Shown: positions 1 to 49,610 of the stretch, piece by piece | Position numbering within the stretch: the first letter of the stretch is position 1 | Layout: each line of letters opens with the position of its first letter | Source of the DNA: Saprospiraceae bacterium | GTDB lineage: Bacteria > Bacteroidota > Bacteroidia > Chitinophagales > Saprospiraceae | Length of the DNA stretch: 49,610 nucleotides | NCBI GenBank assembly: GCA_030645295.1 | Contig: JAUSMG010000233.1 | Coordinates: forward strand, 1-49,610 | Reading direction: 5' to 3' | The notes under the pieces: model-generated | Told to the model about the DNA's origin: nothing | The model's database searches: none | Seen by the model: the letters and a program-made list of their open reading frames with translations, nothing else | Translations under genes and position numbers: made by a program

Positions 1-42
1 TACTGGGTCAGATGTCCCGGGAGAGTAGGTCGGTGCCAACTC
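1..42 (+). rRNA. rrf: 5S rRNA, 3-prime terminal fragment (gene begins upstream of the window)
   Basis: TACTGGGTCAGATGTCCCGGGAGAGTAGGTCGGTGCCAAC aligns with the conserved 3-prime end of bacterial 5S rRNA (E. coli ...GTAGTGTGGGGTCTCCCCATGCGAGAGTAGGGAACTGCCAGGC). The GAGAGTAGG core and closing-helix pattern are conserved. The exact 3-prime end is uncertain by a few nt. Confidence 0.7.
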
Positions 43-345
43 AATTTAACAAAATGCCTCGTTGTCTTCGGACAGCGGGGCATTCTTGTTTGGCGGTCTA
101 CCCTATTCATGGCTCATTTCCCGGCCGTGTAGAGCAGTTGCTTAAGAATCTCAGCCGGTTGACTGCTAGTGGACTAGTCGGCAAACTGGCCATTGCGCCC
201 AATAATAAAGTATTGTGGGATGGCTTCTACCCCAACTACTCGCTTTATCCAAAAGAAAACTATCACGCCAAATTGTAATTTTGTGGAGAAATCTCCCCAA
301 ATTCAGCCCGCCAAAGAACCAGTCACCCATCCACCAGTCTACCAA

Positions 346-457
346 CAGACTACTGGACATTTTAACACTGGACGTTAGACACGATTCAGCAAATGCATGA
401 TTTTCAAGTTTTTAGAGTGCAAATCCAAAGTCCAATGTCAAAATGTCCAGTAGTCTG
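346..457. repeat. Long imperfect hairpin downstream of 5S rRNA (28-nt arms, ~56-nt loop)
   Basis: CAGACTACTGGACATTTTAACACTGGAC (346-373) pairs with GTCCAATGTCAAAATGTCCAGTAGTCTG (430-457) with 2 mismatches. It is flanked by direct CCACCAGTC words. Confidence 0.6.
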
Positions 458-498
458 GTCTACCAATCCACCAGTCACCACTCCACCAATCACTATCC

Positions 499-1143
499 AT
501 GCTTTTTAACCTCGCAAAACAAGACTCCATCGCCAATCGTTTTGTAGCGGAGCTACGCAATGTAGAAACCCAACAAGACCGATTCCATTTCCGCCGCAAT
601 CTGGAGCGTTTGGGGGAAGTGCTGGCTTATGAGATCTCCAAAACACTAGTCTACGAACCCGTTGTTGTTGAAACCCCGCTTGGTGCTGCTACAGTGATGC
701 TTCCAGCGCAACGCATTGTATTGGCTACCATCCTTCGCGCAGGACTACCTTTCCACCAGGGTATGTTGAACTATTTTGACACAGCAGACAGCGTGTTTAT
801 TGGCGCATATCGGAAACACCACAAGGACGGCTCTTTCGAGATACAACTTGATTATGTAAGCAAGGTTAACTTAGACGGCTGCGTGCTCATCCTTGCCGAC
901 CCTATGCTAGCAACCGGTGCATCCTTGAACCTGGCGCTGAAAGAACTTGAACGCTTTGGAAACCCTGCTGCAATACATATTGCTGTCGTGGTTGCCAGTG
1001 TTGCGGGGGTGGAAGCGGTGCGCAGACGTTGGCCAAAAGCCCGCATTTGGGCGGGTGCTGTGGACGAGGAACTTACGGCTAAATCTTATATCGTTCCGGG
1101 TTTGGGGGATGCCGGGGATCTGGCATTTGGAGAGAAGCTGTGA
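499..1143 (+). CDS. upp: Uracil phosphoribosyltransferase
   Basis: 214 aa. PRPP-binding motif VLILADPMLATGAS and C-terminal uracil-binding IVPGLGDAGDLAFGEK are typical of Upp. Confidence 0.9.
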   Translation: MLFNLAKQDSIANRFVAELRNVETQQDRFHFRRNLERLGEVLAYEISKTLVYEPVVVETPLGAATVMLPAQRIVLATILRAGLPFHQGMLNYFDTADSVFIGAYRKHHKDGSFEIQLDYVSKVNLDGCVLILADPMLATGASLNLALKELERFGNPAAIHIAVVVASVAGVEAVRRRWPKARIWAGAVDEELTAKSYIVPGLGDAGDLAFGEKL

Positions 1144-1165
1144 ACTTTTTCCGACCTTTGCCCCT

Positions 1166-1819
1166 ATGGTACTAGAAGCCAAAGACATCCATAAATCATA
1201 CGGCCCCCTGGAAATCCTCAAAGGGGTGAATCTCGAAATTCCCAAGGGCGAAATCCTGAGCATCGTCGGCAAGTCCGGCGCTGGCAAAAGCACGCTGCTG
1301 CATATCCTGGGCACACTCGATTGGGCTGATAAAGGCGAGATGACCATCGCCGGGCAGCGTATCAAATCATTGAATGCCAATCAATTGGCCGCATTTAGAA
1401 ATCGCCACATCGGGTTTGTGTTTCAATTCCATCATTTATTGCCGGAATTTACTGCACTTGAAAACGTGTGTATTCCTGGCTTTATCCAACGCAAAAATGA
1501 TGCAGATGTGAAACGACGGGCCGAAGAGTTACTCGATTATCTCGGCCTGCACGACCGACTTAGCCATAAGCCTATGCAACTCTCTGGCGGTGAACAGCAA
1601 CGCGTGGCAGTGGCACGAGCGCTCGTTAATCAACCCGACATCATCTTCGCAGACGAGCCTACGGGAAACCTCGACTCCTCTGCCTCCAAAGACTTACACC
1701 AACTCATCCGCCAACTCCGCAACGATTATGGACAAACCTTTGTTATTGTGACCCACAATAAGGAATTGGCCGAACTTTCAGACCGGTGCCTGGAAATGAA
1801 AGACGGGCTTCTGGTGTAG
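1166..1819 (+). CDS. ABC transporter ATP-binding protein, LolD/MacB-like
   Basis: Walker A GKSGAGKST, signature LSGGEQQR, Walker B IIFADEPT. I chose the ATG at 1166 (MVLEAKDIHKSYG) because the longer ORF from 947 overlaps upp. Confidence 0.85.
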   Translation: MVLEAKDIHKSYGPLEILKGVNLEIPKGEILSIVGKSGAGKSTLLHILGTLDWADKGEMTIAGQRIKSLNANQLAAFRNRHIGFVFQFHHLLPEFTALENVCIPGFIQRKNDADVKRRAEELLDYLGLHDRLSHKPMQLSGGEQQRVAVARALVNQPDIIFADEPTGNLDSSASKDLHQLIRQLRNDYGQTFVIVTHNKELAELSDRCLEMKDGLLV

Positions 1820-1858
1820 CGTTTCAAACAGCAAAACCGGATAACAGGAAAATATACA

Positions 1859-3016
1859 ATGAAAAATTGTGCCCACCCGACCCCTCTTCGCGGTTTTGCA
1901 TTTTACATTTTGCATCTTGTATTTTGCGGATCTCTACTGAGCGTCTCCTGTGCCGCTCCGCGCAAACCAGCCAGTGATCTTCAAGCCGTTAAGTTTTCTG
2001 AACGCCCTAAAAATATCATTTTCCTGATCGGGGATGGCATGGGCGCTGCGCAAGTATCGGCGCATATCTATTGGATGGGCGTGGGCAAAACGGTGTTCGA
2101 AAAATTCCCGGTAGTAGGCTTTCACAAGAGTCACGCTTATGATTACCGGGTGACGGATTCGGCAGCGGGCGCCACTGCATTTGCCTGTGGTCAGAAGACC
2201 ACACTCGGCGCCATTGGGGTATTGCCTCCAGACGAACGCCCTTGTCCCACTATTCTAGAAGATCTTGATCGTCAAGGGTTTGCGACCGGAATGGTAACAA
2301 CCTGTACAGCCACCCACGCCACCCCAGCCTGCTTCATCTCCCACAGTGAACTGCGGGCCTTTACAGAAGATATTGCGCTTGATTACCTCCGGACTCCCTT
2401 CGATTGCCTCATTGCTGGCGGAGAAAACATGTTCGGTCTGCGCCCCGACAAGATCAATTTGCTGGACTCGCTTCGTGCACGCGGCTATGTAGTGCGGCGC
2501 GGCATCGGTTTTAATGATCTCCCGCTCGACGGCTCCCGGCCTTTTGTGAATTTTACCAATGAAATGGAGCCCCCAACAGCTTCTGCCGGACGGGAATATC
2601 TGCCACGCGCAACCCGTTTGGCCTGCAATTTTCTGCAAAAACGCTCCGAAAAAGGCTTTTTTTTAATGGTTGAAGGTAGCCAGATCGATTGGGCCAGCCA
2701 CACCAACGATCGCAATTGGCTCCGGGCTGAAATGGCCGACTTTGATAAAACAGTGCGGGCAGCGTTGGAATTTGCGGCTTCTAATGGGGAGACGCTGGTG
2801 GTCGTAACAGGCGATCACGAGTGCGGTGGGCTTGCACTGAATCAAACGGAATTGCGCAAACAGTTCAAGCCCGAATTTACCTCTAAAGTACATACGGCAG
2901 CCATGGTTCCCGTGTACGCCTTCGGTCCTCAGGCTGAGTCGTTTTCGGGGATTTATGAGAACACGGAGATATATTTCAAAATGCGCGCTGCATTGGGGTT
3001 TAAAAGTTTCAAGTAA
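1859..3016 (+). CDS. Alkaline phosphatase (PhoA family), secreted
   Basis: 385 aa with an N-terminal signal-like segment. Motifs GDGMG, active-site TDSAAGATAF, EGSQIDWASH and TGDHECGG. The last codons (GFKSFK*) lie inside the word palindrome at 3002-3176. Confidence 0.85.
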   Translation: MKNCAHPTPLRGFAFYILHLVFCGSLLSVSCAAPRKPASDLQAVKFSERPKNIIFLIGDGMGAAQVSAHIYWMGVGKTVFEKFPVVGFHKSHAYDYRVTDSAAGATAFACGQKTTLGAIGVLPPDERPCPTILEDLDRQGFATGMVTTCTATHATPACFISHSELRAFTEDIALDYLRTPFDCLIAGGENMFGLRPDKINLLDSLRARGYVVRRGIGFNDLPLDGSRPFVNFTNEMEPPTASAGREYLPRATRLACNFLQKRSEKGFFLMVEGSQIDWASHTNDRNWLRAEMADFDKTVRAALEFAASNGETLVVVTGDHECGGLALNQTELRKQFKPEFTSKVHTAAMVPVYAFGPQAESFSGIYENTEIYFKMRAALGFKSFK

Positions 3017-3176
3017 AAAGTAGCAAGTTTAAAGTGGCAAGTTTAAAGTGGCAAGTAGTGCCTTGGCTAAGTGCTACTTGAAACTTGGGACTTGAAACTT
3101 GTCACTTGAAACTTGTCACTTGTCACTTGAAACTTGTCACTTGAAACTTGAAACTTGACACTTGAAACTTGTCACT
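3002..3176. repeat. Word palindrome: AAGTGGCAAGTTT-type tandem words, loop, then ACTTGAAACTTGTCACTTG-type words
   Basis: The left arm (3002-3062) is made of AAGT(G/A)GCAAGTTTA units. The right arm (3071-3176) is made of the reverse-complement words ACTTGAAACTTGTCACTTG repeated about 6 times. The arms are unequal in length. Confidence 0.8.
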
Positions 3177-3251
3177 AACCCCTTTTTTAAAATTTCCTTT
3201 GGAAATCCCCCCCAGAAACACCCTTACTTCAAAACTTTCGGGAACATTCCT

Positions 3252-3282
3252 TTTGAATTCATAAACTATTGCCCTACTTTTG
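3252..3282 (+). promoter_or_regulatory. Candidate Bacteroidota sigma-A promoter for rpsO (-33 TTTG, -7 TACTTTTG)
   Basis: TTTG at 3252-3255 and TACTTTTG at 3275-3282 with 19-nt spacing match the Bacteroidetes TTTG/TAnnTTTG consensus. Confidence 0.45.
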
Positions 3283-3345
3283 CCCCGCTAAAAGCGGATG
3301 GATAGGCAATAACTGCCGTTTGACCCTCGGAAATTCGCTTTAGGT

Positions 3346-3434
3346 AATGATGAATGATGAATGATGGATGATGAATTTTGTTTCATCTTCTATTATTCGG
3401 AGATTCATCATTCAACATTCATCATTTATCATTC
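3346..3434. repeat. Word palindrome (AATGATGA / TTCATCAT words) abutting the rpsO start codon
   Basis: AATGATGAATGATGAATGATGGATGATGAA (3346-3375) pairs with TTCATCATTCAACATTCATCATTTATCATT (3404-3434). The right arm ends 5 nt before the rpsO ATG. Confidence 0.8.
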
Positions 3435-3439
3435 AAAAA

Positions 3440-3715
3440 ATGGCAGTTTACTACAGCAAAGAAAAGATCGCCGAAATCACGACGAAGTACGGCGAAAACC
3501 CAAACGACACTGGTAACACAGAAGTACAAGTAGCGCTTCTTACTTACCGCATCGAGTGTCTTTCAGATCACCTTCGGAAGTTCAAAAAAGACCACTCCAC
3601 ACGCCGTGCCCTGCTTACCATGGTAGGCCAGCGCAAAAGTTTTTTGTCTTACTACGCTAAGAAAGACATTTACAAATACCGCGCGCTCATCGAAAAACTC
3701 GGTCTGCGTAAATAA
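3440..3715 (+). CDS. rpsO: 30S ribosomal protein S15
   Basis: 91 aa from the ATG at 3440 (MAVYYSKEKIAEI...). GNTEVQVALLTYRI and DHSTRRALLTMVGQRK are canonical S15. The ORF-track extension to 3368 is encoded by the palindrome and was rejected. Confidence 0.92.
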   Translation: MAVYYSKEKIAEITTKYGENPNDTGNTEVQVALLTYRIECLSDHLRKFKKDHSTRRALLTMVGQRKSFLSYYAKKDIYKYRALIEKLGLRK

Positions 3716-3726
3716 TCAACCCTTAC

Positions 3727-3767
3727 AAAATCCGTCCCGTTTCAATGAATCGGGGCGGATTTTTTTG
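3727..3767 (+). terminator. Rho-independent terminator/attenuator after rpsO
   Basis: AAAATCCGTCCCG (loop) CGGGGCGGATTTTTTT: GC-rich stem with one G-U pair followed by a T7 run. Confidence 0.75.
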
Positions 3768-3952
3768 AATTCCCCAAAAGTCGCCTGAAACCCGCCTGCC
3801 TTAATAAATCCGTCCCGAGAAAAGGGGCGTTCAGATATTTTTCACCCGTCCGGGTTTGTGCAGAGCAATGCGCTTTTCGCTAAAAATGCCCCTCAGACAC
3901 GGGGAAAACTTGCCAAAAACGGGGATTAATGTTCCCCCACACAAAGACACAG

Positions 3953-4029
3953 GTTATGATGTATGATGTATGATGTATGAACAAGAAACGATTTATGTTT
4001 CATACATCATACATCATACATCATACATC
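3953..4029. repeat. Word palindrome (ATGATGT / ACATCAT words) in the pnp leader
   Basis: GTTATGATGTATGATGTATGATGTATGAA (3953-3981) pairs with TTCATACATCATACATCATACATCATACATC (3999-4029), giving a near-perfect stem of about 28 bp. Confidence 0.8.
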
Positions 4030-4110
4030 TCGGCTTCGCCGCCTGCCTCTTTGTGTGATTTTTTCGGTTTTTGCGCATTTTCCCACGGCCTGAATTGGCT
4101 TTTTCTGTGA

Positions 4111-4149
4111 ACTGCTACTGCTAAGTGCCACTGCCAACTGCCAACTGCT
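4111..4149 (+). repeat. Tandem CTGC(C/T)A(A) word array upstream of pnp
   Basis: ACTGCTACTGCTAAGTGCCACTGCCAACTGCCAACTGCT. Direct repeats only; no inverted partner was seen. Confidence 0.6.
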
Positions 4150-4181
4150 TCTAAACCTCGGACACAACCTTATCTTAAACA

Positions 4182-6512
4182 ATGGGAAAGCAAATCCCGC
4201 TGCGTACCACGTTCAATCTGCCGGACGGACGTGAGATCGCACTCGAAACGGGCAAACTAGCCGCGCAAGCTGACGGCGCTGTTCTGCTCCAAATGGGTGA
4301 CACGATGCTTCTATGCACGATTGTCAGTGCCCTCAAGGCCAAAGAAGGCCAACCTTTCTTCCCGCTTTCAGTGGATTACCAGGAAAAATATGCCGCTGTG
4401 GGTCGTATCCCTGGCAACTTTTTCCGCCGGGAAGCCCGGATTTCAGATTATGAAATCCTCATTTGCCGTCTCGTGGACCGTGCCCTGCGCCCGCTCTTCC
4501 CTGATGGTTACATGAACGACACGCAGGTGATCATCAACCTCATCAGCGCCGACAAAGACATCATGCCAGACGCTTTGGCTGGTCTGGTCTGTTCGGCAGC
4601 CGTTGCGGTAAGCAACATCCCTGTTGAAGCCCTCTTCTCAGAGGTTCGTGTAGCACGGATCAACGGCGAGTTCGTCATCAACCCGGGACGCAAAGCCCTC
4701 GAAGCAGCGGACATGGATTTCATCGTTGCGGCGACCAAAACCGACATCACGATGGTGGAGGGTGAAGCAGACGAATGCCAGGAGGAAGAACTCGTGTCGG
4801 CCATGAAATTCGCGCACGAAGCCATTAAAGTCCAAATTGAAGCTCAGGAAAGACTCGCGGCACTGGTTGGTGAAAGCGCTACCGTGAAACGTGCGTTGCC
4901 CGAAGTGCCCGAAAACGAAGCGCTGAAAATGCGCATCGAAGCCCTTGCAAGTCCTGATATCTACACCCTTGCCCGCAGCGCCTCTGACAAAGATACGCGC
5001 AAAATGCGCCTGGATGAGATCAAGACCGAAACGATGGCCAAGGTGCTCGAAGAGTTTGGCGACGAAACTATGGCTGAATGGAAACTGGCTGCTGAGCGCT
5101 ATTTTGACAAGATTAAAAAGCACGTCATCCGCGACATGGTGCTGACCGACAGCAGGCGTCTTGACGGGCGCAAGTTCGACGAAGTACGCAGCATCTGGTG
5201 CGAAGTGGATTATTTGCCCTCTGCACACGGTTCAGCCCTCTTCACACGGGGCGAAACGCAATCGCTCACTTCGCTTACCCTTGGTACCAAGCAGGACAAA
5301 GCATTGATTGATATCGCGCTCGATCCACACGACGAGAAGTTCCTGTTGCACTACAACTTCCCGCCCTATTCTACGGGCGAAGTGAAACCGATGCGCGGCC
5401 CCGGTCGCCGGGAGGTCGGCCACGCCAATCTGGCGGCCCGTTCTATCCGCAAGGTGTTCCCGGCTGATTTTGCCTACACCGTGCGCGTAGTGTCCGACAT
5501 CCTTGAGTCGAATGGCTCTTCCTCCATGGCTACCGTGTGCGCAGGTTCGCTCGCGCTTATGGATGGCGGTGTGCCGTTGAAGGCGCCTGTAGCAGGCATT
5601 GCCATGGGTGCCATCGCGGATGAAAAAGGCCGCATTGCGATCCTTTCTGACATCCTCGGCGACGAGGACGCCTTGGGTGATATGGACTTCAAAGTGACTG
5701 GAACTGCCAACGGCATTTGTGGTACACAGATGGACATCAAGATCGATGGAATGCCTTATGAGATGCTTACCAAAGCACTCCTGCAAGCCCGCGCCGGACG
5801 AATCCACATTCTGGGTGAGATGGCAAAAGCGCTTGATACCCCCCGGGAAGACCTCAAGCCACATGCTCCACGGGTGGTTGAGTTCCGCATAGAGCGCGAC
5901 TACATTGGCGCGGTCATCGGACCTGGTGGCAAGATCATTCAAGAAATGCAGCGCCAAACCGGCACGACCATCAGCATCGAAGAGGACGAAAAAGGCGGCA
6001 TCATAGCCATATTCGGTCCCAATAAGGAGGCGCTTGATTCGGCTTATGCCCGCATCCAGCAAATCGTGTTTATGCCCGAGGTGGGTTCGATATTTGAAGG
6101 TGAAGTGGAAGAACTGGCCGATTACGGTGCATTTATCAAATTCAAAGGCAAAACGGGATTGTTGCACGTTTCAGAATATGACCATCGTCGCATCGAGCAC
6201 ATCAGCGAAGTGCTGAAAGTAGGCGAAACGGTCAAGTTCAAAATTCTGGACGTAGATCCTAAAACGGGCAAGATGAAACTCTCGCGCCGTGCTATAGTAG
6301 CCAAACCTGACGGCACGATGCCGACCGATGAGGAGAACGACGCCCGTGCGAATCGCGGTGGCGGTGGCGACCGCGGTGGCGATCGCCGTGGCGGCGGTGG
6401 CGGGGGTGGTCGCGGTGGTGACGACCGTCGCGGTGGCGGCGGCGGCCGTGGCGGCGATGATCGTCGCGGTGGAGGCGGAGGCGGTGGCTTTGGCGGTGGA
6501 AGAGGACGATAG
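4182..6512 (+). CDS. pnp: Polyribonucleotide nucleotidyltransferase (PNPase) with a C-terminal RGG-rich tail
   Basis: 776 aa. It has two RNase PH-like domains, KH (GPGGKIIQEMQRQTG) and S1 (GAFIKFKGKTGLLHVSE). The final ~53 aa are almost entirely R/G/D. Confidence 0.95.
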   Translation: MGKQIPLRTTFNLPDGREIALETGKLAAQADGAVLLQMGDTMLLCTIVSALKAKEGQPFFPLSVDYQEKYAAVGRIPGNFFRREARISDYEILICRLVDRALRPLFPDGYMNDTQVIINLISADKDIMPDALAGLVCSAAVAVSNIPVEALFSEVRVARINGEFVINPGRKALEAADMDFIVAATKTDITMVEGEADECQEEELVSAMKFAHEAIKVQIEAQERLAALVGESATVKRALPEVPENEALKMRIEALASPDIYTLARSASDKDTRKMRLDEIKTETMAKVLEEFGDETMAEWKLAAERYFDKIKKHVIRDMVLTDSRRLDGRKFDEVRSIWCEVDYLPSAHGSALFTRGETQSLTSLTLGTKQDKALIDIALDPHDEKFLLHYNFPPYSTGEVKPMRGPGRREVGHANLAARSIRKVFPADFAYTVRVVSDILESNGSSSMATVCAGSLALMDGGVPLKAPVAGIAMGAIADEKGRIAILSDILGDEDALGDMDFKVTGTANGICGTQMDIKIDGMPYEMLTKALLQARAGRIHILGEMAKALDTPREDLKPHAPRVVEFRIERDYIGAVIGPGGKIIQEMQRQTGTTISIEEDEKGGIIAIFGPNKEALDSAYARIQQIVFMPEVGSIFEGEVEELADYGAFIKFKGKTGLLHVSEYDHRRIEHISEVLKVGETVKFKILDVDPKTGKMKLSRRAIVAKPDGTMPTDEENDARANRGGGGDRGGDRRGGGGGGGRGGDDRRGGGGGRGGDDRRGGGGGGGFGGGRGR

Positions 6513-6568
6513 TTAACGACTTTTAGAGGATTGGGGGACATTGAGTTACCCAGTCGATTGCAGGATAT

Positions 6569-6604
6569 AACCCCGTTGAGCGTATGCTTGACGGGGTTTT
6601 TTAT
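6569..6604 (+). terminator. Rho-independent terminator after pnp
   Basis: AACCCCGT (14-nt loop with an inner AGC/GCT pair) ACGGGGTT followed by TTTTATTATT. Confidence 0.8.
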
Positions 6605-6689
6605 TATTGTAAAAGGCTTGGATTTGCTAGAGACGGTGGCTTGCGTTTTTTAAGGACTATTGTATCTTACGGCGAAAAGTCACTTACCT

Positions 6690-7918
6690 ATGCGACACCT
6701 CCTACCCGCCTTTTTTACGCTTTTCAGCCTGTCCATCTTCGCGCAAACTTTCCCCACACCCCCACAGTTTTTTATCGAAACCTGTGTCCCGGTACCGAGC
6801 GATACCATTCGTGTGTGCGACGGCACGGACTGCGACTTTAACAATGACGAGTTACAAGCGGCACTCAATGCTGCCCAGGCAGGCACCGTTATCTTGCTTG
6901 AAGCGGGCGCCATTTATACCAGCCCCTTCACGCTTCCGGAAAAACCAGCATCCCCTGGCTGGATCACCGTGCGCACTGCCGCTCCGGACGCTGCACTTCC
7001 GCCGGCCAATACCCGCATAACACCGGCTTTTGCATCGGTGTTACCCAAAATCATCGCGCCGCCATTTTTGCAGGCCATCGTCACCCAGAGCCGTGCGCAC
7101 CACTGGTATTTTCTCGGCGTTGAGTTTGCCAGCGCAGCATTCAGCTATAACATCGTAGCGATCGGAACCAGCGAAACCAGCGAAGCCAACCTGCCGCATG
7201 ACCTGACTTTCGACCGCGTGTATGCCCACGGCCACCCGACCCAGGGAAGCCGCCGCGCTTTTGCTGGCGATGGTTTTCGAATTGCACTGGTGAATAGTTG
7301 GGTGAGCGACTGCAAGGAAGTCGGAGCGGACAGTCAGGCCTTCTGCGCCTGGAACGGCACGGGGTTCAAACTTGTCAATAACCCTGGTCGGTAAAGAATA
7401 TTTTTGAATTGAAAAATGCCCAGCGCTTGTGGGTGCAAGGCAATGTAATGGAACAAAATTGGGCCCATGCGCAAACAGGTTTTGCTGTGCTTTTCACACC
7501 GCGCGGTGAAGCGGGCGCTACGGACTGGGGCCGGGTAAACGACATACTTTGGGAAGACAGATATCGGTGCTAACCTGGACTCTGTAATGCTGCGCACGGC
7601 GGGCGCTATTCCGGGTATTTTTATGAGTTGCCCCGATGCGACAAGTTCAGTTACGTCGCCGTTCGACGACCTAGTTGCTTTGACTGTTTTTCCAAACCCT
7701 GGCACAGCAAGTTTTACGGTGCAAGGTTTTACCCCGGAAGCCATGCAGGCCGGAGGCGCAACGATGATTGAAGTTTGGGATGTCCGGCCTGCCTGCGCTC
7801 CGTTTCCTTCGCAGGAGCAACGGTGAACACCGAGGGGCTGCCCGACGGGCTGTATCTGATTCGTGTTTTGGAAAAAAATCGGGTACAGGTAATAAAATGG
7901 GTAAAAGGAAGCCAGTAA
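6690..7918 (+). pseudogene. Disrupted gene for a secreted beta-helix-like protein with a T9SS type A C-terminal sorting domain
   Basis: A signal peptide (MRHLLPAFFTLFSLSIFAQ) opens a 235-aa frame-0 piece ending at 7394. Continuation is in frame 2 (7382-7573, PWSVKNIFELKNAQRLWVQGN...), then frame 0 (7539-7826, ...TDIGANLDSV...VFPNPGTASFTVQG...IEVWDV), then frame 2 to 7918 (...GLPDGLYLIRVLEKNRVQVIKWVKGSQ*). The sorting domain is split across two frames. Confidence 0.7.
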
Positions 7919-7937
7919 AAATTCGCTTGCCTGTCAA

Positions 7938-8450
7938 TCAATGACATTTAAAGTAGTCAAAGGGCTCCAGACACTCCTGACAACGAAACAAGGATTTGCA
8001 AGCGGTAGAGCCAAATTGAGAGATCATCTCTGTGTCCGTAGAGCCACAATGCGGACAAACCAATGCCCGGCGTTCGCCCATTAAAGCCTTTTTATCAAGG
8101 CTTGCTTCGGCGGGCGGCGCGATGCCGTATGCCTGAAGTTTTTGGCGACCTTCTGCGGACAGCCAATCCGTCGTCCAGGCAGGGGAGAGTACCGTTGTTA
8201 CCCGGACGTTTTCAAAACCACCTTCCTGCAACGCGGCACGGATGTTTACCTCGATCACCCCCATGGCAGGGCAACCGCTGTAAGTAGGCGTGATCACAAC
8301 TTCCAGCGCACCATCGTCGGCCAAGCGCACATCACGTATGATTCCTAAGTCATTCACCGTGAGTACGGGGACTTCCGGGTCCGTCACGGATTCGAGTAGG
8401 TGACGGGCTTTCTCGAGAAGTTGATTATGGCTTGGCATTGCCATACGCAT
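7938..8450 (-). CDS. PaaD-like protein (DUF59/MIP18 domain plus C-terminal zinc ribbon)
   Basis: VTDPEVPVLTVNDLGIIRDV and ITPTYSGCPA are DUF59-like. The C-terminal CPHCGS...CQEC ribbon and FDYFK ending are typical of the PaaD family. The start may be 8438. It overlaps the end of the upstream rhodanese gene. Confidence 0.7.
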   Translation of the reverse strand: MRMAMPSHNQLLEKARHLLESVTDPEVPVLTVNDLGIIRDVRLADDGALEVVITPTYSGCPAMGVIEVNIRAALQEGGFENVRVTTVLSPAWTTDWLSAEGRQKLQAYGIAPPAEASLDKKALMGERRALVCPHCGSTDTEMISQFGSTACKSLFRCQECLEPFDYFKCH

Positions 8451-8736
8451 CTTGCCAGGCCATCACACCGCCCTTCAGGTTGAGCACATTTTTAAAGCCA
8501 TTGGCGAGTAAGAGCCCTTGAGCCATGGCCGAGCGGGAACCGGATCGGCAGTGCACTATAATTTCATCGCCTTTATGGTCTTCTAATTCATCCATCGAAT
8601 TTACGAGCGTATTGAGTGGAATGAGTTGCGCGCCGAGGTTGAATTCTTCGAATTCCCAGGGTTCGCGCACATCGATGAAAACGAATTTTTCGCCCGCTTG
8701 GAGCTTTTTGCGGAGGTCTTGAACTGTAATTTCCAT
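8425..8736 (-). CDS. Rhodanese-like sulfurtransferase domain protein
   Basis: 103 aa single rhodanese domain with the active-site loop HCRSGSRS. Confidence 0.85.
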   Translation of the reverse strand: MEITVQDLRKKLQAGEKFVFIDVREPWEFEEFNLGAQLIPLNTLVNSMDELEDHKGDEIIVHCRSGSRSAMAQGLLLANGFKNVLNLKGGVMAWQDAYGNAKP

Positions 8737-8914
8737 GTGCGAAGGTTTTGAAAAAAATTGGATTCTATTTAGGTCAGCTACTAATTACACAAATTTTCAT
8801 GAATTAGATACCGTTTTGGACTGATTTAGCGCAAATACTTGCGAAAAACAGTCGCCAATCAATAGTTGCCAAATCTACAAAATCTTGATTCAGAACATTT
8901 CCCCCTACCCTTCC

Positions 8915-8922
8915 TACTTTTG
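8915..8922 (+). promoter_or_regulatory. Candidate -7 box TACTTTTG upstream of rlmD
   Basis: Exact TAnnTTTG match 20 nt upstream of the ATG at 8942. No clean -33 TTTG at canonical spacing. Confidence 0.35.
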
Positions 8923-8941
8923 CGGCTCATTTAAAAAAAAC

Positions 8942-10363
8942 ATGGCAAGAAAGCAATATACCCTCCCCAATATATTCATCCACGGAATCGCGGATCGGGG
9001 CAAAGGGGTAGGACGAACCGATGAAGGCATGGCCGTTTTTGTAGATGGAGCTGTACCCGGCGACGTGGTAGATGTATTCGTGCAAAAAAAGAAAGGAGGT
9101 TTTGCAGAAGGCAGGGTGGAGACGATTGTAACGCCCTCGCCTGACCGCATAGAGGCCTTTTGCCAGCACTTTGCGATCTGCGGAGGCTGTAAATGGCAAA
9201 ATCTGGATTACCCGGCACAACTGCGGCACAAGCAGCAGGTGGTGGATGACGCGCTGAGACGAATTGGCAAAATTGAAATTGGCGAATTTCTGCCCATTCT
9301 TGGCGCACCGGAGACGGTCTTTTATCGGAATAAATTGGAGTTTGGATTTTCCAACAAACGATGGGTTTTAGAGGGGGAGTTCTCCAAAGAGGCCGAATAT
9401 CCACCAGCATCACTTTATGGTCTGGGCTTCCACAAGGCAGGTTTTTTTGATAAGATCATTGATATCCAGAAATGTTGGCTGCAAGCCGAGCCATCTAATT
9501 TATTGCGCAATACCTGCCGGCAAATCGGGATTGACCAAGAGCTGGAGTTCTATGACCCGCGTCACCACAAGGGTTTTTTGCGCAATCTGATGCTGCGACT
9601 CACCACCACGGGAGAGTTGATGTTGCTCGTTAGTTTTGCACAGAACCGCCCCGATGCCATTGCCCGATATTTGGATGCAGTTCTGGAAAAATTCCCCGAC
9701 CTTACGACGCTGGTGTATTGCATCAATACGAAGTTGAACGACTCCATGTTCGACCTTGAAATGCAGACCTATCGCGGCAAAGGTTTTGTGGTGGAACAAT
9801 TGGGCGACCTGAAATTCAAGATCGGGCCCAAGTCGTTTTTCCAAACCAATTCCTTGCAAGGCAAGCAGTTGTACGATGTGGCCGCCGAGTTCGCCGGGCT
9901 GACCGGGAATGAAAATGTGTATGATTTGTACACCGGTACAGGGAGCATTGCACTTTACCTTGCGCGGTATTGTAAATCGGTGGTGGGCATTGAAGAAATA
10001 CCGGAAGCCATCGCGGATGCGGAGGAAAATATGCGGCTGAACGGCATAGAAAACACCACCTTCTATGCCGGCGATGTGAAATCCATATTATCCCCTGAGT
10101 TTGTGGAAAAACATGGTCGGCCGGATGTCCTGATCACCGATCCGCCACGTGCCGGGATGCACCCAAAGGCTGTAGCGTTTTTACTTGAATTGGCGGCTCC
10201 GCGTATTGTATATGTCAGTTGCAACCCTGCCACTCAGGCGCGTGATCTTCAATTGTTGTCTGAGAAATATGCAGTCTTGAAAGTTCGGCCTGTGGACATG
10301 TTTCCCCATACCCATCATATTGAGAATGTTGCGTTGTTGGAGTTGAAGGATGTTGGACTTTAG
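8942..10363 (+). CDS. rlmD: 23S rRNA (uracil-C5)-methyltransferase, RlmD/RumA family
   Basis: TRAM domain (GKGVGRTDEGMAVFVDGAVPGDVV), Fe-S cysteines CQHFAICGGCKWQ, SAM motif DLYTGTGSIAL, and DPPRAG. I chose the ATG at 8942. The last codons (KDVGL*) lie in the 10350-10553 palindrome. Confidence 0.88.
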   Translation: MARKQYTLPNIFIHGIADRGKGVGRTDEGMAVFVDGAVPGDVVDVFVQKKKGGFAEGRVETIVTPSPDRIEAFCQHFAICGGCKWQNLDYPAQLRHKQQVVDDALRRIGKIEIGEFLPILGAPETVFYRNKLEFGFSNKRWVLEGEFSKEAEYPPASLYGLGFHKAGFFDKIIDIQKCWLQAEPSNLLRNTCRQIGIDQELEFYDPRHHKGFLRNLMLRLTTTGELMLLVSFAQNRPDAIARYLDAVLEKFPDLTTLVYCINTKLNDSMFDLEMQTYRGKGFVVEQLGDLKFKIGPKSFFQTNSLQGKQLYDVAAEFAGLTGNENVYDLYTGTGSIALYLARYCKSVVGIEEIPEAIADAEENMRLNGIENTTFYAGDVKSILSPEFVEKHGRPDVLITDPPRAGMHPKAVAFLLELAAPRIVYVSCNPATQARDLQLLSEKYAVLKVRPVDMFPHTHHIENVALLELKDVGL

Positions 10364-10553
10364 ACTTTGGACGTTGGACTTTGGACTTTGGACTTTTGAC
10401 TTTAGACGTTGGACAAAAGGACGTTGGATTTGATTGGTTGAAAATTGTGCCCAACATCTTTATCCAACAAATCAAATCCAACGTCCAACGTCTAAAGTCC
10501 TTTTGTCTAAAGTCCTATTGTCCAATGTCTAAAGTCCTTTTGTCCAAAGTCCA
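10350..10553. repeat. Word palindrome of about 200 nt built from GGACTTT/GTTGGAC words
   Basis: The left arm (10350-10437) is GATGTTGGACTTTAGACTTTGGACGTTGGACTTTGGACTTTGGAC... The right arm (10464-10553) is ...ATCCAACGTCCAACGTCTAAAGTCCTTTTGTCTAAAGTCC...GTCCAAAGTCCA. Confidence 0.85.
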
Positions 10554-10567
10554 TAAATCAAAATAAA

Positions 10568-11119
10568 ATGTTCAGCCTACTCAGCAAATTCATCTTCTGG
10601 CTTATTGGCTGGAAAATCACCGGGCACTACCCGCGCGAACTGACGCACGTGGTCATTGCTGTGGCGCCGCACACTTCCACCTGGGATTTTCCTATCGGTA
10701 TATTGACCAATAGTGCCGGGAAGTTCCACGCGAACTACATGGGCAAGCATACGCTTTTCAAGCCGCCGTTTGGGTTCATTTTTCGTTGGTTGGGCGGCAT
10801 CCCGGTAGACCGCTCCAAAAACCACAACCTCGTGGCTGCCACGGTGGAAGCATTCAAGCGCGAGCCACGGATACACCTGGTTATTGCGCCCGAAGGAACC
10901 CGCAAAAAAGTAGACAAATTGAAAACAGGGTTTTACCACATTGCCCGGATGGCGGGTGTTCCGATCTGTTTGTGCAAATTTGATTATGCTAAACGCGAGG
11001 TGTTTTTTGACCCTGTACTTTTTTACCCGACTGATAATGAGGCCGCTGATATGGCCCACATCTGGGAATATTTTAAGGGCGTGAAGGGCGGGAATCCAGA
11101 AATGGGCGTGGGTAGTTAG
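10568..11119 (+). CDS. 1-acyl-sn-glycerol-3-phosphate acyltransferase-like (PlsC family)
   Basis: 183 aa with an N-terminal TM segment. HX4D motif (PHTSTWD) and APEGTRKK motif are present. Confidence 0.75.
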   Translation: MFSLLSKFIFWLIGWKITGHYPRELTHVVIAVAPHTSTWDFPIGILTNSAGKFHANYMGKHTLFKPPFGFIFRWLGGIPVDRSKNHNLVAATVEAFKREPRIHLVIAPEGTRKKVDKLKTGFYHIARMAGVPICLCKFDYAKREVFFDPVLFYPTDNEAADMAHIWEYFKGVKGGNPEMGVGS

Positions 11120-11202
11120 GCAGCGGCCCACCCAAGCCTCCGTATCTTAGACCCATATTTCCCCTCCGTTTTTACGCTCCATTCTTTCAAACGCCTGTTT
11201 TT

Positions 11203-14200
11203 ATGAAAAGCCGATTTTTACCCGCTTTACCCGCCGTAGCTTTCCTGTCCGTCAAGCCTTGGCAGGCGGGAGTGAAGGCGGGCATCCTCCTCCTTTCCAT
11301 TTTTCTTACCTCGAATCTCTCTGCACAACAGGACAGTATCAAGATCTTTGGCCTTGTACAACCTACTTGTGCTTGTTTTGGTAGTATTGATATTGGTGTA
11401 ACCGGCGGGCCCATGCAACCCCCTTCCACGAGTTATGCTTATTTTTGGTCCAACGGTTCCACCACCCAGGACCTGTTCAACCTTTGTCCCGGTCAATATT
11501 GCGTCACAGTCAGCAATGGGAATACCAATATTGCACCTGGTATTATGTGCTTTACAGTACAGCAAATTCCTTATACCCCGCTTGAAATTATTTCCAGTAA
11601 CACAGCCCCTTGTAATTTCGACTCCTCGGGTGTCAATGATTGCGAAAAAGTGTGCCCCGGCATTACGGTTACCTATTCTGTGTCGGTGCCAAACCCAAAT
11701 GGTACCAGTTCGCCCATTGGATGGCAGGTATCAGGTGCCGTTTATTGGGTCGTAAATACCAATAACTCCCCTTTCTTCTCCAGCATCACGGTTACCTGGG
11801 GAGGCCCCGGTACAGGGAGTGTCACCGTATTTACGGATGGTGCAGGGGGACTGAACTGTTCGGGGGAAGACGCCTTATGTGTTACAGTCATTGAAGAACC
11901 GGAAGCCCTATTTTCAAGTAGCCCTGCTGCTGTGATTGCAGGTGGCCCGCTCCAGGTTTGTTTGGGACAAATAGTCAATTTTCAAAACCTCAGCACTGGG
12001 GGTGCGGATTCCTACGAATGGCTATTTAGCGATGACCTCAGTACAAGTTCAAGTGAAAATCCGCAACATACTTACCTCATTCCGGGGATGCACACCGTTC
12101 GGCTCATAGCCCGGAGTGAGTGTCTTTGCTCCGATACTACCTTAATGACGGTGGAAGTGCTCAATGCCCAGGCCCCTACACTCGACTGTGTATCAACCAT
12201 TTGTCCCGGTGAAACGGTCACCTATACCGCTTCGAATGGTTGTGCGCCTTTCTCCTGGACAGTAAGCGGAGCGGGCACGGTGCTCAATGGGGGCACGCCA
12301 ATGTCCGACACCATCTCCGTGCAGTGGAACGGCGGCCCAATCGGCACCATAACACTGGGCGCACAACCCTGCTCCGGCGCAGCATGCCCCTTGGCCGGAG
12401 TGATCGAAATCCCGATCATAACCAGCAATGCCCAGATCGTGGGCGAGGAACGTGTATGCCCGGGCGCCACCGAGGTTTACACCATTGAACCTTTTGGTGG
12501 AACCGGATTTGTATGGACCCTGCCCACAGGCGGGATCATCGTGGATGGGCAAGGCACCAACCGCGTCACGGTGCAATGGAACACGTTCCCCAATCCAGCC
12601 CCTGCTGCTGATCACTCGCTGTACGTTCAATACACCAATTGTTATCTCGGCTGCGGGGGCGCAGATCTCATTCATATACGCATCCTTCCGTCTTTTTCGA
12701 TCAGCGGCCCCATAGAGATTTGTGAAAATGAAAGCGGCCCATACACCGCCACCTTCAATCCCAGCAACTCCCCTATTCTCTGCGATTGGATCCTCACAGC
12801 CCCAGATGGAAGCGCGTCCTGGACTTCGATAGCGGCCAGTGTGGTCGCCATCCCATTTTTGAGCAGCCCTGGCGTTTATCGGCTTTCAGCGACCCCTGCC
12901 GATCCGAATCAGACTTGCTCCAATGAAGCCGATTGGGCCGTCAGCGTTCGTGCGCTTCCGGCCGATCCGACCAGTATTTTGGGCGAAACCAATATTTGTC
13001 CCGGAACGGCTTATACTTACGAAGCCACGGGTTTGCCTGCCGGATCCAACATTCGGTGGACGGTAAAAAACGGGGCCGGAGCAACGCAGACCCTGGCCGG
13101 AAACCCGCTCAATGTGACTTGGGGAAATACGGGCCCTTATTGGCTCAGCGCTGCTCAGGTCAGCAAAGATGGTCTTGGCTGCCTCTCTGATACCGTGGGC
13201 CTGGTGGCAACCCCCATAGTGGCCCCTACCCTTTCAGGAACGTCCATTGTTTGTGAAGATACGAAGGGTAGTTACGCCATGCTTAACCTTCAAAATGTTG
13301 ACATTCAATGGAATATAAGTCCCTCTACTGCAGGCGCAATTGCCAATGGACAAGGGACGAACAATGTGGATATATTCTGGAGTCAGGCGGGTGGCCACGT
13401 TATCAGCGTGTCGGTATGCGGTCAAAGTGCCCAATTCCCAGTAACCGTTATAACCAATCCTGATCCCGTACCACTGCTCCCGGCGCCTGGCGTTTGTCCA
13501 GGCGCAACGACCATGGTGCAAACGGTTTCAACCTACGCAAGTTATGCCTGGAAAGATGAATCCGGCATAATCCTGAGCACTTCCGCTGCGATTGTCCTGG
13601 GAGCAGGCGTTTACTCCATCGAGGTCATTGATGCCAATGGCTGTACAGGAGCATCGGAGTTTGAGATCGCCAGTTTGGATGCACCCAATGTGTCGCTCAC
13701 CACGGCCGATGCAACCGGTTTTTGCAACAACGCCTCCACCGTATCACTCACGGCCCTGACCAATACCAACGGGAACTATAGCTATCAATGGTTCAAAGAT
13801 GGCCTCCCTTTCCCGGGGACAAATTCCACCATTTTTACCAATCAATACGGAACCTATACCGTACAAGCCACCAATAGCTACGGCTGTACGGCCACTTCGG
13901 GTTCTATTTTGCTGTTTAATTATTGTGGCGGCGGCGGCGGTGGAAGTGGTTTTCCCGGCGGCGGCGGCAATTTTTGTGCAGCGGGCAGTGTACAACTCGT
14001 GCCAGATCCTACTCCACGCTGCGATTCTTTCCATCTTGTTTTAAATGACCTCACCGGTCTTTATATACCTGGCAGCGCGCAATGGACGACCGGCATTTCC
14101 GGGGGCGCTGTACTTGGTACGGCAATAGGCGACGATGCGACCTTCGTATACTCCAACGCGGGCAAATACCTGGTGCTGGTGCGGGTGGCATTGTCTGACG

Positions 14201-17200
14201 GAACCTTTTGTATTGCCCTCGATTCTGTATTTGTGGATGCCGTTGCGCGATTTGATGAACGCGTCGATTGTCCTGGCGCGATGACCAATTTTGAAAATCA
14301 AAGTGAAATCCTGCCCAATGTCAACATTACCAATTACACCTGGAATTTTGACGACCCGGCCTCTGGGTTGAACAATACTTCCAGCCTGGAAAATCCCGCA
14401 CATGCGTTTTCCCCTGCCGGGATCTATGATGTAACCCTGACCATAACTGCTGCAAGCGGTTGCACCGCAAGCATTTCAAAACAAGTAGAAATTCCGGATT
14501 CCGATCCGCCTGTTTTTGCCGATCCGGCGGCCATTTGTGCCGGTAACGCCCTTGAATTTGCAGCAGCGCCTAACCCCGATATCATTGAACTTAGCTGGGA
14601 TTTTGGTGACCCCGCCTCTGGTCCCGCCAACGATGCAATGGGGAATACGGTATACCACGATTTCCCGGCAGGTACTTATATGGTGACCGCTACTTCTAAT
14701 AACGTATTTGGCTGCACGGCCACTTTTACCCGCAGTATTACGGTACAAGCCAGCACCCTGAGCGGAAACATCAATCCCGCCAGCCCCGGACCGATCTGTG
14801 AAGGCAGCAATATCACACTCACTGCCCCAGCGGGTGCGGTTTCCTACCTGTGGTCGGACGGCAGCAACACAACTTCCCAAACCTTGAGCGTCGGCCAAGA
14901 GGGTTCTTATAAAGTTACCCTCACCGACGCGAATGGCTGTACCTACTCGCCACCGGCGGTGAATGTGGAAATAAACCCTTCGCCTGACGCATTGATAAAA
15001 GCTTTGTTGTTCAATGACTTAGGTCAAGTAATTGGAAACTCCTACCCAACCGTAACCGTCTGTGCAGGAGAAGATGTGGCATTGCAGGCAATCAGCAATG
15101 GTGGCGCTAGTTTCAGCTGGTCAGGCGGCAATGGCAATGATCAGGTTGTGTTTTTTACCGATGACCGCAATACACTTTTGTCCGTTGGCACCCACTTGTA
15201 TTCCGTGACGGTGACCAGCCAGAGCACAGGCTGCACGGCTGTATCTGATCCATTCCTGATGACGGTAAACCCGGTACCCAGTGGTTTTTTCATCAGCAGT
15301 CCTACATATTGCGCAGGCGATGCGAACGTGATTACCTACAATGGCCCTACCCCTGCCAACTGGCAATTTTTCTGGAACAACGGGGCCCCAGGCACCACAC
15401 TGACGACTGAGGATCCCGGCGCTTATTATATCCGGGTCATCAATGAATTTGGCTGCGAAACCAAAAGTAACGTACAAACCATACTTCCTGGGCCGCAAGT
15501 GAGCAGCATTCCGGCGGGTTGCCATACCCGCTGCAGCCCTGATACACTTTGTATCCCGAATTTGCCCAATATCACTTCCTGGCAATGGTTTCTAGATGGT
15601 AACCCGATTCCAGGTGCTACTTCGCCAAATTTCATTGCGCAGCAAAGCGGCACATATTGGGCAGAATTGACCGATATTTTTGGATGCAGTAATGAAAGTG
15701 ATCCCCTGTCGCTCAATCTTTTCACGGGTTATGGGAATATCTTAGGTCAGGTATGGTCAGATGTAAACAACAACGGGATGATCGATGCGGCAGATACCCT
15801 GCTTTCCGGCGTGACCGTGGTGGTGTATCAAAACGGCTCGCTTTTTAGTTCGGCGACCTCCGGTCTTGCCGGCGATTTTGCACTTACGAATGTGCTTTCC
15901 ACTGACTATACGTTTGCGGTAGATCCATTTTCGCTGCCCTTTGGCTGGTCCATCGTGATTGGAAATGACCAAACCACACTTTCCGGCTGCGACGTAACAG
16001 GCGATGCAGATTTTCTGTTACACTTTGGTTGTCAGGCATTTGGAACGCTACAACTTGCGGCTTGTCCGGGCGGTTTCGCGACCTACAATGGCACGAACAT
16101 CTCGGTAGGCGGTTCACAAACATTCCAGCTGACGTCCGCTCAAGGATGTGACTCAACGCTGGTTGTCAGTGTAATGGCCTTGCAAACCTCTTCCAGTGCG
16201 GTCAATTTGAGCGCTTGCCCGGGTAGTTCGGCCAATTACAACGGGACGAATATCCCTGTTGGCACGACCCAGGTTTTCACCCTGACCAATTCGGCGGGCT
16301 GTGATTCACTCATGACGGTAACCGTGACCGCTTTACCCATCCCCAGCAGTTCGCTCAATTTGAGCACCTGTCCGGGCAACACGGTGAATTATAACGGTAC
16401 GAACCTGGCCGTCGGGGAGGTTCAGAATTTCACGTTCCAAAATTCAATGGGTTGCGATTCGATCGTGACCGTGACGGTGTTAGAAGCGTCGCACTTTGTG
16501 CTTTTCGTGGATGCTGCCGTTTGCCAGGGCTCGTTCCTTGATTATCAGGGCCTACAGATTCCGGCAGGCACCGAATTTATCTTCACGCAGGTGAATTCGG
16601 AGGGTTGCATCGATACGACTATTATCACGGCTTTGGCCTTACCTCCCCCTGTCTCGAACCTGAATTTGCAGGCTTGTCCAAATGGGACGGTGGATTACAA
16701 TGGAACTAGTCTACCTGTGGGCGCTGTACAGGATTTTACCCTGACTACTTTGGCTGGGTGTGATTCAATCGTGACGGTGACAGTGACGGCTCTGCCAATT
16801 CAATCCAGCTCGCTCAGCCTGAGCGCTTGCCCCAATGGCTCGGCAATTTATAATGGTACAAGTATCCCGGTGGGCACGAGTCAGGATTTCACTTTGATCA
16901 ATTCATTGGGCTGCGATTCAATTGTAACGGTCACAGTGACCGCTTTGTCAAACTCAAGTACCGCTTTCAGTGTGGGCGTTTGTCCCGGCGAAACCTACCC
17001 TTATCAAGGCACAGCACTCGATGCAGGGGATATTCAGAGTTTTACCCTGACCAATTTTGCCGGTTGCGACTCCATCGTGACGGTTTCGGTCTTCCAGAAA
17101 AACGTGTCGGCCAATGTGATCGATGTCAGCGTTTGTCCCGGCTCGACCTACACTTACGCAGGCGAGGAAATTGCTGCAGGCGACTCAAAAGCGTTTCATT

Positions 17201-18018
17201 TTACAAACTCGGAAAGTTGCGACAGCACTGTGACGGTATTTGTTTCGGCATTTCCGGAAACCGTATTTGCACTAAACACGGAGCCCTCCTGCAGCAATAC
17301 GCCTACCGGGGTTTTAGACATTTCTGGCATTTCCGGTGGACCGGCGCCGTATCAATATTCCTTGAATAATATTGATTATCAGGATAGTACAAAGTTCACG
17401 GGCCTCCCGGCCGGCACGTACACCGTATATGTAGAAGACGACAATGGTTGTGTTTTTGAGGGCAATACCACGCTGGCAGCCATTCCGAAATTGGAGATCC
17501 AATTGCCCAATGGCATACTGCCTTGCGATAGCGCAAGGGTACAACTTGACGCTATTGTAATAAGCGGCGATACCACTTCGCTGCAATACAATTGGTGGAA
17601 CGGTGGGCGAGAAGCCACGAGCATTGCCACAGAAGCCGGGCCGGTGTGGGTGGAAGTAACCGACGCCTGCACAACAGTCCGTCAGGATGCATCGGTGCAA
17701 TGGGCGGAACTGGATCAAGATCTGGATATTGTGTACATTCCCAACGTGTTCAAGCCTTCCTCCAATGGTTTGGAGAACGCCGAGTTTAAGCCATTTTTCG
17801 CGGCGGGGATCAACCTGCTGGGCTTCCATTTTGAGGTATTTGACCGCTGGGGCAACAAACTTTTTGAGACCAGCAGCACGGCCGATGGATGGGGCGGCAT
17901 TTTCCGTACCCAGGATTTTAACCCGGGCGTGCAGGTGTGGCATTTGGAGGCTGATATTTCCATCTGTGGACGGGTATTGCATGTAGAACGCAAAGGCAAT
18001 GTGACGGTGGTTCGTTGA
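11203..18018 (+). CDS. Giant secreted adhesin-like protein: PKD domains, Cys-module array, SprB-type repeat, T9SS type B (gliding-motility) C-terminal domain
   Basis: 2271 aa with a signal/anchor segment ending in SAQQ. PKD-like segments include NFENQSE...YTWNFDDPASG...NPAHAFSPAGIYDVTLT. There are eight 51-aa CPG...GCDS modules. The C-terminus IVYIPNVFKPSSNG...FEVFDRWGNKLFE...GWGG...VTVVR matches the type B sorting domain. Confidence 0.9.
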   Translation: MKSRFLPALPAVAFLSVKPWQAGVKAGILLLSIFLTSNLSAQQDSIKIFGLVQPTCACFGSIDIGVTGGPMQPPSTSYAYFWSNGSTTQDLFNLCPGQYCVTVSNGNTNIAPGIMCFTVQQIPYTPLEIISSNTAPCNFDSSGVNDCEKVCPGITVTYSVSVPNPNGTSSPIGWQVSGAVYWVVNTNNSPFFSSITVTWGGPGTGSVTVFTDGAGGLNCSGEDALCVTVIEEPEALFSSSPAAVIAGGPLQVCLGQIVNFQNLSTGGADSYEWLFSDDLSTSSSENPQHTYLIPGMHTVRLIARSECLCSDTTLMTVEVLNAQAPTLDCVSTICPGETVTYTASNGCAPFSWTVSGAGTVLNGGTPMSDTISVQWNGGPIGTITLGAQPCSGAACPLAGVIEIPIITSNAQIVGEERVCPGATEVYTIEPFGGTGFVWTLPTGGIIVDGQGTNRVTVQWNTFPNPAPAADHSLYVQYTNCYLGCGGADLIHIRILPSFSISGPIEICENESGPYTATFNPSNSPILCDWILTAPDGSASWTSIAASVVAIPFLSSPGVYRLSATPADPNQTCSNEADWAVSVRALPADPTSILGETNICPGTAYTYEATGLPAGSNIRWTVKNGAGATQTLAGNPLNVTWGNTGPYWLSAAQVSKDGLGCLSDTVGLVATPIVAPTLSGTSIVCEDTKGSYAMLNLQNVDIQWNISPSTAGAIANGQGTNNVDIFWSQAGGHVISVSVCGQSAQFPVTVITNPDPVPLLPAPGVCPGATTMVQTVSTYASYAWKDESGIILSTSAAIVLGAGVYSIEVIDANGCTGASEFEIASLDAPNVSLTTADATGFCNNASTVSLTALTNTNGNYSYQWFKDGLPFPGTNSTIFTNQYGTYTVQATNSYGCTATSGSILLFNYCGGGGGGSGFPGGGGNFCAAGSVQLVPDPTPRCDSFHLVLNDLTGLYIPGSAQWTTGISGGAVLGTAIGDDATFVYSNAGKYLVLVRVALSDGTFCIALDSVFVDAVARFDERVDCPGAMTNFENQSEILPNVNITNYTWNFDDPASGLNNTSSLENPAHAFSPAGIYDVTLTITAASGCTASISKQVEIPDSDPPVFADPAAICAGNALEFAAAPNPDIIELSWDFGDPASGPANDAMGNTVYHDFPAGTYMVTATSNNVFGCTATFTRSITVQASTLSGNINPASPGPICEGSNITLTAPAGAVSYLWSDGSNTTSQTLSVGQEGSYKVTLTDANGCTYSPPAVNVEINPSPDALIKALLFNDLGQVIGNSYPTVTVCAGEDVALQAISNGGASFSWSGGNGNDQVVFFTDDRNTLLSVGTHLYSVTVTSQSTGCTAVSDPFLMTVNPVPSGFFISSPTYCAGDANVITYNGPTPANWQFFWNNGAPGTTLTTEDPGAYYIRVINEFGCETKSNVQTILPGPQVSSIPAGCHTRCSPDTLCIPNLPNITSWQWFLDGNPIPGATSPNFIAQQSGTYWAELTDIFGCSNESDPLSLNLFTGYGNILGQVWSDVNNNGMIDAADTLLSGVTVVVYQNGSLFSSATSGLAGDFALTNVLSTDYTFAVDPFSLPFGWSIVIGNDQTTLSGCDVTGDADFLLHFGCQAFGTLQLAACPGGFATYNGTNISVGGSQTFQLTSAQGCDSTLVVSVMALQTSSSAVNLSACPGSSANYNGTNIPVGTTQVFTLTNSAGCDSLMTVTVTALPIPSSSLNLSTCPGNTVNYNGTNLAVGEVQNFTFQNSMGCDSIVTVTVLEASHFVLFVDAAVCQGSFLDYQGLQIPAGTEFIFTQVNSEGCIDTTIITALALPPPVSNLNLQACPNGTVDYNGTSLPVGAVQDFTLTTLAGCDSIVTVTVTALPIQSSSLSLSACPNGSAIYNGTSIPVGTSQDFTLINSLGCDSIVTVTVTALSNSSTAFSVGVCPGETYPYQGTALDAGDIQSFTLTNFAGCDSIVTVSVFQKNVSANVIDVSVCPGSTYTYAGEEIAAGDSKAFHFTNSESCDSTVTVFVSAFPETVFALNTEPSCSNTPTGVLDISGISGGPAPYQYSLNNIDYQDSTKFTGLPAGTYTVYVEDDNGCVFEGNTTLAAIPKLEIQLPNGILPCDSARVQLDAIVISGDTTSLQYNWWNGGREATSIATEAGPVWVEVTDACTTVRQDASVQWAELDQDLDIVYIPNVFKPSSNGLENAEFKPFFAAGINLLGFHFEVFDRWGNKLFETSSTADGWGGIFRTQDFNPGVQVWHLEADISICGRVLHVERKGNVTVVR

Positions 18019-18043
18019 GGCAAAATAGTTCATCGTTCGCTCG

Positions 18044-18082
18044 AAGCCCCTTCCGATCTTAGAATCGGAGGGGGCTTTGTCT
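18044..18082 (+). terminator. Hairpin terminator after the giant adhesin gene
   Basis: AAGCCCCTTCCGAT (loop) ATCGGAGGGGGCTT followed by TGTCTT. The U-tract is weak. Confidence 0.5.
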
Positions 18083-18303
18083 TGAGGTTTCCTCTAAACC
18101 TCATAGATTTTTAAAACCTAATTTATGTACCCGTCTTTTCTTGCCTACAGAGCGAGGTTTTTTTGACAGGATTCACAAGATGTGTTGGCTTCGCCAACTA
18201 AAGCATAGATGTTCGTGACAGATAAACGCCTCAAAAAATAAGAAATAAAGGATCAGAGCAAGTCGATGAAGTCACCGAGCCCCCATTCCACATATCCAGC
18301 TCT

Positions 18304-18397
18304 TGTGTCATTCTGAGCGCAGCGAAGAACCTGGCACCAAAGGCTTTCTTTTTGCGGGCTACGCCCTCGGGTTCTTCGCTGCGCTCAGAATGACACA
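18304..18397. repeat. REP-like inverted repeat (TGTGTCATTCTGAGCGCAGCGAAGAACC arms)
   Basis: A 28-nt arm at 18304-18331 and its exact reverse complement at 18370-18397 (GGTTCTTCGCTGCGCTCAGAATGACACA), with a 38-nt spacer. Confidence 0.85.
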
Positions 18398-18626
18398 TCT
18401 GTTTGGTATGCGAAGCTGATGCTCGTGATAAAGCCGACATATCCTGTTAATCCCGTCAAAAAAATAGTCAAGAAGGTTACTCAAGAGATTTTTTAGCAAA
18501 AAATCAAAAAAATATTTTCAACACAACTCATTCTAAATCAGTCACTTGAAAAATACTTATAACTTTTTTTCAACAGTACCGGGCAAAATTCAGTTCTATG
18601 TATTGCAAAGAACCTTCCGGTACCAT

Positions 18627-18634
18627 TATCTTTG
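18627..18634 (+). promoter_or_regulatory. Candidate -7 box TATCTTTG (with TTG at 18603-18605) upstream of the 18657 palindrome and the PadR operon
   Basis: TAnnTTTG match with a -33-like TTG 21 nt upstream. This would place the word palindrome in a 5-prime UTR. Confidence 0.35.
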
Positions 18635-18656
18635 CACCACCTACTAACGAACAGCG

Positions 18657-18793
18657 GACTGTTGGACTGTTGGACATTGGATGTTGGACTTATGGACCTT
18701 AGACCTTTTGATCAGAAGTCCAATTTTTTTATCCAACATCCAAGAGTCCAAAGTCCCAAGGTCCAAAAGTCCAATATCCAAAAGTCCAACATC
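18657..18793. repeat. Word palindrome of the GGACT/TTGGAC family
   Basis: The left arm is GGACTGTTGGACTGTTGGACATTGGATGTTGGACTTATGGACC... The right arm is ...ATCCAACATCCAAGAGTCCAAAGTCCCAAGGTCCAAAAGTCCAATATCCAAAAGTCCAACATC. Confidence 0.8.
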
Positions 18794-18802
18794 TATTAAG
18801 CT

Positions 18803-19042
18803 ATGCAACCAAAAGTTAAAATCACCCTTTCCGTTCTCACCTTCGTGGCCATGGTGCTCACAGGTTTGGCGGCTGCAGAACAAGTTCCAACCACACAACC
18901 CAAGGGGGGACAGTCTCTGATTTCCCCCAGTATTCTTAGCCTGAGTCCAAAGCTCATGCGGAAGAAAAACCAGTTTGAAAAAGACGACAAAACAATTCGG
19001 GAAATGGACTCCCTGGTAATCAATCAAAAACCAGCGAAATGA
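18803..19042 (+). CDS. Hypothetical small membrane/secreted protein (79 aa)
   Basis: There is a hydrophobic N-terminal segment (ITLSVLTFVAMVLTGLAAA). It lies 40 nt upstream of padR on the same strand. No recognisable domain, so it may not be coding. Confidence 0.3.
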   Translation: MQPKVKITLSVLTFVAMVLTGLAAAEQVPTTQPKGGQSLISPSILSLSPKLMRKKNQFEKDDKTIREMDSLVINQKPAK

Positions 19043-19081
19043 ATTTCGCACCACCGTTCATCTGAACAATGTAAAATAACT

Positions 19082-19540
19082 ATGGATATCGAAAATGCAA
19101 AAGCGCAGATGCGCAAGGGGGTGCTGGAATTGTGCATCCTAAGCATCATCGAAGAGGATGAGGTTTATCCTAAAACCATTGTAGATCGGCTAAAAGCCAA
19201 TGATCTGATCGTGGTGGAAGGCACGCTCTACCCACTTCTGACCCGTCTGAAAAATGACGGCCTGCTGGACTATACCTGGCGTGAAAGCAGCGAAGGTCCG
19301 CCACGCAAGTATTTCAAAATCACGGATCTTGGACGGCAATTTTTGGAAGTCCTAAGCACAAGCTGGAATCAACTGGTGCAATCCGTGGCCCAGACCGTCG
19401 GCAAACCAGCCACGACCAAAAAGACCCGAAAAAACGAAACCGCTGTAGCCTCCGATTCATCCGCCGATTTATCCGCCGAAGTCTTGACGAAGGCGGAAGT
19501 CTTAACCAAGGCTGAAGTTTTACCGAAGGAAGGCGAATAA
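19082..19540 (+). CDS. PadR family transcriptional regulator with a repetitive C-terminal tail
   Basis: The winged-helix core LELCILSII...EGTLYPLLTRLKNDGLLDYTWRESSEGPPRKYFKITDLG is typical PadR. The tail carries AEVLTK x3, encoded by 3 x 18 nt at 19475-19528. Confidence 0.88.
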   Translation: MDIENAKAQMRKGVLELCILSIIEEDEVYPKTIVDRLKANDLIVVEGTLYPLLTRLKNDGLLDYTWRESSEGPPRKYFKITDLGRQFLEVLSTSWNQLVQSVAQTVGKPATTKKTRKNETAVASDSSADLSAEVLTKAEVLTKAEVLPKEGE

Positions 19541-19579
19541 ACATCCGACGAACCGACAATCAATAACTAACATAAAGCA

Positions 19580-21793
19580 ATGAACAAGATATTGAATATC
19601 AATCTGGGCGGCTATGCCCTCACCATAGACGACGATGCCTACCTTTACCTTTCAGGTTACCTGGACAGCATCCGCAGACGGTTCAGCGAAAGCGAGGGCC
19701 GTGATGAAATCATTGGCGACATTGAAGCGCGCCTCGGCGAGCTGATCAGCCAGGAAATGGGTTCGCGCACCATTGTAATGTTGCCCGACGTCGAAGCCGT
19801 AGTCGCTGTCATGGGTAAACCGGAGGACTTTGGCGGGGAGGACAACAGTGGCAGTGGCAGTAGCAGTAGCAGTAGCAGCGCTCCGGGCAAAAAAAGCGGA
19901 AAAACCGCTGTACGCACTGGCAAACGCCTTTTCCGCGATGAAGAGGATGCTGTGGTAGCAGGCGTGTGCTCCGGTCTTTCAGCCTACTTCGGCATTCAAG
20001 ATCCCGTTTGGATGCGCCTGATCTTTGTGGTTTTAGCATTTGCCTCCTTTGGTTTCTGGATGCCGGCCTATGTGCTGATCTGGATACTGGTGCCCCCCGC
20101 CAAATCGGCCGCTGATCGCCTGGCCATGCGCGGAGAACAGGTGAACATGGACAACATTGCCCGTGAAGTAGAAGAAGGTTTTGACCGCCTGGGCAAAAAG
20201 GTAAACGAGTTCAGCAGTGATGCAGCGCGCAAGGGCAGTTCCGGCGCCCAAAACGTGATGAGCTCAGGCGTAACTGCCATTGGCCAGGCCTTTGGACTGC
20301 TAATACGCTTTGTTGCAAAGTTTGCTGCATTGATCGCCATACTGATCGGTATTGCACTGGTCATAGCACTCGGCGCAGGCTGGATCGGAAGTATCGTTGC
20401 GCTATTGATCGGCGCTCCATACGTGGAATATTTCAGCCCCTTCTCCTCAGGTTGGACCTGGTTTGGCATAATCAACCTGTTTTTCCTGTTGGGTATCCCG
20501 GCCATCGCACTGGTGCTGTTTTTTTCACGTATATTATTTAAGACCCGTACGCCCGGCTGGGTGAAGGGCACCCTGACCGGACTGTTCATCCTGAGCGTTA
20601 TCGCAGCATTTTCCATGCTGCCATTTGGGATAAAAGAATACAGCCAATCCGGTTCAATTTCTAAGAATATTGACCTCACCGCCCTCCGAAATGACACCCT
20701 AAAGGTGGAAGCTGTAGCAGACTTGTTGGGTGGCAGGTACCACAACCAAAACGACTTCAATTTTGAAGAAGATGGGTTACTCATAGACGACAACGGGCTG
20801 CAAATGCGCTGCCCGCTCGAAATCCGCGTTGTCCCAAGTCGTGACGAGGCATACCATTGCACCCAAATCATTAAATCCCAAGGTTCTTCCAGCCTCCGTG
20901 CGCAGGAAAACGCCGACCGGGTGGGTTATTCAGCCACTTTCTCGGGCAATACGCTTCGTGTACCTACTGCTTACTCCGTTGCAAAAGGGGAAAAATGGCG
21001 GGGCCAAAGGGTCCGAATCAACATTGAAGTGCCCGTTGGGAAAAGCATCACCTTCGACGAGGCAATCCATGAATACGCGGGTGCAGACCTGGACGAATAC
21101 GACGATGTGAATGACAACAACTACATCTCGCGCAGCCCCGGCAAGGTGTTCCGCATGGGTACCAAAGGTTTGGTTTGTGCCGATTGTCCGAACATGGGCG
21201 ACAAGGGCTACCGTTCTGACCGCAACTACGAGAACTTTATCCTGGAAGGCGATTTCACCACCGAGATCCGCCAGGGTGACGACTTTCGGGTAGAAATAGA
21301 AGGCCCTGGTGCTGAAAAAGACAAGGTTCAAAAAATCCAGACGGGGGATAAAATCACCTTCACCACCAATGGAAAAACAACCAATGGCACAGTGAAGATC
21401 ATGATCCAAACACCCACGTTCACTTCACTCCATGCAGACAACTCCGGCGAGATCACCATCCGGGGTTTCGACGAACACCGGGCCAGCATTACCGCCAGCG
21501 GGAATAGCAAGATCAAGGCCTACATAGACGTTGCAGGAGAGTTCAATATTGCACTTTCGGATAAGGCTTCGCTGGACCTGACGGGCAAAGGCGATTTTCT
21601 GGATGCGAGTCTGAGCGACAACTCCGTGCTGGAAGCCAACAACTGGAGCGCTGACCGCGTGGAAGTTTCCGCCTCCGATGTTGCGCGCGCACGGATTTTT
21701 GCGAAGGATGACGCGCTGGTGCTTTCTACCGGACAGAGTTCTGTGCGGGTGGATGGCGGAGCGAATGTGCGGACCAAGCGGGGAGAGGAGTAG
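19580..21793 (+). CDS. PspC domain-containing membrane protein with a large C-terminal extracytoplasmic domain
   Basis: 737 aa. PspC motif LFRDEEDAVVAGVCSGLSAYFGIQDPVWMRLIFVV is followed by several TM helices. The C-terminal beta-rich region carries repeated ...GNSKIKAY.../...DNSVLEA... strands of DUF2807/DUF4097 type. Confidence 0.8.
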   Translation: MNKILNINLGGYALTIDDDAYLYLSGYLDSIRRRFSESEGRDEIIGDIEARLGELISQEMGSRTIVMLPDVEAVVAVMGKPEDFGGEDNSGSGSSSSSSSAPGKKSGKTAVRTGKRLFRDEEDAVVAGVCSGLSAYFGIQDPVWMRLIFVVLAFASFGFWMPAYVLIWILVPPAKSAADRLAMRGEQVNMDNIAREVEEGFDRLGKKVNEFSSDAARKGSSGAQNVMSSGVTAIGQAFGLLIRFVAKFAALIAILIGIALVIALGAGWIGSIVALLIGAPYVEYFSPFSSGWTWFGIINLFFLLGIPAIALVLFFSRILFKTRTPGWVKGTLTGLFILSVIAAFSMLPFGIKEYSQSGSISKNIDLTALRNDTLKVEAVADLLGGRYHNQNDFNFEEDGLLIDDNGLQMRCPLEIRVVPSRDEAYHCTQIIKSQGSSSLRAQENADRVGYSATFSGNTLRVPTAYSVAKGEKWRGQRVRINIEVPVGKSITFDEAIHEYAGADLDEYDDVNDNNYISRSPGKVFRMGTKGLVCADCPNMGDKGYRSDRNYENFILEGDFTTEIRQGDDFRVEIEGPGAEKDKVQKIQTGDKITFTTNGKTTNGTVKIMIQTPTFTSLHADNSGEITIRGFDEHRASITASGNSKIKAYIDVAGEFNIALSDKASLDLTGKGDFLDASLSDNSVLEANNWSADRVEVSASDVARARIFAKDDALVLSTGQSSVRVDGGANVRTKRGEE

Positions 21794-21829
21794 GATTTAC
21801 GAATTACGATTTTGGATTTACGATTTTGG

Positions 21830-21874
21830 CCCCGCCCCTGCGATTTGGAATCGTGGGGGCGGGGGTATTTTTTG
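21830..21874 (+). terminator. Strong rho-independent terminator after the padR-pspC operon
   Basis: CCCCGCCCC-tg-CGATT-tgg-AATCG-tg-GGGGCGGGG followed by GTATTTTTT. Confidence 0.8.
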
Positions 21875-21955
21875 AAGGGAATACGTTAACTTTGCATGAA
21901 CAATGATACCGGCAAATCAATTCACGATTGAATTTGCCACAAAACACACGACGCG

Positions 21956-22174
21956 ATGACAAAACTTGTCTTAGAAATTCCGAATCAAAATGACCTCGAT
22001 GTATTGCTGCCGCTGCTCAGGCGGTTGCGAATTCGTTTTTCTAATCTGAAAGTCTCCACTTCAAAAGAAGGTGAATTAGAAGAAGCGCTACGCATTGTTC
22101 GGCAGGGCTGCGACATGAGTACCTACGGAGATGCGCTCCAATATCAAATTGAAACTCGGCAGGTCAACTTTTGA
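21956..22174 (+). CDS. Hypothetical 72-aa protein, function unknown
   Basis: MTKLVLEIPNQNDLDVLLPLLRRLRIRF... A -7-like TAACTTTG box lies at 21887-21894. The last five codons and the stop are supplied by the 24-nt element at 22163-22186. Confidence 0.45.
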   Translation: MTKLVLEIPNQNDLDVLLPLLRRLRIRFSNLKVSTSKEGELEEALRIVRQGCDMSTYGDALQYQIETRQVNF

Positions 22175-22205
22175 AAAGTTGTCAAATTTTGGTTCGCCAA
22201 CCCTC

Positions 22206-22213
22206 TACTTTTG
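22206..22213 (+). promoter_or_regulatory. Candidate -7 box TACTTTTG upstream of the DUF433 gene
   Basis: Exact TAnnTTTG match 25 nt before the ATG at 22238. Confidence 0.35.
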
Positions 22214-22237
22214 TAGCAAAACATATCGCCATAATTT

Positions 22238-22444
22238 ATGGAACACACTTCGCTTCTTCACCGAATCACTATTGACCCGGCCATCTGTCATGGGAAGCCC
22301 GTTATAAGAGGACTTCGTTATCCTGTGGAAAGCATTTTGGAATATTTGGCAGCGGGCGATACCATAGAGGATATACTCGCCGAATTTTCTGATCTAGAGT
22401 CGGATGATATTCTTGCTTGCTTGGCATTTGCAGCACAAGCGTAA
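22238..22444 (+). CDS. DUF433 domain protein (antitoxin-like small DNA-binding protein)
   Basis: 68 aa. ITIDPAICHGKPVIRGLRYPVESILEYLAAGDTIEDILAEF...L..DDILACLAFA is the characteristic DUF433 pattern. Confidence 0.75.
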   Translation: MEHTSLLHRITIDPAICHGKPVIRGLRYPVESILEYLAAGDTIEDILAEFSDLESDDILACLAFAAQA

Positions 22445-22494
22445 GCCGTATAAAACTCAAATCAACAGCAGGACTTATCACAACGTAGTTTTTC

Positions 22495-22502
22495 TACCTT
22501 TG
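22495..22502 (+). promoter_or_regulatory. Candidate -7 box TACCTTTG upstream of the SIR2-like/TIR gene
   Basis: Exact TAnnTTTG match 20 nt before the ATG at 22522. Confidence 0.35.
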
Positions 22503-22521
22503 CGAGTTACATAGCATTTAC

Positions 22522-23865
22522 ATGCCTACTCCAGCCGCCTCGCTTACCGATTTTTACCAGAACATTGCCCGTAAGGTCAAGGAGGGAAGTTGTGTACTTT
22601 TCCTCGGCCCTTCCGCTTTAACCGCCAAAGACAAAGACGGAAAGTGGCAGCCTATCACAGACCTTTGCGCACGGCATTTGGCCGACAAATACGACCTGGA
22701 CTTTGGCGCCGCCGAGGAGTTCAAGCTGCCTTATGTTGCCAGTCTGCTGCGCATTCAAAACCGCTCTACGGACAATGTTTTGCAGGAAGAAGTCGCCAAA
22801 TTCTACACCGATATGGCGGACAAGTTTGAACTCCACCCCGCAGTGGAGCAACTGACCGACCTGAAGTTCCGCATCGTCATCAACACCACGCCCGACAATT
22901 TTGTAACCAAACTCTACGACCAGATTGCGCAGGCTTACCATACCGATTATTACAATTGGTATAAGCCAAATGCAGGTTTTAATTTTGATTTTGACAAGGA
23001 TTCCCGTGTAGTTATTTACAATCTTTTGGGCGCCTATCAAAAGCCTGAATCTTTGGTGCTGACCTACAAACAACAGCTCAGCTACATTAAAAAAATAGTG
23101 GGCGAACAGCAAAACGAGCGCATCCCCGACGCGCTCACCAATGCGTTCAAAGACTTTCGCCACCACCTATTTCTCGGCTTCGACTTTGAAGACTGGGCAC
23201 TGCGCCTCCTGCTCGACACGCTCTATAAAAATGTACGGGACAATGTGCAGCCCTACTCTTTCACTACCAAAGACGAACTCCCGGCCGAGGCGGACACCAA
23301 AGTGTTTTTCCAGGGTGAATTTGGCATGCAGTTTCCACAAGACAGCCTCGAAAGCTTCGTTACAAACCTCGTCAGCGAGTACCAAAAATTAGACAATCCC
23401 GCAGCCGCAGTCAGTGGACAAGCCCCGCGCGCCAAAGTGCTGGTGCTCCACAATGAAGTCGCCGATAAAGATGGATACGATTTGTTAATCAAGCACTTGC
23501 GCAATCTGCCTGCCCAGTTTGTAAGCCTCGCCGATGCCGTGGGACAAGGCGATGTACAAGCCTGGATTCGAAAAATGATGGACGAATGTCAGGTAGTTCT
23601 GCCGCTCTTAAGCGCTGATTTTTACGACGATGCCAACAACCCTTCGGTGCCGCTTTTGGCAGAAATTGCCCAAAAGAACAACCCGCGTAAAGGCTTTTTG
23701 GTCATGCCTATTTTGCTCAAAACCGTAGGTCTCGACGGGCCACTCGCCCAATTGCCCACCCTGCGCCCTACCGACAAGCATCCCATTGTAGGAGGTGGAA
23801 AAGAGAGTCAATACGCGACAGAGGTAGCAGAAGGCTTGAAGAAGTATATTGAAAACCTGAAGTGA
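22522..23865 (+). CDS. SIR2-like (SIR2_2-type, catalytic residues degenerate) N-terminal domain fused to a C-terminal TIR-like domain; candidate defence effector
   Basis: 447 aa. The N-terminal blocks follow SIR2_2 order: CVLFLGPSAL, RIVINTTPDNFVTKLY, VVIYNLLGAYQKPESLVLTYKQQLSY, HHLFLGFDFEDWALRLLL. The C-terminal ~130 aa follow a TIR_2-like layout: KVLVLHNEVADKDGYDLLIKHL, ECQVVLPLLSADFY, PLLAEIAQ, FLVMPILL. These calls rest on motif recognition only; no HMM was run. Confidence 0.6.
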   Translation: MPTPAASLTDFYQNIARKVKEGSCVLFLGPSALTAKDKDGKWQPITDLCARHLADKYDLDFGAAEEFKLPYVASLLRIQNRSTDNVLQEEVAKFYTDMADKFELHPAVEQLTDLKFRIVINTTPDNFVTKLYDQIAQAYHTDYYNWYKPNAGFNFDFDKDSRVVIYNLLGAYQKPESLVLTYKQQLSYIKKIVGEQQNERIPDALTNAFKDFRHHLFLGFDFEDWALRLLLDTLYKNVRDNVQPYSFTTKDELPAEADTKVFFQGEFGMQFPQDSLESFVTNLVSEYQKLDNPAAAVSGQAPRAKVLVLHNEVADKDGYDLLIKHLRNLPAQFVSLADAVGQGDVQAWIRKMMDECQVVLPLLSADFYDDANNPSVPLLAEIAQKNNPRKGFLVMPILLKTVGLDGPLAQLPTLRPTDKHPIVGGGKESQYATEVAEGLKKYIENLK

Positions 23866-23874
23866 TCAAAATCC

Positions 23875-25485
<1,611 letters not shown>

Positions 25486-25527
25486 ACTCTTGCAAAAAAT
25501 GCAACAACACAACATAAGGCAACCCGC

Positions 25528-25552
25528 AACTGTCAAGCATTCCTTGACAGTT
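25528..25552 (+). terminator. Perfect 10-bp hairpin downstream of mnmE (no U-tract)
   Basis: AACTGTCAAG cattc CTTGACAGTT, 43 nt after the mnmE stop. Confidence 0.35.
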
Positions 25553-25691
25553 CAAAGGCTCATTTCTCCACACGTTCTGGCTCAATTTTCTCCATAAATG
25601 AGCCACAATCGAAACCAGAATGAGCCAGAAGGTTTGGGTGCATGATTTTACTACTTTACCAGTTGCGCACCAAAGGCATAAAAGTCTGCGC

Positions 25692-25699
25692 TACCTTTG
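25692..25699 (+). promoter_or_regulatory. Candidate -7 box TACCTTTG upstream of rlmF
   Basis: Exact TAnnTTTG match 39 nt before the ATG at 25738. Confidence 0.35.
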
Positions 25700-25737
25700 C
25701 GGCCTTCTCTACTACACAGCCGCCCGCACAACCTCCC

Positions 25738-26715
25738 ATGCTCCCAACAAAAATATCCCCCCCCAAAGAAAAAGCCCGCCTCCACCCGAGCAACCGGCAT
25801 CGCGAGCGCTACGATTTCAAACTGCTCATTCAGCGTTGTCCGGAACTGGCGCCCTTTGTGCAGTTGAATATTCACCAAGACGAATCCATTGATTTTGCCA
25901 ATCCGGAAGCGGTCAAGATGTTGAATACGGCACTTCTAATGCAGTATTATGATATTCAATATTGGGATATTCCACCCGGATATCTGTGTCCACCCATCCC
26001 TGGCCGGGCGGACTATATCCACTACATGGCGGAATTATTGGCCCGCAGCAACTATGGGAAAGTCCCCACAGGCAGCAAAATAACCTGCCTGGACATTGGG
26101 GTGGGGGCCAATTGCATTTATCCGATCATTGGCCACCATGAATACGGCTGGCGTTTCATTGGGTCTGATATTGACCCGCTTGCTATTGAATCTGCCAATA
26201 AGATCATTGACTCCAACCCAAATTTGAAAGGAGCGGTTGAATGCCGCTTACAAACCAATCCGGCCGACCTCTTTTACGGGATCCTTCAAAAGGAGGAGAT
26301 CATTGACATGGTAGTCTGCAACCCGCCTTTTCATGCTTCTTTGGAAGATTCACAGGCCGAAAATCTGCGCAAACTGAGCAATTTGGCCAAAGCAGAAATC
26401 ACCACGCCCATCCAGAATTTCGGCGGCCAAAGTGGAGAACTCTGGTGTGAGGGCGGCGAAGAAAAATTCGTCCGGGCGATGGTGCGCCAGAGTCGGCAAT
26501 TCATGAAATCAGTCTTTTGGTTTTCCTCCCTGGTTGCAAAAAAATCACACCTGCAGGGGGTTTATGATGAACTCAGAAAAGCGAAGGCTGAGGACGTGAA
26601 AACCATCCCCGTGGGACAAGGGAATAAGACCAGCCGGATTGTGGCCTGGACTTTTTTGACGAATGCGGAACAGAAGGAGTGGAGGAATGGGCGGTGGAAT
26701 GTGGTGGTGAAATGA
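25738..26715 (+). CDS. rlmF: 23S rRNA (adenine1618-N6)-methyltransferase RlmF
   Basis: 325 aa from the ATG at 25738. HPSNRHRERYDF, DIGVGANCIYPIIG and the catalytic NPPFH are RlmF/YbiN hallmarks. The longer ORF from 25642 was rejected. Confidence 0.85.
   Translation: MLPTKISPPKEKARLHPSNRHRERYDFKLLIQRCPELAPFVQLNIHQDESIDFANPEAVKMLNTALLMQYYDIQYWDIPPGYLCPPIPGRADYIHYMAELLARSNYGKVPTGSKITCLDIGVGANCIYPIIGHHEYGWRFIGSDIDPLAIESANKIIDSNPNLKGAVECRLQTNPADLFYGILQKEEIIDMVVCNPPFHASLEDSQAENLRKLSNLAKAEITTPIQNFGGQSGELWCEGGEEKFVRAMVRQSRQFMKSVFWFSSLVAKKSHLQGVYDELRKAKAEDVKTIPVGQGNKTSRIVAWTFLTNAEQKEWRNGRWNVVVK
26394..26462 (+). repeat. Direct repeat copy 1 (inside rlmF)
   Basis: The 69 nt AGAAATCACCACGCCCATCCAGAATTTCGGCGGCCAAAGTGGAGAACTCTGGTGTGAGGGCGGCGAAGA are 68/69 identical to 27402-27470. 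Confidence 0.95.
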
Positions 26716-26845
26716 AAAGAGGAGGAATATTTTTAGGATTTCGCATCATTAAAAACAAATTGTTTTAATTTTGCCAGAAAAGCAATCTTCTGTATCAACA
26801 CCAAACTGGTTTTCATTTGAAATTCGAACGCCCACCACTTGAAAC

Positions 26846-27385
26846 ATGGAATTACAAATCATCCAATCGAAAATACACACCCTGCGCGGCCAACGTGTGA
26901 TGCTTGATTTCGACCTTGCTGTATTGTATGATGTTGAAACAAAATACCTAAAACGTGCCGTAAAAAGGAATTTGGTACGCTTTCCGACTGATTTCTGCTT
27001 TGAACTAGACAAAGGGGAATGGGAAAACTTGAGGTTCCAATTTGGCACCTCAAGTTGGGGTGGCTCTCGCTACCTACCCTTCGCGTTCACTGAACACGGC
27101 GTAGCGATGTTGTCAAGTGTCCTAAATAGTGACCGGGCAATTATAACCAACATAGCCATCATCCGTGCTTTTATTTCCCTTCGACATTATGCCCTCAGCC
27201 TCGCTGAACTGTCTGACAAAGTGCTGGCGCACGATAAAGAGCTGGCAGACATAAACGAAGTCTTACGCTGGCTCGGCGATGAAAACCAGGCCCGATACGA
27301 TGAAAACCAAGCCCTGCAAAGCGGAGAGATAACGCCCGGCGAATGGGCAGAGCGGGCGAGAATTGGATTTCGAAAAGACACCTGA
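26846..27385 (+). CDS. ORF6N domain-containing protein (KilA-N-related, phage/mobile-element associated DNA-binding family)
   Basis: 179 aa. IHTLRGQRVMLDFDLAVLYDVETKYLKRAVKRNLVRFPTDFCFEL...WGGSRYLPFAFTEHGVAMLSSVLNSDRAI is the ORF6N pattern. A -7-like TAATTTTG box lies at 26766-26773. Confidence 0.8.
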   Translation: MELQIIQSKIHTLRGQRVMLDFDLAVLYDVETKYLKRAVKRNLVRFPTDFCFELDKGEWENLRFQFGTSSWGGSRYLPFAFTEHGVAMLSSVLNSDRAIITNIAIIRAFISLRHYALSLAELSDKVLAHDKELADINEVLRWLGDENQARYDENQALQSGEITPGEWAERARIGFRKDT

Positions 27386-27401
27386 GCAATTTATTTCAGG
27401 A

Positions 27402-27470
27402 AGAAATCACCACGCCCATTCAGAATTTCGGCGGCCAAAGTGGAGAACTCTGGTGTGAGGGCGGCGAAGA
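27402..27470 (+). repeat. Direct repeat copy 2: orphan fragment of rlmF coding sequence after the ORF6N gene
   Basis: 68/69 identical to 26394-26462. It would encode EITTPIQNFGGQSGELWCEGGE and then diverges. Confidence 0.95.
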
Positions 27471-27542
27471 CAGGAACGACAGGAGTTAAAGGATCTAATC
27501 CTATTGAGGCACGCTAATTATCCCTGCGTACCTTGCACCCCC

Positions 27543-28310
27543 ATGAAACGCCTATTTTGTATCCAACTGGTTTTTTTCATCTGCGCTTCCCCTACCCTCT
27601 TCTCGCAGGTCGTAAACATTGAGGAGCAGCGCATTACCGGCACCAACGATTCCATGCATTGGTATGGCCATATGCGCGGGGGCGTGTCGCTGGCGAAGGT
27701 GCAACAACAAAGTTTGCAAGTCCATGGACAAGTCAAGGTGCAATACAAGGACGACCCGCATCTCACCCTTTTGTTGCTCAACCTGAATCTGCTGCGGGCG
27801 GGTGAACAGGATTTTGCCCGGCAGGCCTTTGCACACCTGCGTTACAACTATAAAATCAGCGAAACCTGGACCTGGGAGGCGTTTACACAAGTGCAAACCA
27901 GCCCGATTCAGTTGCTCGAACAACGCAATTTATTCGGCACGGGGGCGCGATATCGTTTGCTGAAATCAAAAGATGGCCGACAGCGTATCTATCTCGGCGC
28001 AGCCTGGCTTTGGGAGCAAAACCGCTTTACGGAACCCCTTGGGTACTCGTCCTGGCACCGTTCGAGCAACTACATTTCCACCACATTTCGGCCCAATAAA
28101 AAGATTACACTCATCCAGACCACCTACTGGCAGCCGGTGTTGGGCTTAATCCGCAATTACCGACTCAGTACGGAATGGCTGCTAAAAGTGGATCTGACCA
28201 AAAAACTGGCCTTTACTATTGATTTTGAATATGGAATTGACAAAAACCTGCCCGTAGGAGCGCCATCCGAAACCTATGCCTGGCGGAATGGGCTGAGCTG
28301 GCAATTGTGA
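27543..28310 (+). CDS. Putative outer-membrane beta-barrel protein (DUF481-like)
   Basis: Signal peptide MKRLFCIQLVFFICASPTLFSQ. The sequence shows an alternating beta-strand pattern and ends in an aromatic-rich terminus (NGLSWQL). The family call is from general resemblance only. Confidence 0.5.
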   Translation: MKRLFCIQLVFFICASPTLFSQVVNIEEQRITGTNDSMHWYGHMRGGVSLAKVQQQSLQVHGQVKVQYKDDPHLTLLLLNLNLLRAGEQDFARQAFAHLRYNYKISETWTWEAFTQVQTSPIQLLEQRNLFGTGARYRLLKSKDGRQRIYLGAAWLWEQNRFTEPLGYSSWHRSSNYISTTFRPNKKITLIQTTYWQPVLGLIRNYRLSTEWLLKVDLTKKLAFTIDFEYGIDKNLPVGAPSETYAWRNGLSWQL

Positions 28311-28380
28311 GGATTCGGGAGACTACAAGGCTTGAATCATGAAAAATGTAACATGAGTCATGCGAACCAGGAGTGAAATA

Positions 28381-28544
28381 GGTGCGTAGTCCCGATTGCA
28401 TCGGGATCTGTAGACCTTTCGTTTTCAATCAGTTAGGAGGCGCGTAGCACCGGAACAACAGGTCGCGGAGACCATGTTTCGGTGCTACGCACCTCATACT
28501 AATTTCCTCTATTTTATCTACAGACGTTTCGGTGCGATGCACCT
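28381..28544. repeat. Nested REP-like palindromic mosaic (GGTGCGTAGCACCGAAAC-type units)
   Basis: The outer unit GGTGCGTAGTCCCGATTGCATCGGGATCTGTAGA (28381-28414) faces the inverted TCTACAGACGTTTCGGTGCGATGCACC (28517-28544). The inner hairpin pairs GCGTAGCACCGGAACA (28441-28457) with TGTTTCGGTGCTACGC (28475-28492). Confidence 0.75.
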
Positions 28545-28564
28545 GGTATGCCTAAAAATACAAA

Positions 28565-30343
28565 TTAAGCGTCGGCTTTCTTCTTGGACGCACGTTTGGG
28601 CTTCTCCTCTGATACTGCTTCATCAGCAGGAGCATTAGCAGGTTCGTTCGTTGCACTGCTGGACTCCAAAGCAGCAATATCATCCGTGGCCGATTTGTGG
28701 ACCACGTCGTCAATGATGATGATGTCCTCGGTGGCTGCAACCTTAGCGGTTTCTTCTGCCGGAGCCGCTTCTTTACCGGGAGCATTGAATGACTCGTAAA
28801 TATCCCCCGCTTTCTCCTTAGCTTCGCTATAGACTTCCTTTGCTTTTGCGCTGACTTCACCCGCCATATCTTTAGCTTCGCTATAAGCATCACCGGCTTT
28901 CTCTTTGATTTCGCTCAATACTTCGCCTGCTTTTTCAGTGGCCGCACTGTACGCCACTTCCGCCTTCTCTCTGGCTTCGCTCAATACTTCGCCTGCTTTT
29001 TCAGTGGCCTCATGGTATGCCTCTTCTGCCTTATCCCTGGCTTCACTCAATACTTCGCCGGCCTTTTCAGCCGCCACACTGGCTACTGCTTTGGCAGTAT
29101 CAAGCGCATCGAGCATTACATCGCCCAGAAGGTTTGAGGCGGCCTCAAAGAGACTGTCTTCTTTTGGGGCCTGAGTTGTAGCGGCAGCGGCAGCGGCAGC
29201 CTTGGCATGGGTTTCCGCTTCAATTTCAGACTTAATGGCCGCTTTTTTGGCTTCTATCTGTTGGCGTTCAGCTTCCTTTGCCGCCATACGGGCTTCTTTC
29301 TCATGGGCGCTGTTGGCCTGACGGTGTACGTCATTGCGTGCTTTGATCAATTCTGCCAGTCTTTCGCGCTTGCCATTGGCACGTTCTTCGATCATTTTGA
29401 TTTTCGCTCCGCGGATTTGCGCTTCCAATTGGCCTTCTGAAGTATTTACCTTTTGGCGCTGGAATACGAGTTCTTCATCATCACGGAGGAGGCTTTCTTC
29501 GAGACGCTTTATGGCATCTTCGAGGCTTGAAAGGCGCTTGTCGTGGCGATCTGCGATGGAGCCGGCATTGACCTCTGGTCCGAATTTGCGCTCTTTAGCT
29601 TTCTTGAATGCAGCATCCAGTCGCTCCCAGAGTTTGTTGCGATGCTCATTGCTCATGCGCGTATGGTGGTAATCGCGCTGCATTTTTTTGAGTTCGTCAA
29701 AAACACTGTTGAATTTGCCGCCCCCGGTATTGATGCGCTCTTCGATCTCTTCGAGGGCTTTGCTAAACCCTGCGTAAACACCTTGCGAAGCAGCGTTGAA
29801 CTCTGAGTTCACGCGTTTGCGCGCTTCCTTCATCTGCTCGAAAAGGGCATTTATGCCATCGCGCAGTTCGTCGGCATGATGACGGAATAAGTTGCGTTCA
29901 CGGCTTTGATTCTGAACCTTATCCCAAAAAGACCTGAGATTGGTGAAAATTTTGTTGTCATAAGTTGACAGCGTTTCAACTTTCTCTTTAAACTCCGCCA
30001 ATTCCTGTAGGTAGGCGGCGTAAAGTTTTGCAGAAAGTACCGCGAAATGCCATTCCGTTTGTGCACGTTGCACGAGGTCAGCGCGGTCCGCTTTGATGGT
30101 TTCAGGCAACAGGCCTTCCGTTACGCTGAGTTCACGTTCGGTGGTTTGAACACCCTCGGGGAAAGTAACCTCTTCATTGCCTTCGCGCCATTCGTGCATC
30201 ATTTTTTGCACAAACTCTTCATCAACAATGGATTCCGGAAAGGTGTGCAGCAGTACTATACTGGTTTCTGCTTGCAGTTCGAGCGCGATCAGGATTTTCT
30301 CGCTTTCGGCATTAGTGCCCCAAATGACTAACTTGTTCTTCAT
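28565..30343 (-). CDS. Hypothetical coiled-coil protein with C-terminal 22-aa amphipathic repeats
   Basis: 592 aa, immediately downstream of asd on the same strand. It has a long charged helical middle section. The C-terminal repeats ATEKAGEVLSEAREKAE.AY are encoded by 66-nt units at 28911, 28977 and 29043. Confidence 0.7.
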   Translation of the reverse strand: MKNKLVIWGTNAESEKILIALELQAETSIVLLHTFPESIVDEEFVQKMMHEWREGNEEVTFPEGVQTTERELSVTEGLLPETIKADRADLVQRAQTEWHFAVLSAKLYAAYLQELAEFKEKVETLSTYDNKIFTNLRSFWDKVQNQSRERNLFRHHADELRDGINALFEQMKEARKRVNSEFNAASQGVYAGFSKALEEIEERINTGGGKFNSVFDELKKMQRDYHHTRMSNEHRNKLWERLDAAFKKAKERKFGPEVNAGSIADRHDKRLSSLEDAIKRLEESLLRDDEELVFQRQKVNTSEGQLEAQIRGAKIKMIEERANGKRERLAELIKARNDVHRQANSAHEKEARMAAKEAERQQIEAKKAAIKSEIEAETHAKAAAAAAATTQAPKEDSLFEAASNLLGDVMLDALDTAKAVASVAAEKAGEVLSEARDKAEEAYHEATEKAGEVLSEAREKAEVAYSAATEKAGEVLSEIKEKAGDAYSEAKDMAGEVSAKAKEVYSEAKEKAGDIYESFNAPGKEAAPAEETAKVAATEDIIIIDDVVHKSATDDIAALESSSATNEPANAPADEAVSEEKPKRASKKKADA

Positions 30344-30407
30344 AAATCTACGATTGTCGGTACGCTGGTGACTGTTGACTATTGACTGTTGACCGTCAGC
30401 CGCAAAA

Positions 30408-31430
30408 TTAGGCTGTTGTCGTCGCTTTTTTCACTTTCAATTTCAAAATCCCCACGGAAAGCAAGTATTCGGCAATTTGAATGGCATTTGTTGCGGCGCC
30501 TTTGCGAAGATTATCACTTACCACCCACATATTCAGGGTATTGGGCTGGGTTTCGTCGCGACGGATCCGGCCCACAAATACCTCATCTTTATCGTGCGCC
30601 ATCAATGGCATCGGGTATTGCAATTCGGCGGGGTTATCAATGACCGCTACGCCCGGGGCTTTTTCGAGCAGACTACGCACATCGGCCAGGTTAAAATCAC
30701 GCTCAAATTCGACGTTCACCGACTCGGAGTGACCGCCAATGACGGGTACACGAACGGTGGTCGCCGTGACACGAATATTGTCGTCGCCCATGATTTTCAT
30801 GGTCTCGTTCACCATTTTCATTTCCTCCTTGGTGTAGCCATTCTCCGTAAACACGTCGATATGCGGCAGCACGTTCAGGTCGATCTGATAAGGATAAGCC
30901 CGGACGCCTGTTTTGCCCTTGCGTTCATTCATCAGTTGTTCCACGGCTTTCACACCCGTACCGGTCACGGACTGGTAAGTGCTTACCACGATGCGTTTTA
31001 TACCATATTTATCGTGTAAAGGCTTAAGTGCCACCACCATTTGGATGGTAGAGCAGTTTGGATTGGCAATGATCTTGTCCTTTTTAGTCAGGACATTGGC
31101 ATTCACTTCCGGCACGATGAGTTTTTTTTCGGGATCCATCCGCCAGGCCGATGAATTGTCAATTACAATGGTGCCCCGGTCAGCAAAGCGCGGCGCCCAT
31201 TCTTTCGAAACACTGCCTCCTGCGGAAAAAATGGCTACATCCGGCTTTTTTCCCACCGCTGCATCCATGCTGATTATTTTATGTCGTTTGCCCCGGAACT
31301 TGACGGTCTTGCCCACCGAACGCTCAGAAGCTACGGGGAAAAGTTTCGTTATAGGGAAGTTGCGTTCTTCCAGAATTTGCAACATTTTGGAACCAACCAA
31401 TCCGGTGGCGCCGACTACAGCTACTTTCAT
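30408..31430 (-). CDS. asd: Aspartate-semialdehyde dehydrogenase
   Basis: The N-terminal Rossmann motif MKVAVVGATGLVG and active-site NCSTIQMVVALKPL are present, and the STYQSVTGTG motif follows. Confidence 0.92.
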   Translation of the reverse strand: MKVAVVGATGLVGSKMLQILEERNFPITKLFPVASERSVGKTVKFRGKRHKIISMDAAVGKKPDVAIFSAGGSVSKEWAPRFADRGTIVIDNSSAWRMDPEKKLIVPEVNANVLTKKDKIIANPNCSTIQMVVALKPLHDKYGIKRIVVSTYQSVTGTGVKAVEQLMNERKGKTGVRAYPYQIDLNVLPHIDVFTENGYTKEEMKMVNETMKIMGDDNIRVTATTVRVPVIGGHSESVNVEFERDFNLADVRSLLEKAPGVAVIDNPAELQYPMPLMAHDKDEVFVGRIRRDETQPNTLNMWVVSDNLRKGAATNAIQIAEYLLSVGILKLKVKKATTTA

Positions 31431-31506
31431 TGCTATTGTTTATTTGTTTGCGTGGTGAAGTGCTTGTCCACCAAAATTTTAACGAAAGGGGAGAGGTTTG
31501 GAGCCG

Positions 31507-31514
31507 CAAAGGTA
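31507..31514 (-). promoter_or_regulatory. Candidate -7 box TACCTTTG (minus strand) upstream of asd
   Basis: Plus-strand CAAAGGTA at 31507-31514 is the reverse complement of TACCTTTG, about 77 nt upstream of the asd start. Confidence 0.35.
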
Positions 31515-31674
31515 GAAAACTCGCCAAAACCATTGCCAAACAGTGTTTGATTAACAAATGAGCCGGACCTTGTTGGAAAAGTGCCGCTTCATTACGTCCT
31601 TCGCTCTGACAAATTCCTCTTTGCATCCGCTCCATGTCTGCCGCCAGGCTTGTAGGTTCGAGGTCTCCATAGTT

Positions 31675-32913
31675 ATGAATTCAAAAACCGGTTTATTCGT
31701 TTTGCTTGCCCTTTGGATGGCGCCTTTGTTTGGCTGCGCACAAAGTGGCTTTTCGTTCCCGAAAGGAACGAAGCAAGTCGAAATTCCCTTTGAATACATC
31801 AATAATTTTATCATATTAAATGTTTCGTTCAATGGCCCGCTGCCATTAAGATTCATCTTTGATACCGGCGCTGAACACACTATTTTGTCAAAACGTGAGA
31901 TCAGCGATTTTCTTCAAGTCCGGTATGACCGCGAGTTTCGTGTAAAAGGATCGGACCTCAAAACCGAACTGGTGGCCTATCTGGCCCGAAATATCCGGCT
32001 ACAACTGCTGGGGAAGGAAATTATCGCGCCCGCAGAGGATATTCTGGTTTTAAAAGAAGATTATTTCCGATTCGAAGAATACGCAGGCATAGAGGTCCAC
32101 GGCATACTGGCCGGGCATGTTTTTTCGCGGTACCTGTTGAAGATCAATTACCAGCGAAAAGTGATCACGCTGTACGAGCGGGGATCGTATAATCTGCCTA
32201 AGGAGGGTTTTGAGCCCGTGCCGCTTGAATTATTTCGCAACAAACTATATCTGAATGCACCGGCGCAACTTCGCCCCGATTCTACTGCGCCCGTGAAACT
32301 TTTACTTGACACGGGGGCTGGCATGCCGCTCATGCTTTTCACCAACACCCACCCGCTTATTCAGCCTTCGCCCAACGCAATTCCCACCAATATTGGCATG
32401 GGACTGGGTGGGTATCTGGAAGGATTTGTGGGACGAATACCGGGGCTGGACCTGGCAATGTTTGTTCAAAAAAACGTTCTCACCTACTTCCAATCCGTGG
32501 ATACAAGCCAGGAACTGAGTTACTTAAATGGTCGCAATGGGCTGATTGGCAACACTATATTGAACCGTTTTCAAATAGTGATCGATTACCATGGGTCAAC
32601 GCTTTGGCTCAAACCAACCAAACATTATCAGGAAGAATTCGTGTATGATCGCAGTGGACTAAACCTGATCGCTTCGGGGACCAACCTCAATTATTTTTCA
32701 GTGCTCAATGTGTTGCCGGGCTCTCCCGCCGACGAAGCGGGCATCCACGCTGGCGACCGGATCATGCGCATAGGCTGGCTGGCTGCAAATCTGCGGACCT
32801 TGGCCGATCTTCAGTCCATCCTCCAGAAAAAACCCGGCAAGCAGGTCAAGATTGTCATCAAAAGGGATGGTAAAATTTATAAAAAACGGATCTTATTGCG
32901 GGATTTGATTTGA
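31675..32913 (+). CDS. Secreted retropepsin-like aspartyl protease with a C-terminal PDZ domain
   Basis: Signal peptide MNSKTGLFVLLALWMAPLFGCAQ. Two DTGA motifs (FIFDTGAEHTIL, LLLDTGAGMPLML). PDZ-like LPGSPADEAGIHAGDRIMRIG. Confidence 0.75.
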   Translation: MNSKTGLFVLLALWMAPLFGCAQSGFSFPKGTKQVEIPFEYINNFIILNVSFNGPLPLRFIFDTGAEHTILSKREISDFLQVRYDREFRVKGSDLKTELVAYLARNIRLQLLGKEIIAPAEDILVLKEDYFRFEEYAGIEVHGILAGHVFSRYLLKINYQRKVITLYERGSYNLPKEGFEPVPLELFRNKLYLNAPAQLRPDSTAPVKLLLDTGAGMPLMLFTNTHPLIQPSPNAIPTNIGMGLGGYLEGFVGRIPGLDLAMFVQKNVLTYFQSVDTSQELSYLNGRNGLIGNTILNRFQIVIDYHGSTLWLKPTKHYQEEFVYDRSGLNLIASGTNLNYFSVLNVLPGSPADEAGIHAGDRIMRIGWLAANLRTLADLQSILQKKPGKQVKIVIKRDGKIYKKRILLRDLI

Positions 32914-33170
32914 GGGAAAATGAAAGACTTGCGATATTTGACTGCAAATACAAGATGAATGTGGAGTTGTGTGTAGGTGTTGGCCATGATTGTTTTCAGA
33001 TACCGTCCCGCCGGGACAGGACAAAATCTTTGGCTGTTGTCTCATGGCAGACAGATATCCATGAAAATCCACGCTTTTCATCCGGGATCCCACCAACTCT
33101 TCGCTACCTTTCGCTCTGCAACAACCTGGCTGCAAAAATGCCTTAAACCCAAAACACTCAAACCTGATCC

Positions 33171-34625
33171 ATGCACATTGTAATCCTCGGCAACGGCATC
33201 AGCGGCGTAACCTGTGCCCGCTTCCTCCGCAAACTCAGCGACCACGATATCACCATCGTCTCCGATGAATCGGATGAGTTTTTTAGCCGTACCGCCCTTA
33301 TGTATGTCTACATGGGGCACATGCGATTGCGCGATACGATGCCCTATGAACCCTGGTTTTGGGAGAAAAACCGCATCCAACGGGTTCGCGCGCGCGTGGA
33401 ACGCATTGATTTCCAGCAGAAAAAACTGTTAAGTACGGAGGGCAATTCCATTGGCTATGATAAACTTGTGATCGCCCTCGGCTCCCAGTCCAACAAATTT
33501 GGCTGGCCTGGTCAGGACCTCGATGGTGTGCATGGCTTATATCATTTACAGGATCTGGAAGCAATGGAACGACACTCCGCCGGGCTTTCCGCAGATAAAG
33601 CAGGGGGAAGGGCTGCGATCGTGGGTGGCGGACTGATCGGGATCGAAATGGCGGAAATGTTTCATTCCCGGAAGATTCCGGTTACTTTTTTGGTGCGGGA
33701 GAAGGCATTTTGGAACAATATTTTGCCCGAAGAAGAAGCCGAGATGGTGACCCGACATATCAAGGAACATCACATCGATCTTCGCTTGGAAACGGAATTG
33801 AAAGAAATTCTGTCCTACAATGCCCTTCCGGAAGGAAAAGGGACGTGCGCAGCCATCGTAACGAACAAAGGCGAAACCATCCCCTGCGGCTTTGTTGGCC
33901 TCACCGTAGGAGTAAGCCCGAACATCGGTTTTTTAAAAAACACCGCCTTGGAAACCAATAAGGGGGTACTCGTAGATGAGCATTTACAAACCAACCTACC
34001 CGATGTATTCGCCATCGGAGATTGTGCCGAACTGCGGGAGCCTCAAAATGGCCGCCGCAGCATCGAGGCCATCTGGTATACAGGCCGAATGATGGGCGAA
34101 ACGGCCGCTTACAATTTAATTGCGGATTTGGAACCCCAAGCTCAGCGCTCAATCGCCAATCGTCCCACCTTCGGCAAGCCTATGGCGGGTAAAAAATCGA
34201 AAATCGAAAATCGAAAATCTTACCGCCCCGGCATCTGGTTCAACTCCGCCAAGTTTTTCGACATTGAATATCAGGTTTACGGCGATATCCGGACACAAGT
34301 TCCTGATATTCAGTCTACGCTGTATTGGGAGCACCCCAATGGCAAAAAAAGTATCCGCATAAATTATGAACACGAATCAGGCAAAGTGGTCGGCTTCAAC
34401 CTCATGGGGGTCCGTTACCGCCACGAGGTTTGTACGCAATGGATCCAGGAAGGCGCACCTATTGAGACCGTATTACAACAGCTCGGACTGGCCAATTTCG
34501 ATCCCGAGTTTTCGACACAATACGAGGCAGAAATCGTAGCGATTTACAATCGCCAAACCGGCAAAAACCTGATACTCAAGCAAAGACGCGGGCTATCCGC
34601 AGTATTGGAGTTTCTGACCCATTGA
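33171..34625 (+). CDS. NAD(P)/FAD-dependent oxidoreductase (pyridine nucleotide-disulfide oxidoreductase family)
   Basis: Dinucleotide folds IVILGNGISG and AIVGGGLIGIEMAE, plus AIGDCAE. It contains an in-frame (GAAAATC)n word array at 34192-34219. Confidence 0.8.
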   Translation: MHIVILGNGISGVTCARFLRKLSDHDITIVSDESDEFFSRTALMYVYMGHMRLRDTMPYEPWFWEKNRIQRVRARVERIDFQQKKLLSTEGNSIGYDKLVIALGSQSNKFGWPGQDLDGVHGLYHLQDLEAMERHSAGLSADKAGGRAAIVGGGLIGIEMAEMFHSRKIPVTFLVREKAFWNNILPEEEAEMVTRHIKEHHIDLRLETELKEILSYNALPEGKGTCAAIVTNKGETIPCGFVGLTVGVSPNIGFLKNTALETNKGVLVDEHLQTNLPDVFAIGDCAELREPQNGRRSIEAIWYTGRMMGETAAYNLIADLEPQAQRSIANRPTFGKPMAGKKSKIENRKSYRPGIWFNSAKFFDIEYQVYGDIRTQVPDIQSTLYWEHPNGKKSIRINYEHESGKVVGFNLMGVRYRHEVCTQWIQEGAPIETVLQQLGLANFDPEFSTQYEAEIVAIYNRQTGKNLILKQRRGLSAVLEFLTH

Positions 34626-34693
34626 CCACATTTTTAACCGCCATAGCATCTCGCCACTGTCAAAGACTAAGGCGAGGATAAGCGTAGGCGGGG

Positions 34694-34736
34694 TCACATT
34701 GATCACATTGACCACATTAATTACATTGACCACATT
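34694..34736 (+). repeat. Tandem 9-nt word array (T/C)CACATTGA x5 between the oxidoreductase and polyferredoxin genes
   Basis: TCACATTGATCACATTGACCACATTAATTACATTGACCACATT. A further copy of the word (CCATTGACCACATT) spans the stop codon of the upstream gene at about 34617-34633. Confidence 0.75.
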
Positions 34737-34739
34737 TCA

Positions 34740-36086
34740 ATGAAAAGCCTCTCCCTCGCCACCCCCAACCCAATGCTTACCACACCCGTTCAAAAACTGG
34801 GTCTGGCATTGCTGGCTACTTCGGTGTTCTATATATTGTACGAAGGGCTGCGACTCAAGAGCTTGCCGGCGGAACCGCTGACCCTTTTGGCTTTTTTCGT
34901 TTTGATCACCGGACTTTGGCTTTTTCTGCGCGATGAGCGGATAGATTTCAGTAAAAACACCAATTCGCTGGCAGTATGGATGCGCAGCCTTTCGGCCAGA
35001 GGGATCTGGGGCTGGCTGGTCGGCATAGTGTTGACCGAGTTTTATGTCTGCCTGTATTGGGTACCACAGTATATGGCGGGAATGATTCAGTTGTTTGATC
35101 CATTCAGTCAGGTTTTTCGGCATAAACCAGCAGACCAGTGGTTTGTGTATGGCGCGTTTTATACCTTTTTTGTGCTCGTGATGGGCGTTCGGTTTATATT
35201 TAAATATCGACACAGTCGGTATCATTTGGTGCGCACGATATCGGTAATGTTCTTTCAATTGGGCTTTTCCTTCCTGATCCCGGGGCTTCTATTGCGTTTA
35301 CAAGAACCTGAATTGTACTTCACCTATTTCTGGCCGCTTGCCTATAGCAATGCTACGCCCGACACCTGGAGCTGGCAATCTCAGACTTCCATTGGCGCCT
35401 GGTTTTTCTTTTTTGGACTGGCGATGTTCTTTGTCGGCACGCCCATTTTGACCTATTTTTTTGGAAAACGATGGTACTGTTCCTGGGTCTGTGGCTGCGG
35501 CGGCCTGGCTGAAACTGCGGGCGATCCATTTCGGCATTTATCGGATAAATCCTTGAAAGCCTGGAAGATAGAGCGCTGGATGATACACTCCGTGCTCGTT
35601 TTTGTGGTGGCCATGACGGCATTACTTTGGATCAATGTGGTGACGGGTCGCGGTTTGCTCGGCAGTGCTTCAGAGGGCTTCTACAAAACCTATTCTTTTC
35701 TCATTGGCGCTGCATTCAGCGGGGTTGTAGGGGTTGGCTTTTATCCATTGATGGGCAGCCGCGTATGGTGTCGCTTTGGGTGCCCAATGGCAGCATGGCT
35801 GGGATTATGGCAAAAGAAAGCCTCGAAATTCCGAATTACCAGCAATGGCGGACAGTGCATTAGTTGCGGCAATTGCTCCACCCACTGTGAAATGGGGATC
35901 GATGTACGGGCTTACGCCCAACAGGGCCAGGATGTGGTGCGATCCAGTTGTGTGGGATGCGGCATTTGCGCTACGGTTTGTCCACGCGGAGTGCTTCGGC
36001 TGGAAGGCTCGGACAAGGATATTCCAGAGCGGACCACGCAAAAGCGGACGGTTCATATAAAATTGGAGGATGTGAAAATGTTGTAA
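34740..36086 (+). CDS. Integral-membrane 4Fe-4S polyferredoxin (NapH/MauN-like)
   Basis: Multiple TM helices. Cys motifs are CSWVCGCGG, CRFGCPMAA, CISCGNCSTHC and CVGCGICATVCP. Confidence 0.8.
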   Translation: MKSLSLATPNPMLTTPVQKLGLALLATSVFYILYEGLRLKSLPAEPLTLLAFFVLITGLWLFLRDERIDFSKNTNSLAVWMRSLSARGIWGWLVGIVLTEFYVCLYWVPQYMAGMIQLFDPFSQVFRHKPADQWFVYGAFYTFFVLVMGVRFIFKYRHSRYHLVRTISVMFFQLGFSFLIPGLLLRLQEPELYFTYFWPLAYSNATPDTWSWQSQTSIGAWFFFFGLAMFFVGTPILTYFFGKRWYCSWVCGCGGLAETAGDPFRHLSDKSLKAWKIERWMIHSVLVFVVAMTALLWINVVTGRGLLGSASEGFYKTYSFLIGAAFSGVVGVGFYPLMGSRVWCRFGCPMAAWLGLWQKKASKFRITSNGGQCISCGNCSTHCEMGIDVRAYAQQGQDVVRSSCVGCGICATVCPRGVLRLEGSDKDIPERTTQKRTVHIKLEDVKML

Positions 36087-36115
36087 TACATTAGCGGCCT
36101 AAAACGCTATTAACC

Positions 36116-36781
36116 ATGGGCATCGCAATTCTTGTCGGCATCATTTTCGGCGCAGGATTCCTCGGAGGAACCGCCAATTACTACATGGATCAGGCCAACG
36201 GGGCTGGTTTCCGAAAATCCATCCTGCTGGGCATAACAGCCTCCGCTGCTGTGCCGCTCTTTCTGAAAACCGTTTCCAGCAATTTAATGGGAGATTGTTT
36301 GAAAGGAGATGATCCGTCCCTTTACCTCGTTTTCTTTGGGTTTTGCACCATTGCTGCCTTGTTTTCTTCCAAATTCCTCCAATCGCTGGCAGATAAACTC
36401 CTCCAGGAAGTAAAGGAAGTGAAGCAAAAACAAGAAGAACTTGCCGAGACGACCGACGTGCTGGTTGCGCAAAACTCCGACCCTTCCGATAACCCGGCCC
36501 CTTCGGTTGCGCTTCCTGGAAGCGAGGACAGCGAATTTGAATCCTTTAGGTCTGGTGACACTACCAAGTCCGCCACGGCCCCTGCATTGACAGAAGAACA
36601 GCGTATATTGGCCTTGCTTCAAAGCTCCAGATTCGCTTTCCGCACCGTGGAGGGCGTTGCAAAAGATACTGGATTGGACCTGGGGACGGTTCAGAGCAAA
36701 CTATTGGAATTGGAAATTCAGGGCAAAGTCAAGAAAACCAAACGTGCCCGCGACGGTGTCATGTTGTGGTCTTCGAAATAG
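36116..36781 (+). CDS. Hypothetical protein: N-terminal 3-TM module, coiled-coil/disordered linker, C-terminal winged-helix-like domain
   Basis: 221 aa. The TM segments are IAILVGIIFGAGFLGG, ILLGITASAAVPLFL and LVFFGFCTIAALF. The C-terminus LTEEQRILALLQSSRFAFRTVEGVAKDTGLDLGTVQSKLLELEIQGKV resembles a wHTH. Confidence 0.6.
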   Translation: MGIAILVGIIFGAGFLGGTANYYMDQANGAGFRKSILLGITASAAVPLFLKTVSSNLMGDCLKGDDPSLYLVFFGFCTIAALFSSKFLQSLADKLLQEVKEVKQKQEELAETTDVLVAQNSDPSDNPAPSVALPGSEDSEFESFRSGDTTKSATAPALTEEQRILALLQSSRFAFRTVEGVAKDTGLDLGTVQSKLLELEIQGKVKKTKRARDGVMLWSSK

Positions 36782-36814
36782 ACTCCATTTTGTGCAGACT
36801 TTTTTCAGAACTCC

Positions 36815-36847
36815 TTTGGAAATTAGGAGTACTATTTTCTACCTTTG
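36815..36847 (+). promoter_or_regulatory. Candidate promoter for rplY (-33 TTTG, -7 TACCTTTG)
   Basis: TTTG at 36815-36818 and TACCTTTG at 36840-36847 with 21-nt spacing. Confidence 0.5.
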
Positions 36848-36890
36848 CGGGCATTTTTGAAAGAAGTATCACTTTATAGAGCACAACACA

Positions 36891-37457
36891 ATGGAAATCA
36901 TTGAATTGCAGGGTCACCGGAAAGAAACTTCCGGTAAAGTAGAGGCAACTAGAATCCGTCGCACCGGCCAGGTCCCAGCGGTGATGTATAAAAGCGGAGG
37001 TGGCGATTCTATCCAGTTCACACTGGAGTCTGCCGCAGTTCGCCCACTCATTTTCACATCCAAATTCCGACTCGTCGAAATTAGTCTCAACGGCGCTACA
37101 CACAAGTGCATCGTGAAAGACACGCAGTTCCACCCCGTTTCGGAGGAGGTACTGCACGTTGATTTCCTCGAACTCGTGCCAGGAGTGAAGTTTAAGGCTT
37201 CCGTGCCTTTGCGCTTTACGGGCTCTGCCCCGGGCGTAAAAGAAGGCGGCAAGTTCATCCCACGCATGCGTACCGTGAGCATTCTCACGACGCCTGAAAA
37301 AGCAGTCGATGAGGTAAATGCGGACATCGCAGCCATGCAACTGGGCGACACGATCCGTATCAAAGACATTACGGTAATGGATGGTGTGGAAATCACCAAT
37401 CCAAGTGCAGTTCCGATCGCTTCGATCGAAGTCCCACGTGCACTGAAAGCGAAGTAA
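36891..37457 (+). CDS. rplY: 50S ribosomal protein L25 / general stress protein Ctc
   Basis: 188 aa. RKETSGKVEATRIRRTGQVPAVMY and the two-domain length are typical of L25/Ctc. Confidence 0.88.
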   Translation: MEIIELQGHRKETSGKVEATRIRRTGQVPAVMYKSGGGDSIQFTLESAAVRPLIFTSKFRLVEISLNGATHKCIVKDTQFHPVSEEVLHVDFLELVPGVKFKASVPLRFTGSAPGVKEGGKFIPRMRTVSILTTPEKAVDEVNADIAAMQLGDTIRIKDITVMDGVEITNPSAVPIASIEVPRALKAK

Positions 37458-37485
37458 TTATACTGAACGTTTCATCGTTCGCTGG

Positions 37486-37522
37486 ACGGGCGGCCCGAGT
37501 TTCGGGCCGCCCGTTCTTTTTT
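37486..37522 (+). terminator. Rho-independent terminator after rplY
   Basis: ACGGGCGGCCCGA gtt TCGGGCCGCCCGT followed by TCTTTTTT. Confidence 0.85.
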
Positions 37523-37555
37523 CCCGAATTACATTTGCGCCAAAAGCCTGCGCCC

Positions 37556-38005
37556 ATGCTTACTTTTACCTGCCTCACTTTCAACGAACTTTCACCCTAC
37601 ACGCTTTACGAGATCCTCGCCCTGCGTCAGGAGGTTTTTGTTGTGGAACAAAGTTGCCCCTACCAGGACTGCGATGGCAAAGACCTCCAAAGCTGGCACC
37701 TCATGGGCCGCGATGAGCCCGGAAAATTGGTTTGTTACACCCGGCTTTTGCCCAAAGGCCTTGCCTATGATGAGTATGTATCCATCGGTCGCGTCGTGAG
37801 TTCCCCTGTGGTTCGCGGTACCGGAACTGGAAAAATACTGATGAACAAAAGCATTCAAATGTGCCGCCAACTTTTTGGTAATCAAGCGATTAAGATCGGC
37901 GCACAAACCTACCTCTTAAATTTTTATAGAGGCTTTGGCTTTTGTTCCACCGGCGAGGAATATCTGGAAGATGGTATTCCGCATACGAAGATGATTTTGG
38001 TGTGA
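37556..38005 (+). CDS. GNAT family N-acetyltransferase, ElaA-like
   Basis: LYEILALRQEVFVVEQSCPYQDCDGKDL..WHLMG and RGTGTGKILM match ElaA-type GNATs. I chose the start at 37556; 37535 is also possible. Confidence 0.8.
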   Translation: MLTFTCLTFNELSPYTLYEILALRQEVFVVEQSCPYQDCDGKDLQSWHLMGRDEPGKLVCYTRLLPKGLAYDEYVSIGRVVSSPVVRGTGTGKILMNKSIQMCRQLFGNQAIKIGAQTYLLNFYRGFGFCSTGEEYLEDGIPHTKMILV

Positions 38006-38122
38006 CGTTGGACGTTGGAAAAAAACAACTCCACAACCATCGATTAAAAACTATGGTTTGAAATTCTTCGTAAATTGTCCAGGGTCAATTCAGCAAATCT
38101 CGGTTTGATTTGTTCTGCCGCC

Positions 38123-38437
38123 CTGCGTGGGGTCTTACGACCCCGCAGCAATGTTCCACCCTATTTTGCGGGGTCGTGAGACCCTATGGTATGCACATTA
38201 GAATAATTGATTATTAATACATAATGGGGAATCTGCCTTTTGTTTTTGTTCATTTTCACTCAACGCAATTTGTCATGTCGCAACGCAGTGAAGACACCTA
38301 CACAACCCAAGTTACCCTGGATCCGTTTGTGAAAGGCATACCGCGTAGCTTTGGTTGTGTAGGTGTCTACGCTGCGCTGCGACATGACAACTCAGCAAGC
38401 CAAGCATTTTAATGTGCATACCGTAGGTCGTAAGACC
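38123..38437. repeat. Nested palindromic REP/MITE-like element
   Basis: A hairpin CTGCGTGGGGTCTTACGACCCCGCAG is at 38123-38148. The outer arms GGGTCGTGAGACCCTATGGTATGCACATTA (38172-38201) and TAATGTGCATACCGTAGGTCGTAAGACCC (38409-38437) pair. The inner arms GTCATGTCGCAACGCAGTGAAGACACCTACACAACC (~38273-38308) and GGTTGTGTAGGTGTCTACGCTGCGCTGCGACATGAC (~38353-38388) pair. Confidence 0.75.
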
Positions 38438-38474
38438 CTCGCGAGGCACCTGCCCGTGCTAAACAGACATCACT

Positions 38475-38555
38475 GTTGTCAATTGTCCAAAATCAGAGGT
38501 CCACAAGTCCAACGTCTCCATGTCCAACCTCCACAAGTCCAACATCCAAATATCC
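38475..38555 (+). repeat. Tandem GTCCAA(C)-type word array overlapping the start of the GT2 gene
   Basis: ...GGTCCACAAGTCCAACGTCTCCATGTCCAACCTCCACAAGTCCAACATCCAAATATCC. It belongs to the same word family as 10350 and 18657 and encodes the N-terminal MSNLHKSNIQIS. Confidence 0.7.
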
Positions 38556-39233
38556 ATCATCATTCCGACCCTGAATGAGGCTGCCAATATTGGACGGCTT
38601 GTGCATTATTTGCGCGAAAACGCCGGTGCGGCTGTTTCTGAAATACTCGTAGTGGACAGCAACAGCAGTGATGGTACGCCCCAAATTGCTTCCAATGCGG
38701 GTGCCCGGGTGCATATTTGCGAGGTGTGCAGCCGAGCAGCACAAATGAATCTGGGCGCCAAAACAGCCCAAAATGCCGTCCTGTATTTTGTCCATGCGGA
38801 CACGATCCCACCCAGGTCCTTCGCCGTAGACATTCAGCGTGAAATGGAAGCTGGACAGCTGATGGGCTGTTACCGATACCAGTTTGATTCTCCAAAATGG
38901 ATCCTGAAATTCAATGCTTTTTTTGTCCGCTATCCCTGGCTATGGTGCCAGGGCGGCGACAAGACCTTCTTTGTGAAGCAGGAAATTTTCGAAGAATTCG
39001 GCGGGTACGATGAAAGATTTATCGTAATGGAGGAATACGATTTCCTGCGCAAGGCAATGAAAAAATACCCCTTGCGCGTGCTCCCTGAAAACGTCCTTGT
39101 TTCTGCACGCAAATACGAGCACAATAGCTGGCTTCGGGTCCAGTTGGCCAACATTGGAGCATTTTCAATGTTTCGTTGGGGCGTGGAACCGATCAAAATC
39201 AAGCGATTCTACCAATCCATGCTTTCAAAATGA
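38520..39233 (+). CDS. Family 2 glycosyltransferase (resembles the TIGR04283-type subfamily)
   Basis: ISIIIPTLNEAANI, EILVVDSNSSDGT, RAAQMNLGA, YFVHADTIPP and GDKTFFV..EIFEEFGGYDERFIVMEEYDF. The subfamily assignment is from memory of the family pattern. Confidence 0.75.
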   Translation: MSNLHKSNIQISIIIPTLNEAANIGRLVHYLRENAGAAVSEILVVDSNSSDGTPQIASNAGARVHICEVCSRAAQMNLGAKTAQNAVLYFVHADTIPPRSFAVDIQREMEAGQLMGCYRYQFDSPKWILKFNAFFVRYPWLWCQGGDKTFFVKQEIFEEFGGYDERFIVMEEYDFLRKAMKKYPLRVLPENVLVSARKYEHNSWLRVQLANIGAFSMFRWGVEPIKIKRFYQSMLSK

Positions 39234-40009
39234 AAAAGACGATCTTCCTTTCCCTCGCCATTTTGGCCACGGCGCTGATCTGGTTTACTTGTTCCAATTG
39301 CCGTTCCATCAAACGCAACACCTATTCGCGCCCCGTCACCCACGAGATCTGGGACGGTCTGCTGAAGAAACACGTCGGTGCGGATGGCTTTGTAAACTAT
39401 AAAGGATTTATCCGCGACAGCGCCGAACTCAACCGCTACCTCCGACTGTTGGAAAGCGCCCACCCCAGCGACAACGGCTGGACACGCCAGGAGCAAATGG
39501 CGTATTGGATCAATGCCTACAATGCTTACACGGTGCAACTCATTGTGCGCAATTACCCCACGGAAAGCATCAAAGACATTAAGCGTGGACTGGCATTTGT
39601 CAATTCCGTGTGGGATATTAAGTTCATCAAAATTCAGGGCTACACGTATGATCTAAACAACATTGAACACAACATCCTGCGCCCCGTGTTCAAAGATGCC
39701 CGCATCCATGCTGCTGTGAACTGCGCTTCATACTCATGTCCCAGATTACTCAACGAGGCTTATACCGCAGAGCGCCTTGAAAGTCAATTGGATAGCAGCA
39801 TGCGAAGTTTTGTAAACGATCCTTTGCGCAACCAGATCAGTGCCGAAAAAGCAAAAATTTCAGAGATCTTCAAATGGTTCAAAGGCGATTTTGAGCGGGA
39901 TGCCGGCTCGGTGCGGGAATATCTCAATCGATATGCCAAAGTGAAGTTGACGGATAAAACAGACATCTCGCATTTGGATTATCAGTGGTTGTTGAATGAG
40001 GCGAAATGA
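39230..40009 (+). CDS. DUF547 domain-containing lipoprotein/secreted protein
   Basis: Its ATG overlaps the GT2 stop (ATGA). Signal peptide MKKTIFLSLAILATALIWFTCSNC. EQMAYWINAYNAYTVQLIV, IEHNILRP and IHAAVNCASYSCPRL are DUF547 hallmarks. Confidence 0.8.
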   Translation: MKKTIFLSLAILATALIWFTCSNCRSIKRNTYSRPVTHEIWDGLLKKHVGADGFVNYKGFIRDSAELNRYLRLLESAHPSDNGWTRQEQMAYWINAYNAYTVQLIVRNYPTESIKDIKRGLAFVNSVWDIKFIKIQGYTYDLNNIEHNILRPVFKDARIHAAVNCASYSCPRLLNEAYTAERLESQLDSSMRSFVNDPLRNQISAEKAKISEIFKWFKGDFERDAGSVREYLNRYAKVKLTDKTDISHLDYQWLLNEAK

Positions 40010-40025
40010 GTAACACTAAATGGTA

Positions 40026-40098
40026 AAACACATAGGCAGATAGAACACATAGAATCCTGATTTTCAGCATCTATGTGTTCTATCTGCCTATGTGTTTT
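40026..40098. terminator. Perfect 28-bp hairpin between convergent genes (bidirectional terminator candidate)
   Basis: AAAACACATAGGCAGATAGAACACATAG (40026-40053) pairs with CTATGTGTTCTATCTGCCTATGTGTTTT (40071-40098). It is flanked by A-run and T-run. Confidence 0.7.
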
Positions 40099-40116
40099 AT
40101 TTATACCCGTTTAAAT

Positions 40117-40911
40117 TTACCTCCGCAAACGAATCGAGTAAGAATCCCCGTTCGCCAAAGTCAGGATCCCAAAACGGTCGCAAGTGCCATCCCCGAAGTC
40201 AAGCGAGCGGCTGCGTGCACCCACGGTGAACTCGATCACCCCGGAAGATATCCAGCGACAATTCGCGCGTTTGATCAGCGGCTCCGTGATGGTCGCCGTG
40301 AAGTCACGGCCGTTGCGGTTTATGCCCGAAGCCGTGCCGGTGCTGCTCCACACATCATCGTGGTGGGTAGCAGTACCGCCGCCTTCGATGAGCGTGCTGT
40401 TGCGCGTTTTGCTCCAGGTGGTGATGCTGCCATCTTCAAAGGTTAGTTTCATGTTGGTCGCTACTTTGGTGTAATTCCACTGACCCTCAGCGTTTTGGCC
40501 GTTGTTGGTCCAGGTCCGGGTACCTTCTACCTGCACACCGTCTACTACAAAATTATCGTGCGTTACAGTGCGCACCGCGCCGGGTGTGCGGATCTCAGCG
40601 GTTTGATTGATGATCAGGATACCGCTCAAAACCCGGCCATCAGGGCGGGTGCAGGCGGCACCAAAATCAATGGTGATGGTATTGGGCCAAGTGCCCTCTG
40701 GCTGTGCAAAAGTGACCGTGGGACATGGTCCGCCGCCGCGTTCCTCCACGGCGATGTCGGCATCGAGGTCGATTTGCTCGGTGTAGTCTTCATTGGCAGA
40801 GAGGTCTTCTGCAGTGGCGATGACGACGTCGTTGTTGTCATTTTTTTTGCAGGATTCAAAAGCTGCGATGCTGGCGATCAGGGCCAGGAGGAAGAAAAGG
40901 GACTTTTTCAT
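40117..40911 (-). CDS. Hypothetical lipoprotein
   Basis: 264 aa. Lipobox-like signal MKKSLFFLLALIASIAAFESC. The rest is beta-rich with no recognised domain. Confidence 0.6.
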   Translation of the reverse strand: MKKSLFFLLALIASIAAFESCKKNDNNDVVIATAEDLSANEDYTEQIDLDADIAVEERGGGPCPTVTFAQPEGTWPNTITIDFGAACTRPDGRVLSGILIINQTAEIRTPGAVRTVTHDNFVVDGVQVEGTRTWTNNGQNAEGQWNYTKVATNMKLTFEDGSITTWSKTRNSTLIEGGGTATHHDDVWSSTGTASGINRNGRDFTATITEPLIKRANCRWISSGVIEFTVGARSRSLDFGDGTCDRFGILTLANGDSYSIRLRR

Positions 40912-41290
40912 GTTGTGGAAGAATTTTTGTGTTTGTGAAGGAGGTTGAGGAGGTTTCCGACCGGGAAACGGGTGTAGTAGACTGCGGGTTGGAGCGAGGG
41001 TTTAATGGACCGGCAAAAGTTTAGAAAGGAAAAATGGCCGTTGGCAGTAGCATTTGTAGTTCTCTCCGAGTATCTCGATGCGCAATTATGGACTGGCGAT
41101 AAAAATTACTGAAAGGCCTAAGCAATATGGGTTTTACTAGGGGCATGACAACAGATGAAATTTATGGTATGCTTCAAAGCACTTAAAAATAGTTTCAGCA
41201 GATATAAGCGCAGCGGTATGACAGCCATGCCTACCGTTCCCCCAAAATATTCCCCGCACCCAAACGTTCTCCCCCCAAACATTCTATCCT

Positions 41291-42157
41291 ATGCCTAAAC
41301 TGCTGCTGCCTACCCTACTCTTCTGTCTGCTCTCCAACCTGATCTCCGCCCAAAAAGCCGCCAAACCCACCAACATTTATGACCTGAAAGACGCCCTCGC
41401 CAAAAAACTGGTCAGCATCCAGATAGAAGGCAAAGGCGGCCATCAGGGCGAGTCCCTGAAATTGGTGTGCAAAAACCTGCGTGAACAATACCTGCGCCTG
41501 CGCATTCCGCAAGGTCAACTCATGGAGCCTGCGGATTCTGCCCAGCAAACGCTGGTGGTAGCAGAAGAAATATTGCTTGCAGTCACGGCCAAAACACCCG
41601 TCGAAACATCACTCAAGACCTTTTGTACCCAGGCGGGCGACAACTCTCCCAGCGCCGGATCCGCATTTGCCGCAGGAGCGATCGCTCCGGCCGCAGTATG
41701 TAACTTGTTGAAATTCATCGTTGAAAAAGGCAAAACCGCAAGTCCGGAAGCTCAAACTGCGGTATGGTGCCTCACCAGTGGACAATCGCTCGGCTCTATC
41801 GGCGATGGGGAACTGACCAAATTCGTGGCCGACCAACTGGGCAAGGAAGTCCCCGGTTACAGGATCCGCCACAGCGTGGTAGAAACGGTGCCCGGACGAC
41901 CTGCAGAACTGGGTAAAGCACTCGTAATCGAGGGCAATTTCCGTTACTATCTGGAGATAGACGAGCGTACCATCATGGTGCTGCTCGACGGGTCAGGCAA
42001 ACTTATCAAACAGGTTGGAAAAGAAGAAATTATGAAGGCTGGCGAGCACCGCAGCAGTCTGCGCCTGGAGGTGTACAATCTTGATCCGGGCAAATACATA
42101 CTGCGCATGCAGACCAAAGCGGGGCGGGTGATCAAGGATACGGAGATTGAATTTTGA
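41291..42157 (+). CDS. Hypothetical secreted protein
   Basis: 288 aa. Signal peptide MPKLLLPTLLFCLLSNLISAQ. No recognised domain. Confidence 0.6.
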   Translation: MPKLLLPTLLFCLLSNLISAQKAAKPTNIYDLKDALAKKLVSIQIEGKGGHQGESLKLVCKNLREQYLRLRIPQGQLMEPADSAQQTLVVAEEILLAVTAKTPVETSLKTFCTQAGDNSPSAGSAFAAGAIAPAAVCNLLKFIVEKGKTASPEAQTAVWCLTSGQSLGSIGDGELTKFVADQLGKEVPGYRIRHSVVETVPGRPAELGKALVIEGNFRYYLEIDERTIMVLLDGSGKLIKQVGKEEIMKAGEHRSSLRLEVYNLDPGKYILRMQTKAGRVIKDTEIEF

Positions 42158-42243
42158 ATACCGCCGTTTTACTGCCTTAAATTTGGCGGTTACCAAGGTT
42201 TTACACTACCTTCGCGCTGAATATATCCGGTAAATTCAGCGAT

Positions 42244-43656
42244 ATGGTAGGTCGACAGGAAGAAATCAAAATTTTACAGTCCTTGGATCAAGCCGACAAA
42301 TCGGCTTTTGTGGCGGTATATGGCCGACGCAGGGTTGGCAAAACGTACTTGGTTCGTCATGTTTTCGAGGAAAAATTCACTTTCCATTTGACGGGCATAG
42401 CCAATGTGGGACTGCAACCACAGCTGGCCAATTTTTATGCAGCCTTGGTCAGATATTTTCCGTGGCTGGAGGACAAACCGATGCCGGTTGATTGGTTTCA
42501 GGCATTTCAATACCTGATTTCTGCTTTGGAGCGCAGCCAAGATGTTAGAAAAGTATTGTTTCTGGACGAGCTGCCGTGGTTCGATTATCCGAGATCGGGG
42601 TTCATTCCGGCCTTAGAGCACTTTTGGAATAGTTTCGCAAGTGCCCGGCGCGATATTCTGCTCCTGGTTTGTGGATCTGCGGCTTCTTGGATGATCAATA
42701 ACCTTATCAACAATCGGGGTGGCCTGCACAACCGGGTAACCCACCGAATTAGGCTTGATCCTTTTACTTTGAACGAATGTGAGGCTTTTCTCCAACAAAA
42801 ATCTTTCACTTACGACCGCTATCAGATCGTACAGCTATATATGGCACTGGGTGGCATCCCGTTCTATTTGGAGGCCGTAAGTCCGGAAAAAAGTGCGGCG
42901 CAAAACATCAATGATCTTTGCTTCTCGCCTCGGGGGATGCTCCGAAAAGAATTTGACAGCTTACTCGCTTCTTTGTTCAAAAACGCAGGCAAACATATCG
43001 CAATCATAGAAGTATTGGCAAAAAAAGCCAAAGGTTTGGAGCGGGGGGAACTGCTCAAATTGGCCAAACTTACCGACGGCGGCAGTGCAAGCAAAATACT
43101 AGGGGAATTGGAAGAGAGTAGTTTTATAAAAAAGTATCCTGCTTTTGGGAAAAGTAACCGCTATGTACTCTACCAATTGGTGGATTTCTACTCGCTTTTT
43201 TATTTGAAATTTATAAAGAACAGCAGCGAATTGGATAAGGATTTTTGGTTGAATTCCCTGGACAACCCGGAAGTACGGGCTTGGAGCGGCTATTCTTTTG
43301 AACAAGTTTGTCTGGCGCATCTGGACAAAATTAAACAGGCTTTGGGTATCAGCGGGATTCAAACCCGGTCGTCTGCTTGGGTGGGCGAATCCGGAGGGCA
43401 AAAAGCGCAAATTGATCTGGTTATTGATCGCCGTGATCACGTCATCAACCTCTGTGAGATGAAATTTTCTTTGAATCCATTTGAAATAAATAAAAGTTAT
43501 GCGGACGATTTACGAACCAAAATCGGGGTATTCAAATCGGCAACCCAAACTAAAAAAGCAGTATTCCTCACGCTTATCACCACTTTTGGCATACAGGCAG
43601 GTGGCCACGCTGGCGGCTTGGTCCAAAATTCACTGACCGTGGATGTTTTGTTTTGA
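42244..43656 (+). CDS. AAA ATPase of the archaeal-ATPase/DUF234 type
   Basis: 470 aa. GRQEEIKIL...FVAVYGRRRVGKTYLV (Walker A) and VLFLDELPW (Walker B). The C-terminal region has an IDLVI...INLCEMKF nuclease-like pattern, as in DUF234. Confidence 0.7.
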   Translation: MVGRQEEIKILQSLDQADKSAFVAVYGRRRVGKTYLVRHVFEEKFTFHLTGIANVGLQPQLANFYAALVRYFPWLEDKPMPVDWFQAFQYLISALERSQDVRKVLFLDELPWFDYPRSGFIPALEHFWNSFASARRDILLLVCGSAASWMINNLINNRGGLHNRVTHRIRLDPFTLNECEAFLQQKSFTYDRYQIVQLYMALGGIPFYLEAVSPEKSAAQNINDLCFSPRGMLRKEFDSLLASLFKNAGKHIAIIEVLAKKAKGLERGELLKLAKLTDGGSASKILGELEESSFIKKYPAFGKSNRYVLYQLVDFYSLFYLKFIKNSSELDKDFWLNSLDNPEVRAWSGYSFEQVCLAHLDKIKQALGISGIQTRSSAWVGESGGQKAQIDLVIDRRDHVINLCEMKFSLNPFEINKSYADDLRTKIGVFKSATQTKKAVFLTLITTFGIQAGGHAGGLVQNSLTVDVLF

Positions 43657-43665
43657 AAATTATTT

Positions 43666-44808
43666 TTATGTAATGAAAGGTATATAATTGCTGCGGTCTA
43701 CCACTTCAAAAGTAGCTTCAGGGTAAGTTTCAAGCCATAATGCTGGCGGCTTGACCTCGCGTTTAGACCATTTGAATTCATAGCCAAAAAGTCGCCCGTC
43801 GCGTTCCTCCACAAAGTCTACTTCTTTTTGGTCATAAGTGCGCCAGAAGTAGTTGTTGCTGAATATCTTGTGATAATGCTGTTTTTTTAGTCGTTCGATC
43901 ACCAGATAATTCTCCCACAATCCACCGATGTCGTTCCGGGTGTCCGGCTCATTAAAGTTGTTGATGATGGCATTCCGGATGCCATTGTCCCAAAAATAAT
44001 ATCGCGAACTCTTGGCGATCTCTTTGCGAAGGTTGCGAGAATAACTCCCCATTCTTTTTAAAACGAATACTTTCTCCAGCAAATCAAGGTATTTTTCAAC
44101 GGTTCGGGTATTCAATCCGGTATTTCGGCTGAGTTCAAGCACGGACACCATTTGACCGGTTTGAAAAGCGAGTAACTTAAGGAGGTCAAGAATTTTTTGA
44201 GACTTACGAATGTCCTCAAACATCAGGAGGTCCTTATATAGATAGCCATTTACGATATGATTGAGCAACTCACGTTTGTCTGACAACCCAATCGTTGTGA
44301 CCACTTCGGGATACCCGCCATAAATCAGGCGTTGCGGCAGCAGTTCTTCGGTTTGAAATGGCGCTTCTATGGGCGAAAGTTCGAGTTGAGCAATCGGGAA
44401 AAGGACAAATTCCCATTTTCTGCCCACAAGCGGTTCGCCTGTCTGGTTGGAGATGTCGAACGAAGAGGAGCCCGTTGCTAAAACGCGAACATCCTGCAGG
44501 TGATCCACAATGAGTTTTAGATTCAACCCGATTTGTGGCACATTTTGGGCCTCATCTATTACAAGCAGTTTGTTTTTGCCAATGTTTTGCCGGAGGATTT
44601 CCAAACTTTGGCTGCCCAACCAGGCTTTGACTGCCCTGTCTTCCCCAGAAACAAACAAAAATGGCTCAGTTTCTTCGGCTACTATTTCCCGTATCAAGGT
44701 GGTTTTGCCCGCCTGTCGAGGCCCCAAAATAATGACCACTTTGCCCGGAACCATTCTATCTTTCACTTGGTTATAGATAAATCTTGAAATTTTCATACTA
44801 TAATACAT
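43666..44808 (-). CDS. AAA ATPase with DUF4143-type C-terminal domain
   Basis: 380 aa. Walker A GPRQAGKTTL and Walker B LLVIDEAQ. The C-terminus YFWRTYDQKEVDFVEE...GYEFKW is typical of AAA_14/DUF4143 proteins. The start may be 44796. Confidence 0.7.
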   Translation of the reverse strand: MYYSMKISRFIYNQVKDRMVPGKVVIILGPRQAGKTTLIREIVAEETEPFLFVSGEDRAVKAWLGSQSLEILRQNIGKNKLLVIDEAQNVPQIGLNLKLIVDHLQDVRVLATGSSSFDISNQTGEPLVGRKWEFVLFPIAQLELSPIEAPFQTEELLPQRLIYGGYPEVVTTIGLSDKRELLNHIVNGYLYKDLLMFEDIRKSQKILDLLKLLAFQTGQMVSVLELSRNTGLNTRTVEKYLDLLEKVFVLKRMGSYSRNLRKEIAKSSRYYFWDNGIRNAIINNFNEPDTRNDIGGLWENYLVIERLKKQHYHKIFSNNYFWRTYDQKEVDFVEERDGRLFGYEFKWSKREVKPPALWLETYPEATFEVVDRSNYIPFIT

Positions 44809-44914
44809 AAATTTTCCAGTAAAATTATGTATTTAATAATTTTCAGCCTAATTCTCATAGAAAATAAATCAAGACTGGTCATAAAACAATCCAACCAAGC
44901 CGACAGGAACGCGC

Positions 44915-44922
44915 TATTTTTG
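44915..44922 (+). promoter_or_regulatory. Candidate -7 box TATTTTTG upstream of the membrane-protein gene
   Basis: TAnnTTTG match 52 nt before the ATG at 44974. Confidence 0.3.
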
Positions 44923-44973
44923 CCCTTTCGATCCATTGTTTCCCCGCCCAAAATTGAGAACTGAAGCCATAAA

Positions 44974-45588
44974 ATGACCACTGACCTCCTGCTCGGAAGC
45001 CTGGCCCTCAGCCTGCTCCATGCCGCCATTCCCAATCACTGGCTACCCATTGTGGCCATTGGAAAACGTGCGGGTTGGACTGCGGCCAAAGCTTCGCGCA
45101 TCACCCTCTGGGCCGGAGGCGCGCACGCACTCAGCACGGTCCTCATAGGGCTGCTGATCAGCCTGGCAGGCTGGCAACTTTCTGCCTGGGCTGAAACTTT
45201 TATGGAAACGGCTGCCCCCCTGCTGCTTATGGCCCTGGGGGTGGTGTTTATCTGGCGGCACTATTACCATCGGCACTTTCACTTGCATGGCCAGGTTCAG
45301 GCACAACTCCCTGAAAAACAATTGATTGTTGCGCTCGCCTCTGCGATGTTTTTTTCGCCCTGCCTCGAGATCGGCGCATTTTTTCTGGTGGCTGGTACAC
45401 ACGGCGGCTGGGCTGTTTTAAGCCTTTCTCTGCTGTATACCATTACGACCGTAGGGGGTATGGTGGTCTGGGTGCAATTGGTGTGGCACGGACTTTCTCT
45501 TGCCAACTGGCACGCGCTGGAACATTACGCGGGGATCATTTCAGGCGTGGTTTTGATGCTGGCAGGGCTGCTGGGGTTAATGCATTAG
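44974..45588 (+). CDS. Polytopic membrane protein, possibly a Ni/Co-type metal transporter (NicO/RcnA-like)
   Basis: 204 aa with about 6 TM helices. There is an HAAIPNHW motif in TM1 and a His-rich loop RHYYHRHFHLHG. The function is inferred from these motifs only. Confidence 0.4.
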   Translation: MTTDLLLGSLALSLLHAAIPNHWLPIVAIGKRAGWTAAKASRITLWAGGAHALSTVLIGLLISLAGWQLSAWAETFMETAAPLLLMALGVVFIWRHYYHRHFHLHGQVQAQLPEKQLIVALASAMFFSPCLEIGAFFLVAGTHGGWAVLSLSLLYTITTVGGMVVWVQLVWHGLSLANWHALEHYAGIISGVVLMLAGLLGLMH

Positions 45589-45690
45589 GTGATGAAGTGA
45601 TAGAGTGATGAAGTGATTCGCACTCAGCAAATCACTTCATCACTCCATCACTCCATCACCCAATCACTCCATCATCCAATCACTTCATCC
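45588..45690. repeat. Word palindrome (GTGATGAAGTGAT / ATCACTTCATCAC words) between convergent genes
   Basis: GGTGATGAAGTGATAGAGTGATGAAGTGATT pairs with AATCACTTCATCACTCCATCACTCCATCACCCAATCACTCCATCATCCAATCACTTCATCC. The right arm reaches the stop codon of the minus-strand giant gene. Confidence 0.8.
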
Positions 45691-48600
45691 CTTCATAAAC
45701 ATAAGGCTCAAAACCCGCCCGTTTGCTGCGCTGATCTTCAGACAGTACATCCCTTCGGGCAAATGCTGAATATCGATTTCACCCGAAAATTCAGACGGCT
45801 GAATCTGCTGCACCAGGCCACCGCGCAGATCCACAATACAGCCTGCGATCACGTCCAGGTCAATGATCTCCAGGTTTACAGCGGACTGTGCCGGATTGGG
45901 CCAAAGCCGGACAGAACCGACCAGACCAGGCTCATTGGTACCCACGGAATTGGTGATCACCAGTCCCGGAATCTCAAGGGTGCAACCGTTGATGTCTGTA
46001 ACAATGAGCGAGTAAGACCCTGCCGTCAATCCGCTCAGATCTTCGGTATTGGCGAAAGGCTGACCATCTTTGCTCCAGGCGTAATCAAAGCCTCCACTGC
46101 CGGCAACGGAGATTGAAATCGAACCGAGACCTTGCCCGTTCACATCATTGGAAATGTTTTCAACCTGTACAGCCGGCAATGCATTGACGATAACAGAAAA
46201 GGAACAGGTGGATGCATTCCCGGAAAAGTCAGCAGCCTGATATACAATGACCGTGGCGCCTTCTCCAAATATGGAGCCGCTCGGCGGACCACTGATGACA
46301 ACCGGCGTTCCAACGAGACCACAATTGTCCGAAGTAGTGGGTAGCCCATAACTCACGTTGTTTGTGCCACAAATCTCCTTGTTATCAGGGCAAACCATCG
46401 TTGGCCCTTCGTTGTCCGTAGAGATAATGCTGAATGAAGCAGTGGTAGAGCAGTCGTTCGCATCGGTTACTGAAACCGTGTAGGATCCAACACCCAAAAC
46501 TCCCGTGTTGCCGGACCAGGTTACGAAATATGGCGCAGTGCCACCCGTTATATCAATACTCGCCTGTCCGGTCATGTCATGTGGGCAAAGCACATTTTGA
46601 ACATCAAAAACCGTAGCCACCAAAAGCGCAGGCTGCGTGATACCAACAGACTGAGATACAGCACACCCTGCTGCATCCGTAGCAGAAACGGTGTACGTTC
46701 CTGCGCTGAGATTGGTCGCAGTTTGTGTGCTTGCGCCGTTGCTCCAGAGATAGGTATAAGGCATTAACCCGCCATTGAGCGCTACAGTGGCCTGTCCTTC
46801 TGCCCCGCCAAAACAAAGGACATTCGCAGCAGAAATGCTGGCCGAAAGGGCACAGTTGAATGCTGCAACATTCACCGTTTGGACGCTTGTGCAGCCATTG
46901 GCATCTGTGACCACCACGGTGTAGGTGCCGGGCGCTAATCCGATGATCGATTGCGTAGTTGCATTGTTACTCCAGACATAACTGTAGTTGGGCGTTCCAC
47001 CGGTTGGGTTGGCGGAAGCAGTGCCGTCATTCGCACCGTTAGCAGTCACGCCCGTGGCCGAAGCATTGACCGATAGTACGGGAGGCGCTCCGATGCTGAC
47101 GCTCAGAACAGCAGGGCAGTTGTTGCCATCTACTACGCTGACGGTGTAGTTTGCAGGGGATAAGCCACTGACATTCTGCGTAGTAGCTCCATTTGACCAG
47201 ATATAAGTTACAGGATCTGATGCACCTGTGAGGGTGACCGAAGCGGCGCCATCATTTGCCCCGTTGCAGCTGGCATCGGTGAAAGAAGCAGAAGCCTGAA
47301 GGCTGCAACCAAAGGCATTGACCGTGACGGTTTGCATGGCGGTGCAGCCATTTGCGTCCAATACGCTGACCGTATAACTGCCCGGTGTAAGATCTGATAG
47401 GGTTTGGGGCGTACCGCCGTTGCTCCAGGTATAATTGTACCCGGCCGTGCCCCCTGTTGGATTGGCCGTGGATGTACCATTGTTGGTGCCCAGAGCCGTT
47501 TCACCCGTTGCTGAGGCATTCGCTAGGAGCACCCCTGGCTGTGAAATCGCAATGGAAATAGAAGCTGTACAGTTTTCTCCATCGGTCACGGTTGCGATGT
47601 AGGTGCCTACAGATAAGCCCGTTGCCGAGGTGGTTGTCGCCCCGTTACTCCACAGATAGCCGAAAACCCCATTTCCGCCACCCCCGGATGCCGTGGCAGA
47701 TCCGTTGCTGCCGCCATTGCAACTGACATTGCCAGAAGCGACAATGCTTGCCGTCACAGTTGGGGATTGGTTTACCACCACACTGTCCAGAGCAGTGCAA
47801 CCATTGTCCGTATTGGTAACTTTCAAAAAATACTTGCCGGTACTGTCCACCACGGGCGTGAGTGTTGTATCGCCCGAAATGATGTGCCCACCTTCTTTGG
47901 CCGTCCAGAGGTAGTCAAAAACAGGGCCTTGCGACGACGGTGTTCCGTTGAGTTGGATGCTGGAATTGTTGCAGTTCAGGTTTCCGGGAGCGACGATGCT
48001 GTCGAAAGGCGCCACAGTGTTTTGCAACACGGTAACCAACGCGGTAGAGCTGCAGCCATTGATATTTCCCGTAACGATTAACGTGTAAATTCCTGCGGTA
48101 TCCGTGTCAGGATTCTGAAGGTTTGAACTAAAATTCTGGCCTGTCCACAAATAGCTCACATTGGGTGCGAGGGGAGAATTTCCGAGAAGTTGTACCGTGT
48201 CGTTCACACAATTGATCTGCCCATCTGCAGACGCCGATGCACCTGGCGGGGCGATATTCTGCACAACCGTTATCGTATCAAAACCCTGACAACCATTGGC
48301 CGTGTTGGTTACCATTCCAATATAATCACCTGGTATTGAAACATTTGGATTGGCGATATCGGAAGAAAAACCATTGGGGCCGGTCCACCCAAAAGCAGGG
48401 TTGGAGGCATCTGTGCTCAGATTCAATTGAATGGAGCTTACCGTGCAGGTCAATTGACCCGACACCGAAGCTATGGCCGTGGGCGGCGTATTGTTTCCGG
48501 TAACCTCTGCGGTTGCGGTTTTGGTACAACCATTGGCGGGGTCCGTTACTGTCACGGTATAGGTTCCTGGCAGATTCACCACAGGATTTTCCTGGAACTG

Positions 48601-49610
48601 ATTGGCCGGGGTAATGCCCGGCCCTGTCCATTGGTAGGTTACATTTGGCGTCATGGAATTCCCGTCAAGGGTCACACTGGAACTGGTACAAGTAATGGAG
48701 CCCCCAGTTGCTGAGGCATTGGGCAAGGCCGTATTGCAGGTCACCGTTGTAGCAGAGGAGGCAGTACAACCATTGGAAGTATTGGTAACCGTTAGGGTAT
48801 AGGTGCCACAATTATTCACCGTGGGGGTAAGGGTGTTTTGCCCTGAAACAATATTACCACCACTGGTTGCGATCCAATTGTAGGTAAAGTTTGCCCCGGT
48901 TGAGGAGCCCGTTCCATTGAGTTGAGTTTGGGTAACCACGCATGTAAGTACGCCACTCGGTCCGGCAATGGCGGTGGGCGGAGTAGTATTGCCCGTTACG
49001 TTCACCGTAGCGGCCTTTGTGCAGCCATTGGCATCCGTAGTGGTAACGGAATACGTTCCTGTTTGATCAAAAGTGGCTACGTTGGTCGTCTGCCCGTCCG
49101 ACCAAAGGAAGGAGTAGCCTGGCGTACCACCTCCGGCTGTTGCCGTGGCCGTTGCACTGGTAATGCAAGTGACAGTGCCGGAGACATTGGTACTCAGCGT
49201 GAGTACAGGAGGATGGGTAAGTGTAGTAGAAGCCGTAGCCGTGCCACTGCCACCGGATGCTGTTACGGTTACGGTGTAGGTGCCTGCTGTGAGATTGATG
49301 GCTGTTTGAGTGGTCTGGCCGCCCGTCCAGAGGTAGGTATATGGGGGGGTGCCACCAGCGGGTTCTACCGTGGCACTGCCATTGTTGCCCCCGTTGCAGG
49401 TAGGATTGACGGTGCTGCTGATGGTGGCGGTGACCGGTGGTGGTCCCGCGAAACCAAAAGAAAGATTGTCCCAAACCGGGTTGTCGCCACTATTACCACC
49501 GTTCCCATTGACCAAATTGACGATGTAGTAGACCTTAACCGTATTGCCCGGAACGCTGTTTGGCGCTTTCCATTGAAAATCCCAGGAGACCATGCCGCCG
49601 GAAATGGCTT
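45685..49610 (-). CDS. Giant secreted SprB-repeat / HYR-domain adhesin-like protein with a T9SS type A C-terminal sorting domain (N-terminus outside the window)
   Basis: The frame stays open to the window edge (..AISGGMVSW..). There are many about 75-aa repeats of the form CNGG.NGSAT....GGT.PYTY.WS.G.TT....L..G.Y.V.VTD.NGC. An HYR-like segment reads EGPTMVCPDN...SDNCG...FSVIV. The C-terminus is VRLWPNPAQSAVNLE...LPEGMYCLKI. Confidence 0.88.
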   Translation of the reverse strand, partial: AISGGMVSWDFQWKAPNSVPGNTVKVYYIVNLVNGNGGNSGDNPVWDNLSFGFAGPPPVTATISSTVNPTCNGGNNGSATVEPAGGTPPYTYLWTGGQTTQTAINLTAGTYTVTVTASGGSGTATASTTLTHPPVLTLSTNVSGTVTCITSATATATAGGGTPGYSFLWSDGQTTNVATFDQTGTYSVTTTDANGCTKAATVNVTGNTTPPTAIAGPSGVLTCVVTQTQLNGTGSSTGANFTYNWIATSGGNIVSGQNTLTPTVNNCGTYTLTVTNTSNGCTASSATTVTCNTALPNASATGGSITCTSSSVTLDGNSMTPNVTYQWTGPGITPANQFQENPVVNLPGTYTVTVTDPANGCTKTATAEVTGNNTPPTAIASVSGQLTCTVSSIQLNLSTDASNPAFGWTGPNGFSSDIANPNVSIPGDYIGMVTNTANGCQGFDTITVVQNIAPPGASASADGQINCVNDTVQLLGNSPLAPNVSYLWTGQNFSSNLQNPDTDTAGIYTLIVTGNINGCSSTALVTVLQNTVAPFDSIVAPGNLNCNNSSIQLNGTPSSQGPVFDYLWTAKEGGHIISGDTTLTPVVDSTGKYFLKVTNTDNGCTALDSVVVNQSPTVTASIVASGNVSCNGGSNGSATASGGGGNGVFGYLWSNGATTTSATGLSVGTYIATVTDGENCTASISIAISQPGVLLANASATGETALGTNNGTSTANPTGGTAGYNYTWSNGGTPQTLSDLTPGSYTVSVLDANGCTAMQTVTVNAFGCSLQASASFTDASCNGANDGAASVTLTGASDPVTYIWSNGATTQNVSGLSPANYTVSVVDGNNCPAVLSVSIGAPPVLSVNASATGVTANGANDGTASANPTGGTPNYSYVWSNNATTQSIIGLAPGTYTVVVTDANGCTSVQTVNVAAFNCALSASISAANVLCFGGAEGQATVALNGGLMPYTYLWSNGASTQTATNLSAGTYTVSATDAAGCAVSQSVGITQPALLVATVFDVQNVLCPHDMTGQASIDITGGTAPYFVTWSGNTGVLGVGSYTVSVTDANDCSTTASFSIISTDNEGPTMVCPDNKEICGTNNVSYGLPTTSDNCGLVGTPVVISGPPSGSIFGEGATVIVYQAADFSGNASTCSFSVIVNALPAVQVENISNDVNGQGLGSISISVAGSGGFDYAWSKDGQPFANTEDLSGLTAGSYSLIVTDINGCTLEIPGLVITNSVGTNEPGLVGSVRLWPNPAQSAVNLEIIDLDVIAGCIVDLRGGLVQQIQPSEFSGEIDIQHLPEGMYCLKISAANGRVLSLMFMKG

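Follow-up and report, generated by a model that had tools for sequence, protein, structure and literature searches.

STAND/NLR-like immune proteins that carry SIR2 or TIR effectors are already known and include Avs5, components of Thoeris and the plant TNLs. Avs5 is one polypeptide, combining a SIR2 domain with an nSTAND3 NTPase and cytoplasmic TPR-type sensors, and filament formation activates the SIR2. The Asn of its TTNxD motif is essential; PaAvs5-1 N110A is inactive, as is the N112A variant of ThsA. Some Avs5 members carry an NG variant of the HG motif and, as PaAvs5-1 shows, a SIR2 domain may be active even when it lacks the HG His. In Thoeris the two folds occur on separate proteins, joined by a cyclic-ADPR signal that is sensed by a SLOG or Macro domain, and changing the catalytic Glu of ThsB to Gln is inactivating. 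TIR output domains, exemplified by the plant TNLs and Cat1, act when clustered by an oligomerising platform. The Saprospiraceae, the family considered here, are filamentous bacteria. Such hosts fit the link with a multicellular habit drawn for the nSTAND1/EAD conflict systems of Kaur, Burroughs, Iyer and Aravind (2020, 2021).

We analysed a 49.6-kb stretch of Saprospiraceae DNA, hereafter the window, in which a complete open reading frame (ATG start, TGA stop; Table 1) encodes a SIR2-like/TIR protein. An earlier note had described a stand-alone fusion of a degenerate SIR2-like domain to a TIR domain and proposed a role in NAD-targeting defence. The motif strings that it quoted are all present in the protein at the positions checked, namely CVLFLGPSAL (residues 24-33), RIVINTTPDNFVTKLY (117-132), VVIYNLLGAY... 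(163-188), HHLFLGFDFEDWALRLLL (214-231), KVLVLHNEVADKDG (305-318), ECQVVLPLLSADFY (355-368), PLLAEIAQ (377-384) and FLVMPILL (392-399). Full-length homologues number 228, with identities of 49-90%. NCBIfam has no model for the protein, and neither the single sequence nor a full-length family profile gave a useful match to PDB sequences; such matches needed a broader profile of the SIR2 domain (A2) and separate TIR profiles (A4, A5). The AlphaFold2 model has a pLDDT of 81.7, falling below 50 at residues 293-300 of the linker, where dN/dS is 0.30 compared with 0.05 in both domains. In our best reading this protein serves an NLR-like nSTAND1 system, as yet undescribed, as its output or adaptor subunit, and the data point to an undescribed immune-type or cell-death signalling module.

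Table 1. Positions in the window of the SIR2-like/TIR gene and its features
Feature	Position	Strand	Remarks
Promoter motif TACCTTTG	22495..22502	+	Fits the -7 motif TAnnTTTG; begins 27 nt upstream of the ATG
SIR2-like/TIR gene ORF	22522..23865	+	Complete, 447 aa, stop codon included; SIR2-like domain, linker, TIR domain
SIR2_2-like domain	22522..23391	+	aa 1-290; lacks the Asn and the His; predicted non-catalytic; constant module of the family
Thr123 codon	22888..22890	+	Column of the essential TTNxD Asn (ThsA N112, PaAvs5 N110)
Leu169 codon	23026..23028	+	Column of the HG-motif catalytic His (ThsA H152, KomC H146)
Interdomain linker	23392..23430	+	aa 291-303; poorly conserved, low model confidence
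TIR domain	23431..23862	+	aa 304-447; TIR_2 in 31 of 37 members; profile finds solved TIRs
Leu378 codon	23653..23655	+	Canonical TIR catalytic Glu column (AbTir E208, WCxxEL motif)
Glu381 codon	23662..23664	+	Catalytic Glu candidate of the earlier note; three residues (one helical turn) past the canonical column

The assignment of the N-terminal half holds. Pfam PF13289 (SIR2_2) covers residues 119-252 (E = 7.8e-12, 45.9 bits against a cut-off of 24.5) and is matched by 37 out of 37 aligned homologues. In Foldseek searches the AlphaFold2 model matches the defence SIR2 proteins ThsA (E = 1.6e-11), KomC (1.7e-9), Avs5 (AVAST5, 1.1e-8) and DSR2 (2.1e-8), which form filaments or oligomers. The catalytic columns were placed by HMM alignment to the solved structures 6lhx, 7uxt and 8zsf. 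The half is degenerate, as had been suggested; Thr123 replaces the Asn, and alignment to ThsA and KomC bears out that the catalytic His reads Leu, at position 169. Among 120 close homologues the first of these columns holds T in 85, A in 23, S in 11 and N in one, with Asp125 of the motif retained. The second is L in 71 and F in 49 of the same sequences, and in 149 wider cluster representatives it is F (85), Y (27), L (21) or, once, H. The GAGxS loop position reads LGPSA, Gly29 being invariant and Cys24 nearly so; alignments to ThsA begin after this loop. The SIR2-like domain, with a dN/dS of 0.049, is predicted on this basis to be non-catalytic.

The TIR assignment of the C-terminal half stands at the level of the family. 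TIR_2 matches 31 of 37 members with a best E-value of 4.5e-7, and the relatives L074, L076 and P0261 lie far above the cut-off of 28 bits; the window protein alone scores 17.6 bits, under that cut-off. Searched against solved structures, a profile of the domain finds Cat1 (2.4e-8) and AbTIR (6e-5), also PdTIR, L6 and MyD88. Full-length ThsA aligned across the whole model, and a SLOG-like C-terminal domain was considered; it is ruled out by the domain profile, which finds TIR proteins only. The dN/dS of this domain is 0.053.

The Glu of PLLAEIAQ, put forward in the earlier note as catalytic, is Glu381 and by alignment falls outside the canonical column, which Leu378 occupies. Two independent alignments place Leu378 there, at the start of helix alpha-C (AbTir E208, ThsB E85); the register comes from a MAFFT alignment (A4) with canonical relatives, and from HMMER using a family-only profile against the L6 TIR structure 3ozi and A4 against AbTIR and Cat1. 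Glu381 is within a helix predicted at 376-384 in the AlphaFold2 model. Its column is E in 104, D in 13 and Q in three of the 120 close homologues; in the 37-sequence alignment those with Gln at 381 have Asp at 380, and essentially all close homologues carry an acidic residue at 380/381. Many of the wider relatives have Gln in the catalytic Glu column and about half retain the canonical Glu. The claim that the protein targets NAD is thereby weakened: both folds are present, but by alignment the TIR domain lacks its canonical Glu as well. Since both NADase centres are degenerate by alignment and Gln is so widespread among the wider relatives, an NAD-directed output is uncertain. NADase activity of the SIR2-like/TIR protein appears doubtful from the aligned residues, and the balance tips slightly against the TIR output being enzymatic.

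Does the fusion constitute a system by itself, as had been proposed? The relatives argue otherwise. Among 79 related loci from species-representative genomes, 62 have an nSTAND1 gene no more than 700 nt downstream of the SIR2-like/TIR gene; the others comprise 13 linked to mnmE, three at a contig edge and one with neither. Normally, in Saprospiraceae and relatives, one or two nSTAND1 genes follow directly downstream of the gene, and the stop and start codons often share a 4-nt overlap. The partner carries the Pfam domain nSTAND1, a STAND NTPase for which PADLOC holds no model. The nSTAND1b model matches ORC/Cdc6, EfAvs5, Apaf-1 and Avs4. A transmembrane-like segment with a positive-inside charge bias is present in 116 of 120 nSTAND1 homologues, and the partner is predicted to be membrane-anchored with its C-terminal domain outside the membrane. 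The SIR2-like domain is the constant module and is combined with TIR_2, CHAT (P0215, P0249), EAD1 (L081), EAD11 or nSTAND1. P0153 contains nSTAND1, two SIR2_2 domains and EAD11; P0184 is a fusion of the SIR2-like domain with nSTAND1 that also carries a separate phospholipase-like stretch. We consider it highly probable that the SIR2-like/TIR protein belongs to an nSTAND1 system.

In the clade of the window gene (13 further genomes) the gene occupies the pspC-mnmE interval and has no STAND gene close by. Within the window, no tblastn match to nSTAND1 was stronger than E = 0.2, ten further large ORFs scanned with Pfam included no STAND or EAD gene, and no separate TIR gene adjoins the SIR2-like/TIR gene. 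The clade is a derived one; in the tree the mnmE-linked copies group together, nested among nSTAND1-linked copies. The ancestral site, next to LytTR, lacks both the original SIR2/TIR gene and the first STAND gene, nSTAND1a, but still has an intact nSTAND1b. Two genomes of this clade keep an intact nSTAND1 elsewhere. In the first, a single contig of 3,041,127 bp carries both nSTAND1b (P0317) and, some 720 kb from it, the orphan orthologue L001; nSTAND1b adjoins LytTR and a 516-aa gene, and the intergenic stretch that precedes the three-gene module is preserved there. The second case pairs L089 and L037, both from assembly JAFLBO01. The layout with a lone nSTAND1b is found on at least 14 contigs, with Walker A, Walker B and the reading frame kept and an omega of 0.05-0.07 where measurable. 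One nanopore-derived MAG has the full module (L010) together with an mnmE-linked copy (L066), the latter split into three ORFs and the only orphan with a broken frame. Extrapolation from the two sister genomes makes it fairly probable that the window gene acts in trans with an unlinked nSTAND1.

The immediate surroundings are largely as had been reported. The stop codon TGA is followed by the nine nucleotides TCAAAATCC and the GTG start of mnmE at 23875, with no terminator-like site in between. The neighbouring orphan DUF433 gene is real (Pfam), the toxin-antitoxin content of the pspC-mnmE interval varies, and orphan antitoxin genes next to the SIR2-like/TIR gene indicate that the interval collects broken cassettes. 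The gene itself is no recent arrival in a small insertion, being fixed at this site throughout the clade. In 57 of 68 family loci the motif TAnnTTTG, which we take to be the -7 element of the Bacteroidota sigma-A promoter, starts 20-45 nt ahead of the start codon, and in the mnmE-linked copies it is at -27 in all but one (L001, -29). It is not enriched across the window (36 found against 29.6 expected); evidence for a promoter therefore comes from the conserved position and not from mere presence. A sigma-70 promoter scan is uninformative for Bacteroidota. On positional conservation, TACCTTTG is likely the gene's own promoter.

Values of dN/dS are 0.053 for the orphans, with dS saturated in this comparison across 13 genomes, 0.078 for mnmE and 0.04-0.09 for partnered copies. 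The constraint is the same in both domains and does not shift between orphan and partnered copies, and dN of the orphan gene is lower than that of mnmE. Purifying selection acts strongly on the relocated gene and also on nSTAND1b where it stands alone. The patchy, mobile distribution expected of a defence-island gene is not seen; the gene keeps its synteny, is passed on vertically and is under a constraint equal to that on mnmE. Searches of the phage collection, of IMG/VR viral contigs and of plasmids gave no copy, the sole exception being a Haliscomenobacter plasmid with a distant module made up of SIR2-EAD11 and an nSTAND1-like component. Vertical inheritance with strong constraint is unusual for anti-phage systems and counts against our best reading.

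How might such a protein work? We put at about even the chance that the gene has moved away from its partner and specifies the SIR2-like/TIR subunit of an NLR-like system that comprises several genes and is centred on nSTAND1. The SIR2-like domain would serve as a non-catalytic coupling and oligomerisation module, docking on the cytoplasmic NTPase of the membrane-anchored nSTAND1. A trigger would be sensed by nSTAND1, possibly through the C-terminal domain predicted to be outside the membrane, and nSTAND1 would then oligomerise with ATP and cluster the SIR2-like/TIR subunits. The clustered TIR domains would deliver the output, the likeliest form of which would be NAD+ cleavage or an NAD-derived signal, possibly by way of the displaced Glu381, with growth arrest or cell death as the end result. 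In the genome from which the window comes the pathway would work in trans, with nSTAND1 encoded outside the 49.6 kb.

A possible but unlikely alternative keeps the nSTAND1 partner and makes both domains pseudo-enzymes. Neither would cleave NAD+; the protein would be a scaffold or adaptor of the animal MyD88 type, or a receptor for an NAD/ADP-ribose-type ligand, passing the state of the transmembrane STAND protein on to other effectors in a pathway of signalling or programmed death that is inherited vertically. The lack of canonical catalytic residues in both domains, the recurrent subfamily with Gln in the TIR Glu column, the housekeeping-like constraint and the deep synteny are all consistent with this, and non-enzymatic TIRs, MyD88 for example, are among the matches of the TIR profile. 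Pure adaptor domains, EAD1 and EAD11, fill the variable position in paralogous architectures, and the phospholipase-like stretch of P0184 could be the real effector. However, CHAT, a true enzyme, takes the same position in some relatives, about half of the wider relatives have the canonical Glu, and 117 of the 120 close homologues have E or D at 381, Asp380 accompanying the Gln carriers. The SIR2 of PaAvs5-1 is active without the HG His, and neither an effector acting downstream nor a second TIR protein was found. Less probable still is a specific form of this idea, in which filamentous Bacteroidota possess a vertically inherited, chromosomally fixed, transmembrane NLR-like pathway with components at unlinked loci, where the external C-terminal domain senses something outside the cytoplasm and nSTAND1 signals through the double pseudo-NADase (a His-less SIR2-like plus a Glu-shifted TIR domain). 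The latter would be a non-enzymatic adaptor rather than an anti-phage effector that depletes NAD, and the pathway would be a bacterial parallel to signalling from a receptor to a TIR adaptor.

It is very improbable that the gene has been domesticated for a housekeeping or regulatory role unrelated to STAND proteins, for example with mnmE (co-transcription, tRNA modification) or in NAD metabolism. Such a role would suit the vertical inheritance, the dN lower than that of mnmE and, in the window, the 9-nt spacing with no terminator. This spacing is not kept in every clade member, however. The mnmE start is approximately 1.4-1.6 kb downstream in seven clade members (L006, L007, L009, L014, L015, L037 and L066), and in at least five of these (L006, L007, L009, L037 and L066) the gap contains an ORF of about 450-470 aa on the opposite strand. 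The linkage is consequently not operonic in general, and a functional link to mnmE is ruled out as a general explanation. Co-retention of the lone nSTAND1b and the unchanged constraint on orphan and partnered copies also argue against domestication.

The proposal of the earlier note, a single-gene, partner-free NAD-depleting protein of abortive infection, is very improbable. It would account for a gene with its own promoter motif, for the lack of a partner gene within the 49.6 kb and for a single gene strongly conserved at the site in at least 13 genomes. Against it are the 62 of 79 loci that are operonic with nSTAND1, the existence of nSTAND1 fusions, the intact, constrained nSTAND1b at the ancestral site in two orphan-type genomes and the lack of catalytic residues at the canonical columns in either fold; nor is there an evident sensor here for an NADase that is unregulated or regulates itself. 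That the orphan copy is a decaying remnant of a broken defence operon, as loss of the adjacent partner, the broken antitoxin cassettes nearby and the three ORFs of L066 might suggest, is ruled out with near certainty by a dN/dS of 0.05 at saturated dS in 13 genomes, with the frame intact in all except the one nanopore-derived MAG.

We return to the nSTAND1 system with a relocated subunit and compare it with those described. As had been supposed, the system is absent from known defence catalogues. PADLOC yields weak ThsA matches only (7.7e-5 for the window protein, in the SIR2 part), and the combination of nSTAND1 with a SIR2-like/TIR protein is found neither there nor in the literature searched. 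Avs5 is similar in placing a PF13289-type SIR2-like domain at the effector position of a STAND/NOD NTPase. EfAvs5 is matched by the models of both the window protein and the partner, AVAST5 filament structures by that of the window protein; the relative P0184 has the SIR2-like domain fused straight to STAND, and the HG His is also missing in some active Avs5 proteins. In contrast to Avs5, the present family is split over two or three genes, uses as its NTPase an nSTAND1 protein predicted to be anchored in the membrane with the C-terminal domain outside, includes a TIR domain and has Thr and Leu in place of the Asn and His, and no STAND gene adjoins the SIR2-like/TIR gene in the window; Pfam finds no NTPase domain, and hence no Avs5 architecture, in the 447-residue protein.

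The resemblance to Thoeris lies in the combination of a SIR2_2-type fold with a TIR fold. For the N-terminal half, Foldseek and HMM searches both match ThsA structures best, and the TIR halves of canonical relatives match PADLOC ThsB1 at 1e-29 to 1e-31. Here, however, both folds share a single chain with no SLOG or Macro domain (Pfam) and without the catalytic Asn and His of SIR2, and the conserved partner is an NTPase of the STAND class. The nSTAND1/EAD conflict systems share the nSTAND1 partner, the EAD1 and EAD11 adaptors seen in relatives, and the arrangement of a constant module with variable effectors. Neither paper (Kaur et al. 2020, 2021) describes a SIR2-like constant module or SIR2-like/TIR subunit with nSTAND1, nor a subunit moved away from its NTPase; the 2020 text never uses the term SIR2, and that of 2021 uses it a single time, in a different context. 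Plant TNLs and Cat1 are alike in having TIR output domains, and the TIR profile matches Cat1, AbTIR and L6, but they carry the catalytic Glu at the WxxxE position, where the window protein has Leu, with Glu one turn later.

What sets the family apart from these systems is an effector-position subunit that is a separate protein fusing both NADase folds, with a SIR2-like fold that lacks the catalytic Asn and His over at least 150 sequence clusters yet is a highly conserved constant module. Also distinctive are a STAND partner predicted to be membrane-anchored with an external domain, and a module inherited vertically under housekeeping-like constraint. The window indicates that a subunit parted from its NTPase by hundreds of kilobases can still be maintained, and operon-based defence-finding tools would therefore miss or misread the system. 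If the TIR domain is active, this would be a new coupling of a STAND sensor to NAD chemistry; if inactive, a bacterial case of the pseudo-enzyme adaptors of NLR-like signalling.

The gene in the window is a member of a family that encodes SIR2-like/TIR subunits of nSTAND1 systems. The motifs listed for its protein in the earlier note are all in place, and the domain evidence shows that the reading of a SIR2-TIR fusion in a single polypeptide is correct. Pfam SIR2_2 covers residues 119-252 (E=7.8e-12, 45.9 bits, cut-off 24.5). An AlphaFold2 model (37 homologues, pLDDT 81.7) reveals two alpha/beta domains with a disordered linker, residues 293-300, and Foldseek relates the model to defence SIR2 proteins, namely ThsA (1.6e-11), KomC/HAM-SIR2 (1.7e-9), AVAST5/EfAvs5 (1e-8 to 2e-7) and DSR2 (2e-8). 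TIR_2, on residues 314-407, scores 17.6 bits, below the cut-off of 28; of the 37 family members, 31 match this model, the best at 4.5e-7. A C-terminal-domain profile matches solved TIR proteins, among them Cat1 (2.4e-8), AbTIR (6e-5), PdTIR, L6, MyD88 and TcpB; a SLOG-like domain was considered and dismissed, as this search gave nothing of that kind. PADLOC returned weak ThsA matches only, and neither an NCBIfam scan nor a PDB search with the single sequence gave a match.

There are 228 full-length homologues at 49-90% identity, and those with names are all Saprospiraceae or Bacteroidota. At E<=1e-3 an exhaustive profile search yielded 3000 cluster representatives, of which 125 reached E<=1e-30; both domains are covered in 87 of the 149 best new representatives. 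A Pfam nSTAND1 gene of approximately 750 aa lies directly downstream of homologues at 71%, 63% and 50% identity, with a 4-nt overlap in two of the three. In 79 loci from species-representative genomes, nSTAND1 occurs within 700 nt downstream in 62, mnmE comes next without nSTAND1 in 13, a contig edge is reached in three and neither gene is present in one. Relatives in Spirosoma, Fibrella and Chitinophaga (23-28% identity) combine EAD1 with the SIR2-like domain, followed by nSTAND1. Other representatives fuse SIR2-like to nSTAND1 (P0184), EAD11 to SIR2_2 (P0142), nSTAND1 to two SIR2_2 and EAD11 (P0153) or SIR2-like to CHAT (P0215, P0249), and in Haliscomenobacter hydrossis, a relative in culture, plasmid pHALHY02 has a gene for SIR2_2-EAD11 together with an nSTAND1 homologue and two WD40 genes. 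On the basis of these downstream genes and fusions, the His-less SIR2-like domain is a constant module that combines with variable effector or adaptor modules and is tied physically or genetically to nSTAND1. Residues 729-797 of P0184, past the NTPase, weakly match PADLOC phospholipase effector models (1.7e-6), and therefore the true effector of some relatives may be neither SIR2 nor TIR.

The window gene is a relocated copy, with constraint still in force, and the STAND partner is kept in trans in sister genomes. No nSTAND1 gene is encoded in the 49.6-kb window, which has the ordinary gene content of a Bacteroidota chromosome (PNPase, RNA methyltransferases, MnmE, SprB and Por-tail proteins). 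The gene order PadR, PspC, variable small genes, SIR2/TIR, mnmE is common to the 13 mnmE-linked loci, L001 and the window. In a tree, these mnmE-linked copies form a single clade nested within the nSTAND1-linked radiation, and the sister locus, L057, carries two tandem nSTAND1 genes. A search seeded with L057 nSTAND1 located P0317, a 733-aa nSTAND1, on the 3,041,127-bp contig of L001, approximately 720 kb from the SIR2/TIR gene and directly downstream of a LytTR gene and a 516-aa gene. In L087 and L088, where the SIR2/TIR gene has 86% identity to that of the window, the order is 516-aa gene, LytTR, SIR2/TIR, nSTAND1a (4-nt overlap) and nSTAND1b, a and b denoting the first and second tandem genes of the full module. 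P0317 is the nSTAND1b orthologue (77-78% identity as opposed to 68% to nSTAND1a), and the LytTR and 516-aa genes share 85-86% identity across full-module and lone-nSTAND1b layouts. In L086, a lone-nSTAND1b locus, nSTAND1b is abutted by the intergenic sequence that precedes SIR2/TIR in L087, and no SIR2/TIR remnant is left at the site. Assembly JAFLBO01 provides a second split case (L037 at mnmE, L089 at LytTR), the lone-nSTAND1b layout occurs on at least 14 metagenomic contigs, and in one MAG a full module (L010) coexists with the mnmE-linked copy L066, the latter frameshifted in a long-read assembly. The simplest history is that SIR2/TIR was duplicated into the pspC-mnmE interval, after which the original copy and nSTAND1a were lost.

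Median dN/dS for the mnmE-linked copies is 0.053, compared to 0.078 for mnmE and 0.052 for pspC; values for partnered copies lie between 0.04 and 0.09. The SIR2-like (0.049) and TIR (0.053) domains are under equal constraint, unlike the linker (0.30). Lone nSTAND1b genes retain open frames and Walker A and B motifs, with omega of 0.05-0.07 where dS is unsaturated. Flanking ORFs are common to partnered modules even at approximately 50% protein identity, and searches of phage records and viral contigs gave no copies. In 57 of 68 loci a TAnnTTTG motif, mostly TACCTTTG, starts 20-45 nt ahead of the start codon; in mnmE-linked copies it starts at -27, with the sole exception of L001 (-29).

Features of the window and of related loci
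Feature	Locus	Position	Strand	Remarks
Terminator-like hairpin	window	21830-21864	+	16 pairs, 11 G-C, then T run; strong
Two small genes	window	21956-22174; 22238-22444	+	orphan-antitoxin-like
TAnnTTTG motif	window	22495-22502		upstream of SIR2/TIR
SIR2/TIR	window	22522-23865	+	ATG start, 447 aa
mnmE	window	23875-25485		536 aa; 493-521 aa in relatives
ORF6N-domain gene	window	26846-27385	+	E=4.8e-33; downstream of Methyltransf_10 RNA methyltransferase gene
nSTAND1 genes with conserved segment	L086; L087; others	8001-10202; 10001-14576		outside window
LytTR gene; 516-aa gene	L087	7764-8219; 5935-7485 (-)		equivalents in L086, L089, L091
SIR2_2-EAD11 or EAD11 genes	L091; L093; L085	13389-14202; 13439-14202; 732-1802		
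SIR2_2-EAD11 or EAD11 gene	L001	13397-16348	-	

The hairpin directly follows pspC, at the upstream edge of an interval that varies among genomes, with a CHU_C gene in L001 and an opposite-strand gene of approximately 460 aa in L006, L009 and L037. The small genes, one DUF433 (E=2.3e-25) and one of 72 aa, each have TAnnTTTG upstream (21887 and 22206). Their homologues in L066 and L009 precede a DUF5615/PIN-like toxin gene and a PIN gene, respectively; both toxin genes are missing from the window, and the pair look like orphan antitoxins. As the earlier note had it, the SIR2/TIR TGA stop lies 9 nt before the mnmE GTG start, with no terminator-like site between. The essential GTPase gene mnmE carries a repeat-expanded insertion (24856-24938 and 25148-25182), made up of an in-frame 30-nt tandem repeat encoding AVSRNAVPGE units (2.8 copies, 94% matches) and a 7-nt repeat (five copies). 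KilA-N-like DNA-binding domains of the ORF6N type are frequent in mobile elements; a gene similar to that of the window follows mnmE in L007.

The 151-aa LytTR DNA-binding protein and the conserved 516-aa protein, which has no Pfam match, are always encoded just upstream of the module in the clade of the window gene and may serve as its regulator and as an additional component, respectively; in more distant module-bearing loci no LytTR gene was found at this place. Genomes of the clade also encode SIR2_2-EAD11 proteins (approximately 355 aa) some 5 kb from the lone nSTAND1b, and L001 a 983-aa EAD11 protein near mnmE, beside a type I restriction HsdR gene; together these suggest that the same organisms have a wider EAD11-coupled network.

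Are the catalytic residues conserved? A SIR2-like-domain profile aligned to BcThsA (6lhx, 4.6e-8), SeThsA (7uxt, 2.1e-9) and KomC (8zsf, 3.1e-7) places Thr123, third residue of the family motif NT[TN]PD, in the column of the TTNYD Asn, and Leu169, the Phe/Leu of YNL[FL]G, in that of the HG His. In 120 close homologues the Asn column holds Thr in 85, Ala in 23, Ser in 11 and Asn in one, the His column Leu in 71 and Phe in 49. Among 149 wider-family representatives the latter is Phe in 85, Tyr in 27, Leu in 21 and His in one only. ThsA N112A and PaAvs5-1 N110A are inactive. Loss of the His alone is not decisive, because NG replaces HG in some Avs5 proteins that are active. By alignment, the window domain lacks both canonical catalytic residues.

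AbTir E208 in NYELD, Cat1 WDELE and L6 LMELAEI mark the catalytic Glu column of TIR domains. Leu378 occupies this column when canonical relatives are aligned with MAFFT, and again when HMMER aligns a profile of the close family alone to L6. Glu381, the catalytic candidate of the earlier note, thus falls outside the column, three residues on in the same predicted helix (376-384); position 381 is Glu in 104 sequences, Asp in 13 and Gln in three. Across the wider family, roughly half of the sequences inspected carry Glu in the canonical column, and a recurrent subfamily with YKNQLQQAL has Gln there; E85Q inactivates ThsB.

The nSTAND1b model (pLDDT 80.1) matches ORC/Cdc6, EfAvs5, Apaf-1 and Avs4. 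It comprises an AAA+ core and a winged-helix hairpin, then a continuous helix (442-537) and an all-helical C-terminal domain. Close to residue 500, 116 of 120 homologues and also the distant partners have a single strongly hydrophobic, transmembrane-like segment of 19 residues. The 20 residues preceding this segment contain six to seven Lys/Arg, as against one to two after it, a positive-inside bias from which the NTPase is predicted to be cytoplasmic and the C-terminal helical domain of approximately 210 aa to lie outside the cytoplasm. A membrane anchor on a STAND NTPase is unusual, and the literature passages that we consulted make no mention of one.

The closest structural matches of the SIR2-like domain, ThsA, KomC, Avs5 and DSR2, are oligomeric or filamentous, and filament formation activates the SIR2 of Avs5. 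By analogy, we infer that the SIR2-like domain would couple the subunit to the STAND protein and mediate assembly. The TIR domain, once clustered, would give the output, which may be either NAD chemistry, with TIR as an enzyme, or non-enzymatic scaffolding. PADLOC v2 does not cover the nSTAND1 partner, and the two Aravind-lab papers defining nSTAND1 and EAD domains do not include a SIR2-like partner. Full-text literature searches gave nothing for a SIR2-TIR fusion and Avs5 only for SIR2-STAND. Known STAND/NLR-like systems include ones that have SIR2 or TIR modules; the present family differs from them in several unusual features.
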